In this document: positions 1 to 64,000 of the stretch, piece after piece
Layout of the letters: each line of letters begins with the position of its first letter
How positions within the stretch are numbered: the stretch's first letter is position 1
Position numbers and translations under genes: made by a program
Notes under the pieces: generated by a model
What the model was told of the DNA's origin: nothing
Databases searched by the model: none
What the model saw: only the letters and a program-made list of their open reading frames with translations
Assembly: GCA_951406725.2 (NCBI GenBank)
Contig: OX597831.1
Location: 9,424,001 to 9,488,000 of the forward strand
DNA length: 64,000 nucleotides
From: Octopus vulgaris
Lineage: Eukaryota
Direction of reading: 5' to 3'

Positions 1-449
1 TTATCGAGTTCGGTTATTCACGGCAATCCTCTGTGGCTTTTTACATAATCAGAATTATGCAAACATGGCAAGCGACCTTTCATCAGTAAAACGCTATATT
101 ATGTGAAATCGATGCGTTGTTTGCATGTCTAAATGGTTTACTTTTTCTTCCGATCCTCTAATCTTCCATAATTATTTCATGATATTACAGTTTATGTCAT
201 TCAGCAAAAGTTACCCCTGTGGATAGCTCAAATGCGGTTTTGGAGAGTTCTAGTTTTTCTTTTATTTTTTCAGGGTGGGGTGGCGGAAGTGATAAGTAAA
301 CGCTGTTTCTCTTTTAAATGGAAATAAATTGTTACAGGCACCTTTGTTTCTTTGTGTATGCAAATTCACTTAATGTTTGGCAAGGTCATCATAACCTAAA
401 AGAAAACAATATTTTGCCTCTGTTTGGAATACTTATTCTTGTCTGTTAG

Positions 450-832
<383 letters not shown>

Positions 833-1181
833 CATGAATAAGACCGATCGCTTCAGAAAATCTGTCACAGTTATAAATATTTTAGTGTTTGCCTCAGTCT
901 TTTTTCCATATGATTGCTTATCTGTCATCGAGATCGGGGCAGATATATGTATATATATGTATATATATATATCTACACGCAGCTCCATACGCATTATGTT
1001 GGAATCGCCGACTCATCTCCCATTGGAGAAGTTAATAATTATGGAGTCTAATAAATACTTGCTAGCTTTTGGCCGTTTGCGTCACCTAGCTTTCATTATT
1101 TCTATACGAGCAGACATCACTCTGTGTTTAACCAGTTGTCTTCGCAACCACATCTTTCTCTTTTATCTTTTTATTTGCTGC

Positions 1182-1364
1182 AGTCATTAAAATGAGCCCA
1201 TGCTGGGGCACCGCCTCTAATGAATCGACGCCAGTGGGGTATTTATATTTCAGGGCCTTCAGCTTGTTCTGTCGTTCTAATAGCAGAACCGCTGATTTAC
1301 GGGGACTTAAACACCAGTTGTCAAGCGTTGTGTAGGGCAAACACAGACACACAGATGCACACAT

Positions 1365-1396
<32 letters not shown>
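1182..1396 (-). mobile_element. tRNA-derived SINE family B, 3' half
   Basis: Reverse complement matches the 3' part of the 12397-12822 copy (GGCGGTGCCCCAGCATGG... tail, CTTGACAAC-GGTG, internal (CA)n). Confidence 0.75.
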
Positions 1397-1398
<2 letters not shown>

Positions 1399-1617
1399 CC
1401 ATCTCTTATTCTTTACTCGTTTCAGTCATTTGGCTGCGGCCATGCTAGAACACTGTTTGAAGAGTTTTGAGTCGAATTATCGCCCACAGTGCTTATTTTA
1501 TATTGACTGGTTGTCATTCTACCGGATTCTTTTGCCAAACCGCCAAATTACAAGGATGTTAACACACCAACACCGGTTGTTAAGCGGTGGTCATGGGGCA
1601 AACATAGATATAAAGAC

Positions 1618-1679
<62 letters not shown>

Positions 1680-1728
1680 TTTAGCGGAGAAATAGGGGGA
1701 GAAATAGTAGTCGAATACCTGAGGTAGA

Positions 1729-1907
1729 GTAATATGCTTTATTAAAGAGCAATAAAAATATCACAAAAACTGTTACTCAGAGTTTCACGTTCCGTTTGTC
1801 GGACAGTTTTGTTTAGAATCTAGATTCTAAATAAAACTGTCCGACGAACGGGAACGTGAAACTCTGAGTAAGAGTTTTTGTGATATGTTTACTGCTTTTT
1901 AATAAAG

Positions 1908-1914
<7 letters not shown>
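1729..1914. mobile_element. Fold-back (palindromic) Penelope-like pLTR fragment carrying two divergent hammerhead motifs
   Basis: Two ~92-bp inverted arms centred on AGAATCT|AGATTCT (1821/1822), lying between two (TA)n tracts. Confidence 0.75.
1833..1878 (+). ncRNA. Minimal type I hammerhead ribozyme, U4C core variant
   Basis: AAAACTGT-CCGACGA-ACG(GGAA)CGT-GAAA-CTC T GAG-TA^AGAGTTTT. The mirror copy (1766-1810, - strand) reads ACAGTTTT, restoring a perfect 8-bp stem I. Confidence 0.75.
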
Positions 1915-1948
<34 letters not shown>

Positions 1949-2111
1949 AAAATAAGCAACAAGTATATCTTCGGTAATTTGGTACGATCGTTTCATACTA
2001 CTTCATTTTATTAAACATTCACCCCATGGATTTATATGGATAATACCATACAAAATTCTGGTGCCTCTGACTTAAGTACCATATTCATTTGAATCAAAAT
2101 TTTGCTGAACT

Positions 2112-2151
<40 letters not shown>

Positions 2152-3051
2152 ATGGCCTTCTTTCTGTTTTCGTCCTATCAAATTCACTCACAAATGTTTG
2201 GTTGGCTCGAGGGTGCAGTAGAAGCCACTTACTCAAGTTGCAGCGCAGTAGGACTGAACCCAGAACCATGAGGTCGGGAAGCAAGCTTCTTACCAGCTAC
2301 CCACGCCCCTGTCGTGTATGTCAAACTCTGAAGTCAAACAGCATTGTTATTTTACACATAGTACATTTTGATTTGAACTGTAGTGCATTTCTCATCTTAT
2401 ATTTGGAAATATATACACCCAGTTAACGGGCATTTCGATGTTTTCAGTGAAATAAATTTTCATTCTTTGTGGTGTTTTTACCACTCAAACATCCATGATA
2501 ACAAAATCCAAGAATTTGAAAAGATCGAGAAAAACCATATATATATATTTTCTGATATTTTCTTTCGAGCTTTCAGATCGGAATTTTACAATACATTGTG
2601 AAATAGGAATTTATGCTATTTTGGTTTCTTATTAAATTATAATACAAACCTTACAGTTAGAATGTTCTTTAATACGTTATATGTATTTTCCTATTACATG
2701 CTATAACGTGCTATTATAATATTTTTATATAATATATTTTTCCATTACATTTTTTCACTTAAACGCAGGAAGACAATTCCTCGGAGTCAAGGAATAATAA
2801 TTCTTTATTCATCAAGAAACACGTTTACTATTAGTAAATCATATTTGTAGTATTTTCGGGGATGTTTGAAATATTAGTAGCTCTATTCCAAATTTTACGG
2901 ATTGGCATTGGCTGAAAAACTTATTTCGCTAAAGATATACAAAGCTTTTGTAATTTGAATTTCGTTCATTGGACTTTAAGAAAGGTAGTTTTATACTGAA
3001 ATATCAGAATACATTGTCAAAAAATGTATATTATCATATACATAGTTTTAT

Positions 3052-3652
3052 AAGGCGGCGAGCTGGCAGAAACGTTAGCACGTCGGACGAAATGCACACC
3101 GGTATTTAGTCTGCCGCTACGTTCTGAGTTCAAATTCCGCCGAGGTCGACTTTGCCTTTCATCCTTTCAGGGTCGATTAAATAAGTACCAGTTACGCACT
3201 GGAGTCGATATAATCGACTTAATCCATTTGTCTGTCCTTGTTTGTCTCCTCTGTGTTTAGCCCCTTGTGGGTAGTAAAGAAATAGGTGTTTCGCCTGCTG
3301 TTACGTTCTGAGTTCAAATTCCGCCGAGGTCGACTTTGCATTTCATCCTTTCAGGGTCGATTAAATAAGTACCAGTTACGCACTGGAGTCGATATAATCG
3401 ACTTAATCCATTTGTCTGTCCTTGTTTGTCCCCTCTGTGTTTAGCCCCTTGTGGGTAGTAAAGAAATAGGTGTTTCGCCTGCTGTTACGTTCTGAGTTCA
3501 AATTCCGCCGAGGTCGACTTTGCATTTCATCCTTTCAGGGTCGATAAATTAAGTACCAGGTACGCACTGAGGTCGATGTAATCGACTTAATCCGTTTGTC
3601 TGTCCCTATTTGTCCTCTCTATTTTTAGCCCCTTGTTTCCAATAAAGAAATA
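3052..3652 (+). mobile_element. tRNA-derived SINE family A, one head plus three tandem 184-bp bodies
   Basis: A-box-like AGCTGGCAGAAACGTTAGC, B box GAGTTCAAATTCC, conserved CCTTTCATCCTTTC-GGGTCGAT-AA core; units start at 3101, 3285 and 3469; TSD ATATACAT(A/C)GTTTTAT at 3036-3051 and 3653-3668. Confidence 0.9.
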
Positions 3653-4367
3653 ATATACATCGTTTTATGCAAATATGAGGGAATTAATTGTCTTAGACGT
3701 CAACAAAATAGATATTTTATCTAAATAAATATTATTAAAACAAATAAAAGAACTCCTTTAACCATGGCTCCTTTCCACATCACACATTTTGCATGATATT
3801 CTAATTTATGAAAAGCAGTTCAACTTCAGAACGTTTTCAAATTATTTCGCCTGTTTTAAGGAACGAAGGTTGCCTTTGGATTTTTGGACAAGCAGTGTTA
3901 TGCAAACGCAACTTGCAGCCCTTCAATAAGGAACTGTCGTATCGTGTAATCCGCTATTAAGAAAACAAAACATTGTGTTTCTTGAAAATGTTTAATAAAA
4001 CCTGTTATGGCGGCTAAACAGAAACAAATTGTTACGAAGGTTGTGTTTTATTTTGTAAACATAGATTTATTGCTGCGTTGGTTAGTTTATAACAACCACA
4101 ATAAAACTGAACAAATATTAGCTTCGTTTTCAATCTCTTGCTTCGTCTAAATTAAAACAGTACATACACATTCAACCCAGCTTTCACCACTTGAATAATA
4201 AGACACGAATAAGACATATTCGATAAAGAACTAATAACCAAAATATCAACATTGCATTGTGAGATGTTTACACGCTCTTACGTTCTCGACCCATTGCATT
4301 TTTGTTCCCTCTCTCCCTCCTTCTTCTGCCTCCCACAATATCTTTCTCTCTATCTATCTATAAATTT

Positions 4368-4408
<41 letters not shown>

Positions 4409-4455
4409 ATATATATATTTATGTATGTATGTGTGCATATATTTATAAATGAATA

Positions 4456-4584
<129 letters not shown>

Positions 4585-4795
4585 ATGTGTGTGTGTATGT
4601 GTGTGTCTGCTGAGATGAGATTTGTAATCCCAACACCTAATATTATAACGGTATATCTTTTCTACTCCTCTGATGAGATTTTGCCTCATGCAATGACTTA
4701 ATTATTATAATTCAATGCTTTAGGCTACATTGAAACAGCTGTAAGAGAGTAATAAATTATATCAATGCTACATTTCCATTTACTGAATTTTCTTC

Positions 4796-4828
<33 letters not shown>

Positions 4829-4870
4829 AATATCTATATAAATTTCTATATATCTATATCTATATCTATA

Positions 4871-4938
<68 letters not shown>

Positions 4939-4939
4939 A

Positions 4940-4982
<43 letters not shown>

Positions 4983-4992
4983 AAAAAAACTT

Positions 4993-5070
<78 letters not shown>

Positions 5071-5479
5071 GATGCAATATATGGATTGATAGAATTCTGT
5101 GGCAATCACAGAAAGGTCCTGTACTGGACCCGTCTCTCATGTCACTAATGCAGAGGAGAAGAGTGCAGAATTCTGTGCACCTGAAATCCAGGAGATCCAG
5201 TATATAAAATTATTTCATGAAACGTACAGAAACCATGAGAATTCCAGAGATTTGAGAGGTGAATATATTTATGCAACTACTTGTATTCCTTAGGATTATG
5301 TCCGTTTCGTAGTCTTCTTCAAGCCATAATAATTTCAGTTTATAATAAACTATAACTACGTGTCTGCACTTATAAGGCAATTGTATATTCACAGTATATA
5401 ATAATATTGCAAATATGTAAACATAATTTATTATACTGTCGAATTATTATTACATGAAGAAGGCTGCGAAACGGCCGTA

Positions 5480-6670
5480 ATCTTGAGGATAACAAGTGGT
5501 TAAGTAAATATGTTAACCTCACATTCAGATCAGCTGAGTTGGATGCATACCTGGATATCATCCTGCACTTTCTGATGGGTGATGCAACCATAAAGAAAAT
5601 GAGAGTAACGTAAAGAGTATAACAGGCATTCAATTATTCATTTGGAAAAAAAGATAAAGGAAGGAAAAAACCAAAACACGGGACGGTTGCATCAGGATGT
5701 AGTTTCAGACTCTAGAACTGAGGAAAGATGTAAAACAGATGAAGAAAGAGTGAAAAGAAGCAGGTGATGAAGGAAAAGCTACCTTAAACTAGATGTGCGC
5801 AGAGTTAAGGAAACCCTATACAAGTTTCCCAGTGCGGAAAGACTCTTCATAATAAAAGACAGAAGCAGTGAAGGGGGAAGGGTTTTCTTAACAAAGCCGT
5901 TCCAGTTCACAGATGAGATCTTGGAATAAAGAAAATAAAGTGGGAGACTGGAATGTTCTAAAGAACAGTAAGAGAACAATATAACTGCACTGCACGATGC
6001 GGAGAAGTAACACTCCTCTGGGATAAGATCATGTTCCACTAACAAATCCTCAAAACGCCCACCATGTATAACCCAAAGTGCACCCGTTTTCTACTTTGCA
6101 CCATCTCGCATGCTGGGTCATACATGTGTATCGGAAGTGTAGACTCATCTTTCCGGAAGGGATGTTAGTAACATCGCTGCGACCAGACACGTCCTGGCTC
6201 TCTTGGGTCGCTAAAACAATCGTCACGGCTGAAGTGAGTGTCTGAGCGGACAAACTCGACATTCTAAACCAACTAAAGAAAGAAAACCGAATATGAAAAC
6301 GATTTGGTTCCTAAAGTTCTTATCAAAGAAATGTACTCAGCCTCGTCCCATATTAAAGTGGGACGCCACAGAGTTTCAGCAACATTGGTGCATTATTTAT
6401 CATTAGATGTTTTGTGTGGAAAACAAACAACCGAATAAATTCTCCAAGGAGAGTGCCATAATAGCTGATAGTTCAAAATATTTCTGGTTGACAAACAAAA
6501 TTCAAATGGAACCTCTACAGGTGAACACTGACTCGGTTCTCGCTACACAACTCATGCAAAGCTTGTAATCCTCAGAAACCCGCGGAAAGTTCCAAAGGAT
6601 TTCCAAAATTAGGATGGCTTTAGTCACCACCAGGAGAAGAGCTCGCAATATTTCAAGAAACTCTTGTTCT
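5480..6670 (+). pseudogene. Heavily decayed RLE-type non-LTR retrotransposon ORF remnant, HERO-like
   Basis: Frameshifted peptides such as GFLTKPFQFTDEILG..SGRLECSKEQ (~5878-5970) resemble the F..NPF.FTK.LLG..SG.L.CSKEE block I recall from HERO-clade elements; recognised from memory, boundaries approximate. Confidence 0.45.
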
Positions 6671-7295
6671 TTCTGCGAGGATAAAAATCGCTGATATTAT
6701 TTCATCTCATTTTATTAACTATTGTTCTTTTTAATCAAATTAATTAGCTTCTTAAATCGTTTTCTCTGTGTGAAATAACTACTGGGCTCTGTGATATTCG
6801 TTGGCTTGTTGAACTCACGGGCTACTAACCCTTCCATAATTGAAATTAAGGATTATTTTGCGTGTCATATCTCTTCTCTACAGATTTGCGCTTAATGTAT
6901 TGATTTGATGATAGAAATTTTAAAATTCAGTAAACATCACCCCCTTGAATTGGTGTTGTGAAAAGCACGCATTGTGTTTCTTGACAATTAAACGAGATGG
7001 AGCTGTTAAGAGGGAAAATATTTCATACAAAGGACGTATCTTGTCTTCTAATCATGCTTTTATTGCAGAAGTAACGCCGTCATGATAACCGTAAAAAAAG
7101 GTTCAGCATTTTTAGGTTCGGTTTTCAATCTCTATTCTTGGGAAATACAAAATACTAAAGACGTTGTGTGCACAGCCTCATCTACGAAAAGTTAAATTTG
7201 ATCGAGAGAAGGGTAAGGTTTCGAGTGGCACGGGTGCATCTAAAGCACAAGACGGTCCTTGGAAGACGATGAATGATCTAGAAGAACTGTCACGA

Positions 7296-7347
<52 letters not shown>

Positions 7348-7429
7348 GACGGGCTTCTTTCGGCCATATAGAAAAAAAACTAAGACAATAAGAAAATAAG
7401 AAATCTCCATTAGTGTTGTCTTCTTAAAA

Positions 7430-7650
7430 ATTGTTTCCGTCATGGCTTCAGTGATTTTAAAAATTCTATACGCTATATCTAATGCCAACACTCCAACCAG
7501 CCTGTATGTAAATCTCCTCTCAACCTCTCTGACGAAGTGCTTAGGCTCGAAACGATAATCACTTTTCCATTCTTTTCGAACGTCAAAGTAATACAACTGC
7601 TTGTTGTTCCCTCACCTGTCTTCGCCTTTTGTCTTCCACCAACTTCTCTG
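7430..7650 (+). mobile_element. Decayed Penelope-like pLTR with damaged hammerhead (7525-7560)
   Basis: CTGACGA-A-GTGC-TTAG-GCTC-GAAA-CG-ATA; the downstream TAATACA..TGCTTGTT..CACCTGTCTTCG is shared with the 24395 and 26181 elements. Confidence 0.6.
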
Positions 7651-8134
7651 AGAAATGTACCGATATTGTGTCACTGGATCGTTGCATGCAGGTTCTGAGG
7701 TTTTAAGGGAAATCTCACTAAATCGTGTCTTCATTTCAGCTCTACACAACACACACTCTTTCTCCTATTTTCTAAGTTATCAATTACTTTAATCCGATAT
7801 TATATTCATTTTGTTAGGCTTAAGCGTGAAAGTGAAGCCATTCACTTCTCATTTAGTCTGTTTGAGACGCTACTTTCTTTCGTGGGATAAATTATCTAAT
7901 TAGTGATGGAAATGAATTAAAGGTGTTTGAATGAATAAGGTAGGAAACCGTAGAAGGAATGGAAATTTAACGAAATTGAGTGAAGATTGTATTAAATGAG
8001 GCATGAGATTTGCAATATCATTTACTGTGAGAAGACCTGACGCATTATAAACATTGAATAAATTAATACTAGTAGTGGAATTATTTCATTATTTCTATCC
8101 GACATCATCTTTTTCGAGGTAGTTTCAGAAATCA

Positions 8135-8345
8135 GGGACTTAGCGGTTCAGGTGATGGACTCATGATCGTAAGATTATGGTTTCGATTCTTGGACCGGGC
8201 AATGCGTTGTGTTCTTCAGCAAAACACTTCAGTTTGGTCCAGCATTCCCAACTGGCAAGAATGAGTATTCCTGCGATGGACCGTGTCCCGCCCAGTGGAT
8301 GATTCCCCGCCCCCCGGGACCCCTGGAGACACGGCCTTATGAGGG
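8135..8345 (+). mobile_element. tRNA-derived SINE family C (degenerate)
   Basis: Box-B-like GGTTTCGATTC, then GCAAAACACTT, CCTGCGATGGAC-GTGTCCCG-CCAG and CCTTATGAG; related to the minus-strand copy at 59930-60235. Confidence 0.6.
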
Positions 8346-8461
8346 GGCACAAGCTGGGGAAGGGTTTTATCGTTTCTTTTTTTTTCTTTTATTATCAAGA
8401 CGTATATAGAATCTCTTCTAAAGAATTCTCATGTCATAAAACAAAATGTGTTATTAATATT

Positions 8462-8676
8462 TTTATTCTTTTATTCTTTTACTGGTTTCAGACATTTGAC
8501 TGCGGCCATGCTGGAGCACCGCCTTAACAGGTTTCAGCCGAAGAAATCGACCCCAGGATTTATTCTTTGTAAGCCTACTACTCATTCTATCGGTCTCTTT
8601 CGCAGGACCGCTAAGTTATGTGAACATAAACACATCAACGCTGGTTGTCAAGCGATGGTGGAAGGGGGGACAAGCG

Positions 8677-8728
<52 letters not shown>

Positions 8729-8898
8729 AATACATGACGGGTTTCTTTCAGTTTCCGTTTACCAAATTCACTCACAAGGCTTTGGTCGGCTTGAGGCTAC
8801 AGTAGAAGACACTCACGCACGATGCCACGCAGTGGGACTGAACCCGGAACCATGTGGTTGGGAAACAAGCTACTTACCACACAGCCACACCTGCGCCT
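8462..8898 (-). mobile_element. SINE family B, near full length
   Basis: Head AGGCGCAGGTGTGGCTGTGTGGTAAG..GGGTTCAGTCCC, internal (CA)n, tail GGCGGTGCTCCAGCATGGCCGCAGTC. Confidence 0.9.
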
Positions 8899-9470
8899 TT
8901 TTTTTTATTGAATATTTTCGTAGTTCTGCATTCTAGCCCCGACAACAACCTACGTGCATAAACTCCATTTCATGGCTGTCTAAACAAATGGGAGCTTTCC
9001 TCGCATAATAGCTCGCCCATTTCTGAACAGCAAGTGAAAGTGGTTACAAGAAATCCCTCTTGATTGCTGCTAGAAAGCATCTTGTCAGCAGCGTATCAAC
9101 ATTACAATGTTTTATACCAATGGCTTCATTTTCCTTTTTTGAATAACATATCCGAATATCCTAAATGAGTTATTTTTCACTGGCGATAAAGATGTCATGT
9201 ACCTTGTCAATGAAGAACTTATTAAAGCGAAGTGCTAACGCTCCATCTCGCAGTTGATATTGGACATTCACTTGCAAAGACATAATAGACGCATTTCAAA
9301 ACCTCAACATTATGGAATAAACGTTTACGATGGCTTACCGCTTTAGAAACTCCATTAAAAGTTGTATTCAGAACGTTTACCTCCTCTCAATATCTATCTA
9401 TCTATCTATCTATCCATCCATCCATCTATCTATCTATCTATCAATCTAAAACATATACACCCCCCACACA

Positions 9471-9520
<50 letters not shown>

Positions 9521-9726
9521 TATATATATATATATATGGGGTGTTGTGTGTAGGTGTGTATATGTTTTAGATAGATAGATAGATAGATATTGAGAGGCGG
9601 TAAACATATATATCCATATATGTGTGTGTATGAAGATGCATATGCACATCTTTATATACACACATCTATATAAATATACACAGAAGCAAACATATATACA
9701 TATATATATATATATTTATATGCACG

Positions 9727-9762
<36 letters not shown>

Positions 9763-9768
9763 GACACA

Positions 9769-9806
<38 letters not shown>

Positions 9807-10085
9807 TATAGACATGCTAAACCGAAACATGGTATATTTTTATGACGGTCAGGAAGTTCAGGCATCTTGAAGGGTGATGTATGCTGTACATCTATTCCTG
9901 CGCAACAGTTATCTCCTCAAATCGGTGCATATATCTGCCCAGGCTAATATACTTATGTTATCTAAACTGCTTATCATTTCGCGTGAATTCATGTTGCTTA
10001 CATAATTCAAGAGCGTAACACACATATATACATACACAAAAACACAGAAACACACAAATATATATATATATATACACACATATAC

Positions 10086-10165
<80 letters not shown>

Positions 10166-10198
10166 TTATCTATCTATCTATCTAACTATCTATCTATC

Positions 10199-10229
<31 letters not shown>

Positions 10230-10244
10230 CTGTCTGTCTATGTG

Positions 10245-10285
<41 letters not shown>

Positions 10286-10392
10286 ATGTCTGTTTGTCTG
10301 TCTGTCTGCCTGTCTGTCTGGCTATCTATATATCTATCTATCCATCTATCTATCTATCTATATGTATATATATATCTGTCTGTCTGTGTGTA

Positions 10393-10439
<47 letters not shown>

Positions 10440-11353
10440 ATGTATGTGTGTGTGTGTGAGTGAATATATATATATATATATATATATGCAAATAGGCTGA
10501 TAAATAAATAAATGGACAAAAACCTATAATATAGGAATGAGAAATATAGGAATGAGATGTTTGGAAGAAAGCTAGTTTAAGTACGCGTGTACGCCTTTAC
10601 ATATGTAATATTTCAAATGTTCAATGTTCATTCAGAGGGAAATATCTCAGTTTGCTATGTACAATATCATGAACACGTGTAATCGTATACGTTTATGCGT
10701 GGATCTTGTAGATTGACTCATACACGTATGTGTGTAGACGCATACATATAAGTATTTATACTGTAATAGTAGAAGGAATAACATTTGCATGCGAGAAATG
10801 TGGGTAATTTCGGCTGGTTATAATGATATTGCTATCAACAATTTTCATAGTTCCAACGGAAAAGGATCTGTATGTTTAGAAGAATATAAAGTGAGATAAT
10901 GCTAGCATCAGGTGAAAAAAAATATGCTTGAATAGAAATAAAGTAATGGATACGACTTTGACAATCTATTCCCTTTCAAAAATAAAGAAAAAGAAAAAAG
11001 AGAAATGGAGAAAAAGGAGGAGAAATTGACACAAGCGGATTTCAGCCAAATTCTTCAAATTGTCGTAAGATTATAGAATATAATATTCTGCTATAATATG
11101 GTGAGTGCTGTTATTATCCTTACTGTGTAACTAATGTTTGCGAGGTTCCGCGTTTTATACTGAACGAATATAATTTGTTTGGCAATTTAGTTTCATTTTC
11201 ATTTCGGTGTTTGGTATTTTAATCCAAACAGACATTTCTGTGAATGCGAAGATCAATAGACAACAGTGACATCAGTTGCAGGAATTGCTCTCTTTTCAGA
11301 GAGAAAACGAGGGACAGATAGATAGATAGAGAGCGAGTAAGTAAGAGAAAGAA

Positions 11354-11387
<34 letters not shown>

Positions 11388-12396
11388 GAAGAATAAATGA
11401 GGAAGAAGGTTAGATTGAAAGAGTAAGAGAAAAGTGAAGGTGAAGAGAGTGTTTGGATAAATAAATGTCATACTGCCTTATAATGCTATTCATATTTGGT
11501 TAATTTAACAATATTATTAAGGCACTTGAAAAATTCAAATTACCATCTGAATTTCTCTAGGTTGTCTTTTATTGATCTGTTTCTCATTTAATATTGCCAT
11601 TTTAAACGTGACTGTCTGCTGCTGTCATGTCGTCGGTGGAGTTGAATGGCTTTAGACGTATCTCGTTGAACAGATATTTATATCACAAAAGTAATTGGAC
11701 CGAACAAAAGCTTTTCTATAGGATTGCAACTAAATACATAGGCAAACCCTCTTCATTGGTGCGAAAGGGAAGGTTTTACACTTAAAATTAAGGTTTTGAA
11801 ACTACATCAGATTAGTAGTGGGTGGTTAGGATTTCCTTTTATTTCCAAGACAAAGTGGTGCTATACTTAAATTTCTTGCAGATTTACATTCCTCTATTTT
11901 CTATTTATGTTAAAGAGTCTTGTTATTATACAAAATATATTCTTCAGAGCCACCAAGCACACACTTGCAAACATACACTCTGCTACTGTGTCATCTCTAC
12001 GAATCCGTTCGTTCTGTTAAAAATAGAAGCCCGGTTACCGTATCTTCCTCCCGACTGTTTTAGGAAAGCATGAAATATATAATATGAGTTCGGTGCCCAG
12101 AGAATAAAGGCAGGAATCTCGTTGAGCTTTGGTATACCGGATCAAAGCTTTTCTGGGACAAAGCAAAAAAAAAAAACCCACCAAAAACAAAACAAACATA
12201 AAGAAGGCGCTACCACAATTACTGAAATGGAGTGAAGTGTTAGAAAGAGTCGACTGCCAGAGTAAATGCGTAATTCATGTAGGACCATTATCGAAAATTG
12301 GATTTACCATGTCACGAGGGTTAACAAAAGCAGTTCTTCGTCGTGAGTTACCTTAAGTAATATTTGTAAAAAAGTGTTAAAGAATAAACATAGAAA

Positions 12397-12822
12397 TAGG
12401 CGCAGGAGTGGCTGTGTAGTAAGTAGCTTGCTAACCAACCACATGGTTCCGGGTTCAGTCCCATTGTGTGGCATCTTGGACAAGTGTCTTCTGCTATAGC
12501 CCCGAGCCGACCAATGCCTTGTGAGTGGATTTGGTAGACGGAAACTGAAAGAAGCATGTCGTATATATGTATATATATATATATATATGTATGCGTGTGT
12601 GTTTGTGTGTCTGTGTTTGTCCCCCTAGCATTGCTTGACAACCGATGCTGCTGTGTTTACGTCCCCGTCACTTAGCGGTTCGGCAAAAGAGACCGATAGA
12701 ATAAGTACTGGGCTTAAAAAAATAAGTCCCGGGGTCGATTTGCTCGACTAAAAGGCGGTGCTCCAGCATGGCCGCAGTCAAATGACTGATACAAGTAAAA
12801 GAGTAAAAGAGTAAAAGAGTAA
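12397..12822 (+). mobile_element. SINE family B, full-length young copy
   Basis: tRNA-like head (TGGCTGTGTAG / GGTTCAGTCCC), TTGGACAAGTG CORE-like segment, internal (TA)n(TG)n, (GTAAAAGA)n tail; nearly identical to 59448-59855. Confidence 0.92.
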
Positions 12823-13147
12823 ATGCCATAATGAGAAAATGATCACGAGATGATCTTGAAGATATTTGTACATCTGTTATAAATAGGGGTTAGTCTTAGT
12901 TTAATTATCAGTCCTAGTATTGGCCCATAAGTTGCTTCGTTAATTTTATATACTTAAATGATTATAAGTTAAGTAAGCATCATGTGCTAAATTTTATTGA
13001 TATTATTAATCCTTCACGACTAGTAACTTTGTTTACAGGTTCAGAGCGCTGTTAATAATTTTCAAGTAGGGAGAACTGGAAACCAAGTCAGAACGCAAGC
13101 TTCAAGATTAAGATTAAGAAGTTATGTAGCAAACATTAGCATTAGAA

Positions 13148-13530
13148 TTGCAGGGCTGTGTGATAAGACGTTGCTTCTCAATCACATGGTTCCGAGTTCA
13201 CTCTTACTGCGTGGCTCTTTGGGCAAATAGCTTCTATTGTAGCTTCGGGCCGAGAAAACCTTGTGAATGGATTTGGAAGACAGAAACTGAAAGAAGCCTG
13301 TTCTATATATATGCATATGTATAATAATGTGTGTGTATGTGTCTGTTCCCCCCACCCCCGTTTTACACTTGGTGTTGGGTTGTTACGTTCCATTATTATG
13401 AGGGTTCGATATGATATCCATAGAATAATTACTCGGCTTCAAAAAGGAACAACTGGTTTTATTTCCCCGACAAACACTTCGAAAACGGCACCATCATAGC
13501 TGCATTCTGCTGACTAAAGCAAAAAACAAG
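13148..13530 (+). mobile_element. SINE family B, old diverged copy
   Basis: CACATGGTTCCGAGTTCA..TTTGGGCAAAT..GGATTTGG-AGAC-GAAACTGAAAGAAGCC, collinear with the family. Confidence 0.75.
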
Positions 13531-14523
13531 ATAAAAATATAGTATACTTAAATACCAACAACTTGTAAAACACGGCAAAGTTTATGTCCTCAATATCAAT
13601 ATGGCATCAATAAGCAAGTTGTATAAGACCAAAGAAGCCTGCAGCCCTAGAATTCGATTTAAAAAGCAATCGAACCAGACCGGACTGAAAAGATGTCTCA
13701 GAAAAGATAGTGCGTTTTTTTATGGCAGCACAAAGAACATACCCCAGAGCTTATTGCATTATAAGAATCTTGTTTCAACTATTTACTCGATGAACCGTCG
13801 CATTGTACTCTAAATCCTGTCTGGTTTAGCTGCAAAAACAGGACTGTTTTCAGATAAAGCAGCAAATATGGATTTAAAGGATGTGATGTGCAGTATAACA
13901 GGGGAAGGAGGAAAACCAAATCAATCCACGAAGATCATCTATAAATAAAATTAAAAAGAAAACAAAACAAAAACAGAATAGATTAGCATTCAAAACCTAA
14001 CGAATTGTCTATTAGTGTGCATTGCCCTAACTCTACAATAAACTCGGGGAAATTGCTTATTCGTGAACTATCCACAATAGTTATGATCAAAAGTATATAA
14101 ACAAGCTGCACTATTATCAGCATTTCGTACCTTGAGGGAACTTTGCATTCTATTTGTCAACCCACCTATAAAATAGAGTTAATGTGTTTTGCGAAAGAAT
14201 AGAGAGAAGCGTTTTATAATATCTTGGCACATAAAACATGAAAGAACTTATCCGACGCAGCGTGTGTGTATGTGCGTGTTAAGATATCTGTGTGTGTCTA
14301 TATTCATGGGTGCATGTGTGTATGTGTGTGTATAATGCATTTGTATATTATACTTGTATATATTTACACACGCACACACACATACAAGCGTACATACATA
14401 CAAACAACCACACGCACGCACACACACACATACACACACATAACTATAATAATACAGAATTGTAAAATTCGGCAACACTTTTCTAAAAAGAACACATTCA
14501 CACTAACACACACTCTCACTCAG

Positions 14524-14575
<52 letters not shown>

Positions 14576-14743
14576 ACACACACACATACACACACACATA
14601 TGTATGCACGTGTATATATATATATATGTATATAATTATGTATGCATGTATATATATATATATGTATATATGTAGGTGTAGATGTATGTGTACTTACCAA
14701 CATGCATACATAATATATGCATATACATACATACATACATACA

Positions 14744-14779
<36 letters not shown>

Positions 14780-14801
14780 TATGTAAATATATATACATAC
14801 A

Positions 14802-14851
<50 letters not shown>

Positions 14852-15162
14852 GTATATATACAAAAGGTTCACTGCCTTCAGTCATTGGAATGCAGCCATG
14901 AGAGGCACCGCCTTAAAGGGTTTTAGGAGAAAAGGAAATACCAAATCACATATCATGTGTTTATGTGCTGCGTATGATATCGATCCTCGAATAATGAAAG
15001 GCTACATTGAAAGGAAGACACGTACCGTAGAAATAGCGATTTTCAAACTCAATCAAATACATTTGCTGTTTTCTTCATAGAACTCAACCGTTTTTCCTCT
15101 TTTTTCATTGCTTTCAATATTTCTGCGACAGACACGTATCTCTGTCTCTTTCTTCATTCTCT

Positions 15163-15229
<67 letters not shown>

Positions 15230-15241
15230 GTCCTTCTTTTT

Positions 15242-15290
<49 letters not shown>

Positions 15291-15613
15291 GTCAATTAGA
15301 CTATTCGCTTTCATCCTCCATCGTACCACAAGACTTTCTCCATCCTCTTTCTTATGAATATCGTTGTGTTTTAAACTAATCAACCGATCATTAACATCTT
15401 TTTTTTCCCAATATTCTTTTTTTAATAATCCTTTGTCTCTTTTGGCCACGGCCATGCTGGCGCACCGTCTTGAAGAATGTTTAGTCGAATGAATATCAAC
15501 TCCGGTACATGTTTTTCAAAACCTCATATATCAAACCCAAGCAAATATCTGCGTCAACATCTCTCACCACTCTCTATTCCTCTTTCTTTCGCTCTCTCTC
15601 TCTCTCTGTATAT

Positions 15614-15706
<93 letters not shown>

Positions 15707-15822
15707 TTCATACATATACATAATCCTTTATTGTTTTACTTGTTTCAGTCATTTAACTGCAGCCATGCTGGAGCAGCGGCTTTAGTGGACCAAATCGACC
15801 ACAGAACTTATTCTTTGTAATC

Positions 15823-15877
<55 letters not shown>

Positions 15878-15879
<2 letters not shown>

Positions 15880-16408
15880 GGTGGCTGCCTCCTCGTTATC
15901 GAGTATGGCCATTGCGCGAAGCTTAATCAATGTTGTTATCGTGCAATGCCTGTGCAAGAAGATTTTTTTTAAAGTGGGGAAAGGCTGTGCACTGAGTCAA
16001 TCTCACTCACTAAGCAACAGCAGCCATAATCAGAAAAGAAGAACAAGTCAACAACATCGGTAACCACTGAGCCGCAAGTTTTATGTCTGAGTTATCCCAA
16101 TTACCTGAGTTACCTTCTCCTAGAAAGATGTCCTAACAAAGGGTTTAACCGCGCGATCGGGTATTCAGTCCGATTATTTCTATGTTCCCGAGCATGGTAC
16201 AGCCTTAAGACATTTATTCGATGGCCGTTGACTCTCAAGAGTTCCTCCGCCCTTTGACGGGTTCTGTTTTTCTTCCCGCAGGGGGTACAATAAACACACT
16301 CCTCACTAGGCAAGCTTGGTGGGGCTGCCGGTTTAGTCGCCGACGACCCGACCATGCAACAGGTTGTACTGGGTTACATGTTACCAGTAGCACTCGAAAG
16401 TGACCTGG

Positions 16409-16414
<6 letters not shown>
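15878..16414 (-). mobile_element. Internally deleted RTE-like non-autonomous element (5' UTR joined to 3' tail) between (TA)n tracts
   Basis: The minus strand has CTAGGAGAAGGTAACTC, similar to the RTE 5'-UTR motif, and ends in ATGGCCATACTCGATAACGAGGAGGCAGCCA, an RTE-like hairpin tail; no ORF. Family call is from memory. Confidence 0.45.
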
Positions 16415-16450
<36 letters not shown>

Positions 16451-16474
16451 CCAGGTCACTTTCGAGTGCTACTG
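16385..16474. repeat. Perfect fold-back: 30-bp inverted arms around (TA)n
   Basis: CAGTAGCACTCGAAAGTGACCTGGTATAAT-(AT)n-ATTATACCAGGTCACTTTCGAGTGCTACTG. Confidence 0.93.
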
Positions 16475-16478
16475 AACA

Positions 16479-16545
16479 TGAGTTCGTCTTTTGTTTTTCT
16501 GTAAATTCCAGCTATATATGTATGTATGTATGTATATATATACGT

Positions 16546-16578
<33 letters not shown>

Positions 16579-16745
16579 TATATACGTATATATATACATA
16601 CATACATACATATATAGCTGGAATTTACAGAAAAACAAAAGACGAACTCAGGTCTATAAACAACTAGCAGGCGTATTAGTTCAACGCTCGGAAACGTGAG
16701 AAAGTATTTTACTATTCCAGCCTACGCTCTTCAACTGAAACAATT
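16479..16745 (-). mobile_element. Penelope-like pLTR remnant with dead hammerhead (16707-16740) and an inverted duplicate of its 3' end (16479-16530)
   Basis: Minus strand reads TTT-CAGTTGA-A-GAGC-GTAG-GCTG-GAAT-AG-TA-AAA; TGAGTTCGTCTTTTGTTTTTCTGTAAATTCCAGCTATATATG is mirrored at ~16609-16650. Confidence 0.7.
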
Positions 16746-17394
16746 CTAACAGGGATTTCGAAACTTCCGCCAGCTAATCCTTCGTCGTAGTCTCCGATGG
16801 TGGCTTAATTCGCCATAACTCTGAAGTCACTGTTAATACTATGCTTGTTAAAGAATACTAACTTTGTGTTCTACGATACTGATTGAGAAATCTTTCACTT
16901 TAAAGTAAAATGCTTTCTATAATAGCATAGTAAATATATATATATATACATATAAACTGTCATATACATACACACATACATACATGTATACATACATACA
17001 CATATATATGTGTGTGTGTGTGTATGTGTGTACCTCTAAAATCAATGGTGAATTGAGGTTGAAGCAATCAGTTACTAAATGATTTGGAATCAGACAAGTG
17101 TCTCCTGCAGGTATTTTCAATTGTTACACACATGACAGAAAACAGCTTATTTTAGGTAAACGATCATGCGAAAGAAACAAAAAAAACAAAGGAACAAAAA
17201 CAAAATAGAAAATAAACATAAAAAAACAATCGGGAACACGGTACAGTACGTTTAATACGCTGACTTGAAAAAAGAAATCTCTTCACCCTGATGTGCTAAC
17301 AATCCTTTACATATTATTACACTTGTGTATGGACTTGATTATAGCTACGCATAGATATATATGTGTGTGTGTGTATGTATGCCTCTATATATGT

Positions 17395-17438
<44 letters not shown>

Positions 17439-17690
17439 ATGTATACGTATGTGTGTGTGCGTTTATCTATGCATCTATATTCATAGAGAACATAGAAGAG
17501 ATGGCGGTGAGAGAGAAAGAGAAAAGAGAGAAAGACAAATACAGGTATATGAAATACTATACAATATAAATTCATTTATCAAAATCATCTCTATTCCTAT
17601 ATGATAATGGGAGAAAGTCTCTAGAATGAGAATTCTCCAGCGTTGACATACCTGTTTATAAAAGGACATGCTTATTGCTTGGAGATAAGC

Positions 17691-17748
17691 GGACAGTCAT
17701 AGGCACATGTTTCTACCTCAGAAGACATCATCAGCATGACTACTGTTC
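17691..17748 (-). ncRNA. Decayed hammerhead-like motif (G at the cleavage site)
   Basis: AGTCATG-CTGATGA-TGTCT(TCTG)AGGTA-GAAA-CATG-TG-CCTATGACT: intact core boxes, palindromic ACATGT stem III, bulged stem I. Confidence 0.5.
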
Positions 17749-18800
17749 TAGTGTATTTCCAGTAGCCAAGGAACCGACACACACACAAACAAAAAGAGTA
17801 GAGAAGATTTATGATGTTTCAGAACGTAAATTTATTTCTCCGTCGCAGCAGCAGTGGAAAGAAAGTATGCAGCCGTTACTTAACGCATGACGGCAACGAA
17901 AACCGAACCGACACCACGATTGCCAATAAGGAGTGTTTTAGGAACCGATATTTAGGATGTACATGAATTGTATGATAATGATGATGGTGACGACGACAAC
18001 GAAGATGAAACTGTTCATCTATGATGATAATTGTTGATGGCATCAATGGAGGTGGTTGTGGGACGCGATAATAATAATTATGAGAGGAAAGACGATATGT
18101 ATTGAAAGTAATTGAAGATATTATCTGAAGTGTTGACGATAGAAATAATGAAGATTACAACGATGATGGTGATGAGTATAGTAACACTGATCAGAGTGAT
18201 TATTACGAGGATGCTACAAAAGATGATGTTGATGTTGATGTTGTCATAGCCACATTCTTCCCTCTCACAGTCACTTTCCATATTACAGTTATTTATAATC
18301 GTTTTCGTGTCGATAGTTCTTACCTTTTTATAGCAATAATTAAATAGTTTAGGATGACAACAGCACTGTTTATACAAGGCAGATGATTTATTTTTTATGG
18401 ATTTCAGTATAACATAACATCCTAATGAGATTTACAGCGTGAAAATAATATGCTACATGGCTGCCAATAACTTGACTTAGATAAAGGTGTTACTTATCGT
18501 TTTCTTTCTCTCCCTCTCGCTCTCCCTCGCTCTCTCGCTCTCAGCCACTCACTCCTTCTTTACACTTGTGTACTGTGCGTAAGTGTATGTGTGCGTATGA
18601 GTTTGCGTGTCTGTATGTGTGTCTGCACATGCACGTGTAGATAACTCTATATGTATATATATGAATACGCACCATTATATATGTATAAACATATATTTAT
18701 ACGTATAAATACATACATATACATACATACACACACACACAGAGATATATATATATGTATGCATACATATATGTATATATAGATATATATATACAGATAC

Positions 18801-18845
<45 letters not shown>

Positions 18846-18973
18846 CATACATATATATATATATACATATACATATATTCTTATACATGTACATACATAT
18901 ATATATATATATAAATATACATATATACATATACATATACATACATATATATATACATATATACATATACATG

Positions 18974-19042
<69 letters not shown>

Positions 19043-19477
19043 ATTTATGAATATAAATATGTTATATAGGCATGTGCATTTTCTCAATAGGCAAAAGAAA
19101 TCGCCATGCATAAACATAGGCCATGAACAGATATTTGAAGTACATTTTCTAACAGCTTCGTCGATTCGTGTTTCATAGTCATTGCAGTTGCGCAAATACA
19201 GGCGTTTTGTTGCGTGTCTGTTTATGTAAACAGGTGTACACGTTAACATGCGTACATTTACATACATGTGTCTGTGTGTGCGTTTATGTGTGTGTATGCG
19301 TGAGATAGATAGATAGATAGACAGGGAGAGAGGGAGAGAGAGAAAGCGTGTTAGGGGTTGCATGTTTGTACCGCCTTGTTTTGTCATTGCGTCATAGATA
19401 TACATATAATGATACTGCTTTTACAGACGTGGTATTCATTCATACTAGTTCTTTCTTCTGCACGATGTATAGAAAAT

Positions 19478-19522
<45 letters not shown>

Positions 19523-19567
19523 TTATATACATAGATATTTATATATATACATATATATATATGTATA

Positions 19568-19646
<79 letters not shown>

Positions 19647-19669
19647 TATGTGTGTGTGTTTGTGTGTGT

Positions 19670-19711
<42 letters not shown>

Positions 19712-19714
19712 CCG

Positions 19715-19913
19715 CATGTGTACCGTTGTTGATTTTTTTCCTCCGTCTTCCCTTCCTTGGATCTTTTATTCTTCTATGTTTCTGACGAAGAGCTCCGCTC
19801 GAAACGTTAAACCCTCCTTCTTTCTTTCCTTTCCTGAGTGTCCAATAACACTATACTTGTTTCACGTCCACGCGTTGTTGTGTTTTCTGTTTGTGTTTTC
19901 ATGCTTGGATTAC
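19715..19913 (+). mobile_element. Penelope-like pLTR fragment between (TG)n and (CT)n
   Basis: Pyrimidine-rich ~200-bp unit containing the HHR at 19778-19812 and a TTCCTGAG-G-C-AA-TAA-AC 3' segment similar to the 24395 element. Confidence 0.7.
19778..19812 (+). ncRNA. Minimal type I hammerhead ribozyme
   Basis: GTTT-CTGACGA-A-GAGC(TCC)GCTC-GAAA-CG-TT^AAAC; canonical core, ACGT palindromic stem III, GUU triplet. Confidence 0.8.
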
Positions 19914-19925
19914 CTCTCTCTCTCG

Positions 19926-20026
<101 letters not shown>

Positions 20027-20436
20027 AAGTATGGGGGTTTAGTTTACAGGTGACCTAAGCGCTTAGGTACGCTAGGTAAGCGGTGTAACCGATTACCAGG
20101 GCTCCAAGGTTATAGCCGAGACGGTAGTTATGGAGCCACTGCAGATTTCCGATATACCGGATATATAATTGTTAAAGAGGACAACAAACATTAAGGCAAA
20201 ACATACATCTCAAGTCATATACATTATTATTATTTGAAGAAATTCAGAGTCTTACAGCCGTTTCTGGGATATCCCAGAATATGGGATATTTCGTCATCGG
20301 GGACAAATAAATGAGAAGGGTATGGATTAGTGAAATGATGACAGGAGTAAAGTAATAAGGAGATGAAAGGAGAGAAGGAAAATAAATATATAATAAGATA
20401 ATGCGAGAGAGAGAGTGAGAGAAAGAAGAGAGACAA

Positions 20437-20616
20437 CGGCCATGCTGGAGCACGGCCTTGAAGTACTTTTAGTCGAATGTATCGACCCCAGAACTTACTT
20501 TGTAAAATATGGTGTTTATTCTATTACAAAACCGCTAATTTTGCGCCACGTGAACACATCAGCACCGATTGTTATTCGGCGGTGGTGGGGACACGAAAAA
20601 CATGAAAACACTCACA

Positions 20617-20649
<33 letters not shown>

Positions 20650-20835
20650 GTATACACACACACATACACACACAGAGGCTTCTTTCATATTTCGTCTTCC
20701 AAATCAAGTTACAAGTATTTCGTCTACACCACTCTTTAGCAGAAGATACTTGTTTAAGGTGCTACGGGGCGGGACTGAACCCTGAACTATGTGGCTGGCA
20801 AGCAAGACTCTTACCACACAGCCATCCCTGCGCCT
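20437..20835 (-). mobile_element. SINE family B, diverged copy
   Basis: CGGCCATGCTGGAGCAC tail, (CA)n core, GGGACTGAACCC..CTTACCACACAGCCA..CTGCGCCT head. Confidence 0.8.
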
Positions 20836-20925
20836 ATACATTGTTTCTTCAGACAATCTCTATCAAAATCTATATCTATATACAACATGTAATATGTTCC
20901 GTTTATTTATCTACATGTCTATTTA

Positions 20926-21045
<120 letters not shown>

Positions 21046-21212
21046 TATACATTTGATACTCTTTTTAGTTTTTTTTATAGTGTAGGTACACATATGAATG
21101 TAAATATGTATATAGGCATGTGCATTATCTCAATAGGTAAAAGAAATATATATACGTATATACATAGGTACATACATATATACATACATACACACACACG
21201 GGGACACACATA

Positions 21213-21252
<40 letters not shown>

Positions 21253-21941
21253 TATGACCATAGTCCAATGACTGTAACTAGTGAAACACGGAAAAAAGTA
21301 TATATGCTGAGACTTATAACATGTACATATAAAACACAGCTAATCGAGCACGAATATATATATATATGCAATCGAAGCCATAGGAGCAAGTCAAAGATAA
21401 CTAGACCGTAACGAAATAAAACGAACTTCTTTGGAAAAAACTGTATGTATAAGCATCGAACCGGAAAAGAAAACAGATAAATAACTCGACCAAAAATAAT
21501 AATAATAATAATTATAAATAAATAAATAAACACGAGAAGAGAACCATATGTCAATCAACGGATAAAACGTTGAAATACGAAACGTGCTCAACGAACCGAG
21601 ACGAAACAAAATCTTTTTCCATCGAAAACAATATATAATCGTTTTCAGAAAAATAAAAATAAAAACTAAAATTTTAAAATGAGCAACAGGAGATATAAAG
21701 CAGAAGCATTCACTAAAAACAACAAATAAAACATCTTTTGATAAATAAGTTTATAAAGAAATTCTACAGAAGTAGAAAAATAGATATATGTAACCAAGAG
21801 GAAGGTGGGAAACATTAAAGAGAACATTCGTGTATTTGTGAGAAAAATAAATATAAGATAGGTAGAAAGACCGTCGTGCGTAACAGTTTGTATCGTGATA
21901 CATAACTGCATAAAATAACACACGGCAGCCATATTTGCAAA

Positions 21942-22074
<133 letters not shown>

Positions 22075-22218
22075 TACATACATACACACATATATATATA
22101 TATATATTTACATACACACATACCGATATTTATACATATGTATCTATATCTGTCTCATTATATATCTATCTATGTCTTTATATATATACAAAGACACGTA
22201 TAAATATTGTATATAGAT

Positions 22219-22293
<75 letters not shown>

Positions 22294-23254
22294 ACACACG
22301 CACATGTATATATATTGTATATATATGTATATATAGATCTATATAAATATATATAAACACACATATATTATGTACATGTATATTATATATACATATGTAT
22401 ATGTGCGTCTGTGCTTTTCGTGTGAGTGTGAGTGTGAGTGTGTGTTTGTGTGTCTATGTGTGTGGTTGTATGCACAGACACGGACATATATTACGTGAAT
22501 GCTTTGAAAATATTGACAAGTTTAAAAGTTTTTTTTAAAAAAATCTTTCTGATATATTCTTCTGAAAAGAACAAAAGCAAAAATGGATGCCTGATATTTT
22601 TCTTTCTTTTCACTTGAATTGTTTGAGAAAACGAACACCGTCTATACAGAAAAAATAATTGTTACGAAAATAAAAAGAAACCCAACAATATTAAGCAGAC
22701 GGCAGTCGACAACAACGAATAAAAGTACAATTTCTATAACGGTAAAATATGACGGCGACTGCAATGCGAATAACAGCGGAGACGTAACAACAGTTCATCT
22801 CTTGACGACGACATCACCATCTTAACAACTCGGTCATACTGATACCACCCACAACATCAAGAACGACGGCAGTGGTGGGGTTAAATTAAAAGGAAACATC
22901 AATCAACAGAGGCAAAACAAAACCCCAAAAAATTCAAAAGAATGATGTAAATGAAAGAGCTAATCTTTATAAAATATGGAACCTGAAATTTTGGATGAAT
23001 GACTTCCAAGGTGAAATAAATGTAGATTGTCTTGAATAAAATGTTCCAGTTCATTATGTTGAGACTTCGGTTTTGGCGTCGTCTTATCAATATGGCGCAG
23101 ACGCTGCAAAAGTATATTCTTATAAACATTCACATATGAATTCATGCAGATTGGACTGTATATACATTCATGTTAACAAACATGCTGGGAAACATCCATA
23201 CATACATACTTACTTACATATATGTGTACTTGTGTGTATGTGTATACATATGCG

Positions 23255-23338
<84 letters not shown>

Positions 23339-23506
23339 AAATATATATGTACATATATATACACATATTTATATACGTATATGTTTCTCTTTATAGGTAT
23401 ACTTACATATATATATATATATACATATATATATACACACATATATGTAAGTACATACATATACATATATACATACACATATGTATGTATACATAGATAT
23501 ATTATG

Positions 23507-23537
<31 letters not shown>

Positions 23538-23600
23538 CTTACTCTCTCTCTCTCTCTCTCTCTTTATATATATATATATGGATGTATGTATATAGTTATA

Positions 23601-23645
<45 letters not shown>

Positions 23646-24394
23646 GGATTAATCTTCTCTCTTCGCTCTTTTACGCCATTTGGGCTCAACTCTCGCCTAT
23701 TTTCATCTATTCTCCCCCCAAACTCCTACTTCTCTTCAGTGCTTCATATTTTCACCCCTACTCTGTTTCCCTCTTCTTCCCTTCTTTCCCTTCTTCCCCC
23801 TTCTTCCCTCTTCTCCCTCTTCTTCTCTCTTCTTCCCTCTTCCCCTTCTCTCTTTCTCTCTGCTCCTTCACTCCCCTTCTCTCCCCCTCCCTCCCCCTCG
23901 TAACCCTCCTCTCCCTCCCCCTCCTCTCCGCCCATCCCCTTCTCCTCCTCTCCCGCATCCCCCCTCCCCCAAACCACCTTACCCCAACCCCCAGCGGAAC
24001 CCACACCCCACCTGGGCTTTCGCCACTCTCGCCTCCCCCACCTCCCCACAACATTACTCCACACTACACTAGGCCATACAACATTACACATCACATCACA
24101 ACAAACCACCCACAGCACACCGCCCACACACCCATCCTCACATCTTTACACCCACACATACATACACATCACATCACAACACACCACCCACACACCCAGT
24201 CCCACACCTCCACACCCACACATGCATACACAGACACGTCCACACCACCAGCCCTCTTTCACACGCACATACATTCTCTCTTATACACACACGCACCTTT
24301 GTGTTGGGGGCACCTTCATTTTGGAAGTCACTTGACCCTGTTATCTCGCCTGACCACTGTCCGAAGTCAGGACGCCATGATAGACCGTTAGCTC

Positions 24395-24582
24395 CTACAC
24401 GCATTTTTTTCTCTCCTTGGTTCTCTCCTTGTTTCTTTCTGCGTATCTTTCTGACGAAGAGCGTAGGCTCGAAACGTAAAAGACTCGTTCTATTTCTATT
24501 CCTGAGCGCCATACTAATACATTTGCTTGTTTGTACTCCACCTGCCATCGACTTTTGTTTATTTTCGTAAACCTTCCCGTTA
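24395..24582 (+). mobile_element. Penelope-like pLTR fragment ending in (TA)n
   Basis: Contains the HHR at 24446-24483; collinear with the reverse complement of 26181-26395. Confidence 0.75.
24446..24483 (+). ncRNA. Minimal type I hammerhead ribozyme, canonical core
   Basis: TCTTT-CTGACGA-A-GAGC(GTAG)GCTC-GAAA-CG-TA^AAAGA; 5-bp stem I, 4-bp stem II, ACGT stem III, GUA triplet (cut after 24478). Confidence 0.85.
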
Positions 24583-24594
24583 TATATATATATA

Positions 24595-24827
24595 TATTTC
24601 TTTACTACCCACAAGGGGCTAAACATAGAGGGGACAAACAAGGACAGACAAAGGGATTAAGTCGATTACATCGACCCCAGTGCGTGACTGGTACTTTATT
24701 TATCGACCCCGAAAGGATGAAAGGCAAAGTCGACCTCGGCGGAATTTGAACTCAGAACGTAACGACAGACGAAATACCGCTTAGCATTTCACCCGGCGTG
24801 CTAACGTTTCTGCCAGCTCGCCGCCTT
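24595..24827 (-). mobile_element. SINE family A monomer inserted in (TA)n
   Basis: Reverse complement of the 3052 head plus one body. Confidence 0.92.
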
Positions 24828-25078
24828 TTATATATATATATATACATATACACATATGTCTATCTCTCTCTATATATATATACATGTGTGTAGCTGTCTA
24901 CAAGGACACATGAATATATGTGTGTGGCGTTCATTGTATGTACGCATCTTTGCTTATGATCTTGTTTAGAAATTTTCACATATACACGCAAACACACACT
25001 CACACACAAACGCATACACGCATATATATATATATGCATACAAATATATTTATGTATATATATATATATATATATATC

Positions 25079-25200
<122 letters not shown>

Positions 25201-25931
25201 ATGCATATACATGTGTATATATATACATATATGTATATATGTGTGTGTGTGTAAATTTATTCATACGCATAGATATGCATGAGTATATATCGTTGGTGAA
25301 ATGTGAGCCAAATTTTGATCCAAGGAGAGAGTGTAGGGAGAAGAAAGAGAGAGAGGTAGAGGGAGAGAGATAGAGGGGGAGTGAGCGTAGGAGGGAGGGA
25401 TAACGTAGGACTCTCATCCAATTCGTTGGTAAGTGTTCACCGTTTTAATATGAACCATAAAATATATGTTTGACAGCCGTCTCACAAATTTATCAAATAT
25501 TATATTTATATATATTTATTCACTTACCCAATATCAACATGTGTGATTTGGCACAATCTCTGAACTGGTGATCTATCATCAATAGTAGCCCATATTTCTC
25601 TTTGACCTCAGGCTTTACACCTTTCTTTTGTCCTTTGCCATATATTTCATTGCCTAAATAAATATTTGTGAAATATGGCGGTTGTGTTTTAATATTTTAA
25701 AGTGTTTCGCAGGAGAGAATTTTGTTGTAATGATTATTTTTCAGGGCCGAGGGTTTGGTGGCGAGAAAAAAGTAAACGAGCTTTTGACTAAAGTTTTAAA
25801 ATACATTGACAGACGCTAAAATGCTTCTCGGGGGAAGAATAATTTGTTGAACCCGGATGGTAGTTTAAGACTGTGGTCTAAATTGTACGTCCTAAGTGAA
25901 TGACCTTGATATCAACCGTTTATAAATGTGG

Positions 25932-26037
<106 letters not shown>

Positions 26038-26108
26038 GTCTATCTGTCTGACTGACTGACTGCCTGCCTGTAAACATATGTGTATGTGTATATATATATA
26101 TATATACA

Positions 26109-26176
<68 letters not shown>

Positions 26177-26180
26177 TATA

Positions 26181-26395
26181 GGGAGAGTTTACGAAAAAAA
26201 CAAAAGACGAAGACAGGTGGTGTACAAAACAAACAGATGTATTAGTATAACGCTCAGGAATAGGAAAAGTCTTTTACGTTTCGAGCCTACGCTCATCTAC
26301 AGAAAGGGACACAGAAAAAAACAAGGAGAGAAACAAGGAGAGATAAAAAGGAGATAAGAAAAGGAGAGCAAAAAGGAGAGACAAAAATGTGTCTA
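26181..26395 (-). mobile_element. Penelope-like pLTR fragment with A6U-variant hammerhead (26271-26306)
   Basis: Minus strand reads CTTT-CTGTAGA-T-GAGC(GTAG)GCTC-GAAA-CG-TA^AAAG; its 3' end abuts (TA)n. Confidence 0.72.
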
Positions 26396-26399
26396 GTGG

Positions 26400-26615
26400 T
26401 TATTCGTGTCTGTGTTTCTGGATGTCTGCGTTTGTCCTCAGACCACTCAACAACTGGTGTTGGTTTGTTAGCGTCCTTGTACAACACCACCGCACAATAA
26501 GTAACAGACTTGCTAAAGTACCATCACTGAACAGATTCGACATTGTTCTAGCAAATGCTTTATGTTTGTGCTCCAGCATGGGCGGCGTTCAATAACTGGA
26601 ACAAATGAAAGAATA
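26400..26615 (+). mobile_element. SINE family B 3' half, old
   Basis: CAACTGGTGTTGGTTTGTT..AATAAGTA..GTGCTCCAGCATGG..ACTGGAACAA. Confidence 0.6.
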
Positions 26616-27186
26616 TTAATATAAATGTTATTGTTTCACGTTTAACAATTGTGTTGGATATTGACGCAACCTCCAATATATTTCGAGTGTAAACCTTACA
26701 GTTTCCTTACCATATTTTTATAAAGCGGTATTACATGCCCCCTAATTCTCTGGAAGTTTATTAAAAATCCCGTTACTAACTATATTGGATGATTCGTTCT
26801 TTAGCTCAAAACTATTTCTGTCTAGAAGCTTGTCATGATCTTTATATTGTGTTGTTAGAATTGGATTGGAATCACAGAACAGAATTTTCTATTTCTTGTT
26901 TCAACATTGTCAGAAAATCCCAATGGAAGAAATGAAAATATATCGCCATCCGCTGATTTAATGGACGGTTATTGATTATTATCATCTGCAGTAAATTGGT
27001 TGTAATTCTCGTGTTTTTCTTTCTTCAGCGATGTCCTTAATATTGGTTTCTGAGGAAACGTGGACTCACAAGTGTTAATGTCAAATAAACTAATCCTTTC
27101 CAAGCCCAGGAACGCTTTAAGAGCAACACAAAAAGGAGGAGGATGGGAGGACCAAAGATGGGGAAGAACACGAGGGAAAATGAAGA

Positions 27187-27467
<281 letters not shown>

Positions 27468-27899
27468 AGTTAACATGATCGTATTCTCAAGAAAGTATTA
27501 AAACTGATTTATAGCGATTTCATGCTAAACATAACATTTAATAATGATATATGTTGTCTATAGTCTCAGGCATGGGTCTGTTGTTAAGAAACTCGGCAGT
27601 TTCAGGTTCAGACCCATTACGCAGCAGATTGTGCCATTATCTTCTATTATTCTCTTGGGTTGACCAGTACATAATGAGTGAATATGGAAGGTGGAATATA
27701 TATATATATATATATATAATTAAACAATATTTCTTAAAGGTATAAAATCATGATTTTTCCTATAGAAGAAACTCCATTAACTAAATTTGCAACTTAAAAC
27801 ATTAGGACCATTTGCTACAATACATTTATCATGTTAAATACTTAAGTTTAAAAAATAGAGTAAATAGATAGAAAAAAGTATTTATCTGTGAAGACATAA

Positions 27900-29193
27900 T
27901 TTAGCTTAATAAAAAACTGTAAGAAACTATGGACAGAAAATGAAGAAAGCTACTAACAATGCATGGAACCCATCATCCACGTGCAGACCCTGGCCGTCTA
28001 TATAGGAAAAGAGCAAATAGAGGAAGGGGACTGATAGGTGTGGAAGACTGCGTGCGTATCGTAGCTTAATGAGATACCTAGCCCAAAGTAAGGAAACCTT
28101 GCTAGTGACAGTTAAGAACGAGGGTGTATTGAGAGCAGGTAAAAAAGGGGAAAAAAGGAAGAAGTCGATGAAGAAGAATTACGCCAGAAGGAACTACATA
28201 ATCAATTTCATGAAGGCACAACAGAAGTTGCTGGAAAAATAGGTGGGATTGGCTGATGAAAGGAAGCCTAAAAAAAGAGACCGAAAGCACTATACTGGCA
28301 GCGTAGGACCGAGATTTGGCCATGAACTGGAAGGTCAACCATAGGAATGAGCAAGAGTCTCCGCTTCGTCACATCTGCAATAGAGTGGATGAAACCATTG
28401 CCCATATCACGAACGAATGCCCCAGACTTGCCCGAAACCACTAAAAGGTGTGGCGATACGACCAGGTAGCGAAAGTGCTCCATTGGAAACTGTGTGAAAA
28501 GTGGGGGCTAGAGAGAGGCAAGGCATGGTATGAGCAGAAACCGCTGAGAGTGGCGGAGTCGGCGACTAGCAAAATCCTCTGGGATTTCCCAATCCAAACT
28601 CATCAGGTGTTAGAGCATAACAGACGGGTCCTAGTGGTGGTGGACAAGGTGCGCAACACATGCATGTCCCTTTGACCCAAAAATAGTCAAGAAGGAAGAC
28701 GAAAAGATAGCTAGATACAACCTCCTTATATATGAAATAACCCGGATATGGAAAATGAAAAAGGTGAAGACAGTGCCAGTTATTGTTGGGTCGTTAGGAA
28801 CAGTATTAGAAGGCATCAAGGGGAATAAAAAAAGAAAGAATATATTTCTTTATTGCCCACAAGGGGCTAAACATAGAGGGGACAAACAAGGACAGACAAA
28901 GGGATTAAGTCGATTAGATCGACCCCAGTGCGACACTGGTACTTTATTTATCGACCCCGAAAGGATGAAAGGCAAAGTCGACCTCGGCGGAATTTGAACT
29001 CAGAACGTAACGACAGACGAAATACCACTAAGCATTTCGCCCGGCGCGCTAACGTTTCTGCCAGCTCGCCGTTTCTGGCACGGCCAGAATAATCAGGAAA
29101 GTATTAGATAGCTGAAAATAAGGGATAGCATGGTACCGTAGGCTGCATGTAGTAAGTCACCAGGAGCTCGAACAAAATCTGTAATATAGAGAA
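27900..29193 (+). pseudogene. 5'-truncated, decayed R4/Dong-clade non-LTR retrotransposon (thumb, zinc knuckle, RLE, 3' UTR) interrupted by a SINE
   Basis: MHGTHHPRADPGRLYRKRANRGRGLIGVEDCV (27959-), ICNRVDETIAHITNECP knuckle remnant, WRYDQVAKVLHWKLCEK..ILWDFPIQT, TVPVIVGSLG, and after the SINE GTARIIRKVLDS* followed by (AAT/GAT)n. Confidence 0.85.
28841..29072 (-). mobile_element. SINE family A monomer nested in the R4/Dong remnant
   Basis: Matches 24595-24827. Confidence 0.92.
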
Positions 29194-29228
29194 ATAATAA
29201 TGATAATGATGACGATGTTGATGATGAC

Positions 29229-29288
<60 letters not shown>

Positions 29289-29355
29289 AATGACGACGAT
29301 GATGATAATAATAACAACAATAACTATTATTGTTATTCTTATTAGTATTATTATT

Positions 29356-29792
29356 AAGGCGGCCGAGCTGCCAGAAACGTTATCTCGCCGTGCGAAATAC
29401 TTAGCGGTGTTTCGTCCCTCTTTACGTTTTGAGATCAAATTCCGCTGAGGTCAACGTTGTCTTTCGTGTTTGATTAAATGAGTACCAGTTACGCACTGAG
29501 GTCGATGTAATCGACTTACTTCCCTCTCTGAAGCTTCATTTGTGGCAAAAATATTGAAATCATTATTATTATTATTATCATTATTAATAATAATATTAAG
29601 GCGGCGAGATTGCACGAAATGCTTAGCGGTATTTCGCCAGTCGCTACATCCTGAGTTCAAATTCCGCCGAGGTCATCTTTGCCTTTCATCTTTTCGGGGT
29701 CGCCAAATTAAGTACCAGTTGAACACTGGGGTCAATGTAATCGAAACATTTCATTCCCCAAAATGGCTGCCCTTGTGGAAAAAACTTAAACC
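29356..29792 (+). mobile_element. Two adjacent diverged SINE family A-related copies (29356-29570, 29598-29792) with (TTA)n tails
   Basis: Each begins AAGGCGG(C)CGAG, and has GAG(A/T)TCAAATTCCGC and AGTACCAGTT..GGTC(G/A)ATGTAATCGA. Confidence 0.8.
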
Positions 29793-29805
29793 ATTATTAC
29801 TATCA

Positions 29806-29888
<83 letters not shown>

Positions 29889-29921
29889 GTTGTTGGTGTT
29901 GTTGTTGTTATGATAATGATA

Positions 29922-30110
29922 ATAACCCAGCTAACATACATGAGCAAAATCCTTTTGTTATGAGCTGATATTAATTTGCTTCTAATGTAATCTGGTCTCT
30001 GCCATTATAATTCCTGCACAAAAGTTTACATTGTCAATCTTTCAGGTTAATTATGTTTTTATCTGCTTTCTTCAGTGCTCCTGTTTCCACAGGTGGTCCA
30101 TTAGCAGAAC
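29922..30110 (-). mobile_element. 3'-terminal fragment of a repeat ending in (AAT)n, second copy at 58246-58329
   Basis: ATAACCCAGCTA-CATACATG-GCAAAATCCTTTTGTTATGAGCTGATATTAATTTGCTTCTAATGTAATCTGGTCTCTGCCA is shared by both loci and each abuts (TTG)n/(TTA)n. Confidence 0.7.
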
Positions 30111-32159
30111 ATTAAAAGGAGATAATAGCACATTGTAAGGCATTTCCTCTCCGCTTACTATTGACATTCCGCGCCAAATAATTCGATGCAACATAAAGAC
30201 AAAATATGTTATAAAAATTTCTTCTTCCCTTCCCTTTCATGAAAAATATTCACATAATTCTTCTTCAATTGAAGAATTTTATGTAAATGAAATTAATTTT
30301 CTTCAAAATTTACTTAACTCAAATCCAAAGTATGAGAGAAAGAAAGCGGTAAGAAGAAGAACATGCAATATGCATTTTTTTTTCTTCTGGGAAATGTTTA
30401 ATTTCTATGTGTTAAATAGGAAGGTATAAATCCTTTATCAGGCCTTCAGTTCAATTCCTGACAAAGATTGTGTAATACATATTAAGTAGCAAAAATCAAA
30501 CGCAAACCAAAACAAGACAACAAAACATGTAAACGATTGAATATTTTAGAATTTCATAACGTAATTTGAAAGAATAATGAAAATGAAAGCTCTTCAGCTT
30601 GGAACATTGGGTAAAAGAAGTCTAAACACACAAAGGAATTTCTGAAGATTTCAGGCCAGAATAAAAATTATAAATTGATTATTTTTTCTTCAGAGAAATT
30701 AAATAAGCTATTTAAATATAGCGGTGCATGCGCAAATATGGATGTTATCCTATGAATATTTACTTAGCAAATTCAAAATCCACTTAACGAATCCATTGAA
30801 AAGGTAATTTGCTTTTTAAATTTGTTTTCATATTTCGAATTGAATTCTCCAATTCTCCTTTTTCACAGCATTTTGGATCGGTCATTGGTTGAGAAAAGAA
30901 TGCATCATTTTGTAAATTATCTGTCTTAGCTTATCATCCATCGAACCATCCAGGCATTCATCTTTGTTTTTATAAACCACAGGAACCATTGATCGATTGC
31001 GCTATACACATCAATTTCTCAATTCATCGATCTACCTGATCATTCATTACTTGCATGATTGATCCTTACATTCTTACATATATAAACATTAGCGATACAC
31101 AGGCACCCTTTCATTGCTACAAACATCCTTTCACTACGTTTTATCTTACACATATATATTGTTCTCCTCACACTTCCGCCCATCAACCTATCCACACCTA
31201 CCTACATTTGCACATACCTTGATTCTTTCGTGCATTCATCCATCCAGTAATCGATTCCTTTAATTATCAATTGATCCAATCCATCTATCCGCCCAGCCAT
31301 ACAACCCTTTGTCTCTCATCAAACACTATTTCTTCTGAAGTTGCTTCCTCAGATGCGCATCAACGTCTGAACCACTAAAACAGGGCTATATAGACGAATA
31401 GTTTCTGAGAACAGCATGACATTCTAGAATTTACGAGAAGGACAAAACTGTAAATGATACATACATCTTACAGATATGAAGGATACGAAACGTTACATGA
31501 CTAGCGCTATGTCGTAGAATTAACTTCTGCGAATTAATAATGATGAGGTTCTCGTCGTTATTAATTCTCATGGAACAATGAGATAAAACAACATGGTATA
31601 TCCCACAATCCTCTACAGACGTGAGCCAATTAGGTTCAAACGAGATTCATTAAATGAGCTTAAGCCATCATACTATTTCTCAACTACACATTCTTCTCAT
31701 GAAAATGAAAACTCACTCGTGAAGATCTAAAAGGTTGGGTAACAGCTCCTGCTATAAAAATGATTGGCAATCGCTAAAAATACTACTGTCACAACGAAAT
31801 CAACATGCCTTCAGTCTGATCCATCAGAGTTCAAGGGCGTCGCATTCCATGTACTTTTGAGCGATTCTGGCTCTAGCACTTAACCTGTAAAGCAGTATGC
31901 ATGCTAATTTTCTCTTGCAGTTGATTGTAACGAAGAAATAATTAATGAATTAACTGAAATAATATCGTGTTGTCAATGCAATTTAGCAGAGTCCGTCCCG
32001 AGAACATGAAATCATAGTAATGTATCTGCATGATGTATTACCATTACAAACAGACCAGCTTCGAGATTTAATTTGTCGTTCTAGATTGACTGACAATAAA
32101 CGTATACTTGCACACATACATACACACAGACATACATACGTATATACATACACATACAC

Positions 32160-32192
<33 letters not shown>

Positions 32193-32354
32193 TAATACAC
32201 AAATATGAGAGAGAATCCACCATGTGGGCGCTCTTACGCTAGATATAGATCCGCAAATAGACTCAACCACTAAGAATTGTTCTCAAGAAAAAATTTTGGC
32301 ACACTAAGAACGTAAGCGGGCAGGACAAATGAAAAATAACAAAAATATAGATTA

Positions 32355-32430
32355 ACCCCATACAATTGTTTCACTGTTAATAAATTATGCAATTCAACTT
32401 ACATGGCTATCCTCAGATCATCAGTGGAGT
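32355..32430 (-). ncRNA. Type I hammerhead ribozyme with a large stem II loop
   Basis: ACTCCA-CTGATGA-T-CTG-(37 nt)-CAG-T-GAAA-CAATTG-TA^TGGGGT; 6-bp stem I (one G-U), ACAATTGT palindromic stem III. Confidence 0.7.
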
Positions 32431-32550
32431 ACGTCAAAATATAATTTGTCGAACTGCACGCTATATATTAACACGAGGTCAGAGACTGAATCTCAGTCTT
32501 TTTGCGCTAGGCCACTGGTGTTTAAATTGATGTTATTAAATTAATATCCA

Positions 32551-32615
<65 letters not shown>

Positions 32616-32630
32616 CATCATATATATATA

Positions 32631-32667
<37 letters not shown>

Positions 32668-33311
32668 AGATATATATTTATGTGCGAACAAGCGCACAGA
32701 TAATACATATATGATTTCATATGAATATTACGATGATTTTAAACTAACTTTATTAAAATACATCCCTAATATTCACGCGATGGTTTCCTTGGTGACACTG
32801 GAGTAATGCTGTTCAGGAAAGATGCACGCCACCAATTCGCAACAGAAATCTTTTTCAGCAACGTAATATTAACTTCTATGTATTGACTGCTTCAATGGTT
32901 TTATTTTTGATTACCAAGCAGGTGACAAGTTCATTCACCTATAACTCATGAACCTTACTCTACACATCTTTCTATAATTTCCCTTAATGGATTCCCAGTT
33001 TTCGTTATGGTTTTGCTTTACGCGACAGATTTTTGCGTCCGTTACTCCTTCAAGAATTTTCCTACCAACAAAACTAACAATACTGCGAATTCCATGCTTC
33101 TCTGGATATTTAATCATACGTGACTTAAAACCAACCTTATACTTTCATATTTTGCATTTATGACTCATGGATTAGTATACTGTTACATTTATTTATCAGA
33201 AACAATATATTTTTTACACATCTGTAAAAAAATGACGACTGCGCATTTACTGATGCAAGATGCCTTTTAGATAATGCTGATACATACATACATATATACA
33301 TACATAAATAC

Positions 33312-33389
<78 letters not shown>

Positions 33390-34325
33390 TATGCATATCA
33401 TCAAAGCTGCATTTGTTTTGTGGTAAAATTGATTTTTCTATAAGCGGTCGTGTGTCTGTCTTCACGCATGATATCATCGAAGTATATTTCTTTTCAACGA
33501 TGATATGCATGTAAACTATTTAGGCTCATGAATAGCCTGGTAAAAGCGTCAGGATGCGTGAGTATGTGTGTGTGTGTGTGTGTGTATGTGTGTGTGTGTG
33601 TGTGTATGTATGTGTTACAGCATCACTACTTCTCCGAGGTGCTTTCCGTATTTAATACTTGAAAGATGTTTCCGCTTGATTTATTCTGATCTATGGACAG
33701 TACTCTGGTCCACATATCAACCATAGCATCATTCTGTTGGGTTTTTTTTGAGTCCCACCACCGTCTCCAAGATACGAGGAAATCATTTGTCTCATTTCCC
33801 GATTGTTGACAAAATTCCCAACAAAACGATTATATTTCCTTTTGTAACAAACCGCTGCAACTTAATTTATTTTCTAATGAAAATTTCGTTTCCTAGCAAC
33901 AGTTTCACACTTTCGTTCAAATCAACTTCAGCGAAATATGCATTGTGAATAATGCTGTGCTTGTTTTCCCTTTCGTTGTAACGGTTCAAATGAATAGTAT
34001 GAACGATTCCTGTGACAAAATCGTGAAACCTTGCTTGTCTTTGTTAGCTTTATATGGTTCTGCTTTGCATTTTTACGCCTCTGCTTTTTTCCCCATATCT
34101 TTTTCACTGGAGACGTATACTTGTGCGTTAATACTAAAACTACTCTTACAGCCACCCTAACCCTCACTCTCGTGTTAGTGAAATGCGTATAAAATCAAGA
34201 TTAAAAAATTTCCAAAATAAACATTTAAAACGGAGTGGATCATGAAAGGGTTCATTCCCTTATTAATTATGTTTATGTTATAATGTCGTCATCAGGGTAA
34301 AAAATATCCAAACAAAAATATAATC

Positions 34326-34753
34326 AGAAAATTACTATTTGTAAATCTCACAACGAGAGATATTCAGCAACAGTACTTTGGAGTTAAGATTATTTGCCAA
34401 CATAACATGGCAGTCCTGGTTTAGGACGAGTGTTGCTGTAATTTATCCCCGGGAGACATCGTTTCCAGCTGGCTATATGACATGATCTGTGTCCTTATGT
34501 TCTCGAACAAGGGAATCTAGCAACCCCACTCAGCTCAAAACAATATCTGTGTATCGCTATTTCTGTGCTGATGAAGCGAAAAAACCCGGAAATCGCGACA
34601 CACAGATATTGTTTTGAGCTGAGTGGGGGTGCTAGATTCCCTTGTTCCAAAATATAAGGACACAGATCGTGTTGTATAGCCAGCTGGAGACGATGTCTCC
34701 TGGGGCTAAATTACAGCAACATTCGTCCTAAACCAGGACTGCTATGTTATGTT
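34326..34753. mobile_element. Fold-back Penelope-like element: ~165-bp inverted arms (34399-34563 / 34589-34753) with a hammerhead at the apex
   Basis: The arms pair nearly throughout; the same family recurs at 47416-47714 with the same left end (AAAATTACTATTTGTAAATCTCACAACGAGAGA). Confidence 0.8.
34562..34606 (+). ncRNA. Hammerhead motif (damaged stem II; U16.1 mutated to C)
   Basis: TCTGTG-CTGATGA-AGCGAAAAAACCCG-GAAA-TCGCGA-CA-CACAGA; the opposite arm (GTGTATCGCTATTTC) preserves TA, giving ancestral GAAA-TCGCGA-TA^CACAGA. Confidence 0.72.
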
Positions 34754-34769
34754 ATATAATATATGCCTC

Positions 34770-34906
34770 ATTGGCACGGCTAGAATAATCAGGAAAGTGT
34801 TAGAGATTTGAAAAGAACAGATAGCATGGTACCGTAGGTTAGAGGCAGCAAACCTGTTATGCCTGCAAGACTCCAGGATTTCCAGCAAAACCTGTGATAC
34901 AGAGAA
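34770..34906 (+). mobile_element. Extreme 3' fragment of the R4/Dong family seen at 27900-29193
   Basis: GTARIIRKVLEI* + GATAGCATGGTACCGTAGG..CTGT(G/A)ATA(C/T)AGAGAAA then (AAT)n, as at 29077-29193. Confidence 0.8.
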
Positions 34907-34931
34907 AATAATAATAATAATAATAATAATA

Positions 34932-34976
<45 letters not shown>

Positions 34977-35065
34977 GTGATGGTGATGGTGATGGTGATG
35001 CTGGTGATGGTGATGGTGATGGTGATGGTGATGATGATGAGGTGATGATGATGATGATGATGATG

Positions 35066-35125
<60 letters not shown>

Positions 35126-35128
<3 letters not shown>

Positions 35129-36132
35129 GCCCTGATGCAGTATCAGGCAGTGGCTCTCATGGCTTCTGATCTTAACTGATTGGAAGTGTTATCATGTACA
35201 TTGTTTTGTCTTCGTATAAAAGATGGGCTACAGCAAATATTCTGCTGAATACCACAGATTTGCTTGTCAGTTGTTTGACCGTAACCAGTTGAGCATGTCC
35301 CTTAGTGGCTGACGATATGTGCATCTCTGATCACGAGCAGAAGTAGTGGGGGAGCATCATAGCCATGTGTTGAGAGGAATTCTTTGGGGTTTGAATAATT
35401 CACCTCTGGAAACATGGGTGGTTCTTTCAACATCCTTAAACAACCCTTATTCAGGGACCGTGTGAGCGGGATGGGCTACACGAGCTGAAGAAAATTCTAA
35501 CTGGGCCTCACCTGCAAGGTCATGCGCTGTTTATCTTGATATGAGATCACCATGTAGCGCACATATGGTTGTGATGCTTGTGCCTGGTGTACCCTTATCA
35601 GACGGGTAGTCCTGATGGGTATATTGGGCTTCGTATGTTTTACCCCAGTGTCAATTTGATGGCATGAACTGCTCTCTCACTCAATAATAATAATGATAAT
35701 AATGATAATAATGTCAATAAATGTTCCAGGCAGTGGCTCTCATGTATTTCGATCTTGAGTGGAAGTGTTATGTAAGTGTTTTGTCTTGGTATAAACGAGG
35801 GCTACAACAAATATTGTGCTCAACGACACAGATTTGATCGTTATTTGTTTGACCTTCACCAGTTGATCAAGTCCCTTTGGTAGCTGATGACATGTGCATC
35901 TATGATCATGAACAGGAGTAGTCGGTGAGCATGAGAGCCGTGTGTTGAGTGGAATTATTTGGGGTTTGAATGATTCACCCCTGGAAACATGGGTATTTCG
36001 TTCATCATCCTTAGAGTAACCTTATTCAGGGACCTTTTGAGCGGGACGGGCTACACGATGTGTCCTACGTACAAGGCCATGCGTAGTTTAACTTTATACG
36101 AGATCATATCTGATTGTGATGCATAGGCATCA
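35126..36132. mobile_element. Two tandem diverged copies (35126-35682, 35719-36132) of an unclassified ~555-bp non-coding element inside (AAT)n
   Basis: Collinear blocks CAGGCAGTGGCTCTCATG, TTTTGTCTT-GTATAAA, TTTGGGGTTTGAAT-ATTCACC-CTGGAAACATGGGT, CCTTATTCAGGGACC; both copies are bounded by (AAT)n. Confidence 0.8.
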
Positions 36133-36167
36133 ATAATAATATTAATAACAACAACAACAACAACAAC

Positions 36168-36264
<97 letters not shown>

Positions 36265-36265
<1 letters not shown>

Positions 36266-36746
36266 GACATGACAGAGTTGGCCAATATCTCCACTGGCTA
36301 ATAAGTCGGCATTACAATATCAAAACTGCCGACAAGTGGTATAATCACCACCCTGAGGCTGTAACTGAAGGAGAAAATGTAACCATTCTGTGGGACTTTC
36401 CAGTACATACAGACCGACCATCAAGGCCAATAAACCAGATATTGTTGTGAAAGACCAAAACAATAAAGTTTGCTTATTGATCGACATGAGCATCCCCTGT
36501 GATCATAATATCTCAGCGAAAGAGTTTGACAAGCTCAGAAAATATAAAGACCTATTCATTGAAATTGAGAAAATGTGGCATCTCAAGGCGGTTACAATAC
36601 CAGTGATCGTAGGAGCACTAGGAATGATCAAGAAGGGAACCGAAAATTATATGAGAATGATCCCTGGCTTACCATCCCTGCAAGAAGTGCAAAAGATTGT
36701 CTTAACTGGTACATCACACGTATTGAGAAGAGCATTGTCGATGTGA
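36265..36746 (+). pseudogene. Restriction-like endonuclease C-terminus of a 5'-truncated R4/Dong retrotransposon (one frameshift near 36418; 3' UTR to ~36935)
   Basis: RHDRVGQYLHW..ILWDFPVHTDR / TIKANKPDIVVKD..LLIDMSIP..KEFDKLRKY..IPVIVGALG..GTSHVLRRALSM*: RHD, PD-D and K..KY motifs; begins and ends in (AAT)n. Confidence 0.92.
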
Positions 36747-36781
36747 GAACTGTTGCTGCTCATGTATCAACATTTAACTTT

Positions 36782-36813
<32 letters not shown>

Positions 36814-36934
36814 TGAACGAACTACTGAGTTTGGTTTAATGGCCTACCAATATACACTATGAGTTTCTTTGCCCTATGAGTCGGGAAGACACTCGGCAAG
36901 AAATGGAAGAAAATTTGAAAGAAGAAAAAAAAAA

Positions 36935-36991
<57 letters not shown>

Positions 36992-36992
<1 letters not shown>

Positions 36993-37165
36993 TGATTTCA
37001 AAAAGTTTGACTCAAGGCCAGCCATTTCGGAGGAGCTGCTAAGTCGATTGCATCGATCCCAGTGCATAACTGGTGCTTATTTTATCGACCCTGAAAGGGT
37101 AAAATGCAAAGTTGTCCTCGGTGGCATTTGAAATTAGAACGTGGGGACGGCCGAAATATCGCTAA
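36992..37165 (-). mobile_element. SINE family A-related diverged copy
   Basis: TTTATCGACCCTGAAAGGGTAAAATGCAAAGT..CTCGGTGGCATTTGAA. Confidence 0.7.
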
Positions 37166-37403
37166 CCTGTAATAATAGGTACATAATTGAGAGACATTCA
37201 TAGAAATACATAACCAAAACACCAGGTACCATGAATATATATAATATACAGAATAATACCACTAGGTACTGCTCACATCCTACGTAAAGGACTTCCAATA
37301 CAGTGAAAATAACAATACCCAAACAAATCACAACACATACCCAAGGTACACAGAGCTGCGATCGGCAGTGCAGCAAAAGCACGTGATGAAAAGAAGACTA
37401 TTG
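37166..37403 (+). mobile_element. 3' end of another R4/Dong family
   Basis: PVIIG..KYITKTPG..LGTAHILRKGLPIQ* then a short UTR and an (AAC/AAT) tail. Confidence 0.7.
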
Positions 37404-37499
37404 AATAACAACAAGAACAACAACATCATCATTGTTCAAAATACTTCATCTGTACCGATAGCCCTGCAATTCTAGAAGAAAAATAGGATCAGGTTAGTC

Positions 37500-40400
37500 A
37501 GCACGTATGATAAATGTTTCACCATAACTCTAAAATATACTTACAGAGGATTCAGAAGTGTTGTGATCTTCAAAAAGATTCTGAAAATCTGAATAAAAAG
37601 GTTCGTTCTTTATTGCTAGCATCAAACACATCATGAAAATTAACAAAGAACGTTTTTACCGTGAACATAACATTGAATTGTTACATTCTTATTATGCCTA
37701 AACAAGTATATAAAACATGCCCGAGTATTATAACACAGGTATGAATTATAGAGAGAATATATCACTATTATTACAGTGGCCAATGTACGGATATTTATCA
37801 TAAAATTAAAGAAAAAACAAAAGTACCGAAAATTGAAAGAGAATAACTCGTGGAAATGAAGTAAAATAAACGATGTACGCTAAAAAGGATAACCACAAGT
37901 AATCTATACAATAAAAAGAACGGAATCCACAGAAGATTTCAATAAAGAAATACGATTCTATAACCGATATTTCAAAATAGAGAAAATACAATGTGATCTA
38001 ACACAGCAGATATAAACAAGGCCTTATATTATATCGAAAACCAATTCCAAAGCAAAAGAACTAACTTCCAAAATGATTCTGAAGATCACAGAGTTCACCA
38101 TTAAAGATGAGCGAATCCCCATAAAAAGACAGAACAAATTTCAACCAAATATACATTGAACCAAACGTTTCTGAAGTGGCTGACAAACTTTAAGTATAAT
38201 AGAATGCAACGTAAAAACAAAATCTCTTAACATAGAATAGCGTTAAAACCTAAGTAAATTCAAAAATACCTCAATAACTTGACGAAAGAGAAAAAAATTT
38301 ATTACCGGGCCATGTATGAAGCTTTGTCGATGGAAATAAACTAGGTATATCAATACGTTGGATTATTCGATTTATTTAGTTATAGCGGCAGTATCGAATC
38401 GTGTCCGGTACATGGTACATCTAAAAGCTTTTCTCCAAAATTAGACGGAACATATACTCTATATAATTGCAAGATGAAAAATTTTAGAAAGAAAAACGAA
38501 TATTCATCGTGAAGAGATAAAGGGAAAAAGTTATATGTATGAAGAAGACAATCTTGAGACAAATGAGATGTTTTATAAAATAATAGCAAAAATGTATCGG
38601 GTAAGATGTTTTGGAAAACATCAGCGCTTCTTCCAGGAAAACAAAGAATTGTAACTTATTTTAACAGGAATATGTACAACAACAATAACAACAAAAACAA
38701 ACAAACAAAAGTCTAATGGTGGAAGATAGACTAAATTCAATGTAATTGCAAGTTTATATGTTTGATAGTATGAAACAAAATATCCAGCGCTAGAAGTACG
38801 ATGATTAGATCAGAAGAGATGAGATGGAAATATAAGTGTGTACATACTTTATTGGTGAATTTCATGCCAGCTACATTCGTCTACGCAGACGTGGACCACA
38901 TATCAAGTAGAGAAATTCATAATATAGTAATAATAACTGGAATGTCCCTCGGATTGAGAGAGTGTCCAGTTGCAAGCTGAAGCGTCATGCAAGTATCTAT
39001 AAATGAATGGCGGCAGCGTTCGATTCACTGAAAAGCAGACGAGAGTCTGAACGTAAACACTTGATAGTTTGGGCAACATATTAATTATCTAAATTTAAAA
39101 AATACGAAAAACACATTGTACTGCATACTTATAACATGCGTTTCAACAAAATAAAAAATGCCTTTGCATTCACACGCAACAACAGACACCTTCTGCAACT
39201 GGAGAGTAACCACATTATCAGAAATACAGAAAGGATGCGTGTCTGAAAGAGGGACATGGCTGTAATGAGCAGCGTCTGTTGAGCTGTGTTATTATAGAAA
39301 TGAATAAATAGGGTTAAACATGGAGCTGATTACAGAAAGATATTCTGTATTAAGTCTAAGTCTGGGACAATGAGCACAGCCAACTTAAATATAGAAAGCC
39401 CAAACTCAACAATGTTTATCAGAATGGGAAAGAATAATTTCACAGGTTAAGCGGGAAAATAGAAGACAATTTGTCTTATACTCAATCCGGGTCAATGGGA
39501 TTTCTCGAGTATCTCTACTACGATTACGCATCCAACGATTTCCGCTATCTTGATGTCTTAAAATATATAAACATCATAAAATACTCTTCTGAATTGTCAC
39601 AAAAATATTGTATTTCAGTCGAAACTAATCTTAGTGTAAGACTTGGCAAATATACCGACATTATTCTAAGGAGAGGGAAAATACCTAAAACTGACAACAT
39701 AGAATTAGAAACAGATAAAAGAATCAAAATATTTATCTGGAATCACGCATACAAATTCTTAGTTGGGTACAGGAGTTATTTTAACAACAAAGCAAAAAGA
39801 AAGTTAAGATTAAATTCAGAACTAAAGGCGATGAAAGAAATAAGATATGTATAATACAAAAGTTGTTTCAGTTGTAAACTACGCGAAAGACAATAAACAC
39901 GAAAAAATGAAGAACTTCAATGGAAAAATCAGGAAACCACGAAAAGCGTTGCGAAGTCAACAAAACACGGTTAATATGTCCATGACACACAGAGGAAAGA
40001 TGGCGTCTCGTAGCAGAATGGAATTAGGAAAAAAATGTATAAAGCAAACAGTAGAAAGCTGATTAGTATAGTTAGGAAATAGGCAGAAAACATATATATC
40101 TCTCTATATATATAAGGAAACACTCAAATACAAGTTAGAAAGCGACTGCGCAGTAGAAAGGATTTAAATATAACCAAAGCAGAAAAAGAATATGTTACAA
40201 CGTACAAAATGAAATTTAATCGGAATTTTAGATGATCCAGAAAAAAAGAAAATACGGTGAAAATTTTCCGATTGGACTCAAAAAGGAAAAATCACAACAG
40301 TGACGACTTTATTCAAAATGAAATCTAACGATAGCTTAAGCATCATAGTTTTCTGGTGCTTTTTAGCACATGTCGAAATCTTAGCCAGAAGTTGTTTCAA

Positions 40401-40700
40401 AAGCGATCCGTGAAAAATATAACACCAATTGCAGAATATGATACCCTTTAGGGCATTGAACGTATTTCCGTTTGTCCAGGCTTTGCCATGTTCAGTTTTG
40501 ATTATTGACATAATGGAACGCACACCTGCGTTGAGTGATTAATATGCTGCCATTGTGATTGAAAATATGTCACTGTTATAAACCGGAACCGGAAACTATA
40601 CAAAGGAATGACAATCATAATTATCAGGGATACATTTGTCCAGACAATATCCGGATATTGTAGGACAAGTATATGGATGTGTGTACTCTGGGAGGTAACC
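37500..40700 (+). pseudogene. Ancient, heavily decayed near-full-length R4/Dong-type ORF (RT plus RLE)
   Basis: A-rich strand with ordered relics: EIQKGC..GCNEQRLL (~39220-39285), DYRK (~39328), ISVETNLSVRLGKYTDIILRRGK and YKFL and LNSELKA (ORF 39471-39854), GKIRK, YKPEPE..IIRDTFVQT..PDIV (~40577-40665). Boundaries approximate. Confidence 0.6.
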
Positions 40701-40949
40701 TATTTTTTTTCATTACTAAAACATTTAAAGACAGACCTAAGAAATCCAAAGAAAAGAAATTTCAATATGAAATAAGCAGTATTCTGGGTATGAAAGTAAA
40801 GACAATCAATAAAATGTCTAACTTTTACGTGTGATAAACGATAAGAACGTTGAAAAACTGTGCGAAGTTCCATGAATTTCGTATTCGCGTCAAACACTTA
40901 TCCTTGCTACACACAGCAGACACCCTACGTAATGGCTTTCTCATTTAAT

Positions 40950-41123
40950 AATCCTTTCTATTTTAGGCACAAGGCCTGACATTTTGGGGACTGGGAAGGT
41001 CTGTTACATCGACGCCAGTGCACGGTTAGTACTTGTTTTATCGACCCCATAAGGATGAAAGGTAAAGGCTATCTCGGCAAAATTTGAACTCAGAACGTAG
41101 TGACAGATGAGATACCGCTAAGA
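40950..41123 (-). mobile_element. SINE family A-related diverged copy
   Basis: TTTTATCGACCCC-AAGGATGAAAGG-AA..TTTGAACTCAGAACGTA. Confidence 0.75.
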
Positions 41124-42615
41124 ATTATATTTTATATTACCGCGTTAATATAAAACCAGTAGCAATGAGCCCCACACACGCCAAATCTAAATCCATGTAG
41201 TATGGATGGTGGTGGTGCCCCAGCATGGCCGCGGCCTTCGGGCTAAAACATTTTTAAGGATTTAAGGATTTAAGGATTTATACAAAATTCGAATGTGGAG
41301 AGGTACATTAAATATCGTCAAGGCAATGTTCACAGAAGAAGATAGACGACTAACGGATACGCTAGTAGTGTAATTCTTGAAATTTAAAATACAGACAGTC
41401 TTTATACTTGAAAATAATAATAAAAATAGCATTTGTTTTATAACTGAAGTTATTTATTAAATAAAAAAAAAAACGGCTACCAAATATTTGCATTTAATAA
41501 AAAAAAAGTGAAAATAAATATTTTCTATAAAATAAAGAAATATATTAAAATGTAGAGGGTTGCCAACAATAATTTGTTTTAAGATTAAAACAGTTTATTA
41601 TAATATAACTCTAAATGTTAGTCTGTGACCTTATGAAATCACGGGGTTACAGGAATATGTGTTAAAAAAAACACATTTTTAATACGGTCGTTAACCTCAC
41701 CATGTTATAAAATTTTATTCATTTGTAGTAGCTGCCAGCGATATTTCCTCCAGAATTAATTCAATGGCAGCGTGCTGTAGCTGAAGATTTTTTACCAGAT
41801 TATGTTAAATTTTATCTCTTATCAAAATTCAACTATTGAATACTCGATGTTACCTACAAACAGTGTGTCGTTCTTGGTAGATCTGATTGGGTGAGGTTGT
41901 AAACAAGCCATCGCACATTTTCAAAGACTGGGCGGCTTCGATGATGTTTTTTTTAATTACGCAAAGCTACAACTTTAAAAAAAATATTCCCGTTTCTATG
42001 TGACGAGGAATATAAAAGTTCATTGCATATACTGTGAAGTAACAAACAGCCAAAAGGATGTTCATTACTTGAAATTAGGTTTTCACTTTAATTACTAATT
42101 ATAACAAGAAATCAAGGACTTTTAGATTAACAGCTTCGTACATCACGATAGTAAATGCTTTGTGCACGAAGCAGTTTGACCCTTACGCATAGGGAAAATA
42201 TTACATGACATTATTTTTAAATGCCCCAGACTAACCTGCGACAAGGCTCACATGGGGCAACTTAAAGTAGCAAGGCTGTTCGGTATATGATTAATAATCG
42301 AAAAAATAATTTTCGTAATATAAATAAATATCCTACACATACAGACTACAAGATTTCACATAAGTTTTAACATCGTTTATCACAACAGAAATGAGAAGAC
42401 AATGACCGATTAATTATCAAGACAGCAATATTTGACGATTCAGGCCACGAAGACGCTAGCTTGAAATCCAATAAATTCATTGAACCTTGAGTGTAAAATA
42501 AAGATATCATTCCGGTTAAGAAAGATCTTTATCGTTCAATCTTTGAGAGACCTAGAGTGACATCAATACTGCATTTCTATAAAGGCTATAAAAATTTACA
42601 TAAAATATTGGATAA

Positions 42616-42616
<1 letters not shown>

Positions 42617-42667
<51 letters not shown>

Positions 42668-42683
42668 GCTACTACTACTACTG

Positions 42684-42752
<69 letters not shown>

Positions 42753-42773
42753 TTTCTACTACTACTACTACTA
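42617..42773. repeat. (TAC)n microsatellite
   Basis: Directly visible; explains the poly-T/poly-V ORFs. Confidence 0.97.
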
Positions 42774-42775
42774 AA

Positions 42776-43228
42776 CTGATTGGCTGCTCGACTCTCTCAA
42801 CAACCGAGTACAAAACCAGACATGAATGAATAGGGCATAATTTACATCGGAACATGTACCGTCATTAAGACGTCGTGATTATATATTCTCCAGTCACAGA
42901 GAGCAATGAAGAAACTATTCTGTGGGAATTTACCATCCATACTGACACACAAATAAATACCAAAAGCCTGATATTATTATCAAAGGCCATTAACAAAATG
43001 TTTGCTATCTAATAGATATGTCAGTACCAGCTGATCGAAATATCCCAGTGAAAGAATTCGAAATATTAAGTTAAATAAAAGGACATAGAGCTGGAAATCA
43101 GTAGAATGTGGAAACTGGAAGCATTTACTTTGGCCGTAGTACTAGGAGCACAGGGCATGGTCCAAAAAAAAAGGGTCTTTAAACTTCATTGATAAAATAC
43201 CTGGAAAATCAAATATACTTAAGATACC
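42776..43228 (+). pseudogene. Decayed R4/Dong RLE fragment
   Basis: GCSTLSTTEYKTRHE..ETILWEFTIHTD..PDIII..YLIDMSVPADRNI..EISRMWKL..VVLGAQG with stops and frameshifts. Confidence 0.82.
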
Positions 43229-43460
43229 TATTTCTTTACTACCCACAAGGGGCTATACACAGAGGGGACAAACAACGATAGACAAACGGATTAAGTTGAT
43301 TACATCGACTCCAGTGCGCAACTGGTACTTAATTTATCGACCCCGAAAGGATGAAAGGCAAAGTCGACCTCGGCGGAATTTGAACTCAGAACGTAACGGC
43401 AGACGAAATACGGCTACGCATTTCGCCCGGCGTGCTAACGTTTCTGCCACCTCGCCGCCT
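43229..43460 (-). mobile_element. SINE family A monomer with TSD
   Basis: TSD TCAAATATA(C/A)TTAAGATACC at 43209-43228 and 43461-43480. Confidence 0.92.
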
Positions 43461-44543
43461 TCAAATATAATTAAGATACCTTTGTGGACCACAAGTTATT
43501 ATATTGCTTGCTTGGACCTCGCAAAATCTTCTGTGGAACCCGTGGGTCATGTGGACCCTGGTTGAGAAAAACTAATGAAGAGATTTGTCAAATCCAGAAG
43601 ACACAATTAGTGCAGCCATTTGTGATTTGAACAATTATACAGTCCTTAATGAGAAGTGATTGCTTCCAGTTGTAAAACTTTAAGTTGCCAAAATTGATTT
43701 TGATGAATTTGGTGACAGAATAAAAGGTGCCGGATCAAATACTGCAGGGTATTTTATCCGGTACTGATAGCTAAAGATTCTAAAAAAATTGCGTCTTTAA
43801 TAATTGTTTCTGATGTAAACATAAGACGTTAAAATTTGAGGGACGAAGGAGAATCGGCTTTATCGTCTTCTGTAATATGCTGGTACATTATTTGTCTATC
43901 CAGAAAACGATGGCAAGCAAAATGGCGTCGGTGGGGTTCGAAACGAAATTATTCGTATGTAAATGCTGTGATGCACCTCATTTCGATGCTGCAATAAAAA
44001 CAATAAGAACAATAAAAAAGAATAAAAAATAAAAACAAATAAAAACACAATAGCGAGGCTTGTTTCCAACCAGAAAAAATGCATGAGTTTATATCGTTGA
44101 TATATGATCAAAGAAGACGTATTGAGTGTTGATTAAAGAAACATTGAAATTCGTTTCATTGGACCTAAGGCCATGACTTTTGAACATTGACCTGTGACCC
44201 TCCTTGTCAGCATAATAACAATTCAATCATTGTCCCTTCCACTAAAAATATAGAAAGAAAAATGATAAAATGAAAATCCTCTTTCTATTTGGTAGGGAGA
44301 GAAAGAAAGTGAGAAAGGGAGGGAGAAGGAGAGAGGGAGAGAGAGGGGAAGAGAGAGAGAGAGAGAGAGAGAAATATTAGGCAAGAAACCAGTGATTGGT
44401 TTTGTAGTGAATGATATTCTTGAAATGGTGCCATAGAATTGGCCTAGAGGACAGGAACACAAAGAGCTTATTTAGAATTATTATTTACCGGAATATATCA
44501 AAATTATACCAAATTATTATCATCATCATCATCATCATTATTA

Positions 44544-44599
<56 letters not shown>

Positions 44600-44720
44600 T
44601 TAGTTTGCTGATCTTGTTTGCAGTATTTGATCTGTTCTATACAATTAATTTTATAGCTGTCTGCAAGCGCCACCATCACGACCGTCAACGTAGACGTCAT
44701 CGTCATCATCGTCGTCGTCG

Positions 44721-44798
<78 letters not shown>

Positions 44799-44885
44799 CC
44801 ACCATCATGATTATCACTATAACCACCACCAATACCGACGCTACTCCCCCTCTGCGACCAGCACCGCCACTAGCTGTACTACTCG

Positions 44886-44916
<31 letters not shown>

Positions 44917-45364
44917 ATCTCTTTCTCTCCACACGGCTACCATCAGTTACTAACATTGTGGTCACGGCAATAGCGCAAACCCTCTTCTAACAGTCACTGC
45001 CAAAATGGTTCTCGTCGGTCCCTCCTCCGCCCTCCCCTCCTCTCCTCTTGCTTTTTCCCCTTCCTACCCTCCTCCTCTTCCTTCGATTAGTCTTCGAATC
45101 TTCTCTCTTCCTTCTCCTCTACACAACCGCGCCCACTTTATGCAACCTTTGCTTACTCCTCCCAAATCTCCACCAACATCTCTTCCACCTCCAACGGCCC
45201 AGCGGTTCCACTATTACTACCACAACCACCACCATCACCTCTACTACTTCTACTACTACTACTACTACTACTACTACAACAACAACCACTGCTGCTGCTG
45301 CTACTACCATCACTGTAATCACAGTCACGACTAGTCTCACACTCGCTGAAATCGCCATCATCAT

Positions 45365-46045
45365 AGATATTGTCGCCACCATCGACACCACCACCACCAT
45401 CGACATCGTTCCCACCATCGACATCGTCATCACCATCGACATCGCCATCACCATCGACACCACCACCATCGACATCGTCACTACCATCGACATCGCTACC
45501 ACCATCGACACCACCACCACCATCACCATCGACAGCACCACCACCATCGACACCACCACCATCGACATCGTCACTACCATCGACATCGCTACCACCATCG
45601 ACACCACCACCACCATCGACATCGTCTCTACCATCGACATCGCTACCACGATCGACATCGCCACCACCATCGACATCGCTATCACCATCGACAACACCAC
45701 CACCATCGACATCGCCACCACCATCGACATCGCTATCACCATCGAAAACACCACCACCATCGACACCACCACCACCATCGACATCGCTACCACCATCGAC
45801 ACCACCACCACGATCGACATCGCCACCACCATCGACATCGCTATCACCATCGACAACACCACCATCGACATGGTTACCACCATCGACATCTCTATCACCA
45901 TCGACACCACCACCAACATCGACATCGCCACCACCATCGACATCGTCACTACCATCGACATCGCTATCACCATCGACAACACCACCATCGACATGATTAC
46001 CACCATCGACACCACCACCAACATCGACATCGCCACCACCATCGG
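45365..46045. repeat. Complex GC-rich minisatellite built from ACCATCGAC + (ATCGCC/ATCGCT/ACCACC/AACACC) modules
   Basis: ACCATCGAC recurs every 15-21 bp (always multiples of 3) over ~680 bp. Confidence 0.92.
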
Positions 46046-46305
46046 CGTCGTTCCCTCCAATAAACACCTGTAAGCGCAACGTCAGCTTCCGAAAACACCA
46101 ACCTTCTACATTGGACCAACGCAGCAACATTTAAAAACGGAAGGACACATAGGATAAAGTAGCCATGGATATACGGACATAAATCCAGCCATGTGTGGAA
46201 AGGTTGTTTTTTTTTTAAATCAAAAATCTTTAACAGGGCCGACTTGGGTAGAACGAACAACAACAGCAGCAGCACCAGGTAATCAATGGTATTATCATCT
46301 CAGTT

Positions 46306-46984
46306 GGAGATGCGAACTGGCAGAAACGTTAGCACGCCGGGCGAAATGCTTAGCGGTATTTCGTCTGCGTTGAGCTGACGGTGAGCTGGCGGTGAGCTGG
46401 CAGAAACGTTAGCACGTCGGCCGAAATGCTTAGTGGTATTTCATCTGCGTTACGTTGTGAGTTCAAATTCCGCCGAGGTCGACTTTGCCTTTCATCCTTT
46501 CGGGGTCGATAAATTAAGTACCAGTTATGCACTGGGGTCGATGTAATCGACTTAATACCTATGTCTGTCCTTGTTTGTCCCCTCTGTGTTTAGCCCCTTG
46601 TGGGTAATAAAGAAATAGGTATTTCGTCTGCGTTACGTTGTGAGTTCAAATTCCGCCGAGGTCGACTTTGCCTTTCATCCTTTCGGGGTCGATAAATTAA
46701 GTACCAGTTATGCACTGGGGTCGATGTAATCGACTTAATACCTATGTCTGTCCTTGTTTGTCCCCTCTGTGTTTAGCCCCTTGTGGGTAATAAAGAAATA
46801 GGTATTTCGTCTGCGTTACGTTGTGAGTTCAAATTCCGCCAAGGTCGACTTTGCCTTTCATCCTTTCGGGGGTCGATAAATTAAGTACCAGTTACGCACT
46901 GGGGTCGATGTAATCGACTTAATACCTATGTCTGTCCTTGTTTGTCCCCTCTGTGTTTAGCCACTTGTGGGTAATAAAGAAATA
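46306..46984 (+). mobile_element. SINE family A with stuttered head and three tandem 183-184-bp bodies
   Basis: Units start at 46435, 46618 and 46801; TSD GGTATTATC(A/G)TCTCAGTT at 46288-46305 and 46985-47002. Confidence 0.92.
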
Positions 46985-47415
46985 GGTATTATCGTCTCAG
47001 TTCGAATAATTGAGTAAAATACAAATCATCAGCCGAGGTAAGATTTGAACTCAGGAACACTGCAATGAATGGCGTGGAGAAATTGGAGTAAAAGGCTAAA
47101 TGCTGAAGTTGTTGATGTTTAGTTTAAAATCTGCCTTTATCGAATTATCGAAAATACCTGCGATCAAATGATCAGTTGTAAATGGTTTTGCTTTTTGTTC
47201 TCACGCGACCTTCTCCAACCATACGTCATCTCTATGAATCTAGATATGTGCAACTTTCGTTAATGGATGGACAAAGAGCTGAAAATCATCATCTAATTAT
47301 TACAAGGGATCTCGCCTCTTCCAAGAACAAGCAACAATCAATACAACATTTAACAAGAAATCCAATCCATCATCTCACCTTATCCACATCTTCATAATGA
47401 ATAGAACTAAATTAG

Positions 47416-47714
47416 AAAAATTACTATTTGTAAATCTCACAACGAGAGATATTCAGCAACAGTATTTTGTAGTAAAGATTGTTTGCCAACATAACATGGC
47501 AGTCCTGGTTTAGGACGAATGTTGCTGCAATTTAGCCCCAGGAGACATCGTCTCCAGCTGGCTATACAACACTATCTGTTTCCTTATATTTTCGAACAAG
47601 GGAATCTAGCACCCACACTCAGCTCCAGGAGACGATGTCTCCTGGGGATGAATTACAGCAACATTCGTCCTAAACCAGGACTGCCTTGTTATGTTGGCAA
47701 ATAATATTTACTCC
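47416..47714. mobile_element. Second fold-back copy of the 34326 family, lacking the hammerhead, with 13-bp TSD
   Basis: Inverted arms 47471-47555 / 47628-47712; AGAACTAAATTAG at 47403-47415 and 47715-47727. Confidence 0.85.
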
Positions 47715-48139
47715 AGAACTAAATTAGTCCTCAAAATGACACCAGATTATAGAAACCGCTGTCACCTACGAACTTTTATATCGACAACATGTCTTCAGAA
47801 TATCTAAGGAGCACATTTCAAAAACTGTCCCTTGTCTGTAAACCAGACAATAACTCAAATGGCAACAATTACAGATGTCGCCCGAACTGAAGGGTGACCA
47901 AAAATGGGGTACATCTTGAAGATCTGGTACGATGCGCAGCACACCACACACACACACACACACACATACACACACTCACACACATACACAAACACAAACA
48001 TACACACACATAGACACACAGACACACACACACATAGACACACAGATACACACACACAGAGGCAAACAAACACACACACAAACACACACACTCATACACA
48101 CAAACACACACACACACAATTGCCCTAGCTAGCATCTGG

Positions 48140-48510
48140 AAAAGGTTCACCCATATAACCTGCTTTAAGATATTCAAGGATATCGTGAGTTCGTCTTTGA
48201 ATGACATGTCTGGTCAAGACATGTAATACCTCCTCTCTTTCTTTCCTTCCTTTTATCCAGACACTACATTGGATTCTGTCTCCGGATCAATCTGATTGCT
48301 TACCAGATACTGATAAGCGCCCTCACTTCTCTCCTCTTTTATCCTTTAATCACCCATATCGTGTTCAACTCGGGGCCACACTGACTACTGTCAACCAGTC
48401 ATTTCGCCTTCACATGTCAGCCCTCTGCAACTGATTTCTGCTCATATCTTTACAGCTGGTGTTGACTTGGAGAAGTTCAAGAGAAACGTCAACGACATCA
48501 AATTCGCTGA
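48140..48510 (+). mobile_element. Possible CR1/L2/Jockey-group LINE 3' remnant
   Basis: Frameshifted SF..MSALCN..HIFTAGVDLEKFKRNVN resembles the typical WN.LP..F....L..FK..V C-terminus. Confidence 0.35.
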
Positions 48511-49964
48511 TATTAAGAACGCCTGCCGAGGCTTTTACTCGCTGCCCCGCCTTTTTCGTATTTCAGCAAACGATAGAATAAGTCCATATCTACTCCGTAG
48601 TTTTTAAGATTATTTCGAACTACACCATCCAACGTGTCACTACTTACTACAGAACGGTGGGGTGTAAAACCTGACGAGTGGTGCGATGTTGTAGAGTCAA
48701 CAACTTGAATTCCGAGTCTCGGTTTTAAAAGGGTGAAGTGGATGGCGGTGAAGGGGACATAGAGTATATTGTTGCGATGGAAGAAGAGTGTGCACGATGG
48801 GGATAGTAAAGATATATGTGATGATGATGATGATGACGACGATGCACAAAGCTGCATGATAGAGAGAGAGAGAGAAGGTAGAGGGATAGTGTGAGTGAGA
48901 AAGTGGAAAAAGAGAGAAACTAAAAGAGAGAGGATGAATGCAGATGGGCAGAAAGAGAGTTCGAGAGAAACACAGTGAGAGAGAGAGAGGGAAAGAGTAA
49001 GAGAGAAGAGAGGGAGATAGCACTATAGGAGAGATAGTGTGGGAGAGAGGAGAGAGAAAGAAAGAAAGGTGAGAGAGAAAGAGAAAGAGAGAGGGGGATG
49101 TTGTAGTGGAAACAAGGTTCAGACAAGATGTCTATCGTTTCAGACAGATTTTTTTTTTCTTTTTAATCTAAACCACTCAGCTTTCGGATTATTCTTTATA
49201 TAAATAAAAAAACAAAACAAAACAAAATATACTAAAGTAATAAAAACACTAAATAAAAACTAATGTTAATGGTGACGACGACATCATGATGATGATGATG
49301 ATGTTGAAAAGGATGATTTGGAGGATGTAGATGACGATAATCATATTGTCCCCTCTTCGTTAATTAATCGGAAAAGATCAAAGAAAAGTCTCTTAAGATT
49401 GACGTTGATGTTGTTGGTGCTGTTGTTGTAGATGTTTGCCAAACTGCCATGAAATCATCCCGATATCAGATTAGAAGTGATGCTTAAACCCATTAAAATA
49501 TTTCCTCCTTCATTTCCTCTCTCTCTCTTCTCTACCTCTCTAACTCTTTCCCTCTCTCTCCCTCCTCACACTTTCTCTCTTTCTTGACTACTACCTTTTT
49601 TCCCCACTTTCACTTTCAGTTGATATTGTTCATCTTCCATTTGTTGTTAATTATTTCCTTCGATTCAGCCAAGAGACTATAGACAAAAGCTTTGCCTTCT
49701 CTTCGTTTTATTTCCTATGTCAGATAACTCTATAAAAATTTCCAGCTGTCTTCTGTTCAATTTACAAATCTCAGACTAAATTAAAGCGAAATGCTGAATG
49801 GCAGCGATATTTCGGAACCGCAGAATGATAGGACAATTTTATTACTTTCACTTCAAAATGAACGATCTTCTCTACAACACCTCCATGACTTAGCGCATGC
49901 GTACAGTAATTACACGAGAATTCTCTTTTCTATTGGTTGCCAATTACAGTTTATTTCTGTTTCC

Positions 49965-50360
49965 AAAGCAGCTGTGTCCGAGTGGTTAACAAGCTCGATT
50001 TGTAGTGACATAGTTTCTGGTTCAGTACCCCTGCACGGCGCAATTGTCTTCTAACATAGTCCTGGGACAACCAGAGTCATCTGGATGGATTTGGTTAACG
50101 TCAACTGAAGGAAACCCGTCGCATAGATACATATATACACACACATGCACACACATATATGGTCTGTATGTGTGTGAGTTTGTGCGTGTGTTTGTCTCCG
50201 TTCCACCGATTGACAAATGGCGGTGGGTTGTTTACAGTCCCATGATTTAGTGCAGAAAAGAAAACCGATAGATTAAGTTACAAAATAAATACTGGTTTGA
50301 TCTGCTTAGCTAAACCCTTGAAGACGGTGCTCCAGCATGGCCACTGAGTAAAGAGTGAAA
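49965..50360 (+). mobile_element. SINE family B, old copy
   Basis: GGTTCAGTACCCCTGC, GGATTTGGTTAACG-AACTGAA, GGTGCTCCAGCATGGCCAC. Confidence 0.7.
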
Positions 50361-51537
50361 CAAAAATGTAAGGTAGAGATAACTAGAGGGACTACAGCAA
50401 ATGAATTTCTAGCATCCACATATTCTAGCGATGTTTATGATGTAAAAAGTCGACGAGATGGCAGAAACGTTTGCACGCCGGGCGAAATGCTTAGCGGTAA
50501 TTCGTATGTCTTTAGGTTTTGAGTTCAAATTGCTTTTGGAGGCAATCGAGATTGTCTCGTGAGAGCAGTGTATCAGAAGGTGCGATCCTTATGAGGTGCA
50601 GTGGTAACAAGGGTTAGTTCTAACTGAATAAAATCTGGCATTTGATAAACCCCAGATGACTGTATGTGGTGTTAAAAGACCCGAAACACCTAACGGGCCC
50701 AGGATACATAATTAATGATATAAAATCATATGATATGTATGGAAATAAAACCAGTCCTATATGTGAACATTTTATGTTGGTATCCTAGAATAAGTCTTGG
50801 TGTTCATTTGTTCGACTAAAGGCGATGCTCCAGCATGGCTGCAGTCAAATGACTGAAATAAATAAAAGAATAAGGTTTTTGCTAGATTTTAAGACGAAGT
50901 ATTCTGAAGGCATTTATTGATTTTCTTGTTTTTTGTTAAATTCTATTTAGTTACTGGTTTTCATATCTCTGAATTCCTCTTATTCGTTCTTTTAGTGTTG
51001 GGAATATTATTATTATAACTTACCACAGGGACAGCTTCAGTATTGATTTTTACTTTATGTTTTCTAATTAGCTCTGTTTAACCATTAATCTAAAGACTCT
51101 ACATTACTCTATTCCGAACCTTACTTTCCCTGGTGTGTGAGTTTGTGTGTATGTGCATGAATGATTGTGTGTGTGTGTGTGTATGTGTATGAATGATTGT
51201 GTTTATGTGTGTATGTATGAAAGATACTCTGACTAATTTATTGATTTCTGGTGATGTGTTTTGGTTGGTTCTCTTATCTCCATTTTTTTTCTGGTATCTA
51301 ACTTAATAGAATTGGTCTTAATGAATTTTCCTCTCTCCAGCTTTGCCTTGGATATTACATTAATTTTCCAAGTAAATCTATGTATTGTCTGCCACAGTGT
51401 CTTCTGAATTATCTGTAGCGTACAAGCAGAGGTGTTCCTTACATAACTGGACACACAAGTGTCCTTCCATAGTATTTGAATCTCGGCCCAGTTTGGTGTA
51501 AATACTAGTCTTAGGTGTTACCCGAAGTTAGAAATAC

Positions 51538-51961
51538 CTATTTCTTTACTATCCAAAAGGGCCTAAACACAGAGGGGACAAACAAGGACAGACAAACGGA
51601 TTAAATCGATTACATCGACCCCAGTGCGTAACTGCTACTTAATTTATCGACCCCGAAAGGATAAAAGGCAAAGTCGAACTCGGCGGAATTTGAACTCAGA
51701 ACGTAGCGTCAGACAAAATACCTATTTCTATTTCTTTATTACCCACAAGGGGCTAAACACAGAGGGGACAAACAAGGACAGACATAGGTATTAAGTCGAT
51801 TGCACCGACCCCAGTGCGTAACTAGTACTTATTTAATCGACCCCGAAAGGATGAAAGGCAAAGTCGAACTCGGCGGAATTTGATCTCAGAACGTAACGTC
51901 AGCCGAAATACGGCGACGCATTTCGCCCGGCGTGCTAACGTTTCTGCCAGCTCGCCACCTT
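51538..51961 (-). mobile_element. SINE family A dimer (head plus two bodies)
   Basis: Junction AAATA|CCTATTTC near 51720; flanking duplication GAAGTTAGAAATAC at 51524-51537 and 51969-51982. Confidence 0.92.
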
Positions 51962-52274
51962 CTAACATGAAGTTAGAAATACAAAGGAGAGTGGGGGTCG
52001 CTTTGGAATATTTCTCACCTGTTGCTAATGGTATAACATTTTATAATTTATCGTGTCAGAAAAATACATATCGGAGGGAAGGGCAAGATCACCTTAGCCA
52101 GTGGCCAGCAAGAAAACCAGATGCATAATGCAGCAGGGCGATCAGTTGCCGATCAGTATGAATACTACAGTTCCTGGCCGCTTAACGGTCGATATACATA
52201 TATATATGAAACATGATACGTAGACGTCTATTTAAATTTAATACTAACTCAATTGCATATAACAGATATTTATT

Positions 52275-52430
52275 CTTTTCTATTCAAGGCAAATGGTCTG
52301 AAACTTTTGACCCCGAAAGGATGAAAGGCAAAGGCGACCTCGGTGGAATTTGATCTCAGAACGTAAAGACAGACGAAATACCGCTAATCATATCGCATAG
52401 CGTGCTGAGATCACTGCTAGCTCGCCGCTT
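52275..52430 (-). mobile_element. Internally deleted SINE family A copy with TSD
   Basis: TATAACAGATATT(T/C)ATT at 52258-52274 and 52431-52447. Confidence 0.8.
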
Positions 52431-52500
52431 TATAACAGATATTCATTGAGCCGGGTTGTCCTTCGTAACATCACTGAATCTTCTGTTCCCTGTTTCCTAC

Positions 52501-52581
52501 TGTTATTCAGGTCACTGCCTGGAATTGAACACAGAAGCTTGGGGTTAGTAACCCGTGCTCTTAACCGCTACGCCATATGCT
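52501..52581 (-). mobile_element. tRNA-like head of SINE family E (same as 54222-54296)
   Basis: GCATATGGCGTAGCGGTTAAGAGCACGGGTTACTAACCCCAAG..GTGTTCAATTCCAGGCAGTGACCTGAATAA. Confidence 0.75.
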
Positions 52582-52935
52582 TGTGAAGAAGAAGAAAGAA
52601 AGAAAAGGAAGGCAACTATACACAATCTAAAACCATAAAGAAAAAAATTCACTTATCACTAATTGTGACAGGGGGGGGGAGAGGCTACTGGCACCTATAA
52701 TGTTAGAAATAGAAGTTAAATACCCTTTCATATGCTGACCGTGTTATACGCCCTGTCGCTATATGAAAATGCGCTTTCTTGCGGCACTAAGGGTCTTTAA
52801 CACTTATATCTAGTAATATAGACGCTACCATCAGCCATATATATGTATATATATATATATTATTATATCATATTATATCATATTATATTATATTATATTA
52901 TATTATATTATATTATATTATATTATATTATATAC

Positions 52936-53010
<75 letters not shown>

Positions 53011-54095
53011 TATATTATTGAATATTACATGAGTGAGACTTGAATGGTCAGGAAAATACATTTCCTTCCGTAGATTAGAGTTGGTTTTTAGATTTGTTAC
53101 ATATTTGCTAGAGAGAACGTGTTTGTTTCTGATTTGTTTAGTATGTTTCCTCCGGAGGAAAGTCTTCGAATTCTATTATTCCCTTACGGAGAACGTATAG
53201 AAAACTTTCAGAAATGGCTAGGGAAACTGAAAGCAGAACTATGCTTCTACAATGAGAGTGGCCATTCTCTTCTGCCGATGTAGTGTGAAAGAAATGATTG
53301 CAAATATACGAAGATTAGAAGAACAATAACTTGGCGACAGAAAGTAAAGGACCATTAACAGCGATGTGTCAGCGAAGGATTTGCAGCTAAAACTGGCAGC
53401 TTAATTCTCCTTCATATTTCATTTTCTCAACACGAAGACACACTGGATATTACGTCCTGGATAAGCTATGGTATGGAGGTTAAAATTTTAAGATATTAAT
53501 AGAAAGATGTTGGACATACGTCTGCTCAGTCTGAAATGTGCAGACAAATAACAATGAAATCGGCGTAAACTATGACAGACACAGCATCAGTGGCAACATA
53601 AACATTGAAGCAACAATAGCTGCACGGAAAATGAATGCGTTTTCAACGAGAAAACTTTTCAAGTAAAATAGAAGCAACAACGAAAACAACAACATCATTA
53701 CCAACGCTAACGCTATTACAAAAATCCCAAACATTTTCGTCAGGCCGCAATATATTCCAATGCGGTTTACGTAAAAGTTTTAACTGATAAAAGTTTTAAC
53801 AGATTATTGTCATTTGTCACAAACGATAACAAATTAGAACACATGCACTTTGTACCTTTCAGGAACGAATAGGTTCCATTAGGAGCTCCGCCGTCCGTCG
53901 TTGCTCTCTGTGCACCGTGGGGTGCTCGTAATTAATATTAAATGTGAAAACAGAACTGAAAGTGAACTCAGTTTCAAAAACAAATTATTTCTCAGAAATC
54001 CAGTCAGCTGATACAATGCCTTTCAAAAGAACGTGACAGAACGGAACAATCGAGATTGTACAGTTCTATATTTCAGAGATGAGGAATTATTATGT

Positions 54096-54307
54096 ACATT
54101 ATTTACATTATTTACATTTGACGGATATTTGTCCTCATCTTGTTTGTTGTTAACACAACATTTCGGCTGATATACACGCCAGTTTTCATCAGGCCCTAAA
54201 ATCCACTCCATAATTGCTCGCGGGCATGTGGCGTAGTGGTTAAGAGCGCGGGCTACTAACCCCAATACTCTGAGTACGATTCCAGGCAGTGACATGAATA
54301 ATAATAA

Positions 54308-54349
<42 letters not shown>

Positions 54350-54492
54350 CAACAACAGCAACATCGAAAAATACCCTAGGAATGAGAACCAGGTTTGAAA
54401 TTTCCCCAAGACACCTGGTGAAGGCTGGAGCCTTATTAACGACAAACAAGATGAGGACAGATATCCGTCAAATGAAAATAAAGTAAATAATG
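54096..54492 (+). mobile_element. SINE family E: tRNA head (54222-54296) + (AAT)n + hammerhead-bearing tail, preceded by an inverted copy of the tail (54096-54193)
   Basis: A box TGGCGTAGTGG (54229-54239), B-box-like GAGTACGATTCC (54272-54283); ACAC-CTGGTGA-AGGCTGG at 54411; the inverted copy gives CTGATGA-AAACTGG..CAGCC-GAAA-TG-TT-GTGT. Confidence 0.72.
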
Positions 54493-54698
54493 AATCGAAT
54501 TTGTGTTTGCCACCCAGGATTATTTCCCTACAACTTAATGACACGCATATAAATACAGATCGCATGACCTTCTTCTTATATTACGTAATAAAAGATAAAA
54601 AAATATGACGCGTAAGTAGATGTTTTGATGAACATTTTTGCCGCGATCTTTACAATTTTGGACAATTGTTGAACGTTTTTAAGTGGGTAATATAAAAC

Positions 54699-54855
54699 AG
54701 GCGTGCCTGTGTGGTAAGACGCTTGCTTCTCTACCACATGGTTCCGGGTTGAGTCCCACTGCGTGGTACCTTCTGCAAGTATCTTCTACTATAGCCTCGG
54801 GCCCACCAGAGTCTTGTGAGCGGATTTTATAGGCAGAAACTGAAAGAAGCCCATC

Positions 54856-54923
<68 letters not shown>

Positions 54924-55118
54924 GTGTGTCTGTGTTTGTCCCATCACCGTCGACTGACAACCGATGTTGGTGTGTTTACGTCCCAGTAACTTAGCGGTTC
55001 GGCAAAAGGGGCCGATAGAATAAGTACTAGGCTTACAAAGAATAAGTTTTGGGGTGTTGATTTCGTCGAATAAAGGCACTGCCCCAGCATGGCCGCAGTC
55101 AAATGACTAAAACAAATA
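54699..55118 (+). mobile_element. SINE family B, full length
   Basis: Collinear with 12397-12822. Confidence 0.9.
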
Positions 55119-55472
55119 ATAGGACCAAAGAGTAACTATTTCATTTGACAACGGTTCTTATCTCGAGCCACAAAAGCACGTACGTACATAGAAACATACA
55201 TACGTACATATATACGTACATACTTACGTACATACATAAACGCACACACATATGTATGGTTGTATGTGTGGGAATTGTTAGAATCTTTGGAGCGTCGGAC
55301 AGAACGGGTCTTCGAATTATTAAATTCAAGCCGCTGGCGCTCTGAGATAAAATGGCCCCATTGGAATACTTAAATTGTTGCTCTGTTTAATAGCACAACC
55401 AGACATTTTATTTGCATTTATCATAATCAACTGACGCAAGCGCCTGTGTGGGTCTTCCGGTTTGAAGATCTC

Positions 55473-55511
<39 letters not shown>

Positions 55512-55607
55512 CACACACCTGTCTCTGAGGCCCTGTAGCGAATCGTGTGTACTTTCTACAATCTTCATTAAAACTTTATAAAATATATTAAAAAATACAC
55601 AATAAAG

Positions 55608-55647
<40 letters not shown>

Positions 55648-56181
55648 GCGCGCTAATAGACACACGCACGCACAAACATAAATACATACATATGGCTGGA
55701 TAACTATGGACAACTACCATGAGCCTTCGAGCTCGGATAACAATGGACAACTGCTTCGAAGCCTCCACCTTCTAAATCCAGATTTCAAATCGCCATTTAT
55801 ATCAATATAATTGTTGAACTTGATTTTGTGTCTAAAATGCCCAACTGACATTATCATTAGGAGTAAGTTTGAATTTTCATTAAAAGAAATCAAACAACTG
55901 ACTCGCACATTAAAAATACAATCTTTAGGTCGAACAGTAAACGCATGCAGTGCCTCTCCAGTTCAAAACGTGAGATGGCTTTTATTATCTACATTCCCAA
56001 CTATGAAGCTTTTCATCTTTGTTTTGAAACCAGCTGCTTCCCCAGTGGAAAAATATAAATAATTGAAAGGAGATGATATCCTATATACGTACACACATAC
56101 TTACATGCGTACGTACATACACACACGTATATAAACATACGGGAAGCACACGCTCACAGACAAATTTGCATGCCTACGTTC

Positions 56182-56234
<53 letters not shown>

Positions 56235-56243
56235 TATATTTAC

Positions 56244-56307
<64 letters not shown>

Positions 56308-56596
56308 GAAATATTAAAATTACTAAGTCTCTCTAAAAGAGAACAGCGGCAGCGTTCCCGGAAAATAATAGTTATCGCCATACTAATATGGCATTCTTTT
56401 TCTTATTTTTATAAGAATGCCATATTAGTATGGCGATAACTATTATTTTCCGGGAACGCTGCCGCTGTTCTCTTTTAGAGAGACTTAGTATTTTAATATT
56501 TCTATTATTGAAAACAAGTGGATGTATTCCACCGAAACTAGGTAAATAAAACCATCGAACAGAGATTGTCGGAAGCGACACCTACTGACTGGCTAC

Positions 56597-56638
56597 GATG
56601 CATTGAAAAGGGGCAATACCCCGAAACGCGTCTGTAGC
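56597..56638 (+). ncRNA. Type I hammerhead ribozyme, U3-A8 core (unit 1)
   Basis: GATGCA-TTGAAAA-GGGG(CAATA)CCCC-GAAA-CGCG-TC^TGTAGC; cut after 56632; one A-G mismatch in stem I. Confidence 0.82.
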
Positions 56639-56958
56639 TGCCGGTCAAGTAGTGTGGAGCGACTGATCTCCCTTGTTCGAAGGTTATATGGATACAGTTT
56701 GTGTATCAAATAGCTAACTTAAGGCGATGGCCTCATGGAGCTAATAAGCGGACAGCTTTTTTCTTATTTTTATAAGAATGCCATATTAGTATGGCGATAA
56801 CTATTATTTTCCGGGAACGCTGCCGCTGTTCTCTTTTAGAGAGACTTAGTAATTTTAATATTTCTATTATTGAAAACAAGTGGATGTATTCCACCGAAAC
56901 TAGGTAAATAAAACCATCGAACAGAGATTGTCGGAAGCGACACCTACTGACTGGCTAC

Positions 56959-57000
56959 GATGCATTGAAAAGGGGCAATACCCCGAAACGCGTCTGTAGC
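56959..57000 (+). ncRNA. Type I hammerhead ribozyme, U3-A8 core (unit 2)
   Basis: Identical to unit 1; cut after 56994. Confidence 0.82.
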
Positions 57001-57320
57001 TGCCGGTCAAGTAGTGTGGAGCGACTGACCTCCCTTGTTCGAAGGTTATATGGATACAGTTTGTGTATCAAATAGCTAACTTAAGGCGATGGCCTCATGG
57101 AGCTAATAAGCGGACAGCTTTTTTCTTATTTTTATAAGAATGCCATATTAGTATGGCGATAACTATTATTTTCCGGGAACGCTGCCGCTGTTCTCTTTTA
57201 GAGAGACTTAGTAATTTTAATATTTCTATTATTGAAAACAAGTGGATGTATTCCACCGAAGCTAGGTAAATAAAACCTTTGAACAGAGATTGTCGGAAGC
57301 GACACCTACTGACTGGCTAC

Positions 57321-57362
57321 GCTGCATTGAAAAGGGGCAATACCCCGAAACGCGTCTGTAGC
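57321..57362 (+). ncRNA. Type I hammerhead ribozyme, U3-A8 core (unit 3, fully paired stem I)
   Basis: GCTGCA-TTGAAAA-GGGG(CAATA)CCCC-GAAA-CGCG-TC^TGTAGC; cut after 57356. Confidence 0.87.
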
Positions 57363-58116
57363 TGCCGGTCAAGTAGTGTGGAGCGACTGACCTCCCTTGT
57401 TCGAAGGTTATATGGATACAGTTTGTGTATCAAATAGCTAACTTAAGGCGATGGCCTCATGGAGCTAATAAGCGGACAGCTTTTTTCTTATTTTTATAAG
57501 AATGCCATATTAGTATGGCGATAACTATTATTTTATATATATATATATATTTGTATGTATGTATATATATGTACGTATGTATGCAAATGTGTCTGTGAGC
57601 GTGTGTGTTTACTGTATATTATTGAAACATAAAACTTAACTAAATAGAAAATTCCTCACCATTGAAGACTTTTGATATTTGAAATGATATTATTTAAAGC
57701 TATAAAAAGGTGCAATGAGAGAGGCGAGATGAAGAAATGATAAATTGTTTGGCAGGTAGATAAAGGTGCATGTTCTCAAACACAGAAGAAATTGAAAGAT
57801 AAAGCATTAAAAACATAAAAAAAAATTTATAAAACTATGAATATATCTTTCGTGAATATTTGTGAGGGGTTTTGGAGCAATTCGGATGCGTGGACACGTT
57901 GGAGGTAGTTTTTCAATGTCATCTCTAACTATTTCAGAAAAAAGCACCTTCAAAATTGAGGTGATATCAAACAACGTCATTTCAAATAAATATATATATT
58001 CTTCAATATTCTACATCTTCTTCTTAATAATATCACTATTATTATTATCATTATTATTATTATTATTAATATTATTATTATTATTATCATTATTATTATT
58101 ATCATTATAATTATTA

Positions 58117-58216
<100 letters not shown>

Positions 58217-58426
58217 GTTGTTGTTGTTGTTGTTATGATAATGATAATAACCCAGCTATCATACATGTGCAAAATCCTTTTGTTATGAGCTGATATTAAT
58301 TTGCTTCTAATGTAATCTGGTCTCTGCCAGAAGAAGAAGAAGAAGAAGAAGAAGAAGAAGAAGAAGAAGAAGAAGAAGAAGAAGAAGAAGAAGATGATGA
58401 TGATAACAATGATGATGATGATGATA

Positions 58427-58472
<46 letters not shown>

Positions 58473-58660
58473 CCACCAAGATCATTATCATCATCGCAAC
58501 TGACAACTGTTTAATGTAATTTTTCTCCATGCATTTTATTTGCCGGTTCTATCGTCTGATTAAATATCGCCAATTTGCATTTAACATCCATAGTTATGTA
58601 AACACGTCGATCTCTACTACCCCCCCACACACACATACACACATTCATAAGACCATGCAA

Positions 58661-58696
<36 letters not shown>

Positions 58697-58958
58697 CTTT
58701 AAAGGTCTTTGTGCGTGTGCGTGGGTGCGCTTGTCTGTGTGTTACGAGAAGGGGGTGTACAAAAGTGTATATTTACTTACTTAAGTATACATGCTTGTGC
58801 ATGTGTTGGTTTATATAGATATATATATGTGTGTGTGTGCGTTTGTGTAATCATGCCTACACACACATATCTATATATGTGTATAAATATATATATGTAT
58901 ATGTATACATGTGTTTACATATATATACATGTATGCATATATTTATATACGTACATGC

Positions 58959-58998
<40 letters not shown>

Positions 58999-59447
58999 AT
59001 GTGTATAATGTGTTTGCGTATATATATATTATATACATGCGTACATACACACACGCATACCCATGCATAAATTCGTGTATTTCTCTACACATTGGGGCGA
59101 CTCTTTTAAGCGTATATGTTTAAATATTTGAACAGAATGTATATTGACAATAATACCATGTTGACCAACTAGTTAACTAATAATTACTCTTTAATTGGTT
59201 TCCGTTTCCTTGCTTTAATGATACACCACTCAATTTAATGAATAGAATTCTTCTCTGGAAAATGTTTCTCATTGGAATTTACAACTTTTGAATATCAAAT
59301 AAGCAGAAATACATAATTTGGAACTTCTTTATATAAAATTCATTTTAACTCTTAATGATATCAGTCATAGACAGGTAACGACATTTTGGGAAGAGCATAT
59401 CGTGAATTTGTTTTTGAAGGTTTTAATTAATTTTTTTTCACTAATTA

Positions 59448-59855
59448 TAGGCGCAAGAGTGGCTGTGTGGTAGGTAGCTTGCTAACCAACCACATGGTTC
59501 CGGGTTCAGTCCCACTGGGCAAGTGTTTTCTACTATAGCCTCGGGTCGACCAAAGCCTTGTGAGTGGATTTGGTAGACGGAAAACTGATAGAAGCCCGTC
59601 GTATATATGTATATATATATATATATATGTATGCGTGTGTGTGTTTGTGTGTCTGTGTTTGTCCCCCTAGCATTGCTTGACAACCGATGCTGGTGTGTTT
59701 ATGTCCCCGTTACTTAGCGGTTCGGCAAAAGAGACGATAGAATAAGTACTGGGCTTACAAAAGAATAAGTCCCGGGGTCGAGTTGCTCGATTAAAGGCGG
59801 TGCTCCAGCATGGCCGCAGTCAAATGACTGAAACAAGTAAAAGAGTAAAAGAGAG
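59448..59855 (+). mobile_element. SINE family B, young full-length copy (small deletion after the B box)
   Basis: Nearly identical to 12397-12822. Confidence 0.92.
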
Positions 59856-59929
59856 AGAGAGGGTAACTTGTTACAGGAGGAAAAAGAGTGGTTCGGGAAG
59901 CCTTCAGGAATAGTTAGTTTAGCTTGGGT

Positions 59930-60235
59930 CTGTCATGAAGCCTCGGACTCATAAGGGCCGAACTCAAGAGTTTCATGGCGTATAACTATCTGAGGTTAGA
60001 AATCTTATCGGTGGACGGGACGCCAGTCCTTCGCAGGTTTGCCTTTCTTAGTATTGATGGAACCCATTTACAGTTGGGTGGACTGGAGCAGGGTGAAAAG
60101 AAGTGCTTTGCTAACGGTCACCAGCGCCGTTCGCTTTGGAAATAGAAACTATACACAACACAGAACCCGGTTTAGGAATCGTTACTACAACCTTTGATCC
60201 TGAGTGCAACTATTTAACCTCTTGAGAACTTGCCT
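59930..60235 (-). mobile_element. SINE family C, old copy
   Basis: Minus strand: GCTCCAGTCCACCCAACTGTAAATGGGTTCC..CCTGCGAAGGACTGGCGTCCCGTCCA..CCCTTATGAG. Confidence 0.65.
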
Positions 60236-62049
60236 TCAAGAGTTGTTACAAGAAGAATAAAAGTTTCTTCGTTAAAATATACCTGGCGTTAGTTGAAAGA
60301 CAGTGTTAAAGCTTGCGATGGGGACTAAACCTTCCATGCAGGAACACAAATGTTCCCTACTTCCGTTTGGCTTCTTCCACAGCTTCTTTCTATCTTATTT
60401 CAGCTAAACAAAAATGTTGCTTAATGCGAAGTAACATTAGAATGTACATGCCGAAGTTAGTAGAGAATGTGTTCAGTGCAGAAACCACGCAATTGCTACG
60501 GAAAAGTCTGAAGCTAATCTTTAGTCATGCTGTATCGATCTATCTAAAAATTAAAAACTGTTTTTGTCGAGAACATAACTGAAAGCGGAAGATTTCCACC
60601 TTGTGTGTCGGAGGTTCTACCCATAATATTTGGGGCATAGAAGCATATTTTGTCTCGGCGTCTCTACTTTTGTTCAATTTAGATATTTACTTTTGTTGCT
60701 CGTGTGTACATAGATAGATTTAGTGGTTTATATTTGCTCATGTATAGAAAGCAGGCTTAAGCGTACGACAATGGAAACGGCGAATTTAAATTCCAATTCT
60801 TACTAGAAGCTTCAAAACTCTCAGAAAATTCAATGTGAACATTCCATGGGAATTTAGCGTGCATACTGGCCAACGAATAAGACAATGTAAACCAAGTATT
60901 ATTCACTGTGATAAAAATGACAGCTGAGGTATAATTGTTTGTAAATTTTTATTAAGCGATCATGATGTCCTGTAGAATCTATCTGAAAATTTAGCGACGT
61001 CTACACGACTAAATTTTAAACTAGAAGTCCTATGGTCCCTAAAATGTTTTATCATGCTATTTTGAATAGGTACAATCTGAGGGATAAACAAGTATATCTA
61101 TAAGAGAATTGTGTAATAGGAATCAATTAGGATGGATGGTCATTTAGTCAGACAATGACACAAATATTGTTGCTTCTTGACGATTTTCTGAGAACAGGAG
61201 TGAAACCGAAATACATTGGCCCAGATATATATTCAAAACTGAGCTACCCTGGCCCATACATGGAAGAGGACACTTTGTACTTGTGCTTCCAGGCGAAGAG
61301 TTGTATTCAGTGATATATAACAGCAGCTCAATCAGATGCAGCTAAATTCTCTGAAGTGGGTGCCAACATTGCCCTTCTGCCCTCACTTTTCCTACACACA
61401 GTGGCACATTCTAATTTCGGTCTGTTACTTCTAGAGAGAGAGAGGCCGTATAATTTCCTTCTGAAGACAAGTCCAGCTATCGCTATTTATGCTGGCACCG
61501 GTGCCTTTGTGCTCGCTCGGCTGCTCTTGTCACTGTTGTCATTTCCATAGCGACTGCCTCAGCTGTGGATACATCTACTGTTGGGGGCTAAAGTCTTCTT
61601 TGTTGTCACTGTTCTGGATGTTGCTTTTTTCTTGGGGCTAAATAACAGTAACGTTCTTCCCTTTCCTGGCACTGCCATATTAAGTTGGCAACAAACCATC
61701 ACTTTATCGTGCTGCTACGGCACAACTCTCTCTGAGATATTTAGAAGTGCAATATTTCTAATTTAGTAATACAATAGTTCTACTTCATCGCTGAAATCGT
61801 ATCCCTTTCCTCTAAAAAGCCGTGTGTAACCATTAAGGTTGCTGCTGTTCCTGTTGCTGTTGAGCGGACGGTCTTCGTCCCAGAGCTCGCAAGATGGGAG
61901 AAGTCCGAAACGTGGTCCTTTGCTATTCGTAAGACCCGCAGAAGAGGAAGCAGGTCAACCTCCGACACCGAGAGCATCCAGGCTCAGCGGTTGCGTAGGA
62001 AGTCGGGGACAAGAAACAGGAAGAAAGAGTGAGAGAAAGTTGGGACGAA

Positions 62050-62210
62050 AGAGTACAACAGGGGTCGCCACCCCATCCCCCTGCCGGAGCCTCGTGGAGC
62101 TTTAGGTGTTTTCGCTCAATAAACACACACAACGCCCGGTCTGGGAATCGAAACCGCGATCCTCCGACCGCGAGTCCGCTGCCCTAACCATTTGGCCATT
62201 GCGCCTCCAC
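62050..62210 (-). mobile_element. tRNA-derived SINE family D, 5' part
   Basis: GTGGAGGCGCAATGGCCAAATGGTTAGGGCAGCGGACTCGCGGTCGGAGGATCGCGGTTTCGATTCCCAGACCGGG: A and B boxes but no acceptor stem; continues into a non-tRNA body. Confidence 0.7.
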
Positions 62211-62489
62211 TTACGGTTGCTGCTTTTATTAATGTTGTTTCTTTTCTTGTTGATATTATCGTTCTTGCTGCTTTCCGCAATTGCAGAAGTCCAATTTTCT
62301 GGACTTCCAGTTATGAACGCTTGCAAAATCTGTCCCTACACTTCCAAAAGAAGGATGAAAGGGGTGGCCCCTAGCAAGTGCTGCACCTCCATTTGCGAGT
62401 TACATCTTTATTCATCGTTCAGATTGTTGATTGTGGAAAACAATAATACGTTTGAGAAAATTCGTGATTTTTCGAAACATGAATCCTAA

Positions 62490-62638
62490 TACTCAAATGG
62501 TGTCCATTCTATCGAGGCCGAGATTGGGGAAAGCCAAAGTCGATCACGGTGGTATTTGAACTCAGGCTGTAAAGACAGACGAAACGTTACCAAGCAATGT
62601 GGCCGGCGTTTCAACGATTGAACCAGCTCGCAGCCTTA
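62490..62638 (-). mobile_element. SINE family A, old copy
   Basis: CAAAGTCGA..TTTGAACTCAG..GACAGACGAAA..CCAGCTCGC-GCCTT. Confidence 0.65.
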
Positions 62639-63021
62639 AGCATCAGCTCAAATAATATTATTGTAAAGATTGCTTTGAGTTAATCGGTTGTCATCAAGTG
62701 TTTATTTGTTGAGCTTCACACTTGAAATTCACATTTTAAATATTTAAGAAGATTGAAGATTTATTTTAAAACACTTCAGCATTTTTCCCTTCATCATTTT
62801 TTATTTCGGTGCAAAAGAAACAAAAACAAGAAAGACAAAAAAAAAAGAAAAGAAGTCTGGTGGGTGGAATTACTGAAGGGTTAAAAATGCTGAACCATCA
62901 AATTGTTTGATCTCAAAGATTATTAAAACAAAAAACATTGATTCAGGGACTTATGACATAACGGAGATTGTCTTTATGAAAATTTACGTATTTATAATAT
63001 ATATATATATATATATTTATG

Positions 63022-63086
<65 letters not shown>

Positions 63087-63096
63087 GGATATATAT

Positions 63097-63136
<40 letters not shown>

Positions 63137-63393
63137 ATATAAGTATATGTAAGTATATATAAATATATATGTATGTATGTGAATATATGTGTGTTTGTGA
63201 GTGTGTGTGTGCGTATACAGAGAAATTACGTAAGATAGTTAGGTACATAGAATCAATAGGTACTGTATGGATTATTGCTTCGATTTCTGTTTGGGGATTA
63301 AAACTTTTCTCTTATCCTTGTTTCCTTGCGGGCTAAAGTTAAGAATGGAGAGGATTAAATTTTTTTTATTGAATATCATCATCACAGCACTAT

Positions 63394-63435
<42 letters not shown>

Positions 63436-63436
63436 A

Positions 63437-63483
<47 letters not shown>

Positions 63484-64000
63484 CATGATTTTGGTTTTTG
63501 TGATAAAGATCAATACATACGTTTGCTAAATTACGAATATAAAGAAACCATAGGAAACCTGCTCGAGAATGCCCACCGCTAGAAAAGTTTCTTCACAACG
63601 ATATAATAAAAAATGACCGAATGGATGCTAACACGATGGCCGAAACTTTAGAAAATGTTCAAAGCGCTGAGTGACTAATGTCCGAACAACGTTTTAAAAT
63701 CATTGTGAGGATATTTTTAAGAATGTGGTTATCTCTATCATTACAGGTGAACTGTGAACGTCTTAACTCCATTCGTACCATTTAATTAAAGGAACATAAA
63801 CAGATATTCATGTTCGCCATATTGCTTTTATTTCGGCAGCCTGCGTGAAATAATTCTTTCGAGTAGCAGCTCTATTATACATCACTTTATAATAACCCCG
63901 TCTTCCTACGTCGATAGTTGGGACTCTATTATCATTGGTGTTATAAGCAATAATTATTCTGTACAAGCAAGTTGTCTGTCTTTATGACACTTTTACAAGA

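Follow-up and report, generated by a model that had tools for sequence, protein, structure and literature searches.

A Tandem 362-bp Hammerhead Repeat of Octopus vulgaris as a Likely Retrozyme with a Penelope-Type Insertion Footprint

Introduction

What moves a noncoding 362-bp repeat that carries a hammerhead in each of its units and lies within (TA)n, and which form of its RNA would the moving enzyme copy? These questions are raised by a locus of the window analyzed here, a stretch of 64,000 nt from Octopus vulgaris (assembly GCA_951406725.2, contig OX597831.1, positions 9,424,001 to 9,488,000 of the forward strand; C18 among the contigs of the 2.8-Gb genome searched here). An earlier note on this DNA had proposed a retrozyme-like system of circular RNAs copied back by Penelope enzymes, and knew of no description of the family. 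Cervera and de la Peña (2020, PMC7229834) treat retrozymes, the circular RNAs known for them in coral, mussel, and axolotl, and a proposed mobilization by Penelope-like elements (PLEs), and an origin of vertebrate retrozymes from pLTRs has been argued by Li, Clavereau, and Pollet (2026, bioRxiv 10.64898/2026.07.22.740005). In our literature search, neither a retrozyme from an octopus nor a LINE aimed at a retrozyme turned up (Repbase, subscription papers, and the supplements of the 2026 preprint may include them); the class and its Penelope link are in print. The family stands out for an insertion footprint that is unusually easy to read and for a LINE of its own. Overall, we lean toward a young noncoding retrozyme whose RNA would be cut to 362-nt monomers, probably circularized, and copied into (TA)n by a PLE of the Hydra clade.

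Structure of the Window Insertion

Tandem Repeats Finder delimits an array with a period of 362, 3.1 copies, and 99% matches at 56397–57534 (+ strand), in agreement with the tandem hammerhead array first described there. These bounds hold for the direct arm of 3.1 tandem 362-bp units and not for the insertion, which really starts at 56302 with an inverted arm that had been overlooked: positions 56302–56398 (− strand) are a 97-nt copy, at 100% identity, of unit positions u16–u112, and overlap the array by 2 nt (units are numbered from u1 at window position 56759, which places the predicted hammerhead cut at u236). The full insertion, 56302–57534, is flanked by (TA)n on either side, at 56185–56301 on the left (a tandem repeat reaching 56304 in the repeat call) and, as read from the letters, at 57535–57549 on the right. 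The outer end of its inverted arm lies at fixed site B (u112) and that of its direct arm at fixed site A (u49–52), two sites defined below.

The unit is noncoding, as had been claimed, with a GC content under 50%, no LTR-type frame, and no long reading frame in the six frames of a unit dimer. One base is missing from array unit 1 near 56489; because this position is upstream of the first predicted cut, the spacing of the cuts is unchanged, and GAAACGCGTC ends at 56632, 56994, and 57356, exactly 362 nt apart as foreseen. A private base at u192 is common to window units 1, 2, and 3, and unit 3 bears, at 57261–57280, three alleles from another subfamily, a mixture that requires a template switch or conversion and shows that a single template does not account for every array. 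The flanks at 56147–56218 and 57534–57605 form an inverted repeat of 72 nt (86%), so the insertion hit a TA run at the center of an older fold-back. No match to PLE or LINE proteins was found in the window by tblastn, and no host gene was identified in it.

A Type I Hammerhead in Every Unit

One type I hammerhead with the palindromic stem III ACGCGU is seen in each of the three units, on the + strand, as the earlier note had it: hammerhead 1 at 56579–56656 (extended stem I, core 56603–56609, predicted cut after 56632), hammerhead 2 at 56941–57018 (predicted cut after 56994), and hammerhead 3 at 57303–57380 (all 6 bp of stem I present, predicted cut after 57356). The core reads UUGAAAA, with U3–A8 replacing C3–G8, a described variant of PLE hammerheads (PMC4209133). 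Stem II is a 4-bp GGGG/CCCC with the loop CAAUA, followed by GAAA; the 6-bp stem I continues through an internal loop into a long distal stem; and the duplex of self-complementary ACGCGU is worth −7.5 kcal/mol. C>A changes at 56598 and 56960, private to the window locus among the loci compared, create an A·G mismatch in stem I of hammerheads 1 and 2.

The motif is not a product of chance, since its 30-nt core has 892 exact copies in the genome and the reversed control 0. In a covariation set of 16 sequences, hand-picked from 78 distinct variants and with three old copies among them, 97.3% of cells were paired and five pairs had changed on both sides (0–1 in slid controls). As these sequences are related, figures from shuffling cannot be taken as probabilities. 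N7 is the sole core position that varies between subfamilies. Rfam returned no hammerhead match in the window array at the gathering threshold or at E≤10, a miss that we attribute to the variant U3–A8 core. The miRNA-family matches that it did return were produced by the inverted arm and were rejected. A second hammerhead-like motif per unit (UUGAAAA...GAAACUAGGUA, which would cut after 56544) was judged degenerate: stem II is preceded by two surplus bases, the closing pairs do not match, and stem I consists of AU pairs throughout.

Cut to cut, the predicted monomer RNAs of 362 nt would span 56633–56994 and 56995–57356 (+ strand). The latter is strongly self-paired (−129 kcal/mol, z = −7.8 vs. 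100 shuffles), with a circular fold also predicted. The RNA of the unit is likely cut by its own hammerheads into 362-nt monomers.

Fixed Outer Ends and Two-Armed Insertions

The unit belongs to a young family of more than 1,100 copies, dispersed over many contigs and inserted in the (TA)n microsatellite. Our sample of 95 distinct insertions, left from 112 retrieved loci after removal of 17 overlapping duplicates, was drawn from the best matches to the window unit and the majority of the first 100 matches to the core on C1–C2, a way of sampling because of which long arms are over-represented. Sixty-eight of the 95 are two-armed, with 3′ ends facing outward. Their outer ends fall into two classes, A (u41–54) and B (u100–114), whose fixed points lie 63 nt apart, and 58 of the 60 classable two-armed insertions pair A with B, when random pairing would give about half. 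The other two are one B+B and one A+A, the latter a young copy nested with an old copy; one odd end occurs in 8 of the 68 two-armed insertions, and 24 of 27 single-arm insertions end at A or B. Genome-wide, exact joints of end B with (TA)n number 1,185 (control 0), and a single inverted B+B pair was met among the first 100 such joints listed. Both outer ends close in TATTAT-like sequence, able to pair with the target. The embedding in (TA)n noticed at the window array is a property of the family, with 1,185 identical joints; the circularly permuted array ends that had been expected find no support, the outer ends being fixed at two sites family-wide and not placed at arbitrary mid-unit points.

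Inner ends are variable, apart from a short palindrome at u272–290 (57030–57048, + strand), a hot spot of arm joining that takes 32 of 156 inner ends with 9 expected (6 complex loci left out of the count). Overlaps of 2–7 nt mark 39 of 63 arm junctions. Arms exceed one unit in 91 of 156 cases and reach 3,574 nt, and long arrays of about 10, 8, and 5.5 units exist in the genome. Older subfamilies (L067, L105, L147, and L356) have 75–86% identity and retain both the ends and the hammerhead, which indicates several waves of the family. A composite at G000:C1:162.63 Mb (L093/L115) consists of an array of ~8 units, all of one haplotype, that directly adjoins end A of a copy with a different haplotype and the LINE inside it.

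PLE insertions are described as having a truncated arm in inverted orientation and a tail on just one side (PMC8557442), and an anole PLE as starting reverse transcription, on either strand, from two internal sites that define the tail (PMC11167929). The A+B pairing with an inverted arm amounts to this "tail plus inversion" footprint of Penelope elements.

Penelope-Like Elements as Candidate Movers

That Penelope enzymes move the repeat, as the earlier note supposed, is now the best-supported reading, on the A+B ends, on the same end rule in two PLE families of this genome, and on chimeras; we regard movement of the unit family by a PLE as very likely. Hydra family W has intact 851-aa ORFs with DKT, CxCX5C, and CxxC/CxH motifs and 2,551 exact tail copies in the genome, and Hydra family V has 1,618 matches at ≤1 mismatch. 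In W, 24 of 30 loci are two-armed, 23 of them short+long, and in V, 17 of 30 loci are short+long and none long+long, with both samples anchored on the long end, so that short+short pairs are invisible in them. Tails measure 63 nt in the unit, about 85 in W, and about 166 in V. Within chimeric insertions, one arm of L018 starts on hammerhead element W and then switches to the unit; L356/L379 unite the unit and family V, the second arm of the V chimera starting at the unit's site B; and L046, L109, and L103 join the unit to Neptune-like PLEs.

The likeliest source of the enzyme is a Hydra-clade PLE, which we consider the probable mover, even if homology does not name the partner: the unit has no nucleotide homology at E≤0.5 to 50 Hydra-type loci, and a homology search found no parent PLE. 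A candidate partner, P0001 (L337, G000:C17:56.99 Mb), carries the Hydra-clade motifs, namely DKT, a CxCX5C linker, CxxC and CxH, and a C-terminal nuclease, with an RWK-like motif that reads KWK (RWK or RWL in families V and L318) and a (TA)n target; the assignment to the clade follows from motifs compared by eye, and the Hydra-type ORFs have no match in Pfam. At least three Hydra-type PLE families were seen (L337, L295, and L301; L318–L320; L334). Several open frames of W have 838–852 codons and those of the L318 family 904–908, and the copies of V that were read seem to be broken.

Neptune-like PLE families are also present (L116:5093-7261, L152, L256–L275), some with minimal U3–A8 hammerheads. 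Family X of this kind was rejected as sole partner, the two-arm pattern being absent and an inverted partner arm occurring in ~1 of 30 loci. Neptune-like family Z, in which the 3′ region is long and (CA)-rich, is a possible partner whose true 3′ end lies beyond the loci read.

Circle or Linear Multimer as Template

A 362-nt circle is the template that we somewhat favor, from the allele content of the arms and the places where copying stops. At 22 shared polymorphic sites in 91 loci, chosen by setting aside 4 that were old or broken, allele discordance is 43/3143 (1.4%) within arms and 40/1790 between the arms of one locus, figures in which the within-locus disagreement is partly an alignment artifact at u192, and it rises to 22% between loci. 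Of the 198 times that copying arrives at the cut site, 10 end in a stop ≤10 nt past it, with a median background of 1.5% per 10 nt; at the putative transcription start, it stops twice in 165 passes. Shared alleles and few stops imply a template that is mostly continuous across the cut and has one allele per site. A circular template would fit this simply, and uncut linear multimers fit too.

The strongest rival accordingly holds that a few long homogeneous masters yield uncut linear multimers, copied by PLE twin priming, with a hammerhead that is slow or dispensable and circles that are a by-product or absent. Arrays of 5–10 units do exist in the genome, and the anole PLE, as described, inserts in vitro without cleavage, its main substrate being uncut RNA (PMC11167929); in Xenopus, eight of nine retrozyme dimers are reported without cleavage in vitro (bioRxiv 10.64898/2026.07.22.740005). 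Moreover, each of the two arms of L179 contains 3′ sequence of the LINE, the outcome expected of a read-through template, and the slight excess of stops just past the cut (10/156 vs. 4.3 expected, P = 0.012) suggests that some templates may be linear. However, arms over 599 nt occur in 13 of 17 haplotype classes, so that a separate long master would be needed for at least 13 of them; a source junction or flank is rarely carried, more than two segments being seen in 4 of 95 loci; stops do not pile up at the putative start; and compensatory changes maintain the pairing of the hammerhead. We thus hold linear templates to be unlikely, if a serious minority option, and retain the circle. None of the 91 loci provides an informative source–daughter pair proving a one-unit bottleneck. 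Contigs of four sequencing runs, three presumed to be RNA and one unlabeled but none of them on record as RNA, cover the unit and a 362-nt back-joint, a joint that tandem DNA yields as well. In run X10, a low-depth contig over 56912–57120 shows a run of A>G changes, such as A-to-I editing of a fold-back RNA would give.

The Unit and Coding Penelope Elements

Units found only as pLTRs attached to coding Penelope elements were the case that the earlier note had set against its own reading. The corresponding alternative is that the unit is a pLTR of an unsampled coding element and that the arrays are its truncated ends. The ends are indeed of PLE type, Xenopus retrozymes are argued to derive from pLTRs (bioRxiv 10.64898/2026.07.22.740005), and the insertions read are 95 of more than 1,100. 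Yet none of these 95 runs into an ORF of its own, an ORF with reverse transcriptase and GIY-YIG nuclease being found neither in the unit nor continuing from it; head-to-tail arms attain up to 10 units; the junctions between unit and PLE are scattered and lead to four different PLE families; and the 50 Hydra-type loci compared show no homology to the unit. We consider it very unlikely that the unit is such a pLTR and keep to a noncoding ribozyme repeat copied by a PLE.

A LINE Dedicated to the Unit

A 5.35-kb LINE, first met inside the unit in two loci, was traced to 16 (L113, L114, and L171–L185; e.g., G000:C2:73.04-73.07 Mb). In a genome search with a 29-nt pattern, its 3′ ends join u175/176 in 21 of 21 cases, and the unit is the only landing site found for it. 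Full-length copies occupy 12 of the 16 loci, all with the same 5′ joint at u192; three loci hold 5′-truncated copies, one with the duplication retained, and one locus is a head-to-tail stack of five with target sequence between copies. The LINE is bordered by 16–18-bp duplications of the unit, and its target, u175–192, lies 44–61 nt upstream of the predicted hammerhead cut (56933–56950, + strand, also 56571–56588 and 57295–57312), unoccupied in the window copy. Its copies differ at 4–56 of 3,300 bases and lie in different unit subfamilies, which fits independent targeted insertions. The element is young, with an intact ORF2, and Pfam recognizes APE, RT, zf-RVT, and zinc knuckle domains, in a zinc-binding ORF2 and a zinc-knuckle ORF1. 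From this layout, we provisionally place it in the Tx1 clade.

As all of its 3′ ends adjoin the unit, this young and intact LINE could itself be thought to move the repeat in a SINE-like relation, a reading to which we give very little credence: the LINE lies inside the unit between its duplications and at only 16 loci, and the repeat ends without poly(A), fixed at A/B, in (TA)n and with inverted arms. An ordinary satellite amplified as DNA, with a fossil hammerhead, would explain near-identical tandem units and an array of ~10 of them, and is just as implausible, being contradicted by the end data (fixed outer and variable inner ends, inverted arms, a target bias, and many contigs).

The LINE joint coincides with a putative start of transcription. 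We built a matrix of the proximal sequence element (PSE) on six classes of U1/U2 promoter, represented by 38 of 40 loci (2 adjoining a LINE end were dropped). The best PSE-like match among 724 unit positions is u105–132, with a score that is equaled by 130 of 1,000 resampled units and is not significant by itself; with a PSE 54–58 nt upstream, it implies a start at u175–179, the LINE joint. The match lies in the block most conserved against old copies, u91–150 (56849–56908, + strand, also about 56488–56546 and 57211–57270), together with site B and the degenerate hammerhead-like motif, and this block could just as well be a structure that RT binds near site B. When DNA upstream of U1/U2 was aligned pairwise with the unit, the result was mostly no better than for shuffles. 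Just upstream of U2 genes (L191 and L198), a LINE-like 3′ end (CATAATAAAGA...) adjoins the first U2 base, in place of the promoter, an arrangement that suggests a relative with the start of U2 as its target.

Proposed Mechanism and Relation to Known Systems

The favored retrozyme reading can be laid out in steps of unequal firmness. A promoter within each unit, possibly of snRNA type, might initiate RNA near u175–179, a tentative first step that we would put slightly below even. The hammerheads would then very likely cleave at u236, aided by ACGCGU dimer pairing, and ligation of the monomers is a reasonable expectation. With the greatest confidence among these steps, we propose that a PLE protein, probably a dimer, would nick both (TA)n strands, one cDNA being primed at A and one at B on the same RNA; PLE copying enzymes would supply both reverse transcriptase and GIY-YIG nuclease. 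The two cDNAs would probably extend to variable lengths, round the circle if beyond one unit, before 2–7 nt of microhomology join direct and inverted arms. Later, a LINE of Tx1-type layout takes u175–192 of the unit for its target. It is speculative, and in our view doubtful, that all tiers stack as one, that is, a viroid-sized hammerhead circle with an snRNA-type promoter, a dimeric Hydra-clade PLE copying it from two sites, one per strand, and a LINE at the transcription start; were this true, the LINE may borrow the promoter and flanking ribozymes of the repeat for its own RNA.

In kind, the family agrees with animal non-LTR retrozymes, as had been suggested, by its tandem noncoding units, hammerheads in consecutive units, and dispersed young copies. 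Those described by Cervera and de la Peña (2020, PMC7229834) are likewise noncoding tandems of 150–450 bp (350–390 bp in mussel), with a GC content below 50%, a single type I hammerhead per unit, a strongly self-paired monomer, and a proposed mobilization by PLEs. The octopus unit differs from them in the U3–A8 core of an otherwise canonical hammerhead, in the absence of target duplication, in two fixed internal ends with inverted arms in (TA)n, and in that circle and cleavage are here predicted only; no cephalopod family figures in the parts of that paper and of the 2026 preprint (bioRxiv 10.64898/2026.07.22.740005) drawn on here. The copying of animal retrozymes has been proposed in print and not demonstrated, and this family offers two base-precise priming sites, a simple target, and intact candidate enzymes in the same genome, together with over a thousand young insertions for which circular and linear templates predict differently.

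Hydra-clade PLEs (Craig et al. 2021, PMC8557442, with Hydra-1_Obim in its supplement) have in common with the unit the (TA)n target, the inverted truncated arm, the one-sided tail, and the hammerhead. The short+long end rule is shared with the two Hydra-clade families of the octopus genome; unlike these PLEs, the unit lacks an ORF, homology between it and Hydra loci was not detected, and its tail of 63 nt exceeds the 30–40 bp described in that paper. The Poseidon element PAc of the anole (Frangieh et al. 2024, PMC11167929) resembles it in AT-rich two-strand cleavage, two internal RT starts, and a predicted dimer. In the in vitro account of PAc, however, start site use is equal on both strands, whereas the octopus arms almost always use different sites, and the octopus template is noncoding and multimeric. 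This near-strict rule of one site per arm is a constraint on the inversion mechanism of a PLE dimer.

As reviewed in PMC4494074, Tx1-clade LINEs (Tx1L in Tx1D, Tx1-Mar in Mariner-N4, Keno in U2) have an ORF2 of APE, RT, and zinc finger and occupy one exact site in a multicopy repeat, in head-to-tail stacks, as the octopus LINE does, so that LINEs of this layout are known to target transposons and snRNA genes. The octopus LINE differs in that its target is a hammerhead retrozyme, and a LINE at a ribozyme repeat widens the known target range of site-specific LINEs. Newt satellite 2 (via PMC2220036) is, like the unit, a tandem hammerhead repeat, of ~330 bp, with a weak palindromic stem III; it has an snRNA-type promoter, of which the octopus unit shows only a weak match.

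Other Repeats of the Window

Elsewhere in the window, tandem arrays of a SINE-like unit of 183–190 bp lie at 3111–3636, 46435–46997, and 51538–51911. The frames at 28635–28994 and 36369–36743 resemble what we take to be the C-terminal nuclease end of RLE-type LINEs. Old fragments at 23642–24578 and 26188–26349 are kin of the 3′ end of Neptune-like family X.

Follow-up and report, generated by a model that had tools for sequence, protein, structure and literature searches.

A tandem repeat in the window (the whole 64,000-nucleotide stretch of Octopus vulgaris DNA analysed here) probably represents a hammerhead-bearing non-LTR retrozyme, which would be cut from multimers and copied in trans into (TA)n by a Hydra-type Penelope-like element. 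Directly observed are a complete hammerhead fold, a fixed U3-A8 core pair, compensatory changes in the stems, young and dispersed copies, insertions into (TA)n with two fixed ends and an inverted arm, an intact element of Hydra type whose ends follow the same pattern, and one locus in which repeat and element are fused.

The tandem array and its hammerhead

The array consists of 3.1 units of 362 bp that are ~99% identical, such that the three units count as one observation and not as three independent ones. Unit 1 carries a one-base deletion, and no open frame of ≥150 aa was present across the array. The tandem arm is accompanied by a short inverted arm, and the whole is flanked by TA-rich microsatellites (Table 1) in a 2.8-Gb, microsatellite-rich host genome. 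Folded as a circle, the 362-nt monomer is predicted to reach -124 kcal/mol (z about -8.5 against 100 shuffles; minus strand, -5.9). Elsewhere in the window, tandem arrays with a 183-190-bp unit occur in 2-3 copies each at 3111-3636, 46435-46997 and 51538-51911, apparently as one dispersed repeat, and an 18-bp tandem repeat of ~39 copies at 45351-46044 contains long open low-complexity frames on both strands.

The sequence TTGAAAAGGGG starts at positions 56603, 56965 and 57327 of the window, with TTGAAAA followed by GGGG at each of the three, confirming the first-pass annotation, which had read TTGAAAA ahead of GGGG/CCCC in all three units. In unit 3, 57321-57362 is a complete type I hammerhead spanning stem I to stem I', in the order stem I GCTGCA, core TTGAAAA, stem II GGGG-CAATA-CCCC, GAA, stem III AC-GC-GT, C17 and stem I' TGTAGC, with three stems around the core and both ends of the motif in stem I. 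The core nucleotides U4, G5, A6 and A9, the G12, A13 and A14 stretch, the A15.1-U16.1 pair and H17 are present both in the window and family-wide. The literal C3 and G8 are replaced by U3 and A8, which retain a Watson-Crick pair, and the annotation was right that positions 3 and 8 pair in the active hammerhead and that the swap is tolerated, U3-A8 being active according to the main text of an earlier study (PMC3088659). All of the subfamilies retain a loop inside stem I and a loop 2 of 5-6 nt ending in A, between which a tertiary contact may form. By sequence and folding the motif is a type I hammerhead in which the core pair is the already published U3-A8, and self-cutting is predicted from the fold.

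Among the three window units, an intact ribozyme fold is predicted for unit 3 only. Units 1 and 2 have an A in place of a C at 56598 and 56960, respectively, and in the folding predictions stem I has a pairing probability of 0.0 in these units versus 0.94-1.0 in unit 3, with the hammerhead fold lying ~6.6 kcal/mol above the best fold versus 1.1 kcal/mol in unit 3. Because the commonest form in the family has a C at this position, the A is likely private decay of units 1 and 2. For units 2-3 together, folding as a double hammerhead costs 2 kcal/mol relative to the best fold, the defect of unit 2 included. The insertion is probably decaying, with one of its three ribozymes still intact.

Table 1. 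Features of the array, its hammerheads and its flanks in the window, and the loci of two older hammerhead families of the same genome.
Feature	Position or loci	Strand	Basis
Type I hammerhead, unit 3, fold predicted intact; stem I 57321-57326 with 57357-57362	57321..57362	+	sequence, folding, covariation
Core U3 U4 G5 A6 A7 A8 A9 with U3-A8 pair; A, C or T at position 7 depending on the subfamily	57327..57333	+	sequence, family pattern searches
Stem II GGGG/CCCC, loop CAATA; subfamilies C and D have A-U as pair 10.1-11.1	57334..57346	+	covariation alignment
G12 A13 A14, palindromic stem III ACGCGT and C17; predicted cut after 57356	57347..57356	+	sequence, folding, pattern searches
Distal stem I, GGC 57315-57317 with GCC 57364-57366 across the internal loop; GAC/GTC in other subfamilies	57315..57366	+	covariation alignment
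Hammerhead, unit 2, identical core; stem I mismatch at 56960, predicted misfolded	56959..57000	+	sequence, folding
Hammerhead, unit 1, identical core; stem I mismatch at 56598, predicted misfolded	56597..56638	+	sequence, folding
Tandem arm, 3.1 units; runs into (TA)n at unit position 178	56397..57534	+	repeat detection, locus comparison
Inverted arm (97 bp), unit positions 142-238, ending in (TA)n	56302..56398	-	sequence, locus comparison
(TA)n microsatellite, left target flank	56185..56304	.	repeat detection
TA-rich microsatellite, right target flank	57535..57573	.	repeat detection
Monomer from cut to cut, 362 nt, 41% G+C; strong self-pairing predicted for the circle (z about -8.5)	56995..57356	+	folding
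Family E loci	L033, L038, L039, L046, L052, L054, L066, L103, L105, L114
Family F loci	L032, L041, L091, L093, L102, L109, L113, L115

The core pair and selection across the family

A DNA search of the octopus genome with the unit returned at least 187 matches (40 of 1030 candidates scored), and those among the scored candidates are mostly 98-99% alike and lie on more than 20 contigs. The copies occur as dispersed short arrays, as in non-LTR retrozymes, and share with these a non-coding tandem unit of 170-400 bp with G+C <45% and one type I hammerhead per unit (here 362 bp and 41%), as well as a monomer that is predicted to be highly self-paired. A looser core pattern combined with the stem III of the window had 1822 matches in the genome versus 55 for a reversed control. 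Within the 1822, a pyrimidine at position 3 with G8 was found in 29 matches and a non-U at position 3 with A8 in 39, and several of these 68 matches belong to other families or to chance. To avoid selection on the core, a flank pattern that leaves the seven core positions free was also used, and had 1483 matches versus none for its control, with TTGANAA kept in 1450 of the 1483.

The subfamilies are ~85% alike and differ at core position 7, which is A, C or T. No C3-G8 member of the family was present among the 29 Y3-G8 matches, two of which are single U3-G8 copies, and the mismatched 3-8 forms are scattered single copies (the two U3-G8 and a handful of C3-A8 or A3-A8). In the genome pattern search there were no matches in the family context with a pyrimidine at position 8, nor with a G3-C8 or A3-U8 swap. 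Judged from these genomic copies, U3-A8 is the fixed ancestral state in every subfamily and dates to one ancient event. With the pair fixed and no C3-G8 member in the family, the swap alone is weak evidence of selection, and the first-pass annotation, in which the double change was taken as strong evidence of selection for catalysis, overstated the case. In contigs from four sequencing runs, with four other organism labels, the only substitution listed inside 57327-57333 is at position 7, suggesting that the U3-A8 core is common to related organisms.

The annotation had also held that the swap makes the family invisible to CUGANGA-based searches. An exact search does miss the element, but the novelty of this was overstated, as a U3-A8 descriptor was already in use in 2014, with ~1,300 Schistosoma mansoni matches given in the main text of that study (Cervera and de la Pena 2014, PMC4209133). 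Rfam hammerhead models had no match to the window element at either gathering or loose thresholds. As a control, the same models also missed three of three natural C3-G8 copies of the older families and both of the U3-G8 copies of the window family, such that the miss is not attributable to U3-A8 alone and the test is insensitive here. In this genome, U3-A8 matches with the stem III of the window outnumber C3-G8 matches about a hundredfold, and surveys requiring CUGANGA would for this reason undercount retrozymes.

Two older families, E (10 loci) and F (8 loci), are 60-80% alike and separate from the window family. The aligned copies of family E include five U3-A8, two C3-G8, one U3-G8 and one C3-A8, with one locus lacking an alignable core, and those of family F include six U3-A8, one C3-G8 and one U3-G8. 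Though the copies are decayed, a switch between C3-G8 and U3-A8 is visible within both, and family E has compensatory changes in stem I. Comparison gave no support for homology of the two families to the window family, the similarity being confined to the hammerhead itself, a likeness that the search patterns forced. About 240 bases upstream of one family E hammerhead lies the decayed beginning of a Penelope-type ORF (L052:965-1252), which has 38% identity to the young element described below. Canonical CTGANGA hammerhead folds with a long stem II adjoin unrelated insertions at L003:1200, L024:3175 (-) and L075:2376 (-). By sequence and predicted fold, the genome contains many hammerhead families.

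In a covariation alignment of 13 copies from five subfamily groups, 97.6% of the pairing cells pair, and both-sided changes occur in four of 22 pairs (stem I, stem II, the distal stem I and the extension contribute one apiece), though these represent few events inherited by many copies. The hammerhead structure scores above all six slid controls, and its covariation score was reached by none of 500 shuffles, while a count of four such pairs was reached by 165 of the 500. Approximately 25% of 302 columns differ among the subfamily majorities versus none of the 13 fixed core columns (rough P 0.02, a value biased in that patterns containing the core were used to find some of the subfamilies). Position 7 and loop 2 vary around unpaired core positions that do not, which is the pattern that catalysis demands.

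In one subfamily the stem III palindrome ACGCGT has become ACATGT (88 among the first 100 of 220 matches), and all of the ACATGT matches among those listed have a TTGATAA core. The change amounts to two CpG-type transitions in one event. Non-palindromic single changes in stem III are scattered (12 of those 100 matches, with 27 matches for the other change). The replacement of one palindrome by another fits the dimer route that has been published for short palindromic stems III (main text of PMC4209133). Better evidence for selection on the ribozyme comes from the surroundings of the U3-A8 pair, namely the free position 7, the compensatory changes in stems I and II and the palindrome change, and not from the swap itself.

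Insertion layout and the candidate mover

The 30 best loci represent 24 distinct insertions, and 19 of the 24 carry an inverted arm. In 18 of these 19, an end at unit positions 174-179 is paired with an end at 233-238, and most of the insertion ends run directly into (TA)n. The insertions display partial tandems, an inverted 5'-truncated arm, an optional tail and an AT-rich target. The first three features are those of the layout published for Penelope, in which the tail has been traced to two internal reverse transcription start sites. The copies continue across the cut site, with scattered 5' ends and no pile-up there, so that reverse transcription likely proceeded on a circle or an uncut multimer as opposed to a cut linear monomer.

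A young Penelope-like family in the same genome has copies that are 98-100% alike (40 of 708 candidates scored), with an intact ORF of 775 aa and (TA)n ends. Seven of the 10 copies examined have two fixed ends in (TA)n-type repeats. The ORF possesses YRDD, DKT, CxxC and CxH motifs and a GIY-YIG-like stretch at its end, and some members of the protein clusters nearest to it carry GIY-YIG and HTH_animal families. A Pfam search of the full 775-aa ORF returned no family, an ORF fragment matched RVT_1 at E 0.001 (failing the cut-off), and a PDB sequence search with the full ORF was uninformative. The DKT, the C-terminal CxxC and CxH, the unit of <3 kb and the (TA)n target are those of the Hydra clade. 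As the CxCX5C linker is absent and RWL stands in place of RWK, the element is termed Hydra-type and is not assigned to that clade.

At one locus (L028:1329-2500; G000:C8 near 78.12 Mb), a three-part chimera is composed of a pLTR piece, an RT piece and 1.5 retrozyme units ending in (TA)n. The 475-base RT piece is joined in sense to the repeat with two bases of microhomology and no intervening (TA)n, and from this arrangement the chimera is likely the product of template switches within one insertion. The pLTR of the young element has no similarity to the 362-bp unit, and its hammerhead has the core CCGAAGA (C3-G8 kept, C at position 4), a long branched stem II, a palindromic stem III and a GTA cut triplet. 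This hammerhead is present at L083:5822-5905 and 2959-3040 (G000:C1 near 75.01 Mb) and at sister loci, with nearly all copies alike. A derivation of the 362-bp unit from this pLTR was rejected on the lack of pLTR similarity and the different hammerhead, and the young element is therefore a candidate mover in trans and not a parent.

In the proposed mechanism, the repeat would be transcribed as a multimer and cleaved after C17 into monomers, probably aided by dimerisation through two palindromic stems III, and the monomers would be circularised by a host ligase. Reverse transcription would begin at two internal starts (unit positions ~175 and ~238) on a circular or uncut multimeric template, with the young Hydra-type element supplying the enzyme and inserting the repeat in (TA)n. 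The U3-A8 pair would be an old and near-neutral exchange of a required pair, retained, we propose, because mismatched forms do not amplify. A narrower account, in which a whole retrozyme lineage with a canonically shaped U3-A8 hammerhead cuts as a dimer, has retained its stem III palindrome across a double change and is copied in trans by one intact Hydra-type element, with the chimeric locus a template switch between both RNAs, is offered tentatively, at just under an even chance.

The assignment of the mover rests on one chimeric locus among the 24 insertions, the sequence shared by repeat and element is limited to a short CTATT(T)AT end motif, and further Penelope-type RT fragments occur near family copies (L055 and L129). 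It is thus conceivable, though unlikely, that the retrozyme was moved by some other retroelement (another Penelope clade or a LINE) and that the fused locus arose from a chance insertion alongside or from repair. Against this, the junction at the fused locus is in sense, with microhomology and without target repeat, and the repeat and the Hydra-type element are equally young and have the (TA)n target and the two-end layout in common. A still less probable reading, that the whole is an ordinary satellite with a chance hammerhead-like motif, would account for the tandem units and the lack of an Rfam match. It is very improbable given that the short arrays are dispersed on more than 20 contigs, that the fold is complete with compensatory changes and that the control patterns for the looser core and the flanks were at or near zero.

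In the Anolis system, the sole one for Penelope that has been tested in vitro, mutation of the hammerhead left insertion normal and none of the RNA-seq reads had an end at the cut site, and minimal hammerheads linked to Penelope have been published as cleaving poorly in vitro. Taken with the read-through of the cut site, the 5' ends that do not pile up there and the predicted misfolding of two of the three window units, these observations leave some room for a slow or inactive relic, with an uncut multimer copied by a Penelope-type enzyme and selection acting on RNA structure or protein binding. Such a relic is improbable, however, as the unpaired core stays constant amid a variable position 7 and loop 2, a circular template predicts the read-through equally, and similar invertebrate retrozymes cleave and circularise (main text of PMC7229834). 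The reading as a hammerhead-bearing retrozyme, copied in trans by the Hydra-type element, is preferred to each of these.

If the narrower account is true, an enzyme-substrate pair is named for reconstituting retrozyme transposition. The mover of animal retrozymes has so far been argued from co-occurrence and pLTR likeness, and a young element with a shared target, a shared end layout and a fused locus makes the question of the mover testable in vitro.

Relation to known hammerheads, retrozymes and Penelope-like elements

The in vitro activity of the U3-A8 pair is reportedly credited to Przybilski and Hammann in 2007. A natural covariation from C3-G8 to U3-A8 has been described with several examples, for which in vitro activity is stated (main text of Perreault et al. 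2011, PMC3088659). The variants there are few, compared with well over a thousand motifs in the window family. The Penelope-linked Cercyon hammerheads of Schistosoma mansoni resemble the window family in having U3-A8, a type I topology, an animal genome and a Penelope link, but as described in the main text (PMC4209133) they are minimal, with a long helix II and a short helix I, heterogeneous and mostly single. The window family, unlike Cercyon, has a canonical 6-bp helix I, a 4-bp helix II, homogeneous tandem non-coding units and U3-A8 as the sole state.

No description of the 362-bp family was found in the main texts covered, which came mostly from outside the subscription journals; the supplements of PMC7229834 and 10.64898/2026.07.22.740005 may list such repeats. 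As characterised in the main text of Craig et al. 2021 (PMC8557442), the Hydra clade and the young element have in common a length of <3 kb, a single ORF, DKT, CxxC and CxH at the end and insertion into (TA)n, along with partial tandems with inverted copies and a pLTR hammerhead. Compared by description with that account, the young element differs in having no CxCX5C linker, RWL for RWK and a C at position 4 of its hammerhead.

The closest likeness is to the metazoan non-LTR retrozymes, whose units are 170-400 nt with G+C <45% in the main texts that describe them (Cervera and de la Pena 2020, PMC7229834; Li et al. 2026, 10.64898/2026.07.22.740005). Non-coding tandem units, one type I hammerhead per unit, a short palindromic stem III and a self-paired monomer are common to these retrozymes and the window family, and the mussel units in those texts, at 350-390 bp, bracket the 362 bp found here. 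The window family adds the U3-A8 core, which the passages covered from both studies leave unmentioned for retrozymes, a candidate Hydra-type mover and a fused locus. Retrozymes are known as linear and circular RNA, a form that the window family would share. With the U3-A8 core already published, the window family would represent a further non-LTR retrozyme, with cleavage and expression predicted.
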